Virus record (IMG/VR): IMGVR_UViG_3300005831_000006 | Location: 1-61,072 of that record | DNA from: a virus | Lineage: Duplodnaviria; Caudoviricetes | Direction: 5' to 3' (one strand) | DNA length: 61,072 nt | The notes under the pieces: model-generated | Database searches by the model: none | What the model was told of the DNA's origin: nothing | Seen by the model: the letters and a program-made list of their open reading frames with translations, nothing else | In this document: in pieces, positions 1 to 61,072 of the stretch | Position numbering within the stretch: the stretch's first letter is position 1 | How the letters are laid out: every line of letters begins with the position of its first letter | Made by a program: the position numbers and the translations under genes

Positions 1-17
1 ATAACAAGGAAAATATA

Positions 18-449
18 ATGGTAAAATTATCAACAGATAGTGATCAAAATATAGAAGGGATAGAACTTGTATCGTGTAAAGTAGTTTTTACATTAAATCA
101 AAATATACCTGGAAAAACATCTCTATTTGACAAACACCCATCTTTAATCGGAGAAGAATCATTCTATTTTTATCATGGTAATAAAAAAAATCAAGTAAGA
201 TTTGATAATTATTTTGAAAAAGAATTTGTTAATCCAGATCACACTTATTGTATTTATAAATTTATAATTTATTTATATCATGGTGTAACTGAAATTATAA
301 TGAAAGCTACTAAACGTAGTGGTAATATTTCTGGATTTGTATTGTTTTTAGATTTAGATTTTATCACACCTGAAGATAACTTTATTCATATCATTTATGA
401 AACAAAAATATTTGAAAATCCTGGTGTTTATATATCTGCAAAAAAGTAA
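18..449 (+). CDS. hypothetical protein
   Basis: 143-aa ORF with AAGGA RBS immediately upstream; no recognisable motif. Confidence 0.6.
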   Translation: MVKLSTDSDQNIEGIELVSCKVVFTLNQNIPGKTSLFDKHPSLIGEESFYFYHGNKKNQVRFDNYFEKEFVNPDHTYCIYKFIIYLYHGVTEIIMKATKRSGNISGFVLFLDLDFITPEDNFIHIIYETKIFENPGVYISAKK

Positions 450-526
450 ATACAAGAGATATAAATATTAAATGAATATAGAGTATCTATATCATATTTA
501 TCAATTACTTTTATAAGGACTAAAAA

Positions 527-760
527 ATGATTAAAATAATATTAATAATAGTATCTTTAATTTCTATAATATTATATACCGATAGTTGTAAAGGTACTAT
601 TATTAATATATTTACCGTACCTTCATTACTATTTTTAGATTTACCAATCTTAATAATATTTTATATTATAGCGACATTTTCAGAAAAATCAGAATTAGAA
701 AGATTTAAATCAATGAAAAAAGATGAAGAAATTCTCAGAAAAAATGGAATAATAAAATGA
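527..760 (+). CDS. small membrane protein (two hydrophobic segments, basic C-tail)
   Basis: AAGGA RBS; two Ile/Leu-rich stretches; ATGA overlap with the next gene. Confidence 0.6.
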   Translation: MIKIILIIVSLISIILYTDSCKGTIINIFTVPSLLFLDLPILIIFYIIATFSEKSELERFKSMKKDEEILRKNGIIK

Positions 761-1059
761 ATAAAGAAGAACTTTTTCAAAAAGCAAGAGTTGGAGATGT
801 GAGTATTCTCACTCATCCAGATGTAAGTGTTATTAAAGATACATATGGTAATACACCAATACATATTCTCGCATACAAGGGTAAAGTAGAAGTACTTACT
901 CATAAAGATGCAAGTATTTCTAAAGATATTGGCGGTGATACAATATTACATATACTTGCAATATATAAGAAAAAAGAAATATTTGACCATAAGGATGTAA
1001 ATGTTGTAATAAATAATGATGATTTTACTCCTAAAGATATATACGATTTATGCGTTTGA
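757..1059 (+). CDS. short ankyrin-repeat-like protein
   Basis: ~28-aa repeats KDTYGNTPIHILA / KDIGGDTILHILA / NNDDFTPKDI matching the ankyrin D-x-x-G-x-T-P-L-H signature. Confidence 0.7.
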   Translation: MNKEELFQKARVGDVSILTHPDVSVIKDTYGNTPIHILAYKGKVEVLTHKDASISKDIGGDTILHILAIYKKKEIFDHKDVNVVINNDDFTPKDIYDLCV

Positions 1060-1089
1060 TAATGTAACAGATTTCAATTGACGAATAAA

Positions 1090-1122
1090 AAAGAGAGGGA
1101 TTTCTCCCTCTCTTTCTTTTTT
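1090..1122. terminator. bidirectional intrinsic terminator
   Basis: AAAGAGAGGGA-tttc-TCCCTCTCTTT hairpin flanked by A and T runs, between convergent genes. Confidence 0.8.
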
Positions 1123-1165
1123 CATACGATCAATATTCAAACCACATTCATAATTGATTACTCAA

Positions 1166-2995
1166 TTAGGGCTGCGGAAATGAAGTTTCGATAATATTTT
1201 TGTACAGCGAAGTCGGGTTGATCAGTGTGAGTTTTACACCCGCTAATGCGAGAATATCCCACGTATCATGTACCCAGAAGCTGATTGCATCGATTGCACT
1301 CTGACGACTATCACGGCTTTTGACGATACGCATGTCATAGGCATGATAGATACCGGAGGGCTGTACTTTCGGACTGTTACTGCGAAGGAAGCCATAAGTT
1401 GCACGGCCTTTCCAACGTTTATCGGACGAACCAATAAACTTTACACGCTGACCGAAATTGTCGGAATAAGCATAGGTTGCGATTTTCTTGAAACCGAAAC
1501 GTACTTCATTCGAATAATTCGACTCGGTGCTGTACTTGGTGTCGACAAAACGACGGATGTCAACCTGATAACCTACGAAAACCCATTCGCGATCGGATTC
1601 CTGTGTGAACTGAGTGTCACTTTCGGCAAGGATAAGGATGCTGCTAACAGTGTCCTTGATACCCTCTTCGATCCAGCTGAGTGGGCGTTCACCACCGTTA
1701 CCGCGCTGAGTCAGATCGATTGTTTCCTCAGCAGCAAAACCACCAAGTCGGCGATATGCGATATATTTGCTGAGAAGTGCTTCATTGGAAACGCATGCTT
1801 CGATGTTCTGAATCATGTGCCGTTCCATGTCGTTATCATTGATACCGGCAAGGATATTTGAGAATTCATTCGAAACGTATTTAACGATATCGGAAGACCC
1901 GGAATTTGCAGATACGAACTCATCCATAACTGTATCCATGGCAAGTCCGACAGACATGGTTTTACGAGGCGATGCAATCACGCGAGCGGTGATAACTTCA
2001 CGACCATGACGGATGCTTGAGGAAGCATTTGTAGGATTGAGGAATGGAATTTCGAACAATACGCCCTTAATACGATTTGTCATACATGCGGTAATACGAT
2101 ATTCACCGGTGTCACGATTGACATAAGCGGTAAAGAAATCACTTACAACCGTTGTATTATCTGCCAGTTTGAAAGAAAGCTCAACGCTGATGTGTCGAAT
2201 TGAAACAACATCGCCGCCGTAGCCTTTTACTTCTGAACGAGCAGAAACAACCACAGGAACGAGTTCGGAAGGGAGAGGAGCATTGGTTGTATCGATACGG
2301 GGATCAACCATGACTTCGGAAATCCGAATATCTTCGGCTAATGCCCAGTCGCGAATGTCTTTACCGGATTCGGTAATAACATTACCCTTAACACCAAGCT
2401 TTGCATACGATTTTCCACCAGCAACGAGAATACCGGTTTGTCCAGGAACAGCACCACCAGGAGTGAGATCCACATAATTTGGGTTCAGCATACCGGCAAT
2501 TGATCCATCACGAATTGCATTCGGGAGGAACTTACGGTCATTGATATCGGTTGAATCGGAGTCAATAGCATAGGCAATCTCGAACTGAATCGGGAATTCC
2601 CTGTCTTTATGATTAATGGCTTTATATACGTCAAGCATGATGCTTTTCGCATTGTAACCAAGAATGGTTGCCGGGATGAAGGCATCGAGAGCACCAAGGT
2701 TTGCACCAGGAGCAGTCGTATGATCGAACCCTTCTTCGGAGCGGAACAAAGAACTTGCTGCACCGTAGGTATGATGTTTCATTGAATTTGAGATCTGGTG
2801 TGTGATACGTTCACGTTCACTTTCCTCAGAAACATCGGCGAGAAGAAGGCTGAGATATGATTCGGTAGTGACACTATCACTAAAAATGCGACTCAGATTG
2901 ACGGAATTGAAAGGATCCAACCGAAATTCTGATTCGAATGATTGTGAGAGTTCGTCTATTCTGGCGTTAATCGGCTGATCAACAATTTTTGCCAT
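1166..2995 (-). CDS. major capsid protein precursor (jumbo phage)
   Basis: 609 aa; strong GGAGG RBS; markedly GC-richer, biased codon usage typical of the most highly expressed gene; clustered with prohead protease and an acidic scaffold-like gene; N-terminal region carries S-x-E motifs. Confidence 0.7.
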   Translation of the reverse strand: MAKIVDQPINARIDELSQSFESEFRLDPFNSVNLSRIFSDSVTTESYLSLLLADVSEESERERITHQISNSMKHHTYGAASSLFRSEEGFDHTTAPGANLGALDAFIPATILGYNAKSIMLDVYKAINHKDREFPIQFEIAYAIDSDSTDINDRKFLPNAIRDGSIAGMLNPNYVDLTPGGAVPGQTGILVAGGKSYAKLGVKGNVITESGKDIRDWALAEDIRISEVMVDPRIDTTNAPLPSELVPVVVSARSEVKGYGGDVVSIRHISVELSFKLADNTTVVSDFFTAYVNRDTGEYRITACMTNRIKGVLFEIPFLNPTNASSSIRHGREVITARVIASPRKTMSVGLAMDTVMDEFVSANSGSSDIVKYVSNEFSNILAGINDNDMERHMIQNIEACVSNEALLSKYIAYRRLGGFAAEETIDLTQRGNGGERPLSWIEEGIKDTVSSILILAESDTQFTQESDREWVFVGYQVDIRRFVDTKYSTESNYSNEVRFGFKKIATYAYSDNFGQRVKFIGSSDKRWKGRATYGFLRSNSPKVQPSGIYHAYDMRIVKSRDSRQSAIDAISFWVHDTWDILALAGVKLTLINPTSLYKNIIETSFPQP

Positions 2996-3004
2996 AGATT
3001 CCTC

Positions 3005-3556
3005 CTAAATGACATTCAAAATTTTATTATAAGTCTTGACGCAAGTTGTATACCTTAGCATAATAATCTTATAGTCCGAAACTCTATTGATTGAATTATT
3101 AGTAGCTAGAACAATATCAGCTAAACGAGCTAATTCATCGAGGGTGACAGGTTTTTTCTCGAACGAACTAGATTCATTGATATTATCCATACTATCTCTA
3201 ATCGACCAATATAGACTTACAAGCTTACTAGACAAAAGTATAAGGCGATTTTGGTCAAGATCTGGATCTTTAGATTCATCTTTGGAAGAAGTACCTAATT
3301 CACCATCTCCGCCATTACCATCGCCCATAGTATCCTCAGTGTCAGTAGTATCAGGTTCCATTGTAGACTCTTCATCAGATGGAGGTGTATCATCCTCAGG
3401 TGGCGTTGTGGTATTATCAATGTTGCCGCCCTCAGAATCATCATCCATTGGTGTTGAATCTTCAGCGGTATCTTTTACTATAGATCCGATAGATTCTAAT
3501 CCATTAATTTGTTCTTTATTTTTACCCAGTACTAGATAAATCCAGTCAGCATTCAT
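3005..3556 (-). CDS. acidic low-complexity head protein (scaffold/inner-head candidate)
   Basis: D/E/T-rich disordered N-half, helical C-half; directly upstream of the capsid gene; GAGGAG RBS. Confidence 0.5.
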   Translation of the reverse strand: MNADWIYLVLGKNKEQINGLESIGSIVKDTAEDSTPMDDDSEGGNIDNTTTPPEDDTPPSDEESTMEPDTTDTEDTMGDGNGGDGELGTSSKDESKDPDLDQNRLILLSSKLVSLYWSIRDSMDNINESSSFEKKPVTLDELARLADIVLATNNSINRVSDYKIIMLRYTTCVKTYNKILNVI

Positions 3557-3647
3557 AGATCTCCTCTCTATGATATAAAATTTAAAATCAGGAGTATATG
3601 AATTTAAATTAAAATAAAATACTACTCATTATTATATTACGAATTAA

Positions 3648-3669
3648 AAAGAAGGGTTTCCCCTTCTTT
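3648..3669. terminator. intrinsic terminator
   Basis: AAAGAAGGG-tttc-CCCTTCTTT hairpin just downstream of the 3680 ORF. Confidence 0.65.
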
Positions 3670-3679
3670 AATAATTCAG

Positions 3680-5512
3680 TCAATCTTCTCTACTTATAAG
3701 ATAGAGGTATTCATAATTTGTCAATCCGGTAATTATTTCCCGAAGACCTGTTGCGATATTTTCTCCAGTATCACCGTCAAGCATAGCTGAATTAAAATTA
3801 CCGTCTCGTAATATCTGAAACGGAGATCGGATAACTCTCTCACTATACTTTGTATCAATGACATTAAGTTTAATAAGTTTATTAAAATCAATACCAGGAG
3901 TTGAGTTAAGTGTTGACCTTATGAAACTGTAATCATAGGCTCCTACACTTACAATGTACGGCACTTTCATATACTGATTATCTCTTACAGCATCAATAAG
4001 ATTATCAAAACTTAAATCGTTAAAATCAATCTCATTAAGACGTTTGAAATATCCTGTTTCAAAAGGAGAACCGAACTTTTTAGAATACATAAATTCCATA
4101 GCTTCATAATATCTTGCTGTGATAGCATCGATAATATACGAAGCTCTCTCATACGCTTTCGTATATGGAACTTTCGTTATAGGAAGAACTTTCTTTACAG
4201 TTGAATCTCCGGGAGTTTCAACATCAACACACAATGGATCAACACCATCAATTAAAAATGGAGTCTTTGACAAATTCCAGTATTTATATACTGTATCGAT
4301 CAACTTCTCTACATATTTCAATTTAAACCATGATGTTACAAATTCTTTATCTGATGTCGGATTCATTACTTTGCCAGCCTCGATGACAGCTACTTTAGCA
4401 ATACGTTCATACGCATGAGCATCAAGAATTGCAGTATACTTTATCAGATTACTATAATCGAGATTATTTTCACCTTTGAGAAATTCAACCATTGGTGGAT
4501 TGTATGAATTATTACTACGCAGTAAATACCTTCTGTAATAGAATCTCCAATCATATGAATGATCGCCAACATACATCGGACTTGTAGGTTTGAGAACTTC
4601 TCTAAATAAGGCTACCATTCTGTCCTGTGTCGTATTCATTTTCGACAATGTGATAGTTTTCAAATCAGTATCAGGGGTTATATTATTACGTTTATCGTAA
4701 ACGATCCCAAATTCTTTACCGGCTGAACGTAATACAGATGAAAATTTATCATCAAAAGTTATACCGATTGATTTTTCAAGGTAAGATGTAAATGTATCTG
4801 ATATGAAACAAAGTTGTAAGATATTATACATTTTGTCTTCTGAGAACTTACAGTTCTTAGAAATAAAATCTATTACAGCTGTTCCAGTTATAGATAGATT
4901 ATCATCACCATATGCAAATAAATCATTTATCTGATCATTATCCAACGATTCCATAATTGCACCAAGTACAGTATAAATAATTGCTGTATTCATTGCACCG
5001 AGTATTTCAGCATGATTAAAACATTCGATACCTTTATCGAAATATGTTGAAAGACACATTAATGGATGCTGGGTAACAATTGTACTTTTATCTTTTGAAA
5101 ATTCATCGATCATTTTATTGAAATGAGAGTATGATAATTCATCAAACTCTTTTACAAGACCGATCGATGTACTAGCAACTTCCTCTTCGTAACTGTAACT
5201 ATTAAAACAGAGAGTAAAGAAAGGTTGAGAAATACACATCATCATCAATTTTCCAGTATTGAAAAATAACTTTGACAGATCTCTATTACTTATGAGTTTC
5301 TGTTCAGTCTTTCTCATGTATACTGGTATATCTGAAATCTTTTTAAGAATTTCTGATGAATAAGGTGAACCTTGGAAGAGTGTTGAATACTCATCATTAG
5401 TTCCAATTTTTTCCTCATCGATTGCATATCGGAGAAACATGAATGCTGAAAAAATATCCATAGGTTTTTCAAAATAACAAACCTCAGCTGGATTGATAAT
5501 ATTAGTTATCAT
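3680..5512 (-). CDS. hypothetical protein, probably virion-associated
   Basis: 610-aa ORF inside the head gene cluster; GGAG RBS; no motif recognised. Confidence 0.55.
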   Translation of the reverse strand: MITNIINPAEVCYFEKPMDIFSAFMFLRYAIDEEKIGTNDEYSTLFQGSPYSSEILKKISDIPVYMRKTEQKLISNRDLSKLFFNTGKLMMMCISQPFFTLCFNSYSYEEEVASTSIGLVKEFDELSYSHFNKMIDEFSKDKSTIVTQHPLMCLSTYFDKGIECFNHAEILGAMNTAIIYTVLGAIMESLDNDQINDLFAYGDDNLSITGTAVIDFISKNCKFSEDKMYNILQLCFISDTFTSYLEKSIGITFDDKFSSVLRSAGKEFGIVYDKRNNITPDTDLKTITLSKMNTTQDRMVALFREVLKPTSPMYVGDHSYDWRFYYRRYLLRSNNSYNPPMVEFLKGENNLDYSNLIKYTAILDAHAYERIAKVAVIEAGKVMNPTSDKEFVTSWFKLKYVEKLIDTVYKYWNLSKTPFLIDGVDPLCVDVETPGDSTVKKVLPITKVPYTKAYERASYIIDAITARYYEAMEFMYSKKFGSPFETGYFKRLNEIDFNDLSFDNLIDAVRDNQYMKVPYIVSVGAYDYSFIRSTLNSTPGIDFNKLIKLNVIDTKYSERVIRSPFQILRDGNFNSAMLDGDTGENIATGLREIITGLTNYEYLYLISRED

Positions 5513-5588
5513 AACTATTGTGCTCCATAGAGTATAAGTTTCAATAAATGTGGGGTATTTCTACCCCCTTAACGCAACGCACACTTTT

Positions 5589-6452
5589 TTATAGAATACT
5601 GCTTAATAACGCATGGTTCAATGGAAGATCGAGACGCAAACCTTCCTCCGATACAACCGTAAGTGTATTTTTATCGGTAATATTCATACTATCTTTCTCG
5701 AAATTGATTCCGAAAAGATCCGATGCTATGATCATACCTTCTTCTGACCTTGACATATCACGAATTTCATCGACTGGACGGTTGTATTCAATTTGAGTAT
5801 AACTCTCTGTACTTACTTTCGTTTTATTACCGGATGTTATTGTAACCTTATCGTTCTTGGTTATGTTAGCATAAGCTTCCGGATTCATAATACGAGCATT
5901 TGTAAGACCTGGTCGAGTTACACAGTCAAATGTAGTAACGTACATAAGATGTTTTTTGACAACATATTTGCCATTTTTATCCTCTTTTACAATGTGAGTC
6001 GGAGTATATGCTCGGATTGACATTGCTAAGTTTGAACCATGATTAAGAAGAAGATCTCTGTATGTTTCACCAAAAGGACCGCACCACTGTACAATTCCTT
6101 TAATATCGTTACCATCAGGCCAATATGAATCGATACGATGAGCCCAACGAGAGGGTTCAACTCTCATAAGACGTTTAAGAGGAAGTACTTCCTCTGTATC
6201 CGATGCAGGATGCTCAGCTTCACCCATAAGCGTTTTTTGCTCAAGTCTTTCGGAAAAGAAACTATGCTGCAAACTTGCAAGTACATCATCAAGAGGATAG
6301 AAAGTTCTATTTCTTGATAATATATCACAATTTATAAGAGTACATTTGAAAGTTTTACCATCATCAGATACTAATTCAGCATCTTTTATATGATTAAAAC
6401 TTTCCATAGTTACAATTATTGGCTGTGTTAAATCGACAATCTTATTTTTCAT
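5589..6452 (-). CDS. prohead core protease (T4 gp21 / phiKZ gp175-like)
   Basis: SRNRTFYP, GEAEHP (His motif), AMSIRA (Ser motif) and TTFDCVTRPG match prohead serine protease motifs. Confidence 0.85.
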   Translation of the reverse strand: MKNKIVDLTQPIIVTMESFNHIKDAELVSDDGKTFKCTLINCDILSRNRTFYPLDDVLASLQHSFFSERLEQKTLMGEAEHPASDTEEVLPLKRLMRVEPSRWAHRIDSYWPDGNDIKGIVQWCGPFGETYRDLLLNHGSNLAMSIRAYTPTHIVKEDKNGKYVVKKHLMYVTTFDCVTRPGLTNARIMNPEAYANITKNDKVTITSGNKTKVSTESYTQIEYNRPVDEIRDMSRSEEGMIIASDLFGINFEKDSMNITDKNTLTVVSEEGLRLDLPLNHALLSSIL

Positions 6453-6536
6453 AATGAAAACCTTCTTTAAACTGTTTTAAAATATATATTACATAGTGAT
6501 ATACGTCTATTTAATAATTTACATATAAGGAATAAT

Positions 6537-7358
6537 ATGAGAACAATTTTAAAAATACATCCAATAACATTGAAAATTTTAGATGTTTTCGAATCATTAT
6601 CGGATGCATATGAAATAACCGGTATTAGTTTTAGAAATATACAACAAGTATGCGCACATACAAGATACCAAGCTGGAGGGTATTTTTGGAGATATTATGA
6701 TGAATTTGTTTTTAATAATCATGTTAAAGGTTACTCATTAACAGATAACTTATTAAATAATAAATTTCAACACAATCCTTTAGATTTTACACTATACGGT
6801 TATTTAAATAACTACATCAATCCATCATTCTTGTTTGTACCTGGAGAATTATGGAAAGATGTTCCTGGTTATGAAGGATTATATCAGATAAGTAATCTCG
6901 GTAGATTAATTTCAATTAAATATAGTCCATTTATATTTCTAAAAAATCCAACTCCTGATAAGGATGGATATTTACAAATTGGCTTATATGATGGTAATAG
7001 GATTCGTAAAACCTATAGATTACACCGTATAGTAGGATTCACATGGATTTCTAATCCAAATAATTTACCAGTTATTAATCATAAGAACGAGATTAAAAGT
7101 GACAATCGTTCTATAAATTTAGAATGGTGTACTCAAAAATATAATGTAAATTATGGAACTGGTTTACTTAGACTTGGTAAAACTCTTGGAAAGTTAGTAG
7201 AACAAATTGATATTAATACCGGTAAAGTTATAAATGAGTTTTGGAGTATGAATGAAGCTGCAAGAGAGACGGGAATACAAATTGCCAATATTTCAGCAGT
7301 ATGTAGAGGTAAGTTACGACAAACCGGTGGATATATCTGGAGATTTAAAACTATCTAA
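6537..7358 (+). CDS. NUMOD4/HNH homing endonuclease with NUMOD1 DNA-binding domains
   Basis: WKDVPGYEGLYQISNLGR (NUMOD4), HRIV...INHKNEIKSDNRSINLEW (HNH), terminal S-x-x-EAARETG...ISAVCRG...GGYIW (NUMOD1); antisense to flanking head genes. Confidence 0.9.
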   Translation: MRTILKIHPITLKILDVFESLSDAYEITGISFRNIQQVCAHTRYQAGGYFWRYYDEFVFNNHVKGYSLTDNLLNNKFQHNPLDFTLYGYLNNYINPSFLFVPGELWKDVPGYEGLYQISNLGRLISIKYSPFIFLKNPTPDKDGYLQIGLYDGNRIRKTYRLHRIVGFTWISNPNNLPVINHKNEIKSDNRSINLEWCTQKYNVNYGTGLLRLGKTLGKLVEQIDINTGKVINEFWSMNEAARETGIQIANISAVCRGKLRQTGGYIWRFKTI

Positions 7359-7386
7359 AGACGGGTGATTAAAATTCACCCTTTTT

Positions 7387-8118
7387 TTAATAACCCGTAT
7401 TGTAATTAAAGATCTCTTCGAAACGATTTGGGTCCTTAAAGTAGTCGGCTTCCATAACTTCAAGTAAGTCATCACGCTTTGATTCATAGTCATTAAAACC
7501 GGCAATATAATCCTTTAACTCTATACCACCAAAACTTCCTCCATCAGACATAGTATAAAATTTATAATATAAAGCAATCTTACAATCAGCTTCATACAAT
7601 GATTTTACCATTTCGTGGTATCCAGTACTAATCTCTTCCAATTTCTTTACTCTATACATAGATATAGTAAAATCCATATGAGTTTTAGCAATTGGAGAGA
7701 TTACGACTATATTCGGAGCCTCAAATGCAGCTGTATACCGTACATCTACCATATTGGTAGCAGAAACAGCTTTCGAAATTAATGAATCGACTAAACCATT
7801 ATGACTATATACTCCGCCTCCGATATAGTTTCTCGGGTAATGGAAAGTTGATATACCTGTATAAGGGTATAAATTATCCATCATCGGTATTACATAACGG
7901 GTAGAATTATTATTTCTACCTAGAGAGTCAGAAGATAATACAGCCATACCTTGATTGACATTAATACCCTTTACTACAGATGGATAAAAACTACTTATAG
8001 CTGTAAGCGTCTCTTCCATCAAAACATCAATCCAAAATTCTGTATCGACAGCTTTAAATACTGGATCTGGTAGACGTTTTTTCATTCTACTTATCAACGT
8101 ATTTATTGTTAAAGACAT
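7387..8118 (-). CDS. virion structural protein (neck/head-completion candidate)
   Basis: 243 aa; late-type motif at 8150-8161; GGAGG RBS; GGIELKD-type C-terminal segment reminiscent of T4 gp13-like neck proteins. Confidence 0.45.
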   Translation of the reverse strand: MSLTINTLISRMKKRLPDPVFKAVDTEFWIDVLMEETLTAISSFYPSVVKGINVNQGMAVLSSDSLGRNNNSTRYVIPMMDNLYPYTGISTFHYPRNYIGGGVYSHNGLVDSLISKAVSATNMVDVRYTAAFEAPNIVVISPIAKTHMDFTISMYRVKKLEEISTGYHEMVKSLYEADCKIALYYKFYTMSDGGSFGGIELKDYIAGFNDYESKRDDLLEVMEADYFKDPNRFEEIFNYNTGY

Positions 8119-8149
8119 ATTTTTCCCTCCATGATGACATCATTTGTAT

Positions 8150-8188
8150 CATTATATTGTTCAAGTAAAAAAAGAAAACATATTATTA
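8150..8188. promoter_or_regulatory. divergent pair of AACA-N6-TR late-type promoter motifs
   Basis: minus strand AACA-ATATAA-TG (8161-8150); plus strand AACA-TATTAT-TA (8177-8188). Confidence 0.6.
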
Positions 8189-8240
8189 ATAGATAATAGA
8201 TCCCGTAATATAGTAGTAAGTCCTTATAAAAGGATGTATT

Positions 8241-8525
8241 ATGAGTATGAAAAATATAATATCAGAGATGTTAATCATCTTATCTGATAATATTATTAAT
8301 AAATACAATGATATGACTGGGAAACATTGTTACTTGATTTTGGATAATAATAAAACTTGTTTTTATGAAGATAAAGATGGAATTGAAATACTTATGGGGA
8401 TAATCTTTATAAATGAACATTGTTTGAATTCGTTCTGTGAGTATGGGGAAATATTGAAATATACAAACTTAAAAGATATAGCAAGATCATTTTATTTATT
8501 AAATATACTTAATACAATTAAATGA
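8241..8525 (+). CDS. hypothetical protein
   Basis: 94 aa, AAGGA RBS, hairpin downstream. Confidence 0.6.
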   Translation: MSMKNIISEMLIILSDNIINKYNDMTGKHCYLILDNNKTCFYEDKDGIEILMGIIFINEHCLNSFCEYGEILKYTNLKDIARSFYLLNILNTIK

Positions 8526-8691
8526 TGGGGTTAAAATCCCATTTTTATTTTGTATATTTATATGAATAGTTAAATGTAGCTTTAATAGTATAATTTAAAC
8601 GTATAATTAAATTATATATAATATTTTTGTAGCAGGAAGTAAATCAAAATTCATTAAATAATGTCTTTTTAAACCAAAGGAGAGATTTGTT

Positions 8692-9075
8692 ATGTCAAAG
8701 AGCAACAAGACCAAGACAATCACCTTCGAGAGTCAACTCGAACGAATGTCAGAAGAACACGGTATTCCAGTTCAGGATAGTTTGAACGTTTTTTCCGGAT
8801 ATAAGAAAGTAATGGAATCGATTATCACTGAGGAAGTCGGTAAAGATACTGCCGATTTTGAATTCTTTACACCACTCGGAATTCTTGGATTTAAGAAGGT
8901 TCCTGAGTCGGAGAGAATCAACACAGCAGATGGTACAAAATTCATTGCTCCGGAGCATTACAATACAAATTATGCATTCCCTGTCAGATTCATTGCTCTG
9001 GCGAATGTAAATGTTGATTTCAGTAAAGTCCCGACAATGTCCGATATCACGAAATCGAAATTGAAAGTAGCTTAA
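8692..9075 (+). CDS. HU/IHF-like histone-like DNA-binding protein
   Basis: helical N-half, TPLGILGFKKVPESERINTADGTKFIAPE resembling the HU beta-arm; AAGGAG RBS; biased codons; TATATAT motif at 8613. Confidence 0.65.
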   Translation: MSKSNKTKTITFESQLERMSEEHGIPVQDSLNVFSGYKKVMESIITEEVGKDTADFEFFTPLGILGFKKVPESERINTADGTKFIAPEHYNTNYAFPVRFIALANVNVDFSKVPTMSDITKSKLKVA

Positions 9076-9090
9076 TACTATCACCGGTTT

Positions 9091-9119
9091 AGAGTGGGGT
9101 AAAACCCACTCTTATTTTT
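9091..9119 (+). terminator. intrinsic terminator
   Basis: AGAGTGGG-gtaaaa-CCCACTCT followed by a T-rich tract. Confidence 0.75.
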
Positions 9120-9219
9120 ATTTTTATTTAATTGGAGTTTAACTCCTTCTTTTTATTAGTATTATAGAGAAAACAATTTAATACGATGGAAATTGTATAT
9201 TAAAAAGGATTATTGAATT

Positions 9220-11988
9220 ATGACAAATAGTTATGAAATAGTAAGATTAAAATTAGTTAATTTTACTCATTTTAATTCAATTTTAGGATATCCTGAATTT
9301 GAGATAAATAGAACACCTGGGAATCCTATAATCGTATTAGTTGGAGGTAATGGTAGTGGAAAGTCATTATTGATGAGCCACTGGTCACCAAAACCTACCG
9401 AGAATACTAATAATCGTAAAAGAGTTATTAATGAAAAAGATAACGATGAAGAATCTATAAAAGAAGTTGATATTATCAAATATGATATAAACAATAAACC
9501 GACACATAAATATTATTGTCGTATCATATATTCTTCATCTACTAATTGTAGTATAATTGAAGAAAATCTTTCTACTGGTTGTAGAGTTGAACTTAATGAA
9601 AATGGTTTAGTCGGTTCTTATGAAGATATATTAAATGATGTTTTTGATCTTGATAAACGGTATGTTAATATCACATATTTGTCACCTCAAATAACATCAT
9701 TAGTATCAATGAGTCCAAGTATACGATACGGATATATATCTTCATGGTTACCGGATATATCATCATATATAAATGCTTATAAGACTATTTTCAAAAAGAT
9801 AAATACGACCAATAGACAAATAAAGTTATTGGAAAGTGATATTGGTGATATATCTGTAGAAAAAGTTGACAGAGATATATCTATGATGACATCGAAAATG
9901 ACTACTTTAGAGAATAAAATCGAAGATCAAAAAATAATACGTATGAAACTAACAGTCGTACGTGATAATTTAGCATCAATATCAAAAGATATATTACGTA
10001 AAAGTATCGAAATTACATTACGTAATAAATATATTCTAAATAAAGAGTATAATCTTTTAATCGATTTAGATTCTAGAAGTAAAAAATATCGTGGTAAAAA
10101 TGGTGATGATAAATTAAAACAAGATATCACTATAAATAAACAAGAAAGAATTGATATTAAAAATCGAGTTGAATGGATAGGTAAATCCATCGACGAGCAA
10201 CGAATACGTTTAAAAGAAGTTGAATATAATCTTGGTTTATTGAAGGATAATGGGGAATCATTACCGGATATAAGCGTCATGCTTGAACGAATTGAGGAGT
10301 CTTTAAAAGAATATGAAATAATCATGTTAAAATATAAAGACAAATATACATTTATTGATGAAATAGATGATAATTTTACTATGAGAGAATTTAAAATAGT
10401 AGAATCATTTATGAATTTGATTTATGAAAAATGTAAACGTATACAAGATCTTATATCTATACCAAAGCTTGATAATGTATCATCGTATTCTGAATTAATT
10501 GATAAACGTATATCAGAATATAATGAGAAAATAAAAGAACTTGATATAAGAGCTAATAAATTGCATGAGAGTATCTCTATACTTAAAAATACACCAATCG
10601 ATGAATCTATTTTACAATTAATACCTGATTTTTGCGATACAACTAGATGTGGAGTTATATTAGAGATCAATAGATTACTTTCTCCGGATAAAGAAATAAA
10701 TAAACTCCAAATAGAACTTGAAAGTATATATTCATCTAAAGCTGAATATATTTCTGAACTTGATAATATGGAGCAGGAGGTATCAAATATAGTATTATCT
10801 TTGAATTATGTAAGTGATATAAATCATTCCATAACAAGAGATAAAGAATATATATCGATGCTTCCAAGTTTGTTTAAAGAATCTTTTTCAGGATCTATAT
10901 CATCCATTATTTCAAATTTAAATATCCTTTTAAGAGATATTGACGTAATAGGTGAATTCACATCTATAAGAGATCAGTTTAAATTATATACTGATCAATT
11001 AAAGACACTTAAAGAAAAAGAGATATCATTAAAATTTGTAAGAAATATGAATAGTGATATCACGAATATTACATCAACAATTGATTCTATGGGCAAGGAA
11101 AGAAGAATCTTACTTGAGAAGGATGTATTATTAATAAAAGATATTGAAATTTTAGAGGAGGTACAAGAATCTATAAATAACATTAGGGAAAGAATTGACG
11201 TATATAATGTATCATGTTATAATCAGATAGATATACATGAAAAAATAAAAAATTTATGTGCTGATTGGTATTATCGTGAGAAAATCTCTCGAAAAATATC
11301 TGAACTTGATGTCTCCATAGAATCAATGTCATATGATTATAGAAAAACTAAATCAGATATAGATTCATTAAGGACTACATTAAATACGAAAAAATCTCTT
11401 CTTGATATGAGGGATAGATTGTTATTATCTATAAATAATATGAACTTGTTATTAGATGCATGGAATCCTAAAAGTGGAATTCCAAGTTTCTTTATCAAGA
11501 ATTTCTTAATAAAGGTCCATATGTATTCAAATGTGTTTTTAAAGAAATTAAATGGGGATGCACTTAAAATAAGTAAATTTGAAATCGGTAGTAATGCCCG
11601 TGAGTTTCCAATTGAGATACTAAAAGAGGACGGATCAATAATCCCAGATGTGTCTCAATGCAGTGAGGGTGAAATAGCCCTTCTCACATTAGCAATTTCT
11701 TTAGCACTATTGAATATAGTTAGAACAACTGGTGGTTATAATATTCTTAGAATAGATGAATTGGATTCCCATCTTGACACTATGAGAAGAAAACAATTTG
11801 TTGAGATTATCCAGGAACAGTTGGATGATTTAAATTCTAAGCAATTATTAATTATAACTCACAATGATAACTTTAATGACGTTCCGGCAGATATTATATT
11901 ATTCCCTGGAGCATCGAAAGATGATTCTGGATTATCGAATAAAAATATACTGCTTGATATGCGTCATATTTCTTTAGATAAATATTAA
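9220..11988 (+). CDS. sbcC: SbcC/Rad50-like SMC ATPase
   Basis: Walker A GGNGSGKS, long coiled coil with central CDTTRC hook, signature CSEGE, Walker B/D-loop IDELDSHLD, H-loop IITH. Confidence 0.9.
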   Translation: MTNSYEIVRLKLVNFTHFNSILGYPEFEINRTPGNPIIVLVGGNGSGKSLLMSHWSPKPTENTNNRKRVINEKDNDEESIKEVDIIKYDINNKPTHKYYCRIIYSSSTNCSIIEENLSTGCRVELNENGLVGSYEDILNDVFDLDKRYVNITYLSPQITSLVSMSPSIRYGYISSWLPDISSYINAYKTIFKKINTTNRQIKLLESDIGDISVEKVDRDISMMTSKMTTLENKIEDQKIIRMKLTVVRDNLASISKDILRKSIEITLRNKYILNKEYNLLIDLDSRSKKYRGKNGDDKLKQDITINKQERIDIKNRVEWIGKSIDEQRIRLKEVEYNLGLLKDNGESLPDISVMLERIEESLKEYEIIMLKYKDKYTFIDEIDDNFTMREFKIVESFMNLIYEKCKRIQDLISIPKLDNVSSYSELIDKRISEYNEKIKELDIRANKLHESISILKNTPIDESILQLIPDFCDTTRCGVILEINRLLSPDKEINKLQIELESIYSSKAEYISELDNMEQEVSNIVLSLNYVSDINHSITRDKEYISMLPSLFKESFSGSISSIISNLNILLRDIDVIGEFTSIRDQFKLYTDQLKTLKEKEISLKFVRNMNSDITNITSTIDSMGKERRILLEKDVLLIKDIEILEEVQESINNIRERIDVYNVSCYNQIDIHEKIKNLCADWYYREKISRKISELDVSIESMSYDYRKTKSDIDSLRTTLNTKKSLLDMRDRLLLSINNMNLLLDAWNPKSGIPSFFIKNFLIKVHMYSNVFLKKLNGDALKISKFEIGSNAREFPIEILKEDGSIIPDVSQCSEGEIALLTLAISLALLNIVRTTGGYNILRIDELDSHLDTMRRKQFVEIIQEQLDDLNSKQLLIITHNDNFNDVPADIILFPGASKDDSGLSNKNILLDMRHISLDKY

Positions 11989-12002
11989 ACTTTGGAGGTT
12001 AT

Positions 12003-12323
12003 GTGGTAACAGTTACTGGTAATAGGGTTGAAATTAAGCCCATGAATCAAAGTTCTACAATCAGTGAAACATTGGTAATGAATATTGATGAGAGAAAAAT
12101 CGCATCAGTACATATCATGGATCCAAGTAGAGTTGACAAGTATGCGAAGTTATTAATAAACTTCAGAAAAATGTATAATTATAACTTTTTCGGTATGTTA
12201 CTTGAAATTGTTACCACTCCTACAAAAGAATCATTATCGATGAAAACTATAACTTATGGGTTAGTGTATACGAATACACTTGATATGAATTCTGATTTTA
12301 ATAAAATATTGACACTAATTTAA
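12003..12323 (+). CDS. hypothetical protein
   Basis: GGAGG RBS, GTG start, terminator hairpin at 12325-12351. Confidence 0.65.
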   Translation: MVTVTGNRVEIKPMNQSSTISETLVMNIDERKIASVHIMDPSRVDKYAKLLINFRKMYNYNFFGMLLEIVTTPTKESLSMKTITYGLVYTNTLDMNSDFNKILTLI

Positions 12324-12369
12324 GATATAGTGGGAGTAAATCCCACTATATTTATTTGAAAGGATTTAT

Positions 12370-12852
12370 ATGGTTACTATTCATGAAAATGGAGATATAA
12401 GTATATTATCGCAATCATCATTTAATGTATATAATGATCTAAATATAAGTATGAAAGATCGATCATTAGCTACTGTAAATACAATAAGTATCGAAAGAAG
12501 TATAGAGTTATTTAAGACAAATCATGAATTGGCATTTAAAATTTTTGGGGATAATGATGTATTTGCTAAGAATATTAATGAAATTATTAATAACTTGGTT
12601 AAATCATTAGAGGAACAAAATATTAAATTTGACTATTCTAATAGCGGAATATTAGAATTGATGACTATCAATTCTAACTTATCTGATTCTGAACTTAAAG
12701 ATTTTATGTTATTTGACAATTTGTTTCATTATGATTTTGATACTACTATCATCAATGATAAATTGGACAAAATGTTATATTTCGTAGTATATAGCGATGA
12801 TGAATTATTATTCAGGGACTCAAAGGAACTTAGGAAAATTAGTTTGAAATAA
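12370..12852 (+). CDS. hypothetical protein (N-terminus resembles the preceding ORF)
   Basis: AAGGA RBS; MVT.....I....QSS......L.....ER..A.V pattern shared with the 12003 ORF. Confidence 0.6.
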   Translation: MVTIHENGDISILSQSSFNVYNDLNISMKDRSLATVNTISIERSIELFKTNHELAFKIFGDNDVFAKNINEIINNLVKSLEEQNIKFDYSNSGILELMTINSNLSDSELKDFMLFDNLFHYDFDTTIINDKLDKMLYFVVYSDDELLFRDSKELRKISLK

Positions 12853-12853
12853 T

Positions 12854-12887
12854 AATAATGGAGGGATTAACCCTCCATTATTTTTTT
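12854..12887. terminator. bidirectional intrinsic terminator
   Basis: AATAATGGAGGG-attaa-CCCTCCATTATT between convergent genes. Confidence 0.8.
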
Positions 12888-13545
12888 AATAATATTCACA
12901 ATCCTCAAAACAAAATTCAAGGTCATCAAAATCGACTACTCTTGGCATATTAGTACAAAATATTGAATGTAAGGGAACAACCTTTTCCTTCTTCTCATGC
13001 CCTTTAAATTTTGCAGATTGTATAGAAATTTCATTTTTTTTCTTTTTTCTGATATACTCATCAAGAGCACTATCAATATCGGAAACAAATCCTATATTAT
13101 CTATCTCTTGAATCAAATTATTTTTAAATGGATTTAATTTATCACTATTTACAACAGTTTCACCAATCCGTTTAATGTATTGAGATTCTATCCTGCTAAA
13201 GGCTATAGGAGCAGGTTTATATCCATGAATATTCAATTTCTCATTCGGAGTGAAATATTCATTATAATATATTATAGAATTTCGTAATTTAGTGAGATCA
13301 CTATCACTATTAATTATAACATTTATATCTCTGTTTAAAATATTTATTATATTCTTTACAGAAACAATGCCTTTAAATGGAGTATTGCCTTTTATTTCCC
13401 TAATATATCCATTATGATCAATAGTGACATATAAATTCACTTCAATATTCTCAAACCTATCGCTTATTTCTTCAAGGCTTGGAATATTAAATGCTCTATT
13501 TTCTGTTGATACATTGTTGTAAATGGGTGATGAATTTAAATCCAT
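12886..13545 (-). CDS. hypothetical protein
   Basis: 219-aa ORF in a minus-strand operon. Confidence 0.55.
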   Translation of the reverse strand: MDLNSSPIYNNVSTENRAFNIPSLEEISDRFENIEVNLYVTIDHNGYIREIKGNTPFKGIVSVKNIINILNRDINVIINSDSDLTKLRNSIIYYNEYFTPNEKLNIHGYKPAPIAFSRIESQYIKRIGETVVNSDKLNPFKNNLIQEIDNIGFVSDIDSALDEYIRKKKKNEISIQSAKFKGHEKKEKVVPLHSIFCTNMPRVVDFDDLEFCFEDCEYY

Positions 13546-13551
13546 AAAAAA

Positions 13552-14157
13552 TTATTTATTCTTTTTTACTTTAAGTCTATCCCAAGCTGAACCCATAAGA
13601 TTCGACTTAATGATTTCAACGATTTCCGGAGTTTTTACATATGCAACAACAAGTGATGAACTCTCAATTGTTTTTGCAATATCAATTGTTTTCTGAAATC
13701 CTTTAAATGAAAGGACTCCATTTTTAAAATACTCAACTGATATTTTAATATCCGAATTATTACCTTTTTTGGCAACTACCGGTTTAACAACTTTTGCAGG
13801 ATTAGTTACAGTGCTAGCCCCAAACTTCGTTATAGGTACAGCTTTGGCTACTTTAGGTACTACTTCTGATTCAACCGGTTTTTCGATCTGCTCACCTTCA
13901 GTGATTGGAGGGAATACGGGTTGAACCTCTTCAGTAACAGGTACTTCAGCAGTTGCTTCACTTACTGGACTGTCGGTCATTACTTCAGTAGTTCCCTCAC
14001 TTGTAGGGATACTATCAGTAGTATCGTCAACTGTACTACCTGCATCATCCGTAATTACAGGATCTGTAGCAGTTTCATTTGTGTTTTCACTCGTCATAGC
14101 ATCATTCTCCTTGGTTGAATCTACAACATCGCTTTTCTTAACCTTTTTCTTAGCCAT
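13552..14157 (-). CDS. hypothetical protein with acidic Thr/Pro/Val-rich linker and small C-terminal domain
   Basis: basic N-terminus, disordered acidic middle; AGGA RBS. Confidence 0.6.
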   Translation of the reverse strand: MAKKKVKKSDVVDSTKENDAMTSENTNETATDPVITDDAGSTVDDTTDSIPTSEGTTEVMTDSPVSEATAEVPVTEEVQPVFPPITEGEQIEKPVESEVVPKVAKAVPITKFGASTVTNPAKVVKPVVAKKGNNSDIKISVEYFKNGVLSFKGFQKTIDIAKTIESSSLVVAYVKTPEIVEIIKSNLMGSAWDRLKVKKNK

Positions 14158-14179
14158 TTGTAATGTGTTCCTATTCTTT

Positions 14180-14431
14180 TTAAAAAGTAAATAATGAGTT
14201 GTCTTCTATTAAAGATTCGATAGATGTATCAAGTTTTTTACTTGATTCTTCTAAAGTAGATTCTTTATCAGGTTTTACATCACCCTTTTCTGCAAATAAT
14301 AATTCTACATCATCATAAAATGATGTATGATTGTCATTACTATGCCTCGATAATGGATCACCAGCGTTTGTCGCTGGACTTGTTGTTAAATCAAATCCTT
14401 CGAATAAACGGTCAAATAGATTTGATGCCAT
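14180..14431 (-). CDS. small acidic hypothetical protein
   Basis: GGAAGG RBS; late-type motif at 14473-14484 (minus). Confidence 0.6.
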   Translation of the reverse strand: MASNLFDRLFEGFDLTTSPATNAGDPLSRHSNDNHTSFYDDVELLFAEKGDVKPDKESTLEESSKKLDTSIESLIEDNSLFTF

Positions 14432-14535
14432 ATATTAACACCTTCCTTTCTTGACTACATTATTTAATACCCTATTATGATGTTAATTTTAATATAAAAT
14501 AAGTATACAGTAGAGAATTAACTCTACTGTACATT

Positions 14536-15990
14536 TTATTTGAATTCTGTCCCGGAAACTTCCCTAATCATATATTTCAATATGTAAATTATCAATGGAA
14601 AAACATATAAAATATCCGTATCATATTCAAAACTTTCTTCATATATGGAATTTATATATTTATCACCGATTAAATTTACGAGTTTAACTACTATTGTTCG
14701 TTTTCTACTCATATCCTGTTCAGATATAAAACATGAAATTATATCAATCATTATATTGATTAATGAGTCATATTCCTCAGCAGTCTTAGCAAGCATTATA
14801 TCTGAATCATAATTTCGTATAGTTGATACAAAATTTGTTGGAAAAAGATCTAAAGTGAATAAATTATCGGAAAGATATGCTGTATTTTTACTCGGATCAG
14901 TAATCCAATCGCCATATACACAAATTTCTCCATTAGGGTTGCAACCAGTAACGTGGTCTGTAAATATTCTCCCATATAATCGATTTGTATTATAATACGG
15001 ATTACTATTTGAATAAATTACCAATTGTTTATCATTTTTGAATCTATTGATATCCATATTTTCTACAACTGAAAATATACTCCCGTTGTAAAATTTACGA
15101 TCAGGTTTCAAATATTCAGTTATTATATGAATATATTCACTCGATGCAAAAATATTGAATCTATTGATAAAATGCACTAAAGAAATATCGTATACTGTAA
15201 CATCTTCCCATTTTACATTACCTATCATAGGTAATTTTGTTGCTGCAAATGATGACTCCATTATTGATGAAATCGATAATGGGAATCTACCTACTTCAGC
15301 CATAATTGTATTAAGGGTTCTATGATAATAAATTCCAGCATACGTCTTAGTTGCAAGATACATTATATCTCGTGATGTCTGTATAAAGTCGTTTTCATCT
15401 GTACGAAGTACAGTCCTGAAATCAGTTCCGACATGATTGTAATCAAATGTATATATTTCTTTTACACTTGGATTTAATTCGCAGTTTTCAGGTATTATAT
15501 CATCTCTATAGATTTTATACCTTATTTCAAAACCTGAATCTTTTTCTATCAATGTAGGATTGATTTCATTGACACGAAATAGATGGAATGTTCCAAAAAC
15601 TTTCATTATAAAGAAATCATTTGCATTTGGAGTTACTGTATTTGGGAGTATCTTTGCACTTCCCTCATATATAAGGTTAGTGAATACATCCTTATCTAGT
15701 TGTGAATCTATTTCCTCAGTTAAAATTACAAAATTAGTAATCTTTCTGAATTTAGCAATATTGGGATCAAATGCACTTATTGAAGCATTATTCGCTAGAT
15801 TATCTCTACGACTACTTACAACCTGTTCATAATAGGTTACTTCTGTCTTTATCCCATGTAATCTCGAAAGAAGAGTCTTTTTTATATTACTCTTTTCAGC
15901 AATTACATTATCTAATAAAGTTTTCTGAGTATCAACTACTCTTCTCGGTGTATCAACGTTAGCGGTTATACTTCGTCGTGATATTAACAT
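14536..15990 (-). CDS. virion structural protein (jumbo-phage conserved type)
   Basis: start moved to ATG 15990 behind an AAGGAG RBS; late-type motif at 16033-16044; beta-rich N-terminal domain (VTYYEQ...AKILPNTVTPNANDFF). Confidence 0.5.
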   Translation of the reverse strand: MLISRRSITANVDTPRRVVDTQKTLLDNVIAEKSNIKKTLLSRLHGIKTEVTYYEQVVSSRRDNLANNASISAFDPNIAKFRKITNFVILTEEIDSQLDKDVFTNLIYEGSAKILPNTVTPNANDFFIMKVFGTFHLFRVNEINPTLIEKDSGFEIRYKIYRDDIIPENCELNPSVKEIYTFDYNHVGTDFRTVLRTDENDFIQTSRDIMYLATKTYAGIYYHRTLNTIMAEVGRFPLSISSIMESSFAATKLPMIGNVKWEDVTVYDISLVHFINRFNIFASSEYIHIITEYLKPDRKFYNGSIFSVVENMDINRFKNDKQLVIYSNSNPYYNTNRLYGRIFTDHVTGCNPNGEICVYGDWITDPSKNTAYLSDNLFTLDLFPTNFVSTIRNYDSDIMLAKTAEEYDSLINIMIDIISCFISEQDMSRKRTIVVKLVNLIGDKYINSIYEESFEYDTDILYVFPLIIYILKYMIREVSGTEFK

Positions 15991-16177
15991 AGTATGTTTT
16001 CTCCTTAAAGGAATATGATCCAATTCAAGCTACATTACTATGTTTTATTAATATTATATATTTTGTAATATATTTCATAAAACATCTGATTGTACACTAT
16101 TTAAATAATTAAATATGATTTTTAAATATATATTTGTTATTATGTATTCTATGAAAATAAATATCGAAAGGTTTAAA

Positions 16178-18235
16178 ATGATAAGTGATATTCAAAAAAT
16201 ATCGGAAGCACTTATTGATATAAGGAATAGTCAGATAAAAGGTATTCCTATGTTAAGTGATGATGATATAATAATTTTAGAAAATAAGTTGTTAAAACTT
16301 GATCCTGATAATGTGTACTTTAAAATACACAAACTTACAACTAAGTTATTAAAGTATCGTCATAATTATTATTCATCAACAGGGGATCAAATATCTGATG
16401 ATGAGTTTGATAGTGATGAAAGTATGTTAAGGGAACTTGATCCTGATAGTACTTATTTTGATATAGTTGGAAGTGTTGATGATGTGGGTTATACTGAAGT
16501 TAAACACAATTTTCCAATGTTATCTATAGATAGTGTCAAATATCCTAAAACACCGGATATATGGTTAAGACGTGTAGATGCAAAAAAAGATAATGGGACT
16601 GTATTGATATCTCTACCGAAGGTTGATGGTATATCAGGTTCAATGGTCTACAAAAATACCAAATTTTCACATGGAGCTACACGTGGAGACGGTATCACTG
16701 GTAAAATTATACCATTTGCTAAGGATTTAGTTGTTTGTCATGAGATACCATTCACAGGGATTGTAGATATAAGGGGAGAAATCTATATTCCTAAAAAATA
16801 TGGAGAAACAGTTTTTAAAGATCTCCCACTAAGAAATCAGGCTGCTGGAATAATAAAAAGTTGTCAAAATACTGAATATTTATCATTTATAGCATACCAG
16901 ATGTTATTTGTGGATATTGAAAATATATTTACGAATGAGTCGGATATTCTAGATAGTTTGACTAAACTGGGTTTTAATACTACTCCATACGAGATAATAA
17001 CCAATACGAATGATATTAAGAAAGTTATGAATTCTTATATATCAAACAAAAGAGACGGGTATGATTATGAAACTGATGGACTAGTTCTAGTTGTTAATAA
17101 TAAATGTTTACAAAAAGTTATTGATAATACTAGAGTGGTGAGATCATTTCATCATTATAATTTAGCATTAAAACCTCCATCAAAAATTGTATGTTCGAAG
17201 CTACTAGATATAGAAATTAATGTTTCAAAGTCTGGTAGATTGATTCCTGTAATGATTTATGAGCCTGTGATGATCGACAATGTTGAATTCGAGAGAGTTA
17301 CTATAAATAATTATAAGTTCATGGAAACATTAGGGAAAGCATATGTAGGTAATACAGTTCATATTATGAGAGGTAATGAAATATTACCAGTCATTGTACG
17401 AATGGATGAAGATGGTAATAAAAACTTACCAATCATTTTACCTAAGTCTGAATGTCCATCATGCGGGAATAGTTTATCTGACGAAGGTAAGCATAAAGTT
17501 TGTACAAATCTAAAATGTCCGGGTAGAAATATATCACTAATCTTCAATTGGGTTGTCAAACGCAATATGAAAAATGTTGGTATAAAATTCCTTGAACTTG
17601 CTTATGAGAAAGGTATTGTCACATCAATAATAGATTTATACGATAAAAATCTGAAATTTAAGATTGAAGAACTTCCAGGTTTTGTTCGTGATGGCGGTAA
17701 AGTTATAAAAATAATGAATGCTATCGAAAAGTCGAAGATGAATGTATCTGATATCGATATTCTATCAGCAATAGGTATTCCGAATATCGGAAGAAATGTG
17801 TTAGAAAATATTAATGTCATAAATATTGATACACTCCCATCCGATATTGTAGGTGTTGACAACTACAAAATCAGTAATTCACAGATAGTAGTTAATGAAA
17901 ATTACACTATTCCGACATTAGCAGTTTATCGTTATATATTGGAATGGCTCGTAATACCTGGGAATTATGCCGATTTAATTAAGTTGAAAAAGATTCTTAA
18001 TTCTAAATCAGATGATGAAAATAAAAATGGTAAAACTGTATGTATTACAGGAAGTTTCGATGTCAGTAGAAGTAATATTGTAAATGCACTTGAAAAACGG
18101 GGGTATAAATCTGTAGATAGTGTAACTAAACGTACCGATTATTTACTAATAGGTGATGGTTATGAAATTAATGGGAAATATAATAAGGCTAAACGATATG
18201 GCGTAACCATCGTACATATCAATGACCTTTTATAA
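16178..18235 (+). CDS. ligA: NAD-dependent DNA ligase
   Basis: YY...ISDDEFD domain Ia, HNFPMLSI, motif I KVDG, TRGDG, RGE, ETDGLV, OB fold, C4 zinc finger CPSC...C...C, C-terminal BRCT (VCITG...VTKRTDYL); start moved to ATG 16178 (GAAAGG RBS). Confidence 0.95.
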   Translation: MISDIQKISEALIDIRNSQIKGIPMLSDDDIIILENKLLKLDPDNVYFKIHKLTTKLLKYRHNYYSSTGDQISDDEFDSDESMLRELDPDSTYFDIVGSVDDVGYTEVKHNFPMLSIDSVKYPKTPDIWLRRVDAKKDNGTVLISLPKVDGISGSMVYKNTKFSHGATRGDGITGKIIPFAKDLVVCHEIPFTGIVDIRGEIYIPKKYGETVFKDLPLRNQAAGIIKSCQNTEYLSFIAYQMLFVDIENIFTNESDILDSLTKLGFNTTPYEIITNTNDIKKVMNSYISNKRDGYDYETDGLVLVVNNKCLQKVIDNTRVVRSFHHYNLALKPPSKIVCSKLLDIEINVSKSGRLIPVMIYEPVMIDNVEFERVTINNYKFMETLGKAYVGNTVHIMRGNEILPVIVRMDEDGNKNLPIILPKSECPSCGNSLSDEGKHKVCTNLKCPGRNISLIFNWVVKRNMKNVGIKFLELAYEKGIVTSIIDLYDKNLKFKIEELPGFVRDGGKVIKIMNAIEKSKMNVSDIDILSAIGIPNIGRNVLENINVINIDTLPSDIVGVDNYKISNSQIVVNENYTIPTLAVYRYILEWLVIPGNYADLIKLKKILNSKSDDENKNGKTVCITGSFDVSRSNIVNALEKRGYKSVDSVTKRTDYLLIGDGYEINGKYNKAKRYGVTIVHINDLL

Positions 18236-18295
18236 AATTGAGAAAGTGTAATAAAATACACTTTCTTTTTTGTTTAAACTAAGGAGTCTTTCAAA

Positions 18296-19825
18296 ATGAA
18301 TGAAGAGAATGTATCTGATGTAACTGAAACTGCAGAAATTACCCAATCGATCGAAACTAAAGTCGATACTGTTGATGGTTTAGATAATGGTACCGTTATA
18401 CAGGGTTTTATTGATGATGATTCGAAGAAAATATCAGAAGATAATATGGAACTCGGTATCGCTAATGAAGATATACCCATTCCTGGCGAAGAAGAATTAA
18501 ATGAGTCAGTTGAATTAGGGAAACAAGAACCTTTGGAATTACTTGAAAAAAGTGAACTTGAGGATGACGGTTTTCTCGGAATTCCAAAATTCACAGATCA
18601 GGATTGCATCCTTCTTGATCATAATATTCTTCTTGATACATCGATGATCGGACAACATTCGACTATAATGCGTGATCTTGCAGAAAATATGCTTGATCTG
18701 GAGAATGAAATTCCTGGCGAAGAGAAAGAGAAATCATTCGACAATATCTTTCAGATGTATGTCGCATCAAGAAATATCCTTGTAACTTACAAAAATTCAA
18801 TTACTGAATATAAACAATTTATATCTGAGAATAAAGATGAAATCTTAAATCAGTATGAGATTGATTCTTCAAAGTATATACAAATGTATATTAGTGATTG
18901 TGAGAAAATGTTTGATCTTAATTATGAAGAAGGTTCTTTTCTGTTCTTCATATTGGCAGTTGCGCTTAAGAGAATGAATTACGATGTCGGTAATACTGTT
19001 GCAATGCGTTTTCTTAAACTTAAACAGGTTAATGATTATGATGAAGAATTTGAAAAAATTCTAATGGAATCAATGAATTCTATTGATTTTATGATATCAA
19101 ATATCTCGAATGATACATCATATTCCGGAATGGGTTCATCCGAAAAAGATGTTATTAAAATAACATCAGATACGATAAAACGATTAAATAAGATGGTTGA
19201 TGAGAAGAATACTGATGAACGTTTCAAATATATCGGTTCATCACGATCATTATTTATGCTATTCTTATTCAGGTTATCAAAAGTTCTTGGAAAGAAGACA
19301 TTTTTCAGATTCAAAACAGCTCGTTCTAAATATGAATCATTGAAAAAGAGGATAAAAAGAAGAGCAGCTGCTAATTCTAATCCGACTGTACCTCCACCAA
19401 CTCCATTCACTGATGAGTTTATAAGGTCGCGACTTTTACTCCTTATAACAGAATCGTCTATTAAAAAATGGTTTTCATTTGCATTATTTGGAGATTCGAA
19501 AATTCTGACAAATAAAGAATTATTTTTAACCAAATTACATGTAATTGATGAAGTTATCACACCTGCAAAAATGATCAGTTCTATTGTTAACGTTTTTGCT
19601 TATAAGATGATTTTCGATGAATTAGCGCGTATAATATCATATGTTGACGATAAAGTTTATACTTGTAATGCGAAAAAAATGAGTATGTTAAAAGGTTATA
19701 TTACATTTGTATCCTATTACAAAAAATCTTCCAAATATGTCAACTACGGTTCAAAGGAGTTATATAATAAATATATTGATGGATTGCTTACAGAGGTTGT
19801 AAATCATCTAAATAAATCAAAATAA
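18296..19825 (+). CDS. hypothetical protein with acidic N-terminal region
   Basis: 509 aa, AAGGAG RBS, hairpins on both sides. Confidence 0.65.
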   Translation: MNEENVSDVTETAEITQSIETKVDTVDGLDNGTVIQGFIDDDSKKISEDNMELGIANEDIPIPGEEELNESVELGKQEPLELLEKSELEDDGFLGIPKFTDQDCILLDHNILLDTSMIGQHSTIMRDLAENMLDLENEIPGEEKEKSFDNIFQMYVASRNILVTYKNSITEYKQFISENKDEILNQYEIDSSKYIQMYISDCEKMFDLNYEEGSFLFFILAVALKRMNYDVGNTVAMRFLKLKQVNDYDEEFEKILMESMNSIDFMISNISNDTSYSGMGSSEKDVIKITSDTIKRLNKMVDEKNTDERFKYIGSSRSLFMLFLFRLSKVLGKKTFFRFKTARSKYESLKKRIKRRAAANSNPTVPPPTPFTDEFIRSRLLLLITESSIKKWFSFALFGDSKILTNKELFLTKLHVIDEVITPAKMISSIVNVFAYKMIFDELARIISYVDDKVYTCNAKKMSMLKGYITFVSYYKKSSKYVNYGSKELYNKYIDGLLTEVVNHLNKSK

Positions 19826-19886
19826 GATTTGAATATTTTAATGGGGTATAATCCCCATTAAAATTATTTATCAAAGGATTTCAATA

Positions 19887-20372
19887 ATGCTTAATATTAC
19901 AGAAGATCAGAAATTAAGATTCAAAAATATTTTAAATAAAGAATTTACAGGAGCTGTAAAGTTCATAAATATCACTGTATTGAATGATATACCTGATATT
20001 ATTGAATATCTTCTTGTTAATAATACGTCATTTAATACTTTAATAAATTTTGATGGTATTTACGAATTAGTTCCGGAAGGATTTGCTACAAATGGCGGGT
20101 ATAAACTTAAAGAAGCTATTTACTGTAACAAAAATATTGAGCATATAACTATCGCAATTGTAGCCAAGAATGAACTTGATATCCTGAAACAATTGGTATA
20201 TTTAAAAACCAAACTTATAACCTTTGCAATTACAAAACAGGTAAGATTGGCAATAGGTAATAATGTAAATATCCTTACATCCGATAAAGACAGTGTTTTA
20301 TACAAAAAAATAAGTAGTAAATACATTGTCGATACAACCTTCAAATATTTCAGTGAATTATTTATAGTTTAA
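19887..20372 (+). CDS. hypothetical protein
   Basis: 161 aa, AAGGA RBS, terminator-like hairpin at ~20380. Confidence 0.6.
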   Translation: MLNITEDQKLRFKNILNKEFTGAVKFINITVLNDIPDIIEYLLVNNTSFNTLINFDGIYELVPEGFATNGGYKLKEAIYCNKNIEHITIAIVAKNELDILKQLVYLKTKLITFAITKQVRLAIGNNVNILTSDKDSVLYKKISSKYIVDTTFKYFSELFIV

Positions 20373-20476
20373 ATAATGAAATGGGGATTATACCCCATTT
20401 TATTTAAAACGTTTTTTAACTATATATAAAATGGAGTATATTTATCATTTGAAACATTTACACACATAAAGGATTC

Positions 20477-21091
20477 ATGATGAAGAAGAAGTATGTAAGA
20501 AGAAATGTACAACAAATATCATCTATCGATGGTTCTTTAATTAACACCTTTACATCAACATGGGAAGCATCTAGAAACACCGGTATAGCACAGTCAAACA
20601 TCTGCAATGTTTGTAATGGTAAACGTGGATATGCAGCAGGGGGATTTATATGGCGTTTTGAGAATGATAAGAAAAAGATTAATCTTGATCTTATTAATAA
20701 GAATAAAAAAGCAAAACCTGTACATAAAATAGATTCTGAAACTGGTATGATATTATCCAGTTATGTTAGTATAGCCAGTGCAAAAAAGGATACTAATGTT
20801 GAGGATTCTAATATTTCCAGAGTTTGTATTTTAAGATACGGTTTTGCCGGAGGTTATTTTTGGAGATATGTTAATGATCATAAATGGGATTATGAAACAT
20901 GTAAAAAAAGAACGTATGCTAAATATAAACCCGTTATTCGTATAGATATAGAAACAGGTGAAATTACAGGAGAGTATAAAAGTATAAGCGAGGCTGCAGA
21001 TCGAAATAAAAATGATCCATCAGGTATTTCGAAATGTTGTCGTAGTGATTTACACAAGATAAGTGCTGGATATTTATGGGCATTCAAATAA
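20477..21091 (+). CDS. triple NUMOD1/IENR1-domain DNA-binding protein (no nuclease domain)
   Basis: three repeats of V-x-(Q/K/R)-I-(S/D)...G......S..(E/S)A........I..(V/C)C.....AGG(F/Y)-x-W. Confidence 0.8.
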   Translation: MMKKKYVRRNVQQISSIDGSLINTFTSTWEASRNTGIAQSNICNVCNGKRGYAAGGFIWRFENDKKKINLDLINKNKKAKPVHKIDSETGMILSSYVSIASAKKDTNVEDSNISRVCILRYGFAGGYFWRYVNDHKWDYETCKKRTYAKYKPVIRIDIETGEITGEYKSISEAADRNKNDPSGISKCCRSDLHKISAGYLWAFK

Positions 21092-21120
21092 ATAAAAAAG
21101 GGGATTTCTCCCCTTTTTTT
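21091..21120. terminator. bidirectional intrinsic terminator
   Basis: AAAAAGGGGA-tttc-TCCCCTTTTT between convergent genes. Confidence 0.8.
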
Positions 21121-21544
21121 ATTGAATATTAGATCTATTTCTTTCAATAGTTGTTAATAATGAATCCACATAACTTATATTTGGGAATAATATAGGAGTA
21201 GTAAAATCCTTGAATTCGAAAACAGAAGTATATCCATTAATAATAAGTATTATATACCAGTAATCAGTTATTCCTGTAATATCTTTAGATAACCGTTGAG
21301 GATTCATACTATACTTTCTAATATGCTCTTCATTGGAAATATCCATGATATTGGAATTTTCGATCAAACTATGAAGATAAGTAGTAAATAACTCATTATC
21401 CCAAGTTTTCAATGAAAATCTGCTAACATCAATTTTATTACTAAGATCTTCAGTTGTACAGATGTTTTCAAATGATAAACTATTTTTGATAAGATTACTA
21501 TATGTCTTAGTGAAATCTAAACTACTCGGTCCGTATTTTTTCAT
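21119..21544 (-). CDS. baseplate wedge protein (T4 gp53/LysM-like)
   Basis: KYSMNPQRLSKDITGITDYWYIILIING resembles the gp53-type Y..RP..LS...YG....WW.IL..N pattern; late-type motif at 21581-21592; start moved to ATG 21544. Confidence 0.55.
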   Translation of the reverse strand: MKKYGPSSLDFTKTYSNLIKNSLSFENICTTEDLSNKIDVSRFSLKTWDNELFTTYLHSLIENSNIMDISNEEHIRKYSMNPQRLSKDITGITDYWYIILIINGYTSVFEFKDFTTPILFPNISYVDSLLTTIERNRSNIQ

Positions 21545-21681
21545 AATATTATATCCTATTTTTAACAATATAACTCATTCTATTATATTGTTCAATGTTA
21601 TAAACTAAAATAAGAATAAACTATATATAGATTATTAAGATAGACCATACTATTAATAATAAAAGAGAGGAAAATATAAAT

Positions 21682-22533
21682 ATGAATGAATATATTAAAA
21701 AAATTTTAAATTTAAATGGAATTAAAAATGCTCATAATTCCAGAAATGTAATTCAAATTAATCCAAAAACATTAGATATTATTAAAATTTGGAAATCAGC
21801 TGTAGAAGCTGGAAAAATACTTAATATTAATAATATGCATATTGGAGGAGCGTGTCGTGGTGAGCGTAATTCTGTAAATGGGTATTACTGGAAATATTTA
21901 GATGATTATATTAATGATAAATTTATTAAAGGTTATCATACAAATAATAATATATTTAACTGTAATCCATTTTGGATAACTAATAATATGAATGGATATA
22001 TAAGTCCGTGTTTTATACCTATACCAGGAGAGCACTGGAAAGATATAATTGGATATGAGGGATTGTATCAGGTTAGTGATTTTGGTAGAGTATTATCTAT
22101 ATATAATAAATATTATTTTAAAATAATTATGCCTGAAAAGGATAAAAATAGTTATCTTAGAATAAATTTATTTAAAAATAATCATATAAAACACTTTCTT
22201 ATACATCGATTGGTAGGTATACATTTTATATTAAACCCATTTAATTTACCATTTATCAATCATAAAAATGAAATTAAAACTGATAATAGAGTTGAAAATC
22301 TTGAATGGTGTGATCATATATATAATTGTAATTATGGTACTGCAATTGAAAGACGATCTAAAAAACAAGGAATAAAAGTACAACAAATAGATTTAAATAC
22401 TAAAGAAGTTATTGACGAATTCTGGAGTATGAATGAAGCTGAGAGACAAACAGGAATTGATAATAGAATGATAAGCGCAGCTTGTAAAAATAATGATAAA
22501 ATAGCAGGTGGATTTAAATGGCGTAAAAAATAA
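21682..22533 (+). CDS. NUMOD4/HNH homing endonuclease (paralog of the 6537 gene)
   Basis: WKDIIGYEGLYQVSDFGRV, HRLV...INHKNEIKTDNRVENLEW, flanking NUMOD1 domains; antisense insertion among baseplate genes. Confidence 0.9.
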   Translation: MNEYIKKILNLNGIKNAHNSRNVIQINPKTLDIIKIWKSAVEAGKILNINNMHIGGACRGERNSVNGYYWKYLDDYINDKFIKGYHTNNNIFNCNPFWITNNMNGYISPCFIPIPGEHWKDIIGYEGLYQVSDFGRVLSIYNKYYFKIIMPEKDKNSYLRINLFKNNHIKHFLIHRLVGIHFILNPFNLPFINHKNEIKTDNRVENLEWCDHIYNCNYGTAIERRSKKQGIKVQQIDLNTKEVIDEFWSMNEAERQTGIDNRMISAACKNNDKIAGGFKWRKK

Positions 22534-22561
22534 AAGAGGGGTTATCCCCTCTTTTATTATT

Positions 22562-23773
22562 TTAACCTTTAATTTTTGGTGCTGGTATTTGCATACTCAT
22601 AGAAGCTACCATAGGAGATAATACTGGTGCCGGAACTAAAAACATGGGGTTAGCTCCGACTAGATCTAACTTCATAGCTATCTGTGTTAGAAGAGTTACT
22701 AATGGTTGTGCACGGGCTACTGGCATTCCAAGTAAAGGATCAAAAACAGCTGAACCATCAGATTTAATAGTCGCATTGGTAGGTAAAGGTGATTGACCTT
22801 TCGGAGCTCCAAAAGATATAGCTTTTCTAATATTTACATTATCGGATATATCCATAGCACCATCAACTGCAGTCATAGGGGAAGTGATTTCACGTTTAGA
22901 ACTATTTTTTATAATCGCTTTATCATAAGTTTCCTCTTGCTTACTTCCCTTTAATGTAAGTTTATCTACATCTCCTTTAAAAGTTTCTGTAGTTAACTGG
23001 ACATTGTCTAATTTAGCCTCAGTTTTAGGACATTCAATATTAATTGATTCTTTTGCCTTAAGATAAAATTTATCACAAGACATATCGATAATTTCTTTTC
23101 TTATAGCTATCGTAGAACCAGATTCATTTGACATTATAATTTCATCATTTTCAGTATTTAATGAAATAGTTCTAACACTATCCGTAAGTGTTATATTACC
23201 ATTGGTCCCATCTATATTTATATCGTATTTGGAAACTTCACCATTAGAATCTGACATATGTATCCTAATTGTTTTTGCCACAGAATCCAATTTAACATAA
23301 TATTTATTATCATCATCTAAGAATTCACCTTCATATTTACCTGAAGATGGTACAAACATTTCTAAGGTATCTGTCGGGCGATTTTTTATTTGATTTCTAT
23401 TAAAAGGTTTTATATATATACTTTTGATATCTTGATCTATGATACCTATTAATACATTTTCACCTTTGATTAATCTTGGCATTGATAAATTGTATACACT
23501 AAACATGGTTAGATGTATATAATTTGAAGCGGTTACTGACTTTTCACCAACTTTTTTATTAATTGAATTTAGACATTTATTTGTATCAAGACTAACATCT
23601 TTCTCATATGGTCCATCATTATAATAGGTTCCATACATAAGTTGTCCTATATATACACCGTATACATTCTGTCCTATCTCTTCTGCAGTTTTTACAACTA
23701 TTCCAGTCATATTATCTTTAATAAAATCATTAGATCTCTCAACCAATAATTTCTTGTAATCAGTAATTTTCAT
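22562..23773 (-). CDS. baseplate hub/central spike protein (gp5/VgrG-like candidate)
   Basis: N-terminal OB-like region (MPRLIKGENVLI) followed by repetitive short beta-strands; next to the gp53-like gene; GGAGG RBS. Confidence 0.5.
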   Translation of the reverse strand: MKITDYKKLLVERSNDFIKDNMTGIVVKTAEEIGQNVYGVYIGQLMYGTYYNDGPYEKDVSLDTNKCLNSINKKVGEKSVTASNYIHLTMFSVYNLSMPRLIKGENVLIGIIDQDIKSIYIKPFNRNQIKNRPTDTLEMFVPSSGKYEGEFLDDDNKYYVKLDSVAKTIRIHMSDSNGEVSKYDINIDGTNGNITLTDSVRTISLNTENDEIIMSNESGSTIAIRKEIIDMSCDKFYLKAKESINIECPKTEAKLDNVQLTTETFKGDVDKLTLKGSKQEETYDKAIIKNSSKREITSPMTAVDGAMDISDNVNIRKAISFGAPKGQSPLPTNATIKSDGSAVFDPLLGMPVARAQPLVTLLTQIAMKLDLVGANPMFLVPAPVLSPMVASMSMQIPAPKIKG

Positions 23774-23970
23774 AGTTTATCCCTCCAGATTAATATCATT
23801 TTTCATTATAATGTGTTAGTCTGGTTATATTTTATTTGATAATAAGCTCAACATTTCTATAGGTTAAACTCATATATGCAATCCTGTTTCTATATTTCAA
23901 CTACATGATATAATTATATATTATATCGTGTGAGAAGTATATTAATTGATAAAGAAAGTAACTGTAATAC

Positions 23971-25029
23971 ATGGATAACATAGATTTTAAACAAAAACTG
24001 ACTGAGAGTCTGTTGAGTTTACCCGGATCTAAAGAAAATTCGACACATTGTATACTTTTATGTCCAAATTGTGAATTGCATAGGGATAGAAATAAACATG
24101 GACACCTTTATATAAGCAAAGATAAAGAAGGTTTTCCTGGAGATTGTAAAAAATGTGATTTATCATTCGCTAAGATAAATGTCGATATTCTAAATAAACT
24201 GGGTATAACAGACAGTTCAATTTCGTCATATGTGAAAATGAATTATAAAAGAATTCAGTCACATGTGGTTTCATTAGATGAGAGAAGTAAGCGGTTAAAT
24301 TATAAATTATTACATGATCTATCAAGATTTGACAAAATAAAATTATCTATACTATCTGATAGATTATTACACGATCTCGATAATGAGGAGGATATTAAAA
24401 CGTATAGAATAGTCGGAAATTTATCCAGTTTTATAAATGAAAATCATATAGACATGAGTTCATATGATGCTAAAAAATTATCAATGATTCCTATTATAGA
24501 TAGGTATTATTGTGGTTTTCTATCATATTTTGGAAATATCATTAGTTTTAGAAATATAACTGGTGATGATAAGTATCCAAGATATTTAACATTTATATTA
24601 TCCGATTTAATCCAAAGATCATTCTTCTATACACCAGCTTCTCTTATAGATCCATTAGCTGATAACCCTAAAATTACTGTATCTGAAGGAGCGATTGATA
24701 CTATATCATTACATTTGACAAATAGTTGTTATGATAATAATAATCATATGTATGCAGCAGCTTCGTCTATGGGGTCCATGAGATCATGTATAAAGACTTG
24801 TTTATATATAACAGGTTTTTACGGTGCTGATATAAATGTTTATATTGACAATGATGAGCTTGTCAAACGGGTATCTCATTTTGATTTTGGTAAAATATCA
24901 CACGCTTTAAAGGATTTTACAAGTGATTTCAAATTAACAGGTTATATAAACACTTCAGGTAAAGATTTCGGTGACTTAAGAGAAAAGATCACTATAGGTA
25001 AAACAATTTTAAATAACATTGAAAATTAA
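23971..25029 (+). CDS. DNA primase
   Basis: zinc ribbon CPNC...HLYI...CKKC; TOPRIM motifs SEGAID, YIDND, KDFGD. Confidence 0.85.
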   Translation: MDNIDFKQKLTESLLSLPGSKENSTHCILLCPNCELHRDRNKHGHLYISKDKEGFPGDCKKCDLSFAKINVDILNKLGITDSSISSYVKMNYKRIQSHVVSLDERSKRLNYKLLHDLSRFDKIKLSILSDRLLHDLDNEEDIKTYRIVGNLSSFINENHIDMSSYDAKKLSMIPIIDRYYCGFLSYFGNIISFRNITGDDKYPRYLTFILSDLIQRSFFYTPASLIDPLADNPKITVSEGAIDTISLHLTNSCYDNNNHMYAAASSMGSMRSCIKTCLYITGFYGADINVYIDNDELVKRVSHFDFGKISHALKDFTSDFKLTGYINTSGKDFGDLREKITIGKTILNNIEN

Positions 25030-25057
25030 CAAAGTTTTATTTCAGAGGAGTTATAAA

Positions 25058-26425
25058 ATGATTGATAATATTGAAGAGAAACAGAATAAACTTATAGAGA
25101 TAGGTAATATTCTGAAAAGTAAATATCACGGTATTGACAATATCATTGATAATATAATTGGAACTATTGAAACGTGGTATATATTCGATGAAGTATTATA
25201 TAAACCACTTATAATATCCTTATTTGGGTTAACGGGCTGCGGCAAAACTTCCCTCGTACGGGATCTGGCTAAGCTTCTCAATATGTATGAGAAGTTTGCA
25301 GAGATTGACCTTACTAAATCTCCAGAATCAATCAGAGGGTATTATCAGGGTGGACCGGTTGGTGCTAAGCTTCACACTGTAATAGAGGATACTGACTGTA
25401 AGGGTATTTTCCTTATTGATGAAATTCAGAAAATAAAGGAAAGTAATACCTTTAATGAAATATGGTCCCTATTATCAGATGGTAAACTTGGAAGCGGGCA
25501 TTTCACTTTAAATCGAATAGATTCCACAATCAGAACGTTTGAAAGTTTCATTGAGGAATTTATTGATGCTGCTACTGAGCTTGAGTATATGAAATCAATG
25601 GCACAGGATAAAAGTGAATATCAAATGAGAGGTTGGAATCCTACTACACAATCAATACCTTTGAGTAAGAAATATGTTATCGATATGTATCTCGATATCA
25701 TAAAAATTGAAGATGTTGATATGTTACAGCCTTTATTTGATTGGCATGACTTTGGCGTAAACAAAACCGGTTTTATGTTCGGGTTTTCCAATATGATAAA
25801 GAAGAACTTTAGTGAGGGATCAATGAGTATAAAGGATATATTGAATATTCCTGGATACGCATTTGTAAAACCGTTATTAGTAATTGCTCGAAATTATCGG
25901 AAACAATTGATCGATAAGTATAACGCCATTACAAGTAGAGATCCATTGGTATTCTCAAAGTTGTTAATTTTCATAACTGGAAATGTTGACGGTCTATATG
26001 TCGATTCTAAAAATATCGATATTAGTGCAGATGAGTTACATGACAAGACAATGAAATTGACATATAACGACCTTAAAAATGAATTATTGAAAGTTTTCAA
26101 ACCGGAAGAAGTATCACGATTCGGTGGAAATTTCATTATCTATCCATCATTATCAATGAAAGCTTTTCAGATGATAATAGATGATAAGTTAACTGAGATT
26201 GAAACTGATGTTCAGAAGATAACCGGTATATCAATTTCACTTAAAACCAAGAAATTTTTAAATCATCTTGAACAGGTAAGTGTTGTAGCGTCGCTCGGGG
26301 CTCGTCCACTAATTTCAAAGATTTATACTGAAGTTAATAATGTTGTCCCAAAGTTGATAAAAATTGCGACACTTAAGGGTTTGAAATCAATTTCAATATC
26401 AAGTTTACGGTCTACAGAGTATTGA
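25058..26425 (+). CDS. stand-alone Clp/Hsp100-type AAA+ ATPase
   Basis: Walker A GLTGCGKT, Walker B FLIDEIQK, FKPEEVSRF and sensor-2 LGARPL as in the ClpA/B second domain; start moved to ATG 25058 (GAGGAG RBS). Confidence 0.8.
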   Translation: MIDNIEEKQNKLIEIGNILKSKYHGIDNIIDNIIGTIETWYIFDEVLYKPLIISLFGLTGCGKTSLVRDLAKLLNMYEKFAEIDLTKSPESIRGYYQGGPVGAKLHTVIEDTDCKGIFLIDEIQKIKESNTFNEIWSLLSDGKLGSGHFTLNRIDSTIRTFESFIEEFIDAATELEYMKSMAQDKSEYQMRGWNPTTQSIPLSKKYVIDMYLDIIKIEDVDMLQPLFDWHDFGVNKTGFMFGFSNMIKKNFSEGSMSIKDILNIPGYAFVKPLLVIARNYRKQLIDKYNAITSRDPLVFSKLLIFITGNVDGLYVDSKNIDISADELHDKTMKLTYNDLKNELLKVFKPEEVSRFGGNFIIYPSLSMKAFQMIIDDKLTEIETDVQKITGISISLKTKKFLNHLEQVSVVASLGARPLISKIYTEVNNVVPKLIKIATLKGLKSISISSLRSTEY

Positions 26426-26490
26426 TAGTAGTTTGTGTTTAAAGGGGAGGATTCAATCCTCCTTTTTTTCTTCTGAAAGAGTGGAAGTGT

Positions 26491-27660
26491 ATGGGTTTCA
26501 AATTAAATGATCAGCAACAAAATGCAGTTTTGAAAGCACTGCAATGGTATTACATAGAGTCAATTGATAATCCGATGTTTACTCTATTAGGACTTGCTGG
26601 GGTAGGTAAAAGTACAACAATAAATTCAATAATAAACACTCTCGGAATATTAAAGAATAGTGTACTTTTTTGTGCTCTTACTGGAAAAGCAGCCAGTGTA
26701 ATACGTTTAAAAGGTTTTGTTGCTAATACCATACATAAAAGTTTTTACAATGCAAAAGTATACAAAAATAATGTATATTTTACTAAAAAAACATCTATAC
26801 CATCATTTATAAAATTAATAGTTATTGATGAATTTGGTATGGTAGGTGATAGTATTATCGAAGATATATTATCTTTTGGTATACCAGTTTTAGCTATTGG
26901 AGATCCAGGTCAGCTTGCTCCATTATTTGAAAAAAATTCATTTATAGACGAAGAGTTGGCAGATGTATTTCTCGATAAGGTTATGAGAACTGATGATAAA
27001 TCAGGTATATTAACTATTGCTATGGAATATAGGAATAAAAGAATAATTGCTCCAGGTATATTCAATAATTCAAGGGTTTTAATGTATAAAGAAGAAATAA
27101 AACCATTGATAGATTATGATAAAATATTAACTTGGACTAACAAGACAAGAAGATATCTCAATAAGATTATAAGAAGAGATCTTGGTATCACAGAGAGATA
27201 TCCTATTAAAGGGGAGAAAATTGTATTTTTAAGTAATAGATATGATGTCATAATCAATTATATGAATATAGAAATTGTATCTATGAATGGTATCGAATGT
27301 ATTGTAATTGAAGATTATAAAATCGAAAATGATGATCAAATAAGATTAAAAGCTCGTCCGTCTTTTATGAGTGAAAATGATGAGTTTTTTGATATTTTGT
27401 GTAGTAGAAAACTATTTGATTCTTATGAAGAAGAATTACCTGATACAAAATTACTAATGCAAAAAGATCGTGAAGATGAATTAAATTCTATATTTTGCGA
27501 TTTCGCTTATTGTATAACAGTTAATAGTTCACAAGGATCGGAGTGGCAAAATTGTTTAGTCATAGATGAGATGCCAAAGTGGAGACCTGAGTATTTTAAA
27601 TGGATGTATACTGCTGTAACTCGGGCAAGTAAGTCTGTAGATGTATTATTAAATCAATAA
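26491..27660 (+). CDS. Dda/RecD-like SF1B DNA helicase
   Basis: GLAGVGKST, DEFGMV, GDPGQL, FAYCITVNSSQGSEW, YTAVTRA. Confidence 0.9.
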   Translation: MGFKLNDQQQNAVLKALQWYYIESIDNPMFTLLGLAGVGKSTTINSIINTLGILKNSVLFCALTGKAASVIRLKGFVANTIHKSFYNAKVYKNNVYFTKKTSIPSFIKLIVIDEFGMVGDSIIEDILSFGIPVLAIGDPGQLAPLFEKNSFIDEELADVFLDKVMRTDDKSGILTIAMEYRNKRIIAPGIFNNSRVLMYKEEIKPLIDYDKILTWTNKTRRYLNKIIRRDLGITERYPIKGEKIVFLSNRYDVIINYMNIEIVSMNGIECIVIEDYKIENDDQIRLKARPSFMSENDEFFDILCSRKLFDSYEEELPDTKLLMQKDREDELNSIFCDFAYCITVNSSQGSEWQNCLVIDEMPKWRPEYFKWMYTAVTRASKSVDVLLNQ

Positions 27661-27694
27661 TTAGTGGAGTATCCCTCCACTAATTTATTGTATT

Positions 27695-28912
27695 TTAAAC
27701 AACGTGACAGATGTACATTATCATATAATAAAACAACGTTTTCTTGAGATTACTTAAAGTACTAATATTATTAGTCTCAAGAAATGTCTTACTATATTTT
27801 TTAAGTATTTCAGACAATATCTCTTTTATTTCCATTATAAGTTTATTAGCTGTATTGGAAACTGCGTATACATCTTTCATCTCATTTAGAAATCTACTAG
27901 ATTTTATCTGTTTTCCTCCATTCGAATAATAATAAGATAGAATCTTAATTATAAGAGTTTCTATCAATTGATCTCTCGATGAAATCATACTGTTTACTGT
28001 AATAACCATTTTACTCTGAGATATTTTGGTTATATTACATGCTGTTCGTAATATTTTAGGATTACAAACAGAATCAGATACAAAATTTGTATATATTTTT
28101 CGAGCATTTATAGTAACCAATGTTGAAATATTTTCAACATCATTAAGATATGTCTCGCCATCATCTGTTTCGGATTCGAGCATATCAGTACCCTGTTTGA
28201 TACCTTTTTCATGATTTTCATAATAAAGATTAGATATCGTTTTCATCATTAATTTAATACGATTGAAAATGTTAATGATATAATATGTAATATTATCATC
28301 AATAGGATTTTCAAGAATATCTTTAAAATTATCATAGTGAGAATTTGCTATATATTCGATCGTATTATATATGGTTTTATACTTCTTAATATTAAAACGA
28401 TTATTTTCAAGTCTTTCAAGAGTAGCATCCATAACCTCTCTATTCGGAGGATATCGATTAAAAAACGATGAGAATGCGGTTTTATATATCCTTAATGCGA
28501 TATATAGATTTAATACTTTTCCTAACTCTATATCTTTATAAACCACTTTGTTTCTATAACAGTATGATGTAAGTACTGAAGTCAGTATGTAGAACTCATT
28601 ATTCAAAGTTATAAAGTTATTTTTTATTAACTTACATCTTTGTATAGCTTTTGTAACATCTCTAAAAGGTATTCCAGTTGATTCTATGAACTTTTCCTCA
28701 TCTGCTTTTGTAAATACTGGACGTTTCTCAGGACCAGCGGTTGACATAGATGCAGCAAGAGTTCCTATATGGGTTTTCATCAATCTTAACATTTTGGGAA
28801 TATTTTTTGTCAATATGACGCCCATATCTTTTTTGACAATATTATCAACCAATGTGGTAGTTTTCTGCAAGTTTTTACGATTTTCATCAGTTCTTGTTGG
28901 TGCATTTTTCAT
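27695..28912 (-). CDS. hypothetical protein (late-type promoter motif)
   Basis: 405 aa, helical; AACA-TCATAG-TG at 28958-28947. Confidence 0.6.
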   Translation of the reverse strand: MKNAPTRTDENRKNLQKTTTLVDNIVKKDMGVILTKNIPKMLRLMKTHIGTLAASMSTAGPEKRPVFTKADEEKFIESTGIPFRDVTKAIQRCKLIKNNFITLNNEFYILTSVLTSYCYRNKVVYKDIELGKVLNLYIALRIYKTAFSSFFNRYPPNREVMDATLERLENNRFNIKKYKTIYNTIEYIANSHYDNFKDILENPIDDNITYYIINIFNRIKLMMKTISNLYYENHEKGIKQGTDMLESETDDGETYLNDVENISTLVTINARKIYTNFVSDSVCNPKILRTACNITKISQSKMVITVNSMISSRDQLIETLIIKILSYYYSNGGKQIKSSRFLNEMKDVYAVSNTANKLIMEIKEILSEILKKYSKTFLETNNISTLSNLKKTLFYYMIMYICHVV

Positions 28913-28946
28913 ATGTATTCCTATGTATTTGTATAGAATTTATACT

Positions 28947-28979
28947 CACTATGATGTTTTTATTATAAACATTTTAATG
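28947..28979. promoter_or_regulatory. divergent pair of AACA-N6-TG late-type promoter motifs
   Basis: minus AACA-TCATAG-TG; plus AACA-TTTTAA-TG (28968-28979). Confidence 0.6.
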
Positions 28980-29030
28980 TAGGAAACCCGACATACATCA
29001 TCATGATTTCTCTTTCAAAGGTAGCCCCAT

Positions 29031-29834
29031 ATGCCAGAAATATTGCAACTTTTGCTTCCAACAAACATATGGACTTTTTTAATATGGGCTGGTATAATTC
29101 TAATTATATTGGTAAGAAGTAAAAAAATTCAAACAAAATGGTTTTCCCTTGAAATGGAAAAGACTAAAACTACTCTTCCTGGTGCTGAGGGAGAAATGAT
29201 TCTAAAAGATAGATTGTTAAAAGAATATAAAATATTCAAATCAAACGTTTTATCAAATACTAATAAAATTCGTGTATGCTTTAGATCCAATTTCAGAGAA
29301 GCTTTAATCCTTTATATGAATAAAGTTAATGGCGAGGCAAATACTTGTTGTTTATTAGAAACTAAAAACGTTACAATAAAAACATATGAAAATCTCTTAG
29401 AATTATCATTACGTATAAGTGTAGTCCCCATGTTATTGAATATGGTATTTAGAAATGGTTTTCCTAAATTACCACCAAGCGATGATATTAATACAGATGG
29501 ATATAAATCCGCTATGGGCGAATTTACAAAAGCCTGTACAACCAAATTTAATGATATTTTAGTATCTCTTGAGTTAGCTATGGATACTGAATGGTATGAT
29601 TTTACAATTGACCCCTCAGAATATAAGAAATTTTATCATTCTAGTGATAGTGGTACATCAAGTGGTACAGCTATCGAAAATTCAATGAAAGAAATAATAA
29701 GCTTTTTTACAAGAACTATTAAAGAAAGAGACGAAATCATTAAAATAATATATAAGGATTTTCCAAAATTATTTACTAGTTTTGAAGGTTGTCAAAAATT
29801 CTGTGAACTGTATTTACGCGATTTATATGAATAA
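29031..29834 (+). CDS. single-pass membrane protein, holin-like candidate
   Basis: N-terminal TM (IWTFLIWAGIILIILV) followed by RSKK and a large soluble domain; late-type promoter motif. Confidence 0.45.
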   Translation: MPEILQLLLPTNIWTFLIWAGIILIILVRSKKIQTKWFSLEMEKTKTTLPGAEGEMILKDRLLKEYKIFKSNVLSNTNKIRVCFRSNFREALILYMNKVNGEANTCCLLETKNVTIKTYENLLELSLRISVVPMLLNMVFRNGFPKLPPSDDINTDGYKSAMGEFTKACTTKFNDILVSLELAMDTEWYDFTIDPSEYKKFYHSSDSGTSSGTAIENSMKEIISFFTRTIKERDEIIKIIYKDFPKLFTSFEGCQKFCELYLRDLYE

Positions 29835-29946
29835 CAAGAAATAAAATATTATTTATAAAGAGTGGAGTAAAACTCCACTTTTATTCAATTTTATTATATA
29901 CTTAATAAAATATTATAACGAATGTATTGAATGGAGATATACTTTT

Positions 29947-31050
29947 ATGCAAAATAATTTAATAAAAATAGTATGTATAGCTGACATTCATCTTGGAGTT
30001 CTTGATGTAAATGATATGTGGGAAAATTTAAAAACTACGTTTTTTTCCTACTGTATTAATAATAAACCTGATATAATAGTCGTAGCAGGTGATATTCTTG
30101 ATGAGCAAATAAGTGTAAATAGTTCAACAGCAGCTGTTTTTCATATGTTTATCGATGAGTTAATAAAACTCAATTCTACTATAATAATAATAGAAGGAAC
30201 TCACTCACACGATTCAAATCAGATCAATATGTTTTCTTCTAAAGTAAATGATAAATTTAGGATATATAAGAAAGCTACAGTTGATTACATAAATGATATC
30301 AAGATATTGATGATTCCAGAAGAATATATGTCAGATCCAGATTCGTATTATAAAGATTTCCTTTCTTCAAAGTACGATTTCTGTTTTGGTCACGGATCGT
30401 TTGACAATATCATTTATTCAAATGGTAAAAAGAGTACATATAGGAAATTAACAAGTCCTATGTGGAATTATGATAAACATTTTAAGAATATAATAGATGG
30501 TAGAGTTATATTCGGTCATGTGCATACACATGTGAAAAATGACAAAATGTATTACGTTGGAAGTTTTGGTAGATATCGGCATGGTGAGGAAGAACCTAAA
30601 GGTTTTATGTCTTTTACCTATGATAAGGTAAAAAAAGAAGTGGTATCTGAAGAATTTATAGAAAATAAACTCGCTAAAATATTCAGGACTGTAATTGAAA
30701 GCGATCTACCATCACATAGAGATGAATTAGTAACACTACTATTGAAAAATGTGAATGAATCTTATAGACTACGAATAAAGTTAAATAAGAAGATTTCTAA
30801 TGAAAGAAAAAGTGATATTATATCATTCTGTAAAGACCATCTATCAACATCAATAGATTCATACTATGAACGAAAACTTAAATCGAGGTTAGCTGAAGAT
30901 ACTGTTATAAACGATAAACTTATAGAGAATAAGTATGAAAATATGAATATAATTGATGCTACGGTTGAATTTATTCTTGAAAAACATAAAATAGCATTCG
31001 ACCGAAATACAATAAATAAATTAATTAATAGTGGAGATGATTATGACTGA
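29947..31050 (+). CDS. sbcD: SbcD/Mre11-like metallophosphoesterase nuclease
   Basis: DIHLG, AGD, EGTHSHD, GH and GHVH motifs; partner SbcC lies in the same window. Confidence 0.9.
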   Translation: MQNNLIKIVCIADIHLGVLDVNDMWENLKTTFFSYCINNKPDIIVVAGDILDEQISVNSSTAAVFHMFIDELIKLNSTIIIIEGTHSHDSNQINMFSSKVNDKFRIYKKATVDYINDIKILMIPEEYMSDPDSYYKDFLSSKYDFCFGHGSFDNIIYSNGKKSTYRKLTSPMWNYDKHFKNIIDGRVIFGHVHTHVKNDKMYYVGSFGRYRHGEEEPKGFMSFTYDKVKKEVVSEEFIENKLAKIFRTVIESDLPSHRDELVTLLLKNVNESYRLRIKLNKKISNERKSDIISFCKDHLSTSIDSYYERKLKSRLAEDTVINDKLIENKYENMNIIDATVEFILEKHKIAFDRNTINKLINSGDDYD

Positions 31051-31267
31051 TAATGATATCTCCATGTTAATTAAATATAAACAAAAAAGAAATATTAGTA
31101 GACATGAATTAATGTCTATAGAACATCTTGCAAAGTTAAATCTTATAGAAATTGATACTTTGTATAGAAATACTGTAAATAATATAATTATCTATTATGC
31201 TAAAACCACTGATACTGGCATTGGTATGATAAAAATGAATAAGAAAAAAAGATTTATAATATTTTAA
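31043..31267 (+). CDS. hypothetical protein
   Basis: GGAG RBS before ATG 31043; overlaps the sbcD stop. Confidence 0.45.
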   Translation: MTDNDISMLIKYKQKRNISRHELMSIEHLAKLNLIEIDTLYRNTVNNIIIYYAKTTDTGIGMIKMNKKKRFIIF

Positions 31268-31348
31268 ATTGATATTTAAAATATATATACATTTTTTACA
31301 AGGATGAAATGAACTGTTTTAAAAACACGCAATATAAAAGGAGAGGAC

Positions 31349-31867
31349 ATGACTAAAAAGAATATTCTTCCTATGGATCCCGTAGATCTTTATGGGATAC
31401 AACCGAGGCATTCGGAACTGATAACTGAGGAAGTTATAGGTTATCTTAACTGTGTTAATATTGATACATCATTACTGTCTGAAGATGATCCGCTACGTGA
31501 AGAATATGTCAAATTCCTTAATGATATGGGTAATAGCCCAATAGTAATCACAAATGCTGATATCGGTATAGGTGAAAGCGAATCGTATTTTGATGATATC
31601 GATTTCAGTGGAGTAAATAGTAATCCATCTGATCTCAACATGAACCTTACACGTGATTATTATATTTCAAATCGATTGTGGGCAAACGGTTTATTCGGTT
31701 CTACATTGTTTCCTATATGTCCTGAATATATGGGTCCTACACAGTTCAGTACTATAAAACCGGTTGTAGCAAAGGTTATGGGAACAGAAGAAGAATTCAT
31801 GCCTATGCAATTTACTTTCGAACCTCAGGAACTTTCAGCATTAACAACGATACACGTTTCAAAATAA
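31349..31867 (+). CDS. hypothetical acidic protein (early-type promoter motif)
   Basis: AGGAGAGG RBS, TATATAT at 31282, terminator at ~31870-31899. Confidence 0.65.
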   Translation: MTKKNILPMDPVDLYGIQPRHSELITEEVIGYLNCVNIDTSLLSEDDPLREEYVKFLNDMGNSPIVITNADIGIGESESYFDDIDFSGVNSNPSDLNMNLTRDYYISNRLWANGLFGSTLFPICPEYMGPTQFSTIKPVVAKVMGTEEEFMPMQFTFEPQELSALTTIHVSK

Positions 31868-31904
31868 ACAATAAGTGGGAGAATAACTCCCACTTATTAA
31901 TTTT

Positions 31905-32522
31905 TTATAATCCTGCAGCAATAGTTTCAATTTTATCATTGATAGTACTGATATTTGCAGCGATAGTTGTCAATTTTCCTTCAATATCTCCACGTGATAT
32001 CGAATCTATCATAGGAAGAACAGTACTCAATGACTGTAATGATTTAACAATATTTTCAGCAGCGGTAAGTCTTTCTTGTAGTATATCTACTACACTATTT
32101 TGATCAGATGTTACACTTGTAAATACAAGTGATGCATTATATGTCGATGCCTTGGAAACCAATTCTGCTAAAATTGCATCTTTGGAGATTGTCTGAGCTG
32201 ATACACTTAATTCAAGAGTCACCTTATAATTGAATTTCTCTCCGACAATACTAGTTTTACTACTATCGATTATATCAGACCAAATTACAACAACATCTTC
32301 AGTTCCGACAATCTTACATTTGTAAAATTCAATATCAGAAAAATAATCAGTATAGTTACTGTCAATTATTTTCTCATTCAATGCTATTAAAAGGATATCG
32401 GATAATTTAACAGCCTCATCATAATTAACTATACCAATTACTTCAACAAGTTTATTAACATAAGTTAACCCGAATGTTGTTACAACATATTTTTTATTTA
32501 ATGTCATTGTGTATCTAGCCAT
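31905..32522 (-). CDS. hypothetical late protein with C-terminal coiled coil
   Basis: AAGGAG RBS; late-type motif at 32569-32580. Confidence 0.6.
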   Translation of the reverse strand: MARYTMTLNKKYVVTTFGLTYVNKLVEVIGIVNYDEAVKLSDILLIALNEKIIDSNYTDYFSDIEFYKCKIVGTEDVVVIWSDIIDSSKTSIVGEKFNYKVTLELSVSAQTISKDAILAELVSKASTYNASLVFTSVTSDQNSVVDILQERLTAAENIVKSLQSLSTVLPMIDSISRGDIEGKLTTIAANISTINDKIETIAAGL

Positions 32523-32568
32523 GATGTATAACTCCTTAAATGTGTAATATTTTAGTAAAAATGTCCCT

Positions 32569-32603
32569 CAATAACATGTTATTCACGACTTAACATTATT
32601 ATG
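32569..32603. promoter_or_regulatory. divergent pair of AACA-N6-TG late-type promoter motifs
   Basis: minus AACA-TGTTAT-TG; plus AACA-TTATTA-TG (32592-32603). Confidence 0.6.
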
Positions 32604-32623
32604 GGAACAGAGAAGGGATAAAT

Positions 32624-33379
32624 ATGAAACTCGATAAAAATAACAATGTTTACTATAAAAATACACTTAAACAAATGATCTCATATGTAACAAAATATGG
32701 CATCGGAGAAAGTTGTTTAGTTTATCTGTATAATTATATAGATAAAGAAACTAATTTTGTACATCCTGTGATAATACTTAATCAGGAAAGTAATCCTTGG
32801 AGTGATATTTTCTACCCAGTGAATTTATTCATCGTAGGAAAGAATTTGACAGATATTGATATATTCAATAGTGATGCTAATAATAAATATCACATTAGTA
32901 CATCAGTACTTATAGATGTAAAAAGTGTAAGAGAATTATTAAAAGATAAAACTATTGAGATAGAATTTAACATTATTGATGATAATTATATCTCTAATAA
33001 TATACCATTTTCAAGTTCTACTATTGATAGAAATATCGGTTATGTAGATAAATTTAAAAACATTAGATCATTAAATAATATATTTCCTATTGATGATAAT
33101 AAATTTATCACAATTCCGGAAAATACACTTAATGTAATACATTCTGAAGTAGTTCAAAATACATCAACTACTGTTAAATTGGAAAAGAATAGATCTGAAC
33201 TTAAGATATTTTATTCAATAATCCCATTTTTAGCAGACAAGATCGAATATTTAAGATACTTGCATGTATCTGATAATGAAGTTACAAGTACAGTATACTT
33301 GCGTTTATATATAAAATCTATAACTATACATAATTTTTATAAATATGTAGATTTATGGAATATCATCAATACACGCTAA
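32624..33379 (+). CDS. hypothetical protein, probably co-transcribed with the DNA polymerase subunit
   Basis: 251 aa, ends 13 nt before the polymerase gene. Confidence 0.55.
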   Translation: MKLDKNNNVYYKNTLKQMISYVTKYGIGESCLVYLYNYIDKETNFVHPVIILNQESNPWSDIFYPVNLFIVGKNLTDIDIFNSDANNKYHISTSVLIDVKSVRELLKDKTIEIEFNIIDDNYISNNIPFSSSTIDRNIGYVDKFKNIRSLNNIFPIDDNKFITIPENTLNVIHSEVVQNTSTTVKLEKNRSELKIFYSIIPFLADKIEYLRYLHVSDNEVTSTVYLRLYIKSITIHNFYKYVDLWNIINTR

Positions 33380-33392
33380 TTAAGGAAAATTT

Positions 33393-35162
33393 ATGTATAA
33401 ATCCATAATAAAGACCCTTTATCTGAAACCTGTGTATAATACCGATCAGCGGACTAGCCGTATAGAAAAAATACGAGACGATGTGTTATTATATCTGGTC
33501 GGAGATAGTGAGGGTAATAGAGAATTAAAAATGATAAATAATCCTAAGTATACTTTCTATTTAGCAAAAACGGATTATAAATATCATAGATTGTCAGCTC
33601 CGAAAGACGATCTTATACCAATAGTATGCGAGTATAGTAAACGTCATGATAGAATGGCTGAAGCTGTTGGTTTAAAAGATGAGTATAATTTAGCAAAGAA
33701 AGATTGGAGCACTAAACGTGATTGGATACAAAGAAATTTATACAATAATCCTAAGTTATATCATGCGGACTTTGATATCGAGGATGATTTTAGATTAAGA
33801 TTCAATGAAACTAATGGCGAACATGCTTCAGATATTGAATATGCAACGAGCTTTACAGATATAGAAACAAGAATGGATTTAGGCGATGTTAATCAGTATG
33901 TAGCAGATGCGCCTATTAGTAGTATTTGTCATATTGATAGTAAGTCTGAAACAATTTATGCAATGGTTTTAAATGATGATAATGTCCCGGAAGTACGTGA
34001 AACATTTAATGATCTTCAAAATTATGTAAGTCATTTAAAAGAATTTCTACAACAGATACGAGAAAGTGCTATTGAAAGAATAATAAAGGATAAAGGAAAT
34101 CCGAATAACATTCATTCATATAAGTTCAATTTCAAATTCTATCTATGTGAGACTGAAGCTGAATTAATATCTCAGTATTTTAAAGTAATTAAAGATACAT
34201 CTCCTGATTTCTGTGGTATTTGGAATATATCTTATGATATGAACTATATAAAGAATCGTGCTGAGAAACTTGGTTTAAATATGGCAGATTTGGCTTCATC
34301 AGACCTAATTCCTCCAAGTCATAGATACTTTATGTATGCAGAGGATTCGGAACGTTTTAGAGCTAAATCACAAGTTCATTATTCGAGATATTTCGACAAG
34401 GTGCTATCTACATCCCCGACTCAATGGTACTGTCAAATGGCGATGCATAGTAATCTAAGAAAAAGATTCTTGGAGAATGATTATAAATTGGATAGTATTG
34501 GTGATAAGTATGCCTACATCAATAAAGTTGATCTTGAAAAACAGGGATATACAATTAAGAATGTGTATAGTAAGAATTTTAAATTATTCTTAGACTATGC
34601 AATTCTTGACGTTATTGTTCAGTTTATGATTGAACGTGTTAATCAGGATGTTCAGAGACAGATGATTAACTGTAAAGATGTAAACTTTTTTCATGGATTA
34701 AGAAAGACTTTTACAATTAAAGGAGAATTATCAACCTTTTTAAAAGATAAAGGTGAAATTATAGGCAATAATAAAACCTATGATATTAATGAATCGATAC
34801 CGGGTGCAATAATTGCATCTCCTCAAAATATAGTTCAGAAAGGTGTTAAATTACTTGGAGTCGATACTCATATTTATAGAAATTGTGTTGATTTTGACAT
34901 AACTTCAGAGTATCCAAGTTTAATAATAACCTACAATATACTAAAAACTACATTGTATGGGAGGATTATTTCAATATATCTCCAAAAGGATGTAAATGGT
35001 ATGGTTATTAATACACCGATATCAAACGGATCTGATTTCAATAAAATGCTACAATCAATTGAAACATCTATTTTCGATATAGGTTCTAAATATTTTGGTT
35101 TATGTAGTATTGATGAAATAGTATCTGCTATTGAGAAAGACAGTTGCAATATCACTAAGTAA
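33393..35162 (+). CDS. family-B DNA polymerase, N-terminal subunit of a split enzyme (3'-5' exonuclease + motif A)
   Basis: ExoI TDIET, ExoII WNISYD, ExoIII YAILD, IPGA and DFDITSEYPSLIITYNI (motif A); no KxxxNSxYG or YGDTDS before the stop. Confidence 0.85.
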   Translation: MYKSIIKTLYLKPVYNTDQRTSRIEKIRDDVLLYLVGDSEGNRELKMINNPKYTFYLAKTDYKYHRLSAPKDDLIPIVCEYSKRHDRMAEAVGLKDEYNLAKKDWSTKRDWIQRNLYNNPKLYHADFDIEDDFRLRFNETNGEHASDIEYATSFTDIETRMDLGDVNQYVADAPISSICHIDSKSETIYAMVLNDDNVPEVRETFNDLQNYVSHLKEFLQQIRESAIERIIKDKGNPNNIHSYKFNFKFYLCETEAELISQYFKVIKDTSPDFCGIWNISYDMNYIKNRAEKLGLNMADLASSDLIPPSHRYFMYAEDSERFRAKSQVHYSRYFDKVLSTSPTQWYCQMAMHSNLRKRFLENDYKLDSIGDKYAYINKVDLEKQGYTIKNVYSKNFKLFLDYAILDVIVQFMIERVNQDVQRQMINCKDVNFFHGLRKTFTIKGELSTFLKDKGEIIGNNKTYDINESIPGAIIASPQNIVQKGVKLLGVDTHIYRNCVDFDITSEYPSLIITYNILKTTLYGRIISIYLQKDVNGMVINTPISNGSDFNKMLQSIETSIFDIGSKYFGLCSIDEIVSAIEKDSCNITK

Positions 35163-35263
35163 TAAATGGGGAAGTGATTCCCCATTTTTTTAATGTATTA
35201 AATTCATAATAAACACTATAACTAATTATATATAAATACTTGTATAATTAACAAGGAGATGTT

Positions 35264-35332
35264 ATGATTTATCAAAATGAGCCGCCATGGGTACCTCCAA
35301 TTGATTCTGATGATGAAGATTGGGTACTCTGA
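35264..35332 (+). CDS. 22-aa acidic micropeptide MIYQNEPPWVPPIDSDDEDWVL
   Basis: AAGGAG RBS 5 nt upstream, TATATAT motif at 35227, terminator hairpin at 35347-35376; below the ORF-track size cutoff. Confidence 0.65.
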   Translation: MIYQNEPPWVPPIDSDDEDWVL

Positions 35333-35373
35333 AAAACACAAAGATAAAAATGGGGAAATAATCCCCATTTTTT

Positions 35374-35742
35374 TTAATCAAAATCAACTTCATCTTCAGT
35401 TATTAGTCCTGCATTTTGTGTAATTGCTGGGACATTTAATTTCCCGGAATTTTTTAATTGCTGTCGACGAATTTCATCATGATTATTTATAACGATTCTT
35501 CTACCATTTTCATCAGTAATTAGTACTTTTTTAGCTGTAGCGTTGAAACAATCTCTATTTGCTATTTTATCTCTGTGTTGAACTACAATGCGATTATTAA
35601 GTTCAATATCACTTTCTTTAAGATCTATTCTAATGAGATCCTCAACAAGCATCTGTTCTATAGAACTTGCATAAGTGATTTCTTTCTTTTTAACAACTGC
35701 AGTCTCTTCAACAACTTCTACTTGCGAATTAGTGTTTTCCAT
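35374..35742 (-). CDS. hypothetical protein
   Basis: 122 aa, GAGG RBS inside the upstream gene. Confidence 0.6.
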   Translation of the reverse strand: MENTNSQVEVVEETAVVKKKEITYASSIEQMLVEDLIRIDLKESDIELNNRIVVQHRDKIANRDCFNATAKKVLITDENGRRIVINNHDEIRRQQLKNSGKLNVPAITQNAGLITEDEVDFD

Positions 35743-35744
35743 AA

Positions 35745-36167
35745 TTATACCTCTAATACCTGTGGATTTACAATTTTTACATAATTATTATTTTTTACTA
35801 TATCTGCAGTAAATTTGAAATTTGGAATATTTTCAACTGATATAGAGATAGATACGTTTGGATTTGTTATATCTTCATCTCTAATAATATCAATAGATAC
35901 CTGCTCTCTTCGATATCTACTTATATTCTCCCTAATTTCAGCTAGAGAAGTATATTGTGATTCAGAAAAATGGATACTTAACAATGACTCCATACAACCT
36001 ATATCCGGAAAGTCTATTAACGTACCTCTTTGCATCTGTATTTGATTAAAAATACTTAATATTATCTGATTAAACTTTACAATTCCATGATCGTATATCT
36101 TTTTAACATCCTCATTTTCAAATACAGGTATTATATCAACAACAGTTATATCATTTTTTATTGCCAT
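35745..36167 (-). CDS. baseplate wedge protein (gp25-like candidate)
   Basis: QMQRGTLIDFPDIGC resembles the gp25/GPW T..GE....P.FG motif; size fits. Confidence 0.5.
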   Translation of the reverse strand: MAIKNDITVVDIIPVFENEDVKKIYDHGIVKFNQIILSIFNQIQMQRGTLIDFPDIGCMESLLSIHFSESQYTSLAEIRENISRYRREQVSIDIIRDEDITNPNVSISISVENIPNFKFTADIVKNNNYVKIVNPQVLEV

Positions 36168-36289
36168 TTTTTTATCCTTTTAAAAATATGATGTTTTCAT
36201 CATTCATTATAATGTGAGAATACGTTTTTTAATTAATTTTATTCATTTAACATATTAATGAATACGATTTACACTATAAAGGAGAGTTT

Positions 36290-37102
36290 ATGAGTTCGAC
36301 CAACATAACTACAGAGATAAAAAAGATATACAAATTTCGATGTCCAGATTGTCAATTGAAGTTTACATCGATCGAATCTCTTATAAACCATATTGATGAA
36401 AAACATAAAGATAAAATTCCAGATGGAATCTCTACCAAGAGATATATTTTCAATAGAAAATATAATAAAACTATTGGTGAATGTGTAATTGATAAACTGG
36501 AGACTTTATGGAATGAAGATAAAGGACATTATGAAAGATATTGTTCTGATCGATGTCGTTTAATAGCACGAAGACGATTCGTTAACAATTGTAAAAGGAC
36601 TCTAGGTACAGAAAATCCTGCTGCTGACCCAGAACATCAGATGAAAGCCATAAAAGGTAGAAGTAATTCTGGGGTATATACTTTTAAAAGTAGCGGAATT
36701 ATAGGTTACTCCTCAAGTTATGAACTTGACTTTTTGAAATTTATTGATGAAGATATGAGTATAAAATCAAGTGAAATTGAACAATGCTCTATAATATTTA
36801 ATATTATAATGGACAATGTAAAGAAGTTTCATATTCCTGATTTTTATATGCCTACTTATAATCTAATCATTAATATAAAGGATGGTGGAGATAATCCAAA
36901 TAATAATCCGAATGTTGCTGGCGATGGCCATTTAAGGCAACGATTAGCCGATGCATCAATTATTACAAATGGTCATTACAACTATATCAAAATTGTAAAT
37001 AAGGAGTATGCGAATTTTGTTAATTTGATAGAACTTATTACAAAAAAGAGTTTTTCATCTGAATCAAATTTAAAAAATGTCATAATATCAATCCCGGAAT
37101 AG
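36290..37102 (+). CDS. C2H2 zinc-finger + TnsA-like PD-(D/E)xK nuclease-fold protein
   Basis: CPDC...H....H zinc finger, YCSDRC, SSYELDF and HIPDFY...INIKD; late-type motif at 36249-36260. Confidence 0.65.
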   Translation: MSSTNITTEIKKIYKFRCPDCQLKFTSIESLINHIDEKHKDKIPDGISTKRYIFNRKYNKTIGECVIDKLETLWNEDKGHYERYCSDRCRLIARRRFVNNCKRTLGTENPAADPEHQMKAIKGRSNSGVYTFKSSGIIGYSSSYELDFLKFIDEDMSIKSSEIEQCSIIFNIIMDNVKKFHIPDFYMPTYNLIINIKDGGDNPNNNPNVAGDGHLRQRLADASIITNGHYNYIKIVNKEYANFVNLIELITKKSFSSESNLKNVIISIPE

Positions 37103-37116
37103 GAGTTTATTAAATT

Positions 37117-38019
37117 ATGTTACACTTTTCAATAAATTCATCGTCAACTGAAGAAATGATCGATTCTATATTTAAAAGAGATGATCATATCGATGATGGT
37201 AAAGAATTTAAACTTCGTATGATAATACTATCCGGTTCAATTGGAACTGGTAAAAGTACACTGTGTAACAAGTTGGCAAATATTTATAATGCCACAATTG
37301 TTAACAAAGATTCAATATTGGAATCCCTTACAGGTACTTATGGAAAATACGATTCGGAAAAAGTAATGATATATGATAAAAGTGAAGAAGCTATTACACA
37401 TATCAGTTTAAAACTTGGTAAATCGGTGATAATTGACAGACTCAATTATACTAAGGAACTCCGGAAGAGATTCATTGATATAGCAAAATCATATAATGCA
37501 GAAGTTGTTTGCTATGATTTCGGTAGTGGTTCCGAAGTAACGTTACAACGGAGACTTGATAGAAATCGAGGCGTTCCTGCAAGAATTTGGAGAGAACTTT
37601 TCAATACTGTGAAAGCTGATTATGAAACTCCAACTGAAGAAGAGGGTATTGTAAAAATTCTTACCCCACCATCAGATAAAGAATTCAAATTTTATGCATT
37701 TGATATTGATGGTACATTATTCAGTGCAACCGATGATCTTACAACTGTAGGCGAATTAAGAAGTGACGTTGTTGCTCTTATGAAACGTCTTTATCTAAAT
37801 CCAAAAAATATAATCATAATTTGGACATGTCGAACTGATGATTCACTTAATGAAGCTCTTTCGGTCCTTCGGACAAATAATGTATATTGGGACATGGTGA
37901 ATGAAAATTATTTAGCACCATTCAAAACATCAGCAAAACCATTCTTTCATGTATTATTCGATGATCGAGTTATCAATGTCAATGATATCTCGAAATTTGA
38001 TGAAGAAGACGTTAAATAA
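37117..38019 (+). CDS. polynucleotide kinase/phosphatase-like (AAA_33 kinase + HAD phosphatase)
   Basis: P-loop GSIGTGKST, VIIDR...R; C-terminal FDIDGTL, WTCR and FDD HAD motifs; same domain order as T4 PseT. Confidence 0.75.
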   Translation: MLHFSINSSSTEEMIDSIFKRDDHIDDGKEFKLRMIILSGSIGTGKSTLCNKLANIYNATIVNKDSILESLTGTYGKYDSEKVMIYDKSEEAITHISLKLGKSVIIDRLNYTKELRKRFIDIAKSYNAEVVCYDFGSGSEVTLQRRLDRNRGVPARIWRELFNTVKADYETPTEEEGIVKILTPPSDKEFKFYAFDIDGTLFSATDDLTTVGELRSDVVALMKRLYLNPKNIIIIWTCRTDDSLNEALSVLRTNNVYWDMVNENYLAPFKTSAKPFFHVLFDDRVINVNDISKFDEEDVK

Positions 38020-38022
38020 AAT

Positions 38023-38050
38023 GATAATGGAGGATAAAACCTCCATTATC
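38023..38050. terminator. bidirectional intrinsic terminator
   Basis: GATAATGGAGG-ataaaa-CCTCCATTATC between convergent genes. Confidence 0.7.
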
Positions 38051-38217
38051 TATTTTGTATAAAAAAAGACGAAAATAGCATTTCGTAAGTCCTTATGTAC
38101 CAACGACTTACAACGGTCGAAAAAACCATATTTTACAAAAATCGCTTCAGATGCAATATAATCATCAATATGGGTAATTGTACTAATTAAGTATTTAAGC
38201 TCATCTGAGCGAGTTTA
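38044..38217 (-). repeat. 174-bp dispersed repeat, copy 1 (inverted relative to 50746-50919)
   Basis: hand alignment with the reverse complement of 50746-50919: near-identical apart from scattered substitutions and a flipped 13-bp centre. Confidence 0.95.
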
Positions 38218-39570
38218 TAAACCATCTGTATTAAGGAATACTGTATATTCATTAGTTTCTTTTACAATTACAAGATTTCCATATATCTTAGTAATAATAC
38301 CTATTATCTCTTTGGACTTCATAGGGGGAAGTGTTTTATTTTTTGGTATTTGAAATAGTATAGACTTTGACATTCTATTTGTTTTACTATTAAAATTAAT
38401 TATTTTAAAATCTCTAGATATAATTTTATCAAGAGTTTTCAAAACGAAATAAGATGCTATATCCAAAGAATCTACACCATTATTTATTATATCCGCTCTA
38501 GTTATATTTCTAATAACTTTAATTGAATTCGGTTTAACTTGAGTTCTATTATCAGCATGAACTCTCTTTTTATCGATAGGGTATGTATAAATCTTTTTAT
38601 CTAAACCATTAATAACTTTAATTATCTCATTTGCAGTTAGTTCTGGGAGTTTCTTTTCCTCATCTTCCGGAACTTCAATATCAACAGCTCTCCCGAATAT
38701 ATGCATACTTCCAGGGTTACCTACAATTTTATTATATGATTCACACCTGGTTCCTGATATAATATTTATTTTACGACGATTTAATGATTCATATAAATTC
38801 TGAACAAATTCAACTATACCATAATCTACAAAATCTGTACCACACCCACATCTTATAGGATCACATTCAAATTGATCTCTATAAAAATCTTTACTTATTT
38901 TTATTCTGGGTTTATTATGTACTGAAACTCCAGAAAAATCATCACCTGTTCCTAAGAAATCTGATAACATCTGTTTAGCTTTTGAAAACAATGATTCTCG
39001 TTCTTCTAAACCATTATATCCACCATTTATTATCTTTGTAACTTTTCGTATATCTTCTGAATCAGATGGAATATTACAATTATTAGTATTCCAGAACCAT
39101 ACACCTGATTCAACCTTACCCTGAATTGTATCAAGATAATTTTCACATTGTTCAAGCGATATACCTTTATAGTTGGCAAACTTCTGATAATTCTCTTTTC
39201 CAGTAAGTTGAATTATACCTCTACCTCTATATCTCCATCCATCACCAGATTCTTCAGAACCATTACCCATTCTATTAGCATATACTCTATTAGCTATCAT
39301 TTCTGGTCTTCTCTCATAAGTTACAGCATCAGTATAGTCAAAATATTTACCGAATGTATTTAATAAACCTGTTGCTGAATAATTGAGATTTTCCTCAAAT
39401 TTAGTAAATCCTACAGATTCATGACCGCATTGTGCTAGAAACGAAGATACTCTACTAAGACTTGATATACCGTTATCTGGAAGTATTTTATTTAATAGTA
39501 ATTGAACTATTTTATTCCCTCTAGGAAATAGTGCTGCAAATACTGCTCCAGGTATTAATTTATTTTTCAT
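38215..39570 (-). CDS. endolysin: GH19 glycosidase + peptidase M15 domain(s)
   Basis: FLAQCGHES...EENLNYS, GDGWRYRGRGIIQLTGKENY, INGGYNGLEER (GH19); FEC...CGCG, ISGTRC...N, SMHIFGRAVDI, VHAD (M15 Zn peptidase); start moved to ATG 39570 (GGAG RBS); late-type motif at 39600-39611. Confidence 0.9.
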   Translation of the reverse strand: MKNKLIPGAVFAALFPRGNKIVQLLLNKILPDNGISSLSRVSSFLAQCGHESVGFTKFEENLNYSATGLLNTFGKYFDYTDAVTYERRPEMIANRVYANRMGNGSEESGDGWRYRGRGIIQLTGKENYQKFANYKGISLEQCENYLDTIQGKVESGVWFWNTNNCNIPSDSEDIRKVTKIINGGYNGLEERESLFSKAKQMLSDFLGTGDDFSGVSVHNKPRIKISKDFYRDQFECDPIRCGCGTDFVDYGIVEFVQNLYESLNRRKINIISGTRCESYNKIVGNPGSMHIFGRAVDIEVPEDEEKKLPELTANEIIKVINGLDKKIYTYPIDKKRVHADNRTQVKPNSIKVIRNITRADIINNGVDSLDIASYFVLKTLDKIISRDFKIINFNSKTNRMSKSILFQIPKNKTLPPMKSKEIIGIITKIYGNLVIVKETNEYTVFLNTDGL

Positions 39571-39729
39571 ATAATTCTCCATCATTGTTACATATATCTT
39601 ATTAAAATGTTAAACGGATTTTTCAAATCTAATTTAAATTATATATTTATTTATGAGTATAATAGTAGTGAAAGTACCAATAATGAAAAACATATCATCT
39701 ATTCACATAACTTTTAAGGCACAATTATC

Positions 39730-41859
39730 ATGAATAACAGCAGCGATAACAATGGTAAAAACTTTACTGATAAAACTGATGGAGATTTATTAGATAATAA
39801 TGATGAATTTGTCTGTGATCCTGTAATTAAGGATAATGTTATAAATATGGAGTATGTTTCAAAACCGTTTATTTTGAAAAAACATACTGACGCTTCTATT
39901 CTACCTCAAGTTAATTTCAGCAGTTTCGTCAGTAGATTTATAAATTGTATCTTTAAAGACATGCGTGATGATGATATAATAGTTGGACCGACTGAAGATT
40001 TCGGTTTAACATATTTGGATTTGAAAAAATATGTATCGATGATGGCAGACGACCACATGACTAGATACTTACAACTCTATTATTCCGAATATGGTTCACA
40101 ACCTATAGCATCATACAATAAAAATAAACTTAGAATGGATATTCTTAATATTGCAGCTAGATACATCAATAATTCACAAATAATGATGTATGGTGCGCCT
40201 CAACTTGTATTACCAAAGTTTGAACCTATAGCTCTTACAAAGAGTATCACCAGTGATCCCAATCTTAGGGAATTTGTTGATATAATTTATAACAATTCTA
40301 AGAAAGACGGACAGACTCATTTTGTACATCATAGTATCTCTTATACTGTAGTCGTTCATAAATCTATAGAGAATGAAAATGATTTTCCTGTCTTTGTTAG
40401 ATCTAATGGGGATTTGGATATAATTCAACCTATTGTTGATACGACGGTAAGTGAGGGAATTCACATATTCCAACATTCTCATCGAGCTGACGGAATTTCA
40501 GGTAATAGAGTTAAATTACCTGAAGGTAGGAATGTAGTATCAAGTGATGTATTAAGTGGAGTATTCTTTAGTTCATATGAAACTTTTAGAGAAATTTATA
40601 AAGAAAAGTATGACGAAGAATTCAACAAAAAAGGTAGTTATGATAAATTATTCAATATCAGTAAAATGACCGGTAAATACCTTTTCGATTATACAGGAAA
40701 TGGATCACACGGATTGACATCATCAATAGTAGGTTATTCACTAAAGAGAAAAAAATTCTATACTTGTTCTCCTGATAGTGGTGTAACTGAGATTATTAAT
40801 GTAACTCCGAATGATACTATTGACGGTAGTATAGATCAGGATTTTACAAAAGTTATCTATGAAGCTGGTTTAACAGAGCGGTTATTGATGGATAATGATT
40901 ATATTATCAGAACTACGATTGTCAGACCAGGTTGTAGTGGGGTAAAATATAAAACCACATATGTTGAAAAAATAGCACTTAGTCTACGATGTGGTTTAAA
41001 TGATCTTAGAAATTCAATTTCGGATAATGATTTAGCGGTTTTCAATGAAACTGGTTTAGCAATTTTCTCGACAAAAGAAGCTGCTGAACGTTGCATGATT
41101 CACTCGAAAGGAGATATTCACAAATATATTCATTACATCTATAATAAGATATCATCTAAAGGTGAAAAGAATGCCTTTGTTGAATCGCTTAAAAATGCAT
41201 TATTGGTTGGAGCTGGAGCTGTAATTCCCAAAGTAGTAGAGTCAATTGTGGGAAAACCTAAAAAGGAGACTAAAGAAAAAAATATGAGTATAATGAAATC
41301 AATGCTCCCACCAATAGCAGCCGGAATCGGGAAAATATTCAGTATAAATTCAGATGGAAAAATATTCGAATCGATATTAAAAATAACAAACACAATTTTG
41401 AAAGGGTACGCTACTATGAACATCGTCAAAAATATCTTCAGTGGCATCAAATTCCTTGGTGCAAATGCCGGTAAAATCGCAGGTAAAGTCAAATCAATAC
41501 TGCAAATGATTTTGAATCTCATTGTCAATTTTGGGAAAAAAGGATGGGATATTATCAAATCCATATTCGGTTCAGTTGTAAATGGGGTTAAAATCCTCTT
41601 CGATTTCAATATACCGATAATGGATAAATTCAAATTACTTTTCAACTCAATCCTGGGCGCAGGAAAATTTATTGTGAATGGAGGTGTAAATATCGTAAAA
41701 TCCGCATTCAGTACAGTAAAGAAAGGTGTCAGTATCGTTGTAAATTTCGTGGCAAATACCGCGAACAAGGTTTATACATGGTTTACCGGTTTATTCAAAA
41801 AGACAGAACCGATGTCAACCAACCATTCCGCAGAGGGCGCATCAGCAGCGGCAGCTTAA
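39730..41859 (+). CDS. hypothetical protein with long C-terminal amphipathic helical region
   Basis: 709 aa; TATATAT motif at 39640; terminator at 41886-41922. Confidence 0.65.
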   Translation: MNNSSDNNGKNFTDKTDGDLLDNNDEFVCDPVIKDNVINMEYVSKPFILKKHTDASILPQVNFSSFVSRFINCIFKDMRDDDIIVGPTEDFGLTYLDLKKYVSMMADDHMTRYLQLYYSEYGSQPIASYNKNKLRMDILNIAARYINNSQIMMYGAPQLVLPKFEPIALTKSITSDPNLREFVDIIYNNSKKDGQTHFVHHSISYTVVVHKSIENENDFPVFVRSNGDLDIIQPIVDTTVSEGIHIFQHSHRADGISGNRVKLPEGRNVVSSDVLSGVFFSSYETFREIYKEKYDEEFNKKGSYDKLFNISKMTGKYLFDYTGNGSHGLTSSIVGYSLKRKKFYTCSPDSGVTEIINVTPNDTIDGSIDQDFTKVIYEAGLTERLLMDNDYIIRTTIVRPGCSGVKYKTTYVEKIALSLRCGLNDLRNSISDNDLAVFNETGLAIFSTKEAAERCMIHSKGDIHKYIHYIYNKISSKGEKNAFVESLKNALLVGAGAVIPKVVESIVGKPKKETKEKNMSIMKSMLPPIAAGIGKIFSINSDGKIFESILKITNTILKGYATMNIVKNIFSGIKFLGANAGKIAGKVKSILQMILNLIVNFGKKGWDIIKSIFGSVVNGVKILFDFNIPIMDKFKLLFNSILGAGKFIVNGGVNIVKSAFSTVKKGVSIVVNFVANTANKVYTWFTGLFKKTEPMSTNHSAEGASAAAA

Positions 41860-41885
41860 GTCACATCATATCATCAATATTAATT

Positions 41886-41930
41886 GGTTAAGGGGGGAGG
41901 TTATCCTCCCCCCTTAATTAACCTCTTTTT
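41886..41930 (+). terminator. intrinsic terminator
   Basis: TAAGGGGGGAGG-ttat-CCTCCCCCTTA hairpin. Confidence 0.75.
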
Positions 41931-41973
41931 ATCTAAATAATAAAAAATAGGAGGATTTCTCCCCCTATTTATA

Positions 41974-44900
41974 CTATTTAAATGAATTGAGATATTCCTT
42001 TGCTATCTGTTTAGACCTCTCAACTAAACAATGAGCCATAGTACCATACATCAAGATCGCATAACACATTCTATTTGTAATAGAAAATATCGATATACAT
42101 CCATCAAGTACGACACCATCTTCAGTGATTGGTTCCTGACCTTTTGGTATAACCTGGGCTACAATATTTTTCAAATTAGCAAAACATGTAGATTTATCAC
42201 CGACACCCATAGGAGTTTTATGAGAGATAAAATACTCTACTAATACAGCACCATCATTATTTACAACAGCACCATTTATTCTTGATGTAGTACCTGTTTG
42301 AGTAGGTTTTGTTGGTTTCAACATATTTTCCATTGAAACTGTACTTACACCATTTAGTTTATTATAAGCTATTTTCTTCTTTATACTCTTTTCCCACTCT
42401 TTAATAAATTTATATAAAGAATCAGTTAATTCCTCTAAAGGAACTGTGAAATATACTTTAATATCAACTATTTCACCAGTTGCATTTGATTTAGGCATTT
42501 GTTTAGCTGAATCTAGGATTGATTGATCTACATCACCTAGACTTGCTAACAATTCTGAAGTATAATCATCTTCACTATCTTCAAATGTAATTAGTGGATT
42601 ATATTTGTATACATAATCTCCTAATTTTTTATATGTTATCAAGTTCGTATTCTTTGACAAACTTATTTGTTTTCTCATTATAACTGTAGTACCCATTTTA
42701 TCAGCAAGGGTTTGAGTTATAGATAAACTATCTTCATCTGTAGTAGATTTTTCATGCATTACAAATTTAGCAAGAGTACCTTGAGTATTTCTCACATCAC
42801 CAAATGTATCTTTTTTGAAGAAATCTTTCTCATAAGCCAATATATCACCTTTTTTGATTTTTTGACCTTGTACTACATTTGGTATTATTTTATTTCCAAA
42901 GAAAAAAGAACTATTTCTTTGAATATCCATACCTAAATTAATAGATTCTTTACTTCCATCATCATATAATACAATGATAGTTCCGGTACTCTCATCCATT
43001 TTTTCAATAATACCCGTACCTTTTGCTTTAGGAACATAAGTTTCTCCTACAATATACGGAGATATCATGTCCATTCCGGTAGATATAATTGGTATAGATG
43101 CATTGTTGATTTTTATAATATGTTTTGTTTGGGTTGATGCTATTGATATACGTTTTGGATCATCATGAAAGTTAAGAAATGGGGCATCAAGCTCTTCTGC
43201 AGATGCTAAATTACCAATTTTCAACTTATCAATATCTGAAGAATTTTTAGTAAAATCAATATAACCACGTGTAGATAAAATTTTAGGATTCAATGTTAAA
43301 TGTTTAACAATACCTGCACCTGCTCCATCAGGAGAACTTACAGCCATAACTCCTATAGCACTATAATCAAATGAACGTTTTGCAAGATTGAAAACTCTGT
43401 CGTTATTAACTCCGCCAGGTCCTTTAAATGTAACTATCGATTTATTTTTTATTTCATTTATCGGATTTGTAGCATCGTAATTTTCAAGAATAAATGACTT
43501 ATGAAGAGCAGTCATTAATTGATCCTGTTGTATTGACATTCTACCCATACCACTACTATTTTGTTTATAGATTCTGTATTGGGCTGATATCATTTTATAA
43601 AGAATTACTGATATATTCTCATAACCACGTACACGATAATTCTCAAGATCTATTTCATTCTTATAGGAATTATCGATAAGTAATGAATTAGCATATAAAA
43701 ACAGTTCAAGAAAATCAGTAGGTAATTTAAGATCTTTTAAGATTTCTTCAGTAATTGGATCAATAAATAATTCACGAAATGCAGTATGACCTTTATATAC
43801 ATTTCTAGTTTTAAGTGTTTCATAAAAGTAATCTATATACGGTCGCTCTGTATCAAAATCGGCAAATGTATATTCCTCAGTACTCATATATGATAATCCA
43901 TTTAATAATAATGAAGCAGAAATATTTTCATCATTATAGTAGAGATAACCATCAGAAAAACGTATATATAGTCTCGTATCCTTTATAATACGTTTTTCAC
44001 TAAATTCAACATTAATTTTTTCTGTATTTAATATTTTTGATAGTCCGAATAATCCTCCAAGAAAAGATACTAAAGGAAATTCTCTACTTTGTACCATTAT
44101 TCTTGTATACATTCTTCGTTTGACTATATTCATAGTCGCTATTTTATCATATATATCAGGTATTACATTTAAGTCACGAATACTATCAAAAATATAATCA
44201 CATACGCTTTTTTTATCATTCTCGATATTATATTCTATGATAGTCCAAGTTTTCCAGTTAATACCTATAGGTAACATATTTGATTTAACTACATATGATG
44301 GAAATTTATTTTTTATCAGATTCCTTAAATCTTCCTGATTAAATATAAATTCGATAGATTTCATTTTATCGAAACCAACTATGAATTTATAATATTTACT
44401 CGCTATTACATCGTATTCAATAGTAGTAATGTAATTTTTATTATTCTTTTCATTATCCCCGGAAAAGATTTCAAATCCTTTAGTTGTAAGAAGATCTTTA
44501 CTTAGGAGTTTAAATAAAGATGAAATTCCTCTAGTAAGAGTAGAACCCTGTCTATATATGAAGCATTTATTATAACTTGATGAAATAATTACCTCATCAG
44601 GTTTACATTTCACCACAGGTAAAAATGTTAATTGCTTCTTTAATAATTTTCTGTTTCCTGATATCATTAGGAAACCATCATTGTCAACTTTTGGTATATC
44701 AATCTTAATGCTATGATTTTTCTGACGTTCATCAATAAATTTAAATACATATGTGTATTTTGATGTAGTTTGATCTGATGTATCATCTTTTGTAACATCA
44801 ACAATATGCATATTGACTGATTTATCAGTACTAAGAGATTTTACCATTGATAAGATATCGTGTTCCATCGTATTTTTCACGTATGATTTCTCAAAATCAA

Positions 44901-46398
44901 TAAGTGTCGAATTTTGTACAGATGGGTCATTAGAAACAGTATTTACACTCAATGTCCTCTCTATTAACTTAGCTTTAGTATCAGCCAATATTTCAGGGAT
45001 ACTTCTCCCATCAATAAAAATGCTTTTATACTTCTCTTTAGCAATATCGAGTCGTTGACGTTGAGCTTTAGTCATAGATGGTTTTGTTCCAACACCTACG
45101 GTATCTAATATCGATTTAATATCTTTAGTATCAGTTGTATCACCAGTTTTTCCACCGTCTTCAGTATCCTCAGTATCATCAAGCATACCTGTATCAGTTT
45201 CATCTTCTTGTTCTTCTGGAATTTCATCTTGTTCAAGATCATCAAGAACGGTGCTAATATCAGCATCATTATCAGCAATATCTTCTTCATTTATATCCTC
45301 ATCGACAGTGTCTTTTTTATTGATTTTATTTATAGCTGATAATCCGTTAGTTAGACTACTCTTATTTATAACATCGATAAGATTATCTAATTCATCGTCT
45401 TTCAACTCTGTTTCTGAATCATTATTTTTGATTGCTATAATTTCATCATCAGTAACTTCTTCTTCTACATCTTCAGTAGGAGATATATTAGTAGATATTA
45501 TCTTTTGAAATAGCATTTTCATTCTAAGTAACATCTGATTACCGTTAAGTTTTTTAACATTTTCATCTTCAGATGTGTTATATAAGAAAGAAATACCTCT
45601 ATTATTATAAAAAACAATAGAAACATCTTTTAATATTTCATAAATAGTGGTTAATGTTTTATCTTCCTTATAATTCATACTACCAGCTATTAACGATCTC
45701 ATAATAATCATCGGTATATAATTATCCAGATTGGTTTTAACCATTCTAGGAATTGATATAACTGATGGATTTAAAAATTTAACCATGCTCTGTGACATAG
45801 TTTTCACATTGATACCCATTAAAACCAATTTATGCACAGATGTTACACCTTCACCATACATAAACATACTTGTTTTGATAACTGTATTATCTTTATTAAT
45901 AGGATTGATTAAAACAAATTTTAACCATTCTATTATAAATGTATCAACATTCCTGAAAGCAAGTGGAGAATTCCATTTTTGAATATTATTAAATTCTGGA
46001 AAAACAGATGAGAGTATACTACTAAAATCGTATAAATAATTTCTTTTTACACGTTTAAAATATGTACTCTTATTTACTTTAAGAGAACTGAGTAAATCTG
46101 TAAGATCAAATAACTTATTAACTACTCTAATTGGTTTTCTCTCAAACATCATCTCTTTTAATCGTGCAATTTTTGGAATCCAATATAAGAAAACTTTTCT
46201 TCCATAAGAAAAACCTAAGATACACTTAACACCCTCTGCTATCGATTCTTTAGTGCGTTCAAATGGAAAAACTACACCTACATCATTTTTATTAATCGGT
46301 TTTAATCCGTCTTTATAATTTTCACCACTTTTAAGCTTGCGTAGACGCATACTCTTATAAATTGGTAATATAGCTTGTTTATTAGATGGTTCCATCAA
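41974..46398 (-). CDS. phage multisubunit RNA polymerase beta subunit (probably virion RNAP)
   Basis: FKGPGG, SPDGAGAGIVKHLT, HDDPKRISIASTQTKH, TDEDSL and GDKSTCFANLKNIV...DG...NRM correspond to RpoB regions; long phage-specific N-terminus with an acidic insert. Confidence 0.9.
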   Translation of the reverse strand: MMEPSNKQAILPIYKSMRLRKLKSGENYKDGLKPINKNDVGVVFPFERTKESIAEGVKCILGFSYGRKVFLYWIPKIARLKEMMFERKPIRVVNKLFDLTDLLSSLKVNKSTYFKRVKRNYLYDFSSILSSVFPEFNNIQKWNSPLAFRNVDTFIIEWLKFVLINPINKDNTVIKTSMFMYGEGVTSVHKLVLMGINVKTMSQSMVKFLNPSVISIPRMVKTNLDNYIPMIIMRSLIAGSMNYKEDKTLTTIYEILKDVSIVFYNNRGISFLYNTSEDENVKKLNGNQMLLRMKMLFQKIISTNISPTEDVEEEVTDDEIIAIKNNDSETELKDDELDNLIDVINKSSLTNGLSAINKINKKDTVDEDINEEDIADNDADISTVLDDLEQDEIPEEQEDETDTGMLDDTEDTEDGGKTGDTTDTKDIKSILDTVGVGTKPSMTKAQRQRLDIAKEKYKSIFIDGRSIPEILADTKAKLIERTLSVNTVSNDPSVQNSTLIDFEKSYVKNTMEHDILSMVKSLSTDKSVNMHIVDVTKDDTSDQTTSKYTYVFKFIDERQKNHSIKIDIPKVDNDGFLMISGNRKLLKKQLTFLPVVKCKPDEVIISSSYNKCFIYRQGSTLTRGISSLFKLLSKDLLTTKGFEIFSGDNEKNNKNYITTIEYDVIASKYYKFIVGFDKMKSIEFIFNQEDLRNLIKNKFPSYVVKSNMLPIGINWKTWTIIEYNIENDKKSVCDYIFDSIRDLNVIPDIYDKIATMNIVKRRMYTRIMVQSREFPLVSFLGGLFGLSKILNTEKINVEFSEKRIIKDTRLYIRFSDGYLYYNDENISASLLLNGLSYMSTEEYTFADFDTERPYIDYFYETLKTRNVYKGHTAFRELFIDPITEEILKDLKLPTDFLELFLYANSLLIDNSYKNEIDLENYRVRGYENISVILYKMISAQYRIYKQNSSGMGRMSIQQDQLMTALHKSFILENYDATNPINEIKNKSIVTFKGPGGVNNDRVFNLAKRSFDYSAIGVMAVSSPDGAGAGIVKHLTLNPKILSTRGYIDFTKNSSDIDKLKIGNLASAEELDAPFLNFHDDPKRISIASTQTKHIIKINNASIPIISTGMDMISPYIVGETYVPKAKGTGIIEKMDESTGTIIVLYDDGSKESINLGMDIQRNSSFFFGNKIIPNVVQGQKIKKGDILAYEKDFFKKDTFGDVRNTQGTLAKFVMHEKSTTDEDSLSITQTLADKMGTTVIMRKQISLSKNTNLITYKKLGDYVYKYNPLITFEDSEDDYTSELLASLGDVDQSILDSAKQMPKSNATGEIVDIKVYFTVPLEELTDSLYKFIKEWEKSIKKKIAYNKLNGVSTVSMENMLKPTKPTQTGTTSRINGAVVNNDGAVLVEYFISHKTPMGVGDKSTCFANLKNIVAQVIPKGQEPITEDGVVLDGCISIFSITNRMCYAILMYGTMAHCLVERSKQIAKEYLNSFK

Positions 46399-46423
46399 AA
46401 AACTCCTTGAATATTTAAAATAC

Positions 46424-47035
46424 CTATATAGCCCATTGATATGTTTTGATAGAATCTACGAAATTTCTACAACCATAATATGATTTCATATTTTTAACAA
46501 ATCTACTATATTTCATCCATATAAATCCATTATGTTCAACTATATTATTACATAATACAGGAAGTAATTTACTTTTATCGAAATATAGATTAGATATAAA
46601 GTCAATACTTGGAAAAATTCTTATTACACTACTTCCTTGTATTTGAACGATAGCATTAGTTTTAATTTTAATAAAACCTCTAGTATCTAATCTTTTTTTC
46701 TTAATATATGGAATATTATCTCGATTATATGATTCGTTACTAGTTGTGTTATTACTATAGATAGCATTATCTATATCATAATCAGTATTACCAGGAACAG
46801 CTACTTTTAAGAAATATTGTTCCCTGTCAGTGAAGTTAAAATAACCATCAAGTAATGGTACATCTGACATAAATCTCCATATACCCATATCAGAATAAAT
46901 ACCACCGTAAGAATCTATTTCACCTCTACAACATTGTAAAACTTTATCTCTATCATACTCTTTAGAATCTATATGTGAAATAGATTTATAAACGTTTTCT
47001 ACATTCCTTGTTAGGAAATTTATTTGAATAATCAT
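46424..47035 (-). CDS. degenerate two-NUMOD1-domain protein
   Basis: IIQIN...YKSI...VLQCCRG...WRF and IVQIQ...FPSI...VLCN....NGFIW; no HNH motif. Confidence 0.55.
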   Translation of the reverse strand: MIIQINFLTRNVENVYKSISHIDSKEYDRDKVLQCCRGEIDSYGGIYSDMGIWRFMSDVPLLDGYFNFTDREQYFLKVAVPGNTDYDIDNAIYSNNTTSNESYNRDNIPYIKKKRLDTRGFIKIKTNAIVQIQGSSVIRIFPSIDFISNLYFDKSKLLPVLCNNIVEHNGFIWMKYSRFVKNMKSYYGCRNFVDSIKTYQWAI

Positions 47036-47206
47036 TTTTTTCTCATAAAAAGTAGTTAAATTACATTATTTATTATCATATTTCGCCATTTATCAAAATA
47101 TATATTCCATTTTATGCCCTTTTTAAAACCCTTAATTATATATATAGTATTTGCGAAGCAAATCTGAGCGAAGCGACACAACCACAATTCTATGTAGGAA
47201 ACCAAA

Positions 47207-47247
47207 TATAGACAGATACGACTCTCAAGGAGTCGTATCTATCTATA
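47207..47247. other. long hairpin in an intergenic strand-switch region
   Basis: TATAGAcAGATACGACTC-tcaag-GAGTCGTATCTaTCTATA, 18-bp stem with one mismatch and no T-tract. Confidence 0.85.
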
Positions 47248-47384
47248 CCATTGAAATCAATCTAATGATTATAATCGTTAATCATCGCATAGAAAGAAGG
47301 GAAAATCCAGTTGAGTGGAAAAGTGGATTACCCAAAAAATTTTGATATATTAGGATAAATAAAGATTTCTGCAAGAGATAGATA

Positions 47385-47432
47385 AGTTTCTTATTAGTTA
47401 GTAGTTTCTTATTAGTTAGTTATTAGTTTCTC
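47385..47432. repeat. tandem 18-bp repeat AGTTTCTTATTAGTTAGT x2 plus a partial copy
   Basis: read directly at 47385-47402 and 47403-47420, then TATTAGTTTCTC. Confidence 0.9.
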
Positions 47433-47598
47433 AATAGGTTTAATTTAAAAATATTTATAATATAAAATATTAATAGATTAAAGTTACCAAACCGTATATT
47501 GTATATAATATATGGGATATCAATCAAAATAAATTAAACCTTTATTGGATTAATTTTACTACACACAATGTTTGTACTACTTATGAAAGGGTGTTTTT

Positions 47599-48678
47599 AT
47601 GAAAACTCTCAAGGTATCTGAATTCAATAACATTATGACGACAAAAAAAGTCGAAATGAGATTCTGTAACAAAAGTAATGTAGCAGTATTCGGTTATGAT
47701 GAGAAAGAATCTGATGAATCAGAAATAATCTTTCACGAGGTACAAAGTGATACTATAAAGTCAATAAAATTCTATGTAAGAGTTATATTTGATGTACAGT
47801 TATTCAATTATAACATAATTGATATTATTGTTGATAAAATGGCTCAAACATTGAAAGAATTCTACTCTTTAGATCCGGATAACTCTTCCAATGAAGATCC
47901 TAATTCGAATATATCGTTTAGTGGACCTGTATATAAAGTTGGATCTGGTGCTAAACAGATTACGACTTGGTTGAATGTTGATATTCCATACATTATTGAT
48001 AATCTTCAAAATGTCAATGAGTATATCAATAAAATTGTCGCATTATACAAAGAATATTGTGACAAATTTGAAATAACTGGTAATGATGTATTCTTTGTTG
48101 CTAAGTTGCTTGCAAAAACCACTCTTTATACAGAAGGTGAAGATAGTTTTACAACATTATTGATTGCGAACTATCAGCAACCAAATTCATATGTACCGAA
48201 TGTTGAGATTAACATAATGCCTCCAAAAGATATTGTTATCTTTGAAAAAGATAATGAGACAAATATGGGGTGTAGAGTTGCGATCAATAATCATAATGGT
48301 GAAGATAAAAACTGGACTACTGAAACAATTTTTGATGATAAAGTTCGGTTTCTTGAGTTATCTGTACAACGTTTAATACAAAAAGAAGCCAAATTCATTG
48401 TCACTCGTCTGGTATCGAGATCGATAAATATATCCAGAAAAGACAGGAATAAAAACAAGTATCTAATTAAGTATGATAAGGGTAACATTACAGTGGCTGA
48501 AATTATGGTTGAAGTATCTGAATACCAGAAATCGACTTGTGTATTATCTGAATATATATCAAACTTCCTTAAAATAAATACACTATTATCGGCCAGATCG
48601 ATCAAAAATGTAATCGGTATGTTTGGTAAATCGATGGTGACTAAAATGAATAATGTATATGGTCAGTGTCAAATTTAA
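47599..48678 (+). CDS. hypothetical protein upstream of DnaB
   Basis: 359 aa, GAAAGG RBS. Confidence 0.6.
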   Translation: MKTLKVSEFNNIMTTKKVEMRFCNKSNVAVFGYDEKESDESEIIFHEVQSDTIKSIKFYVRVIFDVQLFNYNIIDIIVDKMAQTLKEFYSLDPDNSSNEDPNSNISFSGPVYKVGSGAKQITTWLNVDIPYIIDNLQNVNEYINKIVALYKEYCDKFEITGNDVFFVAKLLAKTTLYTEGEDSFTTLLIANYQQPNSYVPNVEINIMPPKDIVIFEKDNETNMGCRVAINNHNGEDKNWTTETIFDDKVRFLELSVQRLIQKEAKFIVTRLVSRSINISRKDRNKNKYLIKYDKGNITVAEIMVEVSEYQKSTCVLSEYISNFLKINTLLSARSIKNVIGMFGKSMVTKMNNVYGQCQI

Positions 48679-48714
48679 ATAATCCTATCATTTTAAATCT
48701 TCGGGGTAGTAATC

Positions 48715-50382
48715 ATGGTAAAGAAATTTAAAAAGAATTTGCTAAAATTACCAGCTGTAATTAATAGTAGATTCTTGTTATCTCTTCTGAAAGTGGTTAT
48801 ACATGGGGAAATAGGATCATCGAAGTTGACAATGATCGGTACGCTTTTAAAAATGGTTAATATGGCTGCGTATAGTAAGGATCCTGAAATTTATTCCATA
48901 TTAAAATCAATAGAGATATCGATTAACTGTAGATTGGATGATGTTAAAGATAATCATCTAATTACCAGTGTAATAACAGCGAGTATTTCTAATGAGGATA
49001 ATAAGGATATAATTTCAGGGTTGATAGAACCTATAGTATCAGGTTGCTTTAAACTTCCAGAAGCTGAAACGGCATACATATTAAACATTATCTCCACGTA
49101 TTTAAAGGTGGGATTTCTCTTAGAGTATAAAGATAGTATAATTGATAAATTCACTAAAATTGAATCTGGAAGTATGGGTGGTATTAATACACTTGTTTCA
49201 GATTTTGAAAAAGAAGTTGCAGATCTGCATGTTAAATTACATAAAACATTGAGCAGTGATGCAATTAGTGCGACTGATACAGTTTCAATATCAGATCCTG
49301 ATTTCTTTAAGAAATATTTTATCAATGTATATAAATTATCTAAGAGGAAAACCCGAGTTTTACGAACAGGAATTCAGAAGTTAAATGCACTGTTAAGTGA
49401 TCAAGGTGGTTTCTTAACCGGAAAGATGTATGTTATTAATGCTCCTATCAATTCATTTAAAACAGGATTGTTATTATACATAGCAAAATGGATTCAATTA
49501 TACAATAGTGCAATGTATATTGAAAAATTTAAGTTAACAGGTAAAAGACCCACCGTTTTAGTTGTATCATTAGAAAATACGTGGGATGAAAATACTGAAC
49601 GATTATTTTCAATGTATTCAAGTACAAACCTTAGTGAAGTATCAAATATAGGTGATGCTGAAGACATGTGGAAAAGCAATGTTAATAAAACAGACTCAAT
49701 TATTGATATTTGTATGATATATGCCAAAGCTGGTAGATTTAGTACATCGGATTTGGAATATCGTATAGATGAGATAGAATCACAGGGCGCACAAGTTATT
49801 GCAGTTCTTATTGATTATATGCGTCTTATGAGAGATGATTTAGCTAATGTTGAACCACGAATGAAAATAATCAGTATATCAACAGATCTTCATGAATTGG
49901 TGGCTCTCAGACCTGAGATGGTTTTGATAACAGCCCATCATACTAATAGAGATGGAGATATAATATTAACTGATATCGAAAATAGAGGTGGAGTTGACAA
50001 AGTTAAATCTCTTGGTAGACAACATCTCGTTGAAGCACATTCAGTAGAAGATGCAATTGATTTCTCGATGTATATTGTTCCTGAAACATCTGTCTATACC
50101 GGAGAAGTATTTTTAACGGTAAAGAAAGGTAAATGTAGATATAAGCGTTCTACTACTGAGTATTTTGCTCATGAGTTAAAGAATCGTTTTTATCTTACAG
50201 ACGATATTAATCTTGAAAAATCATTATCTATTGACAGTATTGCCGAAACCGCAAACAGTGGTCAAGGTAATAAACCGATTCATAGTGGAATGATGCAAAA
50301 TACCAATCGGACTTCTATACGTAAAAAAGAACCTGATGCTAAGAATAATATATTCGAGTCAGTTTTTACTGTTGATGAATAA
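48715..50382 (+). CDS. dnaB: DnaB-like replicative helicase
   Basis: RTGIQKLNALL...GGF, Walker A APINSFKTG, SLEN, Walker B IDYM, TAHHTNR, KCRY arginine finger. Confidence 0.88.
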   Translation: MVKKFKKNLLKLPAVINSRFLLSLLKVVIHGEIGSSKLTMIGTLLKMVNMAAYSKDPEIYSILKSIEISINCRLDDVKDNHLITSVITASISNEDNKDIISGLIEPIVSGCFKLPEAETAYILNIISTYLKVGFLLEYKDSIIDKFTKIESGSMGGINTLVSDFEKEVADLHVKLHKTLSSDAISATDTVSISDPDFFKKYFINVYKLSKRKTRVLRTGIQKLNALLSDQGGFLTGKMYVINAPINSFKTGLLLYIAKWIQLYNSAMYIEKFKLTGKRPTVLVVSLENTWDENTERLFSMYSSTNLSEVSNIGDAEDMWKSNVNKTDSIIDICMIYAKAGRFSTSDLEYRIDEIESQGAQVIAVLIDYMRLMRDDLANVEPRMKIISISTDLHELVALRPEMVLITAHHTNRDGDIILTDIENRGGVDKVKSLGRQHLVEAHSVEDAIDFSMYIVPETSVYTGEVFLTVKKGKCRYKRSTTEYFAHELKNRFYLTDDINLEKSLSIDSIAETANSGQGNKPIHSGMMQNTNRTSIRKKEPDAKNNIFESVFTVDE

Positions 50383-50400
50383 GATTGGTAACATTTAAAT

Positions 50401-50714
50401 GTATGATGTGTGTAGATGTAGTATATCTTATTGAATCTTGATATTAGAATGTATTCCATACGTGTAAATTATGTTGAAGTTAATATCGATACATACACTT
50501 AATTTGGAACATGTTTCAGTAGAAGGGTTTGATGATTATTATCTATGAATGCTATAATACACATTAAACATCATCAAATGTTAAATCTAATTTATTTAAT
50601 TGGATTTGACTTTCCTGGATAACATCCTCCATCAAACATATTGTATAAATATGTCCAGGAAACAAAGTATTTATACTTAAATAATACCAGGGAGTAACAT
50701 CCCTGGTTGTTTTT
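50401..50714 (+). ncRNA. candidate structured non-coding RNA
   Basis: AACA-TTTAAA-TG motif at 50390-50401, no ORF in the track, several stems including G-U pairs, terminator at 50686-50714. Confidence 0.55.
50686..50714 (+). terminator. intrinsic terminator
   Basis: ACCAGGGA-gtaaca-TCCCTGGT followed by TGTTTTT. Confidence 0.8.
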
Positions 50715-50745
50715 ATATATTTACACGTAGAACATTTAAATGATT

Positions 50746-50919
50746 TAAAGTCACTCAGATGAGCTTAAATACTTAATTAGTACAATTACCCATATTAATG
50801 ATTATATCTCATCTGAAGTGATTTTTGTAAAATATGGGTTTTTCGACCGTTGTAAGTCCTTATGTACCAACGACTTATGAAATGCTATTTTTGTCTTTTT
50901 TTATACAAAATAGATAATG
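50746..50919 (+). repeat. 174-bp dispersed repeat, copy 2
   Basis: reverse complement aligns to 38044-38217; preceded by AACA-TTTAAA-TG at 50731-50742. Confidence 0.95.
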
Positions 50920-50957
50920 AGAAATATACTCATCAGAAACATACTGAAAGGATTAAA

Positions 50958-51146
50958 ATGAAACCAATTGAGGAGATTATAAAAGATCTTGAAGAAAGGT
51001 GGAATAAGTTATTACTTGAAAAAACCACCTTTATTAAAAAATTGGACAAGAAATCTTTATTAGTAAATCTTTATACTAAAAGTTTTGATCATCAACTTGA
51101 GATACTTCTTAAGAAAATAGTTATTCTCGATGAACTTAGTAAATAA
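50958..51146 (+). CDS. small helical hypothetical protein (62 aa)
   Basis: AAAGGA RBS before ATG 50958; hairpin downstream. Confidence 0.55.
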   Translation: MKPIEEIIKDLEERWNKLLLEKTTFIKKLDKKSLLVNLYTKSFDHQLEILLKKIVILDELSK

Positions 51147-51253
51147 ATAATATGGGGGGAAAATTCCCTCCATTATTTTTTTTATTAGTTAAAACATCAT
51201 AATAAGGATATTTACCTAAACACTGTAAGTTATTTAATGAAGGAAGAAAAAAT

Positions 51254-53092
51254 ATGAGCTATTATAACACGTTGCCTTTCGCTGCGTCAGGTTTAGATAT
51301 AACCGCTACAGAGATAACTAACATGTTTGTAAAATATGTACTTGGTAAATTTCCATATAATACATTCGGTATAGGATCTGTATTCATAGATACTCTTGGT
51401 ATGGTTAATGATCATAAGAGAAGAATCAATGGTTTAGAAGCTGCTAAAAATATCCCTAAACCATATGTAATAGTGACTAATGATGGCGGAATGACAGATG
51501 TATATTCAAAAGATGATGGTAGTCCTGATATTAAACAGTTTTCTATGTTTCCTGGAACAACTGATGATAGAAGACTTAAAAATAATCATAGATTAGTATT
51601 ACTCACAGACAAAGTAAATGGTATATATATTGACACTATTGAAATGCGAAGAAGAATTGAATTAGATTTTAAGTTTGATTTTGATACAAAATCTGATATA
51701 AGTACAATAAGAAGTCATCTACATTCAAATTTATCTATCAGAAAACCATCAGTATTGGAAAACTTGAACACAAGTATTATACTTCCGAATAGTCTTGTGT
51801 ATGGTATAAGTAGACTTGCTTATAAAGCAAATGAATTTAGTGTCTCAAATCCAAATGATATAGAAACTCTCGTAGAGTATATGAATACTAATGGAGTTTA
51901 CGATTTTTCTGCAAAACCAAAAGATGTTGATAATTCAGATGTATTATTTCTATTAGATAGAAATATTAATATAAATTTCTACATCAATGAGATGGATAGT
52001 AAAGATGGAGCTAACAATGAAAAAGATGGTGAAGTATATGAAAAATTTTCACTTGAACTCCATTGTAGCCTTGATTTTAAATTGCCAAATACATACGTAA
52101 TGAATTATAAGATTTATAATGGTCCTAATAAGAGTATAATATCTTCTGAGTATTTGAATAATATTAAACTTGATAGAAATGCTGAGATCCCAGCAAAAAT
52201 TAGCGAACCAAGATATATAGAAGATAGAGAGTATATCAAACCTATATATTTTAATGGAGAATTGATAGTAAAAGAGGAATTTCTTATAGAAGAAGAAAAA
52301 GAAGTTGTTCAATTATCAAATTTTTTCCCAAACGGTACGGTATATAGAGATATATTGTACAGATTATCCCCAGAAGAACGTTCAGGAATGTTTGAAACTC
52401 ATTTTTATGAAAATGGAGTTTTAATAGAAGATTACAATATTCATATATATGATGTCGAATCGGATATTGTATATATTATCGATAAATGTGATACAAATGT
52501 ATCTTTTATGATTTTCGTTTACTGTAATGTAACAAAACTGAAAAAATTTATACCAATCATTACATCAAGAGTTGAAAAATCCATATTTCCAAATATTGAT
52601 GAAAATGGAATACCTTATTATATAGGTTCCATACCCCCAACTCCATTAAATGTAATCCCCCCATTTCCATCATGGGATATCGATACAGATTATGATATAA
52701 ATTTATCAATAATCCATGAAAATGTTTTGTATAAATCATTAACCGCTTCTATAAATATTATCCCTGGTTCCGATATAGCGATATGGAAACCCATAGCAAA
52801 ATATTGGACTATTGATATGGAAATTGTGATTGGTGATTATGTTATATATAACTCAATGTTGTATAGAGCTATACAGACAATCATTGGTGGATTAACCCCA
52901 TCTAGAAATTATGAAGCGTTTGTCTTTATAACTATATTGGGTGAAGAGAGAAGTTTGAATTTTGATTTACCACTATTATCACGAGAAATATCAATTGGTG
53001 GTAAGTTCAATAAGGGTGGAGAAAAACAACGTCTTAAAGGGAATGTTAGCTCAGTACAACAATTTGAGTGTTTCATTAACGCTAGTAGATAA
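51254..53092 (+). CDS. virion structural protein with C-terminal carbohydrate-binding (CBM5/12-like) repeats
   Basis: late-type motif at 51193-51204; Pro-rich linker then WDIDTDY...HENVLYK...W and WTIDMEI..GDYVIYNSMLYRA repeats. Confidence 0.55.
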   Translation: MSYYNTLPFAASGLDITATEITNMFVKYVLGKFPYNTFGIGSVFIDTLGMVNDHKRRINGLEAAKNIPKPYVIVTNDGGMTDVYSKDDGSPDIKQFSMFPGTTDDRRLKNNHRLVLLTDKVNGIYIDTIEMRRRIELDFKFDFDTKSDISTIRSHLHSNLSIRKPSVLENLNTSIILPNSLVYGISRLAYKANEFSVSNPNDIETLVEYMNTNGVYDFSAKPKDVDNSDVLFLLDRNININFYINEMDSKDGANNEKDGEVYEKFSLELHCSLDFKLPNTYVMNYKIYNGPNKSIISSEYLNNIKLDRNAEIPAKISEPRYIEDREYIKPIYFNGELIVKEEFLIEEEKEVVQLSNFFPNGTVYRDILYRLSPEERSGMFETHFYENGVLIEDYNIHIYDVESDIVYIIDKCDTNVSFMIFVYCNVTKLKKFIPIITSRVEKSIFPNIDENGIPYYIGSIPPTPLNVIPPFPSWDIDTDYDINLSIIHENVLYKSLTASINIIPGSDIAIWKPIAKYWTIDMEIVIGDYVIYNSMLYRAIQTIIGGLTPSRNYEAFVFITILGEERSLNFDLPLLSREISIGGKFNKGGEKQRLKGNVSSVQQFECFINASR

Positions 53093-53111
53093 TGAAACAA
53101 GGAGATATGAT

Positions 53112-56100
53112 ATGCTTATAAATAGAAATAAATTACCAGGTGTTACGATTTTTAAACATAAGGATGTAATGGATTCTTATGTTAGTAAAAATGAAACATC
53201 AGGTATTATAACAGAGATAGTATCAAAATTAGTAACTCATGATGCTATGATTAATGATAATATTGGTTTTGAGTACTCACTAGCTCCAAGAGAAGCTATA
53301 ACTGAGATATCAAAAAATATTTTCAAAAGACATCCATTGGTAGATGATGTTTATGGGTTAACAAAACGCACTGATAGTTCAATGGGTATAGAAGAAGTTT
53401 TATCAATGGATCGAAGTAATAATGTTATAGGTGCTATTTCATCAGATAATTTGAAAATATCTGATGCTGGGGTACCTATTTCAAATATTATGGGTTTAAA
53501 ATATGGTAAAATTTCTTATGGTGAAAAGAGTATGAATGATGTATACTCATTTGATCCGTATTCAGAATATACTTTAACTGATGTAGTTAAGAGTTTTTTA
53601 AAGGATACTTTGGTATTTTCTGTACACAGAGGCGGATATATAACCGTATATTCGACAGATACTGATGTTGTTGATATAATAAATTTTACAGAAACAACTT
53701 CATATTATAAGAATAGTTTAGTTAAAAATGAAACTTATTTTAATAAAACATTATTAAATAGTTTAGTTATTAATGCATCATTTAATGGTGTATCGTCAAT
53801 AGTAATAACTACATCATCGAATACGATATTATTCAACATGAATGATAATACATTCATAACTCTTCCGTTAACTCTTGTTGATGAAGTTATAACTGATATC
53901 AAAATGTATTCCGATATGATTTATTTCATAATAAATACTAATGATAAAAATTATAAAATAAAGAGTTTTAATGTAAATAACTCTTTATTGGTTGAGCATG
54001 ATATTACAAATAAAGATATATCATTCTTTCCAAATACGATTGTAAAAATAGGTTCAGATATTGTGTTGTATGAATCTATTCATAAATTTGGAAAACATAT
54101 TGATACATCTATACGATATATTCAACTTATGGAAACCGAAGATTCTGAAATATCTACTATAGATGTAAATTCACAAGTTTATGTCAGTATGATTTCTGGA
54201 TCATCTGTAAATTCATTAGAAGTTGGTCTTGTTTCAAATATCGGAGCCATTGATAGAACAATGGTATACATTACAGGCGGTGTAGTATATCTATATGATG
54301 AAAATATGAATACACTTGATGATAATTTTGAAGTCGCTTATAATGGTGGTTCCGAAATCATAACGTATTCATCAAAATATATTTCAATTATTTTTATCGT
54401 TAATGGTATAATAAAAAACATAAACACTATAGATATTTGTAAAGATAGAAATAGTGGACTCAATATCACTGATTGTTTTGTGTTTAATAATGAATGTATC
54501 GTTACATTTGATGATAATACATATCGGATAATATCATTGGGTGATCTATATGAGAATAAAATCTTTATCAACCATATTACAAGTACTCTAAGTGTATCAA
54601 ATAATAATCGTAAGGTATACTTTTATAATGATAAACTTGTTACAGTAACTGATAATGATCTTTCATCGTTAGTAATAACACCCCATCTAGATATCTTTAC
54701 TCAGAATGAGTATGATAATATACAGGTTTTTGAATACATAAATATGGATGTTGATACTATATATTTATCCGTAATAACAAAATCGGAACCTTTTACACGT
54801 ATAACCATGATGTCTATCGTATACACTGCTGATGTACCTGATTTAACAATACTGGCATCAAATGGTTTTAATGCTATTATCGATATTGATATTAGTTTGA
54901 TAAGACATGTAAATAATACGATTATAATACCAGTAATACCGCAAGGTTTTATAAATACATTTTTAATATCATGTGATTTTGACAAATCCATAATAATTAG
55001 AAATATACTTGAAACTACATCAGATTTTACGTCAGCACTATTTATTAATCTGGCTACTAATAGAATGAGTTTCGGTATCGATTCTGTAATATATGAATGT
55101 CCATTGAATACCTCATTGTTCAATGTAACAGATACTGAATCTGTTGTAAAAATAATTAGTGCAGCATCTTTTATCGATAATGCGATCTCATCGATACCTG
55201 GAAATAGTGTAGTTCAGAATTATGCTGAACTTGATAATGATAATTTATTCATAAATGAATTATTTTATCTGAATAACAATGTAATTGTCGAAAGTAAAGT
55301 ATCCAAGTATTTTAGACTTGGTGATACATATCTCTTTGTATCAAACAAAGATGTCAAATTGTTTGATAATATGTTTAAATTAAAATCTATTATGTATATC
55401 AATGACGATATACATGTGTTAAAAATTAATGATATGTCCAATGGTGTATTTATACTAAATACAAATATTGGAGATATCCGTGTCGATATATCATCAATGA
55501 TATTAACAGATCTTACAAGTGTTATATATCATAATAAAAATATAAAACATAAAAAGACCAATTCCAATATCGTTTTATGTGACGGTACTACTGTATCGAT
55601 AATAGATACAGCAACTTACAAAATAAATTATGATATTTTAAATAATTTGTCAAACATTGACATTCAATTAGATACAAATATTCATACATTGCGTTTGGGT
55701 AATGTAGTCAATTTTAATGATAATGTATTTATCGGATTATCTATAATTGATATCGATAATTATTATTTGGGTAGCTTTGTACTAGTATTTAATACTTTAA
55801 CAGATGAAATCAGTATTATAACTTTATCTGATTTTGAATCACCTGTTATACAGGAAAATACAACAATGATAGATTCGAGTTTTGTAGATATGGTGATTAT
55901 AGATACTGATCTATATATTTCATATTATGAAAATAATCGAATCAATTGTCTCATTATACATTCAGATATGAGTCAAACATTATTGGGTACTGTATTTGTT
56001 ATACCTGATAACACGTCTTATATAGCAATGATAGCTACAGTAAATGATTTACGGGTATTATTAAGTGATAACTCGGTTATTACAACTCCGTATACAGTTA

Positions 56101-58352
56101 AAACGTTTGTATCACCCGTTGAACAGTTATTAACTGTACTATATAAAGTGGTCATAAATAATGATCTTAATTTTAATTTTGTAATTATTAGTCAGGATTC
56201 CGTTAAATATATCGTGAAAGATATCGATAATGTTATCTGGACTAATATTGATAACGATATTACACATATTCCAACTTTGTTTAACTATGTGTTAAGCAAT
56301 TTCGGTATGTTGGATATGTCAATAGATTTGGGAGAGGCTTTCATTTTCAATTCATACACAAATGAATGTATTAGAATCATAGATGGTGAAGTTTTTAACT
56401 ATGTAAATGGTTATACTCTATATAACCGAGTTGATATCGGTAATTATGACTCTGATTTATTCTTTAAAATATTTACAAATGGTTTTGCTGCATTCAATAA
56501 CTTTTCAGGTTTATATCGATCATATTATACCTCATTCAGTACATTAGGTAATATGATAGTTGATAATAATGTAATTGTTATTGATTATGAATTAAACAAA
56601 TATAGTTGTGTAAAAAATAATGAATTTACAAAACTTATAAATGTCAATAAACATTCTGAAGATTTCATATCTGCTGTTTTTTGTTCTGTTAAACACAATA
56701 CAGTTCAATCTATAAACTATGTTATCGATAATGATAACAATACTATTTTAGTTGCTGATTCAAAATTGATGATAAAAACACCTACGGATTTAATATTGTT
56801 TAATACTAATCCTAATATCAATGAGAGTTATTATTATAGAATAATGGAGAATAATACATCCGTTATTCTCCTTAGAACAGATGATGCAAAATTCGGTTAT
56901 AAACAGTGTATTTTTATAGATAATACAGGTTCATATCATACAATTGATATGTATGTAGACTATGAAATAAAACCGATATATGTTGATAACGATGGAGTTC
57001 TACATTCCATAGTTAAAAATAACAGTTCAGTTATGTACATGATGGGTACAGATATTTCAAGTGTTGTAACATTGAATGGATATGAAAATGTCATAGATGC
57101 TGTTAAAGTTCATGATATAGATAATTCTATATTATTAGTGAATATTAATGGCGATCTTATAGTTTTCGATGTTACGGATAATAATGGTGGATTAAAATAT
57201 AAATCCATAGCTATCGAAGAAGAGGATATCATAGGTATTCCTTATGATTATACATTTGTAAGAATAGTAGCACTATCAAATAATTACACATGTGTAGTCA
57301 TGGTTAAAAATAATCAGTCTGGTATTTGTAATATTATACCAGACTGTAGGATATCTTTAACATTAGATATTTTAGGTATTCCTATTTTCGAAGTCCATAC
57401 TGATTCTGTGGGAATATTAAAGTTTTATAATATCGAAGAAAATGATGATAACAGATTCTCTCTACCAGTTACAGATAATACGACTGGTTTATCATTGTAT
57501 GATTGTATCAAAACAGAACAATCCGCAGATTATGATATAAATATTACTGTAAATATCGGTGATATAACAATTGATGGGGAATTGATTGATAACTTGTATT
57601 CGGATATACATACCTACATAACGACTGATAAAACATCTTCTCCTAAAATATTTATGAGAGATAGATTTTTTATTGTTCAATATGGTAAAAATATCATAAT
57701 ATGTGAAATCAATGATAGATATTCTCCAAATTTCAAACCATTGTATGAAATCATTCAAAAGAGTTATACTACGACTAAAATTGTTACAGATGTATCAATT
57801 GGTGGTAATAATATTTTATTATCATTTTCCGATAAGACTGCAAGATCTATAGTTGTCAAGAAAGTTCTTGATGGAATTGGTGAGCAAGTAACATTTGTTG
57901 ACAATGGTTTTAATTTCTACAAAGAGTTTAAAACTCCAAGTATAAATGAAGATATTAAGTATTTTATCACTGAAATTGGTGATGTTGGGTATATAACTGA
58001 TAATAAATGTTTTATTTATTCTAAAACTGAAAAACAGTATATCAATATTAAACAAACAAGTGAAGATTTTATCAAGTTTTATTGTATAGACCCTATATAT
58101 AATAGAGTTTATACAGTTGATGGATCTGATAATTTCGGATATATAGATATCAATAACATGGAATACGTTCCTGTTAAAGCTATGACTGAACTTGATATTA
58201 TAAATATAGTATACACAGTATTCAATACTGTTGAAATACTTACAACCGTAGGAATTTTCATTTTTATTAATGAAAAACTTCATAAAATAACCAATGTTGT
58301 ACCGGATGGATTAGATTTAATAGTATATCCATTTAAAGAATATTCGATATAA
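53112..58352 (+). CDS. very large beta-rich (propeller-like) protein, probably tail/baseplate-associated
   Basis: ~1746 aa of short Ile/Val/Asn/Asp beta-strand patterns; start moved to ATG 53112 behind AAGGAG. Confidence 0.55.
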   Translation: MLINRNKLPGVTIFKHKDVMDSYVSKNETSGIITEIVSKLVTHDAMINDNIGFEYSLAPREAITEISKNIFKRHPLVDDVYGLTKRTDSSMGIEEVLSMDRSNNVIGAISSDNLKISDAGVPISNIMGLKYGKISYGEKSMNDVYSFDPYSEYTLTDVVKSFLKDTLVFSVHRGGYITVYSTDTDVVDIINFTETTSYYKNSLVKNETYFNKTLLNSLVINASFNGVSSIVITTSSNTILFNMNDNTFITLPLTLVDEVITDIKMYSDMIYFIINTNDKNYKIKSFNVNNSLLVEHDITNKDISFFPNTIVKIGSDIVLYESIHKFGKHIDTSIRYIQLMETEDSEISTIDVNSQVYVSMISGSSVNSLEVGLVSNIGAIDRTMVYITGGVVYLYDENMNTLDDNFEVAYNGGSEIITYSSKYISIIFIVNGIIKNINTIDICKDRNSGLNITDCFVFNNECIVTFDDNTYRIISLGDLYENKIFINHITSTLSVSNNNRKVYFYNDKLVTVTDNDLSSLVITPHLDIFTQNEYDNIQVFEYINMDVDTIYLSVITKSEPFTRITMMSIVYTADVPDLTILASNGFNAIIDIDISLIRHVNNTIIIPVIPQGFINTFLISCDFDKSIIIRNILETTSDFTSALFINLATNRMSFGIDSVIYECPLNTSLFNVTDTESVVKIISAASFIDNAISSIPGNSVVQNYAELDNDNLFINELFYLNNNVIVESKVSKYFRLGDTYLFVSNKDVKLFDNMFKLKSIMYINDDIHVLKINDMSNGVFILNTNIGDIRVDISSMILTDLTSVIYHNKNIKHKKTNSNIVLCDGTTVSIIDTATYKINYDILNNLSNIDIQLDTNIHTLRLGNVVNFNDNVFIGLSIIDIDNYYLGSFVLVFNTLTDEISIITLSDFESPVIQENTTMIDSSFVDMVIIDTDLYISYYENNRINCLIIHSDMSQTLLGTVFVIPDNTSYIAMIATVNDLRVLLSDNSVITTPYTVKTFVSPVEQLLTVLYKVVINNDLNFNFVIISQDSVKYIVKDIDNVIWTNIDNDITHIPTLFNYVLSNFGMLDMSIDLGEAFIFNSYTNECIRIIDGEVFNYVNGYTLYNRVDIGNYDSDLFFKIFTNGFAAFNNFSGLYRSYYTSFSTLGNMIVDNNVIVIDYELNKYSCVKNNEFTKLINVNKHSEDFISAVFCSVKHNTVQSINYVIDNDNNTILVADSKLMIKTPTDLILFNTNPNINESYYYRIMENNTSVILLRTDDAKFGYKQCIFIDNTGSYHTIDMYVDYEIKPIYVDNDGVLHSIVKNNSSVMYMMGTDISSVVTLNGYENVIDAVKVHDIDNSILLVNINGDLIVFDVTDNNGGLKYKSIAIEEEDIIGIPYDYTFVRIVALSNNYTCVVMVKNNQSGICNIIPDCRISLTLDILGIPIFEVHTDSVGILKFYNIEENDDNRFSLPVTDNTTGLSLYDCIKTEQSADYDINITVNIGDITIDGELIDNLYSDIHTYITTDKTSSPKIFMRDRFFIVQYGKNIIICEINDRYSPNFKPLYEIIQKSYTTTKIVTDVSIGGNNILLSFSDKTARSIVVKKVLDGIGEQVTFVDNGFNFYKEFKTPSINEDIKYFITEIGDVGYITDNKCFIYSKTEKQYINIKQTSEDFIKFYCIDPIYNRVYTVDGSDNFGYIDINNMEYVPVKAMTELDIINIVYTVFNTVEILTTVGIFIFINEKLHKITNVVPDGLDLIVYPFKEYSI

Positions 58353-58379
58353 AAATAGGGGGAGTAATCCCCCTATTTT
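58353..58379. terminator. bidirectional intrinsic terminator
   Basis: AAAATAGGGGGA-gtaa-TCCCCCTATTTT. Confidence 0.8.
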
Positions 58380-59154
58380 ACATTATATCATTATGAAACA
58401 TTAAAATATTTTCAAGTAATCGTATCATCTTGTTTAAATCATCATGAAATTCAATACAGTGAAAATACGGTTGATGGGTTTTTGTCTTTATTTTATATAA
58501 CCCGGATCCTAAATCGCTATAGACTTTGTTAATTTTGATACATTTATCAATATTGTCCATAGCATTAGCTTCGCCAGACTTAATTTTATTATTAAGTCTT
58601 CTCAAAAATTCATTTCGACTATCTGATTCAGAAATTTGATTATCGAATGAACCTACAATTATAATTCTTTTTGGAAGTTTGATTTCCATAGAATCTGTAA
58701 GAGCTGCGATATAAGTACATTTTTGTATAATATCACCGACAGTAGTATTATCATCAAGAATACCACTCTGATAAACAATTGTACTCATTATACCTCTATC
58801 AGTAATATAGATAGAACCTTTCTCCATATTTTGCTGACCTTCTTTTCGATCACTCATAAATATATCAGTGATAAAATGAGATTTATCAGTCGGGGTCATT
58901 AAATCCCCGTTTTCTTCCATCTTAGATACGAAATTCTTTTTTGTTTCAAGAGATGGTTCTCTATTATTTATACAGCTGAAACCACGTTCATTGAACTGAT
59001 GGGTCAATTTTGCTGTAATAGTTGTAGTTCCTGTACATTCTCCACCATCTATTGAAATTGAATTTATAAAAATGCCGACCTTTTGTAATTGTTTCTCAAA
59101 GTATTGTTTTGAGAAATTTACCAATACTTCGATCTTATCTTCATATGAATCCAT
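58378..59154 (-). CDS. tmk: thymidylate (dNMP) kinase family protein
   Basis: ISIDGGECTGTTT (P-loop position), NREP, TDRGIMSTIVYQ. Confidence 0.75.
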   Translation of the reverse strand: MDSYEDKIEVLVNFSKQYFEKQLQKVGIFINSISIDGGECTGTTTITAKLTHQFNERGFSCINNREPSLETKKNFVSKMEENGDLMTPTDKSHFITDIFMSDRKEGQQNMEKGSIYITDRGIMSTIVYQSGILDDNTTVGDIIQKCTYIAALTDSMEIKLPKRIIIVGSFDNQISESDSRNEFLRRLNNKIKSGEANAMDNIDKCIKINKVYSDLGSGLYKIKTKTHQPYFHCIEFHDDLNKMIRLLENILMFHNDIM

Positions 59155-59225
59155 ATTTTACCCTTATTTGAAAAATGTTAATAGTATGTGGAGCGAAAAC
59201 TCCACATACTATTATTTACAGTTTA

Positions 59226-59696
59226 TTACTTTGATCCATCCGATTCGGAATTGTCAGGTACATCACAGTCTTCAGGTTTTGATACCGGTTCATATGAATC
59301 AATAACAATACCCAGAGTAATGAGATGATCGAAATCATCGGATGATAATGGAGAACTTTTAATGTTTTCCAATTCCTTGATATCAATTGTTTCCTTAACA
59401 TCAATTACCACTTCGGAATTCACCAATTCATTGATATAAGAAACAAATAGTGCATATTCGACAGTTCCTTTTGCAAGGACAACTCTGCCCGAATCGGATT
59501 CGTCAGTTTTACCAAGTTCACGAATTTTTGCACCATGCAATTCTTCATATTCGGTAATTTCTGATACAAATGGTTTGAGAATTCTTCTCGTACGCATTAC
59601 GAGTGAACCCGGTACACCTTCACCCTTCATTGATTTAAGGGCATCAATAGATTTTGAAGCATCAATAATTTCTGCTAAAATTAACTTTTTCCTCAT
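59226..59696 (-). CDS. hypothetical protein downstream of the tail fibre gene
   Basis: AGGAG RBS; helical and acidic. Confidence 0.6.
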   Translation of the reverse strand: MRKKLILAEIIDASKSIDALKSMKGEGVPGSLVMRTRRILKPFVSEITEYEELHGAKIRELGKTDESDSGRVVLAKGTVEYALFVSYINELVNSEVVIDVKETIDIKELENIKSSPLSSDDFDHLITLGIVIDSYEPVSKPEDCDVPDNSESDGSK

Positions 59697-59857
59697 ACAA
59701 AAAAACTCCTAAATTTATTGTTATAGAATACAGTTTCATTTCATACATATGTGATTAGTATGATTAAAAAATATTAAAACTGATATGTTTATTAAGTTAT
59801 ATAAATATAGTATATCTATAATATTTCATATAAGATATACCATATTTAATAATTTAC

Positions 59858-61072
59858 TTAATAATCCGATATAGATCCCATTCTGCATACGAATCTCCAA
59901 CCTGTACCACTATCGTATCTAAATACATATATGACGTCACTAGCCATAACTAATGTACCTGAATAATGTTGGAGATTAACAGTTGTTGGAGCAAATTTTC
60001 TAGCTATCATGACATATTGACCGCTAACTGCAGTGGAGGACGACAATGAATAAGTTGCACCACTTCCAGTCAATATAACCATTGATATTCCCCGAACATC
60101 AAGAGCACCTGCACCAGGCTCGAAAAGTATTCCTGATCCAACCTTACCTCTCACTGTTCCATTTAAATATATACCTGATGATGATTCCAATTCCATACCG
60201 CCAACACCGGAATGTAACAATAATTTATCATCTTCCGATTCTTGTATATAAGCGTTGTCACCATCACCAAAACATATTTTTCCACCATGATTATAAGTAC
60301 CAGAATTACCAAGAATTCTAATACCTGCCTCACCGGTAGCCGTACTAAGTTGAAGTACGTCTGAAGCTAAACCCCTAGTATTATCACCACCATATCTTAT
60401 TGTACCGTTTGTGTTTACTTTGAAATATGGTTGTAAAGCATAGGCTGTGCCATCTCTACCGACCTCTAATGATCTAAATTTAGCACCACTTGAGTTAATA
60501 GTAAAGTAATAAGGAGATGTACTATATGATCGTATTGAATCTGATATCAATTCAGATGCATAGAAAGCTTTATTACTCTCTACCCAATTATCAGTAATCT
60601 CAAATATAAGAGTACCAAGATGAATAAATCTGAATCTATCACCACTATCATTAGCAACATAGAATGTCATATACTGATCACCACCACCACCATCGGTAAG
60701 TGTTATTTTGGCAACATCACTAGTATCACCAGCATTCTCATATGCTCCAACAGGGAAGTGAATACCTCCACCATCACCTTTGGCTGCATAAATTCTACCC
60801 TCAACAGCAACATATCCATTAGTATGGAAGTTACCATTACCAATATCTATCCATGCATATGTACTATTATTGTGTCTGAATTGGAAGTACATACCACTAG
60901 CATAATAAACTCCATCATTAGTTGAATCGCTGGCACCTAATCTAAATAACCAACTATCATCATATCTTCTAGTTGGACAATAAATATAACCAGTTGCGTT
61001 TATATGACCAGTAACATAAACATCTTTATTAAGATCAACTCTATCATAGCGGATATCTACAACTTCTCCACC
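59858..61072 (-). CDS. tail fibre / receptor-binding protein, C-terminal part (5' end outside the window)
   Basis: frame is open from the window end (GGEVVDIRYDRV...) to the stop at 59858; Gly/Ser/Asn/Tyr-rich beta-strand modules. Confidence 0.7.
   Translation of the reverse strand, partial: GGEVVDIRYDRVDLNKDVYVTGHINATGYIYCPTRRYDDSWLFRLGASDSTNDGVYYASGMYFQFRHNNSTYAWIDIGNGNFHTNGYVAVEGRIYAAKGDGGGIHFPVGAYENAGDTSDVAKITLTDGGGGDQYMTFYVANDSGDRFRFIHLGTLIFEITDNWVESNKAFYASELISDSIRSYSTSPYYFTINSSGAKFRSLEVGRDGTAYALQPYFKVNTNGTIRYGGDNTRGLASDVLQLSTATGEAGIRILGNSGTYNHGGKICFGDGDNAYIQESEDDKLLLHSGVGGMELESSSGIYLNGTVRGKVGSGILFEPGAGALDVRGISMVILTGSGATYSLSSSTAVSGQYVMIARKFAPTTVNLQHYSGTLVMASDVIYVFRYDSGTGWRFVCRMGSISDY

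Follow-up and report, generated by a model that had tools for sequence, protein, structure and literature searches.

A candidate 22-codon mini-cassette in a variable slot beside the split DNA polymerase gene of an uncultured jumbo phage

The locus and its neighbours

The window analysed here is a 61-kb contig (61,072 nt, 29.6% GC) of an uncultured jumbo phage, with genes that include an AR9/PBS1-like split family-B DNA polymerase (PolB) and a gene resembling the beta subunit of multisubunit RNA polymerases (RNAP). A small unit with a promoter-like motif, a Shine-Dalgarno (SD) sequence, a 22-codon open reading frame (the mini-ORF) and flanking hairpins separates a convergent set of baseplate-type late genes from the gene that encodes the N-terminal PolB piece (Table 1). 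The PolB piece matches Pfam DNA_pol_B_exo1 (E 2.2e-7) and the DNA polymerase family phrog_3011 (E 3.4e-44), and its length is stable among relatives (586-592 aa). Its best named relatives are AR9 and PBS1, at 27% identity, and the nearest named relatives of the polymerase are AR9, PBS1, phiR1-37 and Staphylococcus phage S6.

The 122-aa convergent protein has no match in Pfam or PHROG. A homologue was found at L001/L002, among the loci fetched from relatives (44% identity, E 2e-17), and its C-terminal end is also acidic (...YDDDDFIFED). The next + strand gene after the mini-ORF begins at 36290, past two - strand genes. The window also has a polynucleotide kinase/phosphatase gene, at a distance of 1.8 kb from the mini-ORF.

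Table 1. Features of the mini-unit and its neighbours (positions in the window).
Feature	Position	Strand	Description
Upstream gene	33393..35162	+	589-aa N-terminal, exonuclease-containing piece of split family-B DNA polymerase
Upstream hairpin	35164-35187	+	AAATGGGGAA-GTGA-TTCCCCATTT, then T-run; predicted intrinsic terminator of polymerase gene
TTCATAATAA block	35203..35212	+	10 nt upstream of promoter-like core
Promoter-like motif TAATTATATAT	35223-35233	+	AT-rich element specific to phage clade; 30 nt before ATG
Shine-Dalgarno AAGGAG	35253-35258	+	5-nt spacer to ATG
Mini-ORF	35264-35332	+	22 codons, MIYQNEPPWVPPIDSDDEDWVL, then stop
Downstream hairpin	35346-35372, T-run to 35376	both	predicted bidirectional terminator
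Convergent neighbour	35374..35742	-	122-aa protein, function unassigned, acidic tail ...EDEVDFD
Gene after 122-aa gene	35745-36167	-	gp25/GPW-like by atlas search (score 0.90-0.94, TM 0.54-0.67)

Flanking hairpins and spacing

The upstream hairpin begins 2 nt past the stop codon of the PolB gene and forms the upstream boundary of the unit. Its 10-pair stem, which includes four GC pairs, is followed by TTTTAATG, and it is one of a family of ATGGGG-N-CCCCAT hairpins with four occurrences in the window. The downstream hairpin, which begins 13 nt past the stop codon of the mini-ORF, is a close copy of the upstream one, flanks included. A consensus scan listed it with 11 pairs in the - orientation only; termination on the + strand is indicated by a separate hairpin scan and by the RNA fold, in which an 11-pair stem is followed by U8. 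It is thus predicted to end both the mini-unit and the convergent 122-aa gene. The original prediction had placed an insulating hairpin at ~35165-35190 and a terminator at 35347-35376, and both were recovered, the former at 35164-35187 with its T-run and the latter at 35346-35376 by scan and RNA fold.

Terminator-like calls between 33000 and 38000 numbered five, against 1.3 +/- 1.1 in shuffles, and all five came from the two flanking hairpins. The pattern common to both hairpins gave three matches at the two sites (one on both strands), against 0.03 expected. Seven of the 11 convergent junctions in the window have gaps of 25-37 nt, and all seven, when inspected, had one hairpin apiece. The gap between the PolB and 122-aa genes is 211 nt, the longest of the 11, with two hairpins inside it. 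Elsewhere in the window, a perfect inverted hairpin pair brackets the gene at 19887-20372.

A promoter-like motif

The AT-rich motif TAATTATATAT, named in the original prediction, is present and recurs within the clade. The window has seven matches to its strict form, [TA]AA[TC]TATATAT; every one of them is intergenic and on the + strand, and intergenic shuffles give an expectation of 0.57 (maximum 4 in 300). When one mismatch is allowed, TAATTATATAT is not enriched across the AT-rich window (23 found vs 29 expected); it is the stricter form and its placement only that are non-random. The motif sits 30-83 nt ahead of + strand start codons, those of two HNH endonuclease genes among them, and is absent from the - strand structural genes.

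At loci L027-L036 of relatives, the motif is found after terminators and 20-60 nt ahead of an SD-ATG. Among relatives whose PolB is about 30% identical, an SD-ATG follows 12 of 15 distinct motif sites as read from the printed contexts, several of these sites being orthologous copies in near-identical contigs. At L035, a 28-codon ORF with its own terminator lies downstream of TAATTATATAT, and at L021 (PolB 66% identical) a similar promoter-like region stands directly 3' of the PolB piece. The TTCATAATAA block also recurs at a near-equal distance from the core, both in that region of L021 and in L033. In L033 the block matches, as reverse complement, the start region of a leftward gene beside the motif. 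The block in the window might be a relic of that gene, for which no homologue was found in the window.

A consensus scan revealed no + strand sigma-70-type site that could serve the mini-ORF, and a TATAAT at 35243-35248 would place the transcription start within the SD. The sequence comparisons support TAATTATATAT as a clade-wide promoter-like element, presumably read by a phage multisubunit RNAP. The label 'early', given to the unit in the original prediction, is plausible from the genes that the motif precedes and by resemblance to phage AR9. According to Lavysh and colleagues, the early promoters of the AR9 virion RNAP have an extended, highly conserved AT-rich element before early genes, one of which is a homing-endonuclease-type gene with a promoter of its own, and the untranslated leaders are at least 26 nt long (Lavysh et al., 2017; PMC5312081). 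The element described here is likewise AT-rich and extended and would have a leader length of the same order, a resemblance in kind only: the window shows no enrichment of the AR9 consensus, AAATATATATTAT-N6-G (48 matches vs 51.7 expected at up to two mismatches), and has no match to it at 35223-35233.

Translation start and coding signal of the mini-ORF

The AAGGAG ribosome binding site proposed in the original prediction is typical of the genes of this phage, since its form and spacing (AAGGAG-N5-ATG) are those of the genes at 8692, 36290 and 53112. The window holds 20 sites of AGGAG followed by 4-9 nt and ATG, counting both strands, and 12 of these open ORFs of at least 127 codons. Among the eight without a long ORF, that of the mini-ORF is the sole intergenic one when set against the gene list. 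Both the ribosome binding site and the start codon are unpaired in the predicted RNA fold.

The encoded peptide would have six acidic residues and no basic residue, four Pro and two Trp, and a tail, DSDDEDWVL, that is acidic and then hydrophobic. Codon usage in the mini-ORF has a log-odds score of 0.515 bit per codon, 8.5 of the total of 10.8 bits being supplied by a GAT/GAA run (GATGATGAAGAT), and the score peaks in the C-terminal half. The corresponding value for spurious ORFs is -0.116 +/- 0.195; none of the 202 spurious ATG-ORFs of 18-30 codons reaches the score of the mini-ORF, which ranks at the 88th percentile among 807 windows from real genes. Scores in the five remaining frames run from -44 to +0.8, so gene-like usage is confined to the frame of the mini-ORF. 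GC content at the three codon positions is 0.64/0.32/0.27. The ORF is richer in GC than its flanks, as had been predicted: 60-nt windows have 0.40-0.45 over the ORF and 0.12-0.18 just upstream. Of the 2995 other 69-nt windows in intergenic DNA, 0.4% reach its overall value of 0.406, as do 7.4% of windows overall.

Standard gene callers usually apply a minimum of about 30 codons. The original prediction of an insulated, stand-alone unit that such programs would miss agrees in its anatomy with the motif, SD spacing, codon usage and terminator found here.

The same slot in relatives

No close relatives at the DNA level were found among 50,697 phage records. Single-protein scans of viral and metagenome contigs with the PolB piece yielded nothing, alignment-based scans gave relatives at up to 66% identity, and scanning with the 270-aa neighbour brought up nothing closer. 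At the protein level, the PolB piece has a 100% identical counterpart (P0001) encoded on a 39.8-kb contig, and others at 60-69% identity (P0002-P0012) on ENA/Logan contigs of at most 15.7 kb. In every accessible relative (PolB 51-66% identical) the slot has a different content, and in the nearest one fetched (66%) other genes occupy it. Nothing in the window is homologous to the genes 3' of PolB in L021, L025, L001 and L023. At L001/L002 the flanks are conserved (PolB piece 57%, 122-aa protein 44%, 140-aa protein 43%, 270-aa protein 52%) and the content between them differs. There, a terminator is followed by an AT-rich stretch, a TGGAGGA SD, a 10-codon ORF (MGPFLPPYGK) and a second terminator.

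The window peptide and the 10-codon ORF share a P-hydrophobic-hydrophobic-P-P motif, which is also present near the N-terminus (..NPFLPEMD..) of an ORF of at least 38 codons at L025. Shuffle tests gave p 0.012 for the window peptide against L002, 0.008 for L002 against L025 and 0.072 for the window peptide against L025, the last in register from the Met. The similarity is a weak one that was spotted post hoc; alignment of the DNA of the three mini-ORF regions was no better than in shuffles (p 0.30, 0.79 and 0.17). At L021, an ORF of at least 74 codons stands behind the similarly placed promoter-like region, and the window peptide has no similarity to it (p 0.73).

Searches for the peptide itself gave no tblastn match in the 50,697 phage records, only short, non-significant chance matches in the 62 fetched loci, and no match to the back-translated pattern EPPWVPPID in viral contigs. 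All further matches were judged to be due to chance. One peptide match in five whole relative records (E 0.013) lies inside a large GC-rich gene; the 38-aa ORF fragment of L025 gave three matches among 1.84 billion representatives, all to repeat proteins that match in 4-5 stretches; and the pattern NPFLPEMD had one match in viral contigs, which is out of frame and lies where a T4-like polymerase gene ends.

It appears very unlikely that the ORF arose by chance in a long spacer with an independent terminator on either side. The scan behind the original prediction spanned all 61 kb, and three SD-ATG ORFs of 21-34 codons occur inside coding DNA, from which a rough expectation of ~0.1-0.3 follows for all intergenic DNA. 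However, four features coincide here (a motif at its usual distance, a terminator right after the stop codon, the codon score and the GC island), and L001/L002 have another unit of this kind in the slot.

The main rival is a decayed gene stub, in which a deletion left the 5' part of a once longer accessory gene (promoter, SD and initial codons) next to a terminator; the unit might then still be transcribed and translated, giving a functionless peptide. This origin is rather unlikely on balance, with observations on both sides. Genes turn over in this slot, as the ORF lengths at L021, L025 and L001/L002 indicate, and the shared motif is N-terminal, as would be the case in 5' remnants. In addition, the flanking hairpins are near copies, which fits recombination between terminators, and conservation of the peptide was found nowhere in the searches. 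However, a decaying reading frame does not account for a codon score that is highest in the C-terminal half, nor for a consensus SD and an in-frame stop kept just ahead of the terminator. Two lineages independently retain an SD-led mini-ORF between terminators even though most convergent gaps are short, and the similarity to the L021 ORF that might be sought in a stub was not detected.

The RNA and the spacer

A function at the level of DNA or RNA, with the ORF incidental, would make the unit either a PeSL module (promoter plus terminator stem-loop) for recombination or insulation, or a non-coding RNA of ~130 nt. Such modules are, according to Arbiol and colleagues, abundant in the hyperplastic regions of T4-type phages and mediate shuffling there (Arbiol et al., 2010; PMC2839356). 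Also in keeping with this reading, a hairpin and the motif stand ahead of the HNH gene at 20477, the motif site at 47133 is followed by ~200 nt without an SD-led ORF, and the predicted fold has a hairpin within the mini-ORF (GGUACC..CCAAU / AUUGG..GUAC). Folding, however, is no better than in shuffles (z -0.55 for the ORF part, +0.85 without the terminator). Rfam gave nothing at gathering score in the whole window and only sub-threshold matches, driven by the terminators, in the region of the mini-unit, and no antisense target longer than 16 nt was found in the 61 kb of genome that the window covers. An incidental ORF would also not be expected to have an ideally spaced consensus SD, one-frame codon usage and a GC island, and we regard this reading as improbable. 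Comparison of the spacer with the window and the fetched loci (blastn, tblastx) gave nothing beyond the AT-rich motif, and no repeat or remnant of a window gene.

A regulatory leader peptide, in which pausing at Pro-Pro (E-P-P-W, V-P-P-I) would modulate the terminator, was also considered; what it would control is transcription that continues past the terminator, either antisense to the baseplate genes or on into the + strand genes from 36290. Ribosomes pause in an EF-P-dependent manner at diprolyl motifs such as PPW, and the mini-ORFs of the window and L002 both contain Pro-Pro and end 11-19 nt ahead of a terminator stem. Neither hallmark of an attenuator leader was found, however: some 900 nt follow without a co-directional gene, and the predicted fold has no alternative antiterminator pairing. 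Judging by ribosome footprint sizes, a ribosome at the mini-ORF stop would not reach the GC stem. Taken together, this makes a leader peptide extremely improbable.

A probable PeSL- or moron-like mini-cassette

The unit is probably a genuine, lineage-specific early mini-cassette of the moron or T4-type PeSL kind, as judged from its sequence. In silico it has its own promoter-like element upstream, its own terminator, stem-loop insulation and a variable slot. That it is complete, self-contained and translated, in a fast-changing slot of an AR9/phiKZ-type jumbo phage, seems to us an evenly balanced proposition. The morons of lambdoid phages are autonomous promoter-gene-terminator units, which host RNAP usually transcribes from the prophage and whose products are proteins of ordinary length. 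Similarly, the mini-unit appears autonomous, stands between two genes of a conserved module and has a base composition unlike that of its flanks; in contrast, it belongs to a virulent-type jumbo phage and encodes only 22 residues. PeSL cassettes of T4-type phages were reportedly also treated by Comeau et al. in 2014.

The PeSL modules described by Arbiol and colleagues pair a stem-loop terminator with an early-type promoter, flank small ORFan genes and occupy variable regions between conserved genes, and all of this resembles the mini-unit (PMC2839356). Their near-identical copies could recombine, as could the hairpins at 35164-87 and 35346-72 or the pair around 19887-20372. The differences are that the T4-type modules have a sigma-70-like early promoter whereas the mini-unit has the clade-specific AT-rich motif, that the phage is of AR9/phiKZ type and not T4-like, and that recombination is here proposed from sequence.

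The sequence itself shows the features, their non-random placement and the variability of the slot. That the promoter is active, when it acts, that the ORF is translated and what the peptide does are all inferred, as follows. The hairpin terminating the polymerase gene would be followed by a phage-specific AT-rich promoter, with transcription starting a few bases past 35233. The product would be a monocistronic RNA of ~130 nt with an unstructured 5' end and AAGGAG-N5-AUG, translated into a very acidic, probably unfolded peptide of 22 residues, and transcription would end at the bidirectional hairpin, 13 nt past the stop codon. Recombination at the hairpins, which are near-identical, is the probable means by which the cassette was acquired or altered.

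Possible action of the peptide

The peptide may act as a short linear docking motif: its P-hydrophobic-hydrophobic-P-P core, together with the acidic tail that ends W-V-L, would sit in the binding groove of some protein of the host or the phage at an early stage of infection. This we consider doubtful. A more specific version, in which the slot keeps ultra-short SD-led genes (22 codons here, 10 in L001/L002) as minimal docking peptides that block a groove on a replication or repair protein, with the acidic W-V-L tail as an SSB-tail-like competitor, is more speculative still and quite unlikely. If true, such peptides would be among the smallest phage effectors known.

The original prediction was of a host-takeover or anti-defence peptide, with SSB-tail-like docking and DNA mimicry as the models, and such a role is conjectural. 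The docking tail at the C-terminus of bacterial SSB is an Asp-rich run that ends in I/L-P-F (...DDDIPF). The peptide likewise has an Asp/Glu run followed by hydrophobic and aromatic residues at its extreme C-terminus, but it ends in W-V-L and not in I-P-F, and so lacks the Pro-Phe end of an SSB tail. Acidic proteins that mimic DNA include Ugi, for which PBS1 is the source, and p56, both folded beta-sheet mimics of 56-84 aa, as well as Ocr, which is also folded. At 22 residues with four Pro, the peptide is far below the size of these folded mimics and too short to adopt their beta-sheet fold. The T4 peptide Stp is about 26 residues long. Stp is an inhibitor of the restriction enzyme EcoprrI (PMC1484252), and it is a precedent for a phage peptide of similar size as an early effector that binds a host enzyme; the window peptide differs in having no link to restriction enzymes. 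The genomes of AR9 and phiR1-37 contain uridine, according to the AR9 report (PMC5312081), and no sign of dU-DNA use by the present phage was seen in the window.

Implications

If the peptide is made, the unit would belong to the micro-genes that are lost to standard gene callers. It would also indicate that PeSL-like mini-cassettes, of the sort that drive shuffling in T4-type phages, are assembled by jumbo phages that encode RNA polymerases of their own. If the ORF is only a stub, it would be an ordinary record of recent gene loss in a hyperplastic slot. Beyond the mini-ORF, the promoter-like motif appears to mark, throughout an uncultured clade, a transcription class made up of replication, HNH and ORFan genes on the + strand, and could guide annotation and host-independent expression studies.

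Phage source and polymerase setting

The window is one 61,072-base contig of 29.6% GC and equals the complete record. Its 1474-aa protein matches the beta subunits of phage multisubunit RNA polymerases (phrog_3148, E 2.9e-167), and a NAD-dependent ligase, an SbcC-like protein, two HNH endonucleases and a polynucleotide kinase/phosphatase are also encoded. The N-terminal piece of a family-B DNA polymerase (PolB piece), which lies upstream of the mini-ORF, has its closest named relatives in Bacillus phages AR9 and PBS1 (27% identity), Yersinia phage phiR1-37 and Staphylococcus phage S6. Based on the RNA polymerase beta-like gene, the other gene content and this PolB kinship, the source is, judging from sequence, an uncultured jumbo phage from the group whose members carry their own multisubunit RNA polymerases.

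The polymerase is split: a gene of its own, steady in length (586–592 aa) across full-length relatives of 51–69% identity, encodes the N-terminal piece; the C-terminal piece is not adjacent to it and was not located within the window. Also, a two-piece inverted repeat some 175 nt long, with arms 93–94% complementary and 12.5 kb apart in intergenic gaps, encloses a segment with the RNA polymerase beta-like gene. This segment could be invertible or mobile, or the repeat could be an assembly feature.

Anatomy and coding signals of the unit

The original prediction described a stand-alone unit for an acidic micropeptide downstream of the PolB gene, and the elements that it named are present (Table). 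A hairpin with a T-run follows the polymerase stop, and the motif TAATTATATAT precedes an AAGGAG ribosome binding site located 5 bases ahead of the ATG. The ORF reads MIYQNEPPWVPPIDSDDEDWVL*, and a hairpin with an eight-T run follows 13 nt past the stop codon. The ORF is GC-richer than its flanks, as had been claimed (GC 0.406 versus 12–18% in the DNA just upstream), a value equalled or exceeded by 0.4% of 2995 other intergenic 69-nt windows. The downstream hairpin was reported for the - strand only by the consensus scan, its + strand role coming from our own scan and fold; on the - strand it doubles as the terminator of the convergent 122-aa gene. This junction of 211 nt, with two hairpins inside, is the longest of 11 convergent gaps. 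Seven of the 11 measure 25–37 nt, and all seven were inspected and have one common hairpin each.

Table. Coordinates and content of the features discussed (window unless a relative's locus, L-number, is given)
Feature	Coordinates	Strand	Description
PolB piece	33393-35162	+	589 aa
Upstream hairpin	35164-35187		with T-run
Promoter-like motif	35223-35233		TAATTATATAT
Ribosome binding site	35253-35258		AAGGAG
Mini-ORF	35264-35332	+	22 codons
Downstream hairpin	35346-35372	+/-	terminator
Convergent gene	35374-35742	-	122 aa, end ...EDEVDFD
Zinc-finger gene	36290-37102	+	270 aa
Inverted-repeat arms	38044-38217 / 50746-50919
Inverted hairpins	19841-19858 / 20381-20398		perfect 18-nt pair
Gene between them	19887-20372		161 aa
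Tailed proteins	12886-13545; 14180-14431		acidic-aromatic tails
RNA or leader candidate	47133-47598		motif first
L021 slot			PolB 66%; promoter-like region, ORF of at least 74 codons running into contig end
L025 slot			PolB 66%; 'MFKF..' gene, terminator, AT-rich region, SD-led ORF of at least 38 codons (MMKLKKNPFLPEMD..) running into contig end
L023 slot			PolB 51%; 'MFKF..' gene, terminator, AT-rich region, contig end
L001/L002 slot			PolB 57%; 142-aa gene, 154-aa 'MFKF' gene, terminator, 10-codon-ORF unit, terminator, 321-aa gene, bidirectional terminator
L002 mini-unit (same in L001)	7697-7870		terminator, AT-rich stretch, SD TGGAGGA, ORF, terminator
L002 mini-ORF	7801-7833		MGPFLPPYGK*
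L002 122-aa gene homologue	9006-9476	-	tail ...YDDDDFIFED
L035 micro-gene	1435-1560		TAATTATATAT, SD, 28-codon basic ORF (MIKRIRKLF...), terminator

Genes of this phage usually start with AAGGA(G), 5–9 nt and then ATG. AGGAG followed by 4–9 nt and ATG occurs 20 times on both strands; 12 of these sites open ORFs of 127–1746 codons, and the mini-ORF's is the sole one of the other eight outside coding DNA. Its SD and start codon are unpaired in the predicted transcript fold. With the long genes of the window as training set, the codon log-odds score of the mini-ORF is 0.515 bit per codon. None of 202 spurious ATG-ORFs of 18–30 codons reaches this value (mean -0.116, sd 0.195), which is the 88th percentile among 807 windows, each of 21 codons, from real genes; the five alternative frames score -44 to +0.8. 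The score mostly reflects the acidic run, because GAT GAT GAA GAT and another GAT supply 8.5 of its 10.8 bits. Together, the motif, SD, coding signal and flanking terminators support the stand-alone reading.

That the DNA or RNA module itself is what matters appears unlikely. No Rfam family matches it, the internal hairpin, formed where TGGGTAC recurs at the two W-V codon pairs, is no stabler than shuffles (z -0.55), and a search of the window for antisense targets found none. The little probability left over falls to chance or to a leader peptide, which would here be without a co-directional downstream gene and without an alternative pairing.

A promoter-like motif

At up to one mismatch, TAATTATATAT is not enriched in the AT-rich window (23 observed versus 29 expected). 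The strict form [TA]AA[TC]TATATAT has seven matches in the window. Every one is on the + strand and in intergenic DNA, which makes up 9% of the window; shuffled intergenic DNA gave a mean of 0.57 and a maximum of 4 (300 shuffles). Six sites lie 30–83 nt upstream of a + strand start codon, belonging either to a gene of at least 127 aa or to the mini-ORF, and two of the genes downstream are the HNH endonucleases. The seventh (47133) precedes only a doubtful 64-codon TTG ORF, with the next gene about 450 nt on. At that site, about 200 nt of GC-richer DNA come after the motif; they include a strong hairpin (GATACGACTC..GAGTCGTATC), lack an SD-led ORF and are followed by a tandem 'tttcttattagttag' repeat. 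This region is a small-RNA or leader candidate without an Rfam match.

The identical motif core recurs in contigs (L027-L036) with a PolB piece of only about 30% identity, directly past terminators and 20–60 nt ahead of an SD-ATG. By our own reading of contexts, the terminator-motif-SD-ATG layout is found at 12 of 15 distinct sites, several of which are orthologous copies from near-identical contigs. Among relatives with usable sequence the closest is L021; immediately 3' of its PolB piece lies an AT-rich region of similar character, which shares a TTCATAATAA block with the window at about equal distance. We conclude from these sequence patterns that the motif is a clade-wide promoter-like element.

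Early promoters of the AR9 virion RNA polymerase are extended AT-rich elements with the consensus AAATATATATTAT-N6-G (PMC5312081). The window motif is alike in kind but departs from this consensus, and the AR9 pattern has 48 matches in the window versus 51.7 expected, none of them at the unit's motif. Since the motif is of this kind and is absent from the - strand genes of the window, of which the one adjoining the unit resembles gp25/GPW baseplate protein (atlas scores 0.90–0.94, TM 0.54–0.67), it is reasonable to infer that motif-driven expression would be early, or at least not late.

A variable slot with probable cassette character

Protein searches found PolB pieces of 60–69% identity on ENA/Logan contigs, and one contig of 39.8 kb carries a fragment that is 100% identical. 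In the readable relatives (PolB 51–66%), the content of the slot between the PolB gene and the convergent genes is different in each. Beyond the bidirectional terminator, L001/L002 carry homologues of the window's 122-aa (44%, E 2e-17), 140-aa (43%, E 3e-39) and 270-aa (52%) genes. Because these neighbours are kept while the content changes, the slot has conserved flanks and an interior that turns over. In the 270-aa protein, whose position in L002 is equivalent, a C2H2-like zinc finger sits at the N-terminus and the sequence matches an endonuclease family (phrog_15137, E 2.7e-36; DUF7487 weak).

The same slot in L001/L002, at a PolB identity of only 57%, holds a second SD-led mini-ORF bounded by terminators. 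When the window and all fetched loci were scanned for intergenic SD-ATG ORFs of 6–45 codons followed by a terminator, the 22-codon ORF was the only one in the window, L001/L002 gave one and there were a few more; such mini-ORFs are rare. The scan also returned a further promoter-to-terminator micro-gene in a distant relative (L035).

The two hairpins of the unit are near copies, flanks included (AAATGGGGAA..TCCCCATTTTTTTAAT). Their shared pattern has three matches at the two hairpins (one on both strands) versus 0.03 expected, and the ATGGGG-N-CCCCAT hairpin family has only two further copies in the window. These two form a perfect 18-nt inverted pair around a 161-aa gene without family match, and 18 nt past the second of them lies the promoter-like motif that precedes an HNH endonuclease gene; this gene with its hairpins looks like a shuffled cassette. 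In T4-type phages, PeSL cassettes pair a stem-loop with a promoter and flank small genes, and their copies recombine so that ORFan genes are shuffled (Arbiol et al., PMC2839356). The window likewise pairs stem-loops with a promoter-like motif beside small genes, and the unit would belong to this known class of feature, the moron/PeSL-type cassettes. The leading reading, at about even odds on sequence grounds, is a genuine mini-gene of this kind that is expressed and specific to its lineage.

The peptide and its possible role

No homologues of the peptide were found in viral contigs, phage records or the fetched loci, and the one match in five whole relative records was judged to be chance. The mini-ORF regions align at the DNA level no better than shuffles. 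Three N-termini have the motif P-[FW]-[LV]-P-[PE]-[IMY]-[DG] in common, namely PWVPPID (window), PFLPPYG (L002) and PFLPEMD (L025). In ungapped BLOSUM62 comparisons against 3000 composition-preserving shuffles, p was 0.012 for window versus L002, 0.008 for L002 versus L025, 0.072 for window versus L025 (in register from Met) and 0.73 for window versus L021. This kinship is suggestive only, because the motif was spotted post hoc. It fits either descent from a common gene that was shortened twice or a short motif in which the function itself resides. That the unit is what remains of a lost gene and is still transcribed is distinctly less probable than the mini-gene reading, but more probable than a DNA or RNA module.

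The more solid by-products of the analysis are the promoter-like motif and the variable slot. For the mini-gene itself, the peptide has six acidic and zero basic residues, four prolines and two tryptophans; at 22 residues it should be unfolded and able to act only as a linear motif, and it is too short for the folded DNA mimics mentioned in the original prediction. Our preferred guess, a tentative one, is that it would compete for a docking site on some protein of host or phage during early infection. SSB-type tails end in I-P-F; the acidic W-V-L end of the peptide is only loosely alike, since it lacks this ending. T4 Stp, a peptide that inhibits a restriction enzyme of the host (PMC1484252), shows that peptides of such size can be effectors. 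Acidic-aromatic ends are also seen on the 122-aa convergent neighbour, on its L002 homologue and on two further proteins of the window.

Follow-up and report, generated by a model that had tools for sequence, protein, structure and literature searches.

A candidate structured late non-coding RNA behind the DnaB-like helicase gene of an uncultured jumbo phage

Main finding

The region directly behind the DnaB-like helicase gene of an uncultured virus, positions 50390-50716 of the window (the whole 61,072-nt stretch of DNA that was analysed), is read here with a probability of about 0.5 as a stand-alone late transcription unit, whose product would be a discrete non-coding RNA of ~315 nt extending from G50401 to ~50716. 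The core of the original prediction, a late phage ncRNA, was supported by the motif statistics, the placement of the terminator, the strand-specific fold and the negative family searches, while the functions proposed for it were not, and all the elements that it had described were found again in the sequence. The RNA could be assigned to none of the catalogued families, and the databases and loci searched yielded no homologue of it; in this sense it is an orphan.

If the unit is real, it would add a structured late RNA of 315 nt with an exposed CCUCC that could be tested; should it prove to be no more than a 3' tail or a remnant of recombination, it would be ordinary. Jumbo phages with their own RNA polymerases make a few ncRNAs, and almost none of these has been assigned a function.

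The features of the helicase gene and of the region behind it were as follows.

48715-50382, plus strand: DnaB-like replicative helicase gene (555-aa ORF; precomputed PF03796 and PF20307, which were also on its relatives)
50390-50401, plus strand: late-promoter-like motif AACA-TTTAAA-TG (AACATTTAAATG), by fit to the AR9 late consensus
50401-50575, plus strand: 5' domain, a long irregular hairpin (minimum free energy, MFE, -41.9 kcal/mol)
50471, 50545 and 50600, plus strand: small ORFs of 25-26 aa, from the ORF list
50580-50610, plus strand: hairpin of 13 bp, two of them U-G pairs, with a loop of 5 nt; seen in both the MFE and the centroid structure
50611-50662, plus strand: hairpin with a 9-bp base, a 17-nt one-sided internal loop and a 6-bp top, in the MFE and centroid structures
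50622-50636, plus strand: ACAUCCUCCAUCAAA, the longest stretch predicted to be single-stranded (no longer run has an unpaired probability >0.7)
50665-50678, plus strand: small 5-bp hairpin of AAGTA (50665-69) with TACTT (50674-78), in the MFE structure and weaker in the centroid
50686-50716, plus strand: intrinsic terminator with the stem ACCAGGGA (50686-93) / TCCCTGGT (50700-07), found by two scans
50731-50742, plus strand: exact repeat of AACATTTAAATG, where the next unit begins; the 63-aa ORF at 50958 follows 227 nt further on

General features of the genome

The virus record consists of 61,072 bases with a G+C content of ~28% and a completeness estimate of ~25%. The best named relatives of the 555-aa helicase were the DnaB-like helicases of AR9/PBS1, with 30% identity. 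An RNA polymerase (RNAP) beta-like product was encoded by a 1474-aa ORF on the minus strand (41974-46398), in which Rpb2 domains 3 and 6 were matched, both weakly (domain 3 narrowly passed the cut-off with an E-value of 2e-4, and domain 6 did not reach it); this inventory of RNAP homologues was drawn from ~25% of the phage genome. Other products identified by Pfam were a NAD-dependent ligase, an SMC-like ATPase and the exonuclease domain of a family-B polymerase. The source is a jumbo phage, uncultured and with a distant affinity to the AR9 type.

By the gene list made here, the coding share of the window was ~91.5%, which bears out the earlier description of a tightly packed genome, and 5188 nt (8.5%) were non-coding. 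Another feature of the window is a G+C-rich island at 1046-2900 (0.45-0.50 versus ~0.28 elsewhere), spanning a 609-aa ORF (1166-2995, minus strand) without a Pfam match, which may have been acquired from elsewhere.

Coding potential behind dnaB

The stop of dnaB ended at 50382 and the next credible start was the ATG of the 63-aa ORF at 50958, and the interval from 50383 to this ATG was the longest non-coding gap of the window. No ORF longer than 26 aa was present on the plus strand within 50401-50714, and the absence of a credible ORF from the ~300 nt following the dnaB stop was thus confirmed. A GGAG/GAGG/AGGA box was carried by none of the small plus-strand ORFs, compared with 32 of the 50 listed genes. 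Reading TAG as Q, or using translation table 4, opened no plus-strand frame across the region, and tblastx of the region against every fetched relative locus gave nothing, including no trace of the ORFs that the relatives carry in their island at this place. The idea of a decayed ORF thus gained no support from the tblastx search or the alternative-code checks.

Promoter motif

The late promoter consensus of phage AR9 is given as AACA-(6N)-TA/G, transcription starting at its last base (PMC5312081). The motif AACA-TTTAAA-TG, which had been noticed after the dnaB stop, was confirmed at 50390-50401 and fits this consensus, from which the transcription start is predicted to be G50401. The plain consensus, AACA-(6N)-T[AG], had 94 matches in the window, 22 of them in non-coding DNA, and 16 of these 22 lay no more than 130 nt upstream of a gene on the same strand. 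A refined motif, AACAT-N3-A-N-T-R, was derived from the gene-proximal copies and occurred 20 times in the window; 12 of these copies were located in the 8.5% of non-coding DNA (~7-fold enrichment) and the other 8 within coding sequence. Ten of the 12 non-coding copies were followed within 130 nt by a gene on the same strand; those at 50390 and 50731 were not. In general, the late-type motif was located 20-65 nt upstream of many genes of the window.

The exact 12-mer AACATTTAAATG was present only twice in the window, at 50390 and 50731. With one mismatch allowed the 12-mer was not enriched (5 matches versus 2.56 expected, and as many in 11 of 100 shuffles). The two exact copies are direct repeats flanking the candidate ncRNA unit, their core CATTTAAATG is palindromic, and the pair could be a mark of cassette exchange via recombination at promoter sequences. 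Sigma-70-like sites showed no excess in the window (34 versus 41.4 expected from shuffles). The intergenic enrichment of early-promoter patterns of the TATATATT type was not clear in the window, and no early promoter is claimed at 50714.

Terminator and its placement

The terminator predicted to end the stretch was confirmed at 50686-50716, with an 8-bp stem (5 G-C pairs), a 6-nt loop and the T-rich tail TGTTTTTATA. It was situated 303 nt downstream of the dnaB stop, and no other terminator was found between the stop and 50686. Among the 40 terminator-like sites in the scan of the window, 30 were close to a stop codon of the same strand (-3 to +50 nt). Four outlier sites (8837, 14506, 20399 and 50706) lay inside a gene or were terminators of the other strand, counted there before, read in reverse, and two more (47241 and 59184) had no same-strand gene stop within 800 nt. 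The real exceptions in placement were four, namely 50686, 38050 and the pair 35185/35348; the terminator at 38050 (minus strand) was 164 nt past its stop with a repeat element between, and the pair 35185/35348 framed a tiny gene. A spacer of ~300 nt before the terminator is therefore atypical for this phage, since 30 of the 40 sites are near stops and only four are real exceptions.

The two terminators around the tiny gene are bidirectional and ~160 nt apart (window 35188-35347), and they frame a 22-codon ORF (ATG at 35265, AAGGAG ahead of it), for which an acidic peptide is predicted.

RNA secondary structure

The 13-bp stem was formed by the arms GTTAAATCTAATT (50580-92) and AATTGGATTTGAC (50598-610), and the base of the following hairpin by TTTCCTGGA (50611-19) and TCCAGGAAA (50654-62). 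The stems listed in the original prediction were all present, with two reservations: the pairing of ATGTATTCCA with TGGAACAT requires a 2-nt bulge, and the stem TTTGATGAT (50528-36) / ATCATCAAA (50570-78), although readable in the sequence, was absent from the minimum-energy fold and competes with the pairing of the 5' end. The two U-G pairs of the 13-bp stem, which had been taken to point to a plus-strand RNA, were confirmed together with strand-specific folding, and on the minus strand both wobble pairs turn into A-C mismatches.

When fold energies were compared with those of shuffled controls, the plus strand was far better than its shuffles and the minus strand was not. For 50400-50714 the plus strand gave -84.9 kcal/mol (z -5.41, 0 of 100 shuffles as good), while the minus strand gave z -1.98 with 4 of 100 shuffles as good; a repeat run of the whole unit gave z -5.70 (plus) and -2.15 (minus). 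The 3' domain (50576-50685) reached z -5.75 on the plus strand (0 of 200) versus z -1.79 on the minus strand (9 of 200), and the 5' domain (50401-50575) reached z -2.36 (3 of 200) versus z -0.13 (81 of 200).

As a genome-wide control, 640 segments of 285 nt were folded on both strands (1280 folds) with correction for G+C. The body of the unit without its terminator (-69.5 kcal/mol) ranked 8 of 1280, and because some of the seven better segments were coding, its folding is unusual and not unique. A strand asymmetry equal or larger was observed in 30 of the 640 segments, and the asymmetry alone says little beyond the composition of the transcribed strand. The predicted folding of the region is considered to exceed chance to a moderate degree and to be specific to the plus strand.

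Four CCWGG sites were gathered within 93 nt (50614, 50655, 50687 and 50702), versus 39 in the whole 61 kb, and both the 50611-50662 hairpin and the terminator have them as their G+C cores. The 8-nt sequence TAACATCC was also present twice as a direct repeat, at 50620 and 50695. Judging from these sequences, alternative pairings between the 50611-50662 hairpin and the terminator may be possible.

Search for known families and homologues

In the whole window, no Rfam match was obtained at the gathering score, in a search that took in 6S RNA, tmRNA, phi29 pRNA, group I and II introns, riboswitches, ROOL/GOLLD and all other families. Five matches appeared at E<=10, all at chance level (best E 0.36, 20.7 bits versus a threshold of 69), and no 6S RNA, pRNA, riboswitch, T-box, leader or C-rich regulatory RNA was among them. 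ARAGORN found no tRNA or tmRNA. The earlier view that the RNA is not a tRNA, tmRNA or group I intron agrees with these Rfam and ARAGORN results, and the possibility that it belongs to a known Rfam family, which had been named as an objection, received no match in the covariance-model search. The roles once suggested, a decoy or anti-defence RNA, regulation of RNAP or packaging, were left without support: 6S, pRNA and other Rfam families gave no match at E<=10, and the 13-bp hairpin had no look-alike. A separate candidate, an RNA anti-CRISPR mimicking a solitary CRISPR repeat, gained no support: a degenerate pattern of the 13-bp hairpin gave 0 matches in the genome contigs and in the viral contigs, in an exact pattern scan that a diverged mimic would escape.

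Blastn of the region against 50,697 phage records yielded no match; against all the fetched loci it yielded chance-level matches at unrelated positions only, and nhmmer yielded none. BLAST against the whole records of L004, L005 and L006, which are loci of relatives, gave at best an E-value of 0.015 over 20 nt. A covariance model of the 3' domain, built on a single sequence, was run against G000-G003 and 14 loci, and its best foreign E-values were 0.6 and 1.1. An exact scan of the viral contigs for a 20-mer of the CCUCC loop returned 0 matches.

Relatives and the interval after dnaB

Thirty proteins were found as relatives of the helicase, with identities from 79% to 25% (the closest, P0002-P0010, at 74-79%, on contigs of up to 18.8 kb), and 16 viral loci and 9 metagenome loci were compared at the DNA level. 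Queries of the viral contigs with the single DnaB and with the 612-aa protein, and of the genome contigs with the DnaB alignment, found no relatives. In the close clade the gene order was a 359-aa gene, dnaB, a variable island, a 612-aa gene and a 1796-aa gene, and the island between dnaB and the 612-aa gene measured 0.9-4.3 kb with ORFs differing in each relative.

In L004, L005 and L023, whose DnaB proteins were 64-68% identical to that of the present phage, a match to AACA-(6N)-T[AG] began 1-7 nt past the dnaB stop (L005 and L022 are the same contig). Between this motif and a terminator, 108 nt in L004, 263 nt in L005 and 228 nt in L023 were free of ORFs, and the units defined by motif and terminator after dnaB were as follows.

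L004, 6654-6790: promoter-to-terminator unit
L005, 6660-6941: promoter-to-terminator unit
L023, 6650-6908: promoter-to-terminator unit

On the plus strand and with their terminators included, they folded with z -7.1 (L004), -2.8 (L005) and -5.0 (L023), and the homologues of the flanking genes in these three loci were preceded by the same AACA-type motif. The closest relative with downstream sequence, L021/L020 (DnaB 76-77%), had no motif, and ~125 nt led to a terminator followed by two ORFs. L006 (DnaB 47%) had a terminator 6 nt past the stop, and in the ten loci formed by L006 and nine more distant ones the terminator came 0-13 nt past the stop without the motif. Altogether, downstream sequence was available for 6 lineages, and 4 of these had the motif 1-7 nt past the dnaB stop.

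A homologue search downstream of dnaB in related phages had been proposed, and the sequence was found in none of the relatives. The five post-dnaB units could not be aligned pairwise by local alignment (10 pairs, all z<=2.72), and the k-mers shared among them were AT-rich words only. What seems to be kept across the relatives is the position only.

Alternative explanations

The main rival of the stand-alone unit is a long, structured 3' UTR of the helicase mRNA. Transcription of dnaB would then end at 50686, the AACA motif would be there by chance or serve as a weak internal promoter, and the folded spacer would either shield the mRNA or do nothing. The region does lie on the same strand as dnaB with no terminator between the stop and 50686, the L021/L020 spacer runs for ~125 nt to its terminator without a promoter motif, and 8 of the 20 refined motifs are in coding DNA. 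The 3' UTR is nevertheless rather unlikely, as a 303-nt tail would be atypical where 30 of 40 terminator-like sites come within 50 nt of a stop, the motif recurs 1-7 nt past the stop in 4 of 6 lineages despite unalignable flanks, and more distant relatives terminate 0-13 nt past the stop. A further possibility is that cassette shuffling in the hypervariable island produced the stretch as a transcribed and functionless remnant, left between AACATTTAAATG copies by recombination at identical promoters. The unit is indeed flanked by the only two exact 12-mer copies, with a 174-nt repeat next to it, the dnaB-to-612-aa interval varies from 0.9 to 4.3 kb with differing ORFs in each relative, and the sequence is found in no relative; but the excess folding is strand-specific, which would be unexpected for decayed coding sequence, a protein-level trace of the relatives' island ORFs was absent by tblastx, and phage genomes that are ~91% coding would rarely retain 300 nt of junk, so that such a remnant is considered quite unlikely.

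A leader or attenuator, with transcription from 50401 stopping at or passing the terminator and controlling the 63-aa, 612-aa and 1796-aa genes, would make use of the four CCWGG cores, which would let the 5' arms of the 50611 hairpin and the terminator pair, and of the 8-nt direct repeat TAACATCC at 50620 and 50695. It is very unlikely, given that the second exact promoter copy (50731) lies downstream of the terminator and the downstream genes therefore need no read-through, that Rfam gave no riboswitch, T-box or leader match, and that the terminator-forming fold dominates the predicted ensemble. The last two readings are held to be extremely unlikely. One of them is an element acting as DNA beside the helicase gene, such as a replication origin or a packaging or protein-binding site, which would suit an AT-rich stretch with many inverted repeats adjoining dnaB; against it, the stems depend on U-G pairs, the minus-strand 5' domain folds no better than shuffles, and a more origin-like region is present at 47036-47598, upstream of the operon. 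The other is one or more micro-proteins from the 25-26 aa ORFs at 50471, 50545 and 50600; these ORFs exist, but they have no Shine-Dalgarno box at a working distance, compared with 32 of 50 genes, and their lengths would match what chance gives at the stop-codon density of AT-rich sequence.

Other non-coding elements of the window

Two other non-coding elements were observed in the window.

50746-50919, plus strand, and 38044-38217, minus strand: 174-nt element in two copies with 91% identity, found by self-comparison
47036-47598: non-coding region of 563 nt upstream of the 359-aa/dnaB operon

The first copy of the 174-nt element is placed between the second late-promoter copy and the 63-aa ORF, and the second copy in the 164-nt spacer from the stop of the gene 38215-39585 (minus strand) to its terminator. 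In its 11-bp closing stem, one compensatory change from A-U to G-C distinguishes the copies. A 26-nt hairpin within the repeat (7-bp stem, GTAC in the loop) is flipped between 50852-50877 and 38085-38110, with a 100% match in the orientation opposite to that of its flanks, that is, a hairpin inversion. An exact scan of the viral contigs for a 26-mer of the repeat returned 0 matches. Two possibilities for the element, judged by its sequence, are another small structured RNA and a mobile cassette with a regulatory role. The region 47036-47598 contains an 18-nt unit twice in tandem (47385-47420), AT-rich tracts and an 18-bp near-perfect hairpin at 47207-47247, and is a candidate for a replication origin or another RNA locus.

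Possible mode of action

The stretch ACAUCCUCCAUCAAA belongs to the 50611-50662 hairpin, where it lies in the one-sided internal loop. Its anti-Shine-Dalgarno-like CCUCC (50626-50630) has a predicted unpaired probability of 0.87-1.00 at all five bases. Each of the other four post-dnaB units had at least one motif of the CUCC/CCUC type that was predicted to be largely unpaired, and in the L004 unit a hairpin of 11 bp had CCCUCC in its loop of 13 nt. In the five post-dnaB bodies minus their terminators (976 nt in all), CCTCC occurred 4 times versus 0.37 expected from the local rate (P 6e-4), and CTCC or CCTC occurred 10 times versus 3.0 expected (P 1e-3); these P values are indicative only, since the hypothesis was formed after the sequences had been viewed.

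For the candidate RNA, transcription by the phage's own multisubunit RNA polymerase would begin at G50401, directed by the AACA-(6N)-TG promoter, and would end at the intrinsic terminator, giving a non-coding RNA of ~315 nt that would fold into the long 5' hairpin and three 3' hairpins. The exposed CCUCC (in 50622-50636) could then pair in trans with ribosome-binding sites of the GGAGG type and lower the translation of target mRNAs late in infection. Genes of this phage often carry GGAG- or GGAGG-type ribosome-binding sites, so the pairing of CCUCC is plausible. A search for an extended target of the loop gave 3 matches including itself versus 3.18 expected, which is the chance level, and the complement of the 15-nt loop had 2 non-self matches with 2 mismatches each, neither at a start site; the sequence searched for targets was the window alone, about a quarter of the phage genome. 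The masking of Shine-Dalgarno sequences is the preferred mechanism, a speculative one, put forward with low confidence on the basis of the predicted structure.

With still less confidence, this clade of AR9-like jumbo phages may keep a slot after dnaB for a fast-evolving late RNA, made up of a promoter 1-7 nt past the stop, a folded ncRNA of 110-300 nt and a terminator. Its sequence would turn over between lineages, each exposing a C-rich, anti-SD-like loop, and the RNA would mask ribosome-binding sites or shut off translation late, on host or early phage mRNAs. If the unit is real, a slot that is kept while its sequence is not would point to fast turnover driven by selection, which is expected of RNAs acting on the host.

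Comparison with known systems

The candidate unit shares with the late units of AR9 the form of the promoter, the start predicted at its last base and the setting in a jumbo phage with an RNAP beta-like gene. It differs in that the DnaB-like gene of AR9 (g007) has no such gap and is followed by the next gene 11 nt later, and in that the helicases are only 30% identical. Late units of the AR9 type further go with split multisubunit RNAP homologues encoded by the phage and with a uracil-containing template. Late transcription of AR9 by its non-virion RNA polymerase is described as including internal and antisense late transcripts, and a description of the candidate RNA of the present phage was not found in the main text of that paper (PMC5312081).

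In other jumbo phages, ncRNAs were reported for phiKZ (PMC8244752), and 'four non-coding RNAs' for PA5oct (PMC7318152). As far as these reports describe them, they resemble the candidate in being ORF-less phage RNAs from promoter-to-terminator units, mostly without an assigned function, whereas there is no relation in sequence or family and the hosts and promoter types differ.

Gram-positive RNAs of the RsaE/RoxS and RNAIII type have C-rich loops that pair with Shine-Dalgarno regions. The likeness of the candidate to them lies in a CCUCC that is predicted to be accessible, in a loop of a stable RNA with several hairpins and a terminator at its end; in contrast, it has no Rfam match at E<=10, and one C-rich motif is present here where those RNAs have several.

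Arbiol et al. are reported to have proposed in 2010 that promoter/stem-loop cassettes mediate modular shuffling in the hyperplastic regions of T4-type phages. The present locus is similar in its hypervariable island and in a unit bounded by identical promoter sequences, whereas the T4-type cassettes combine early promoters with protein-coding morons and here a late-type motif accompanies a non-coding unit.
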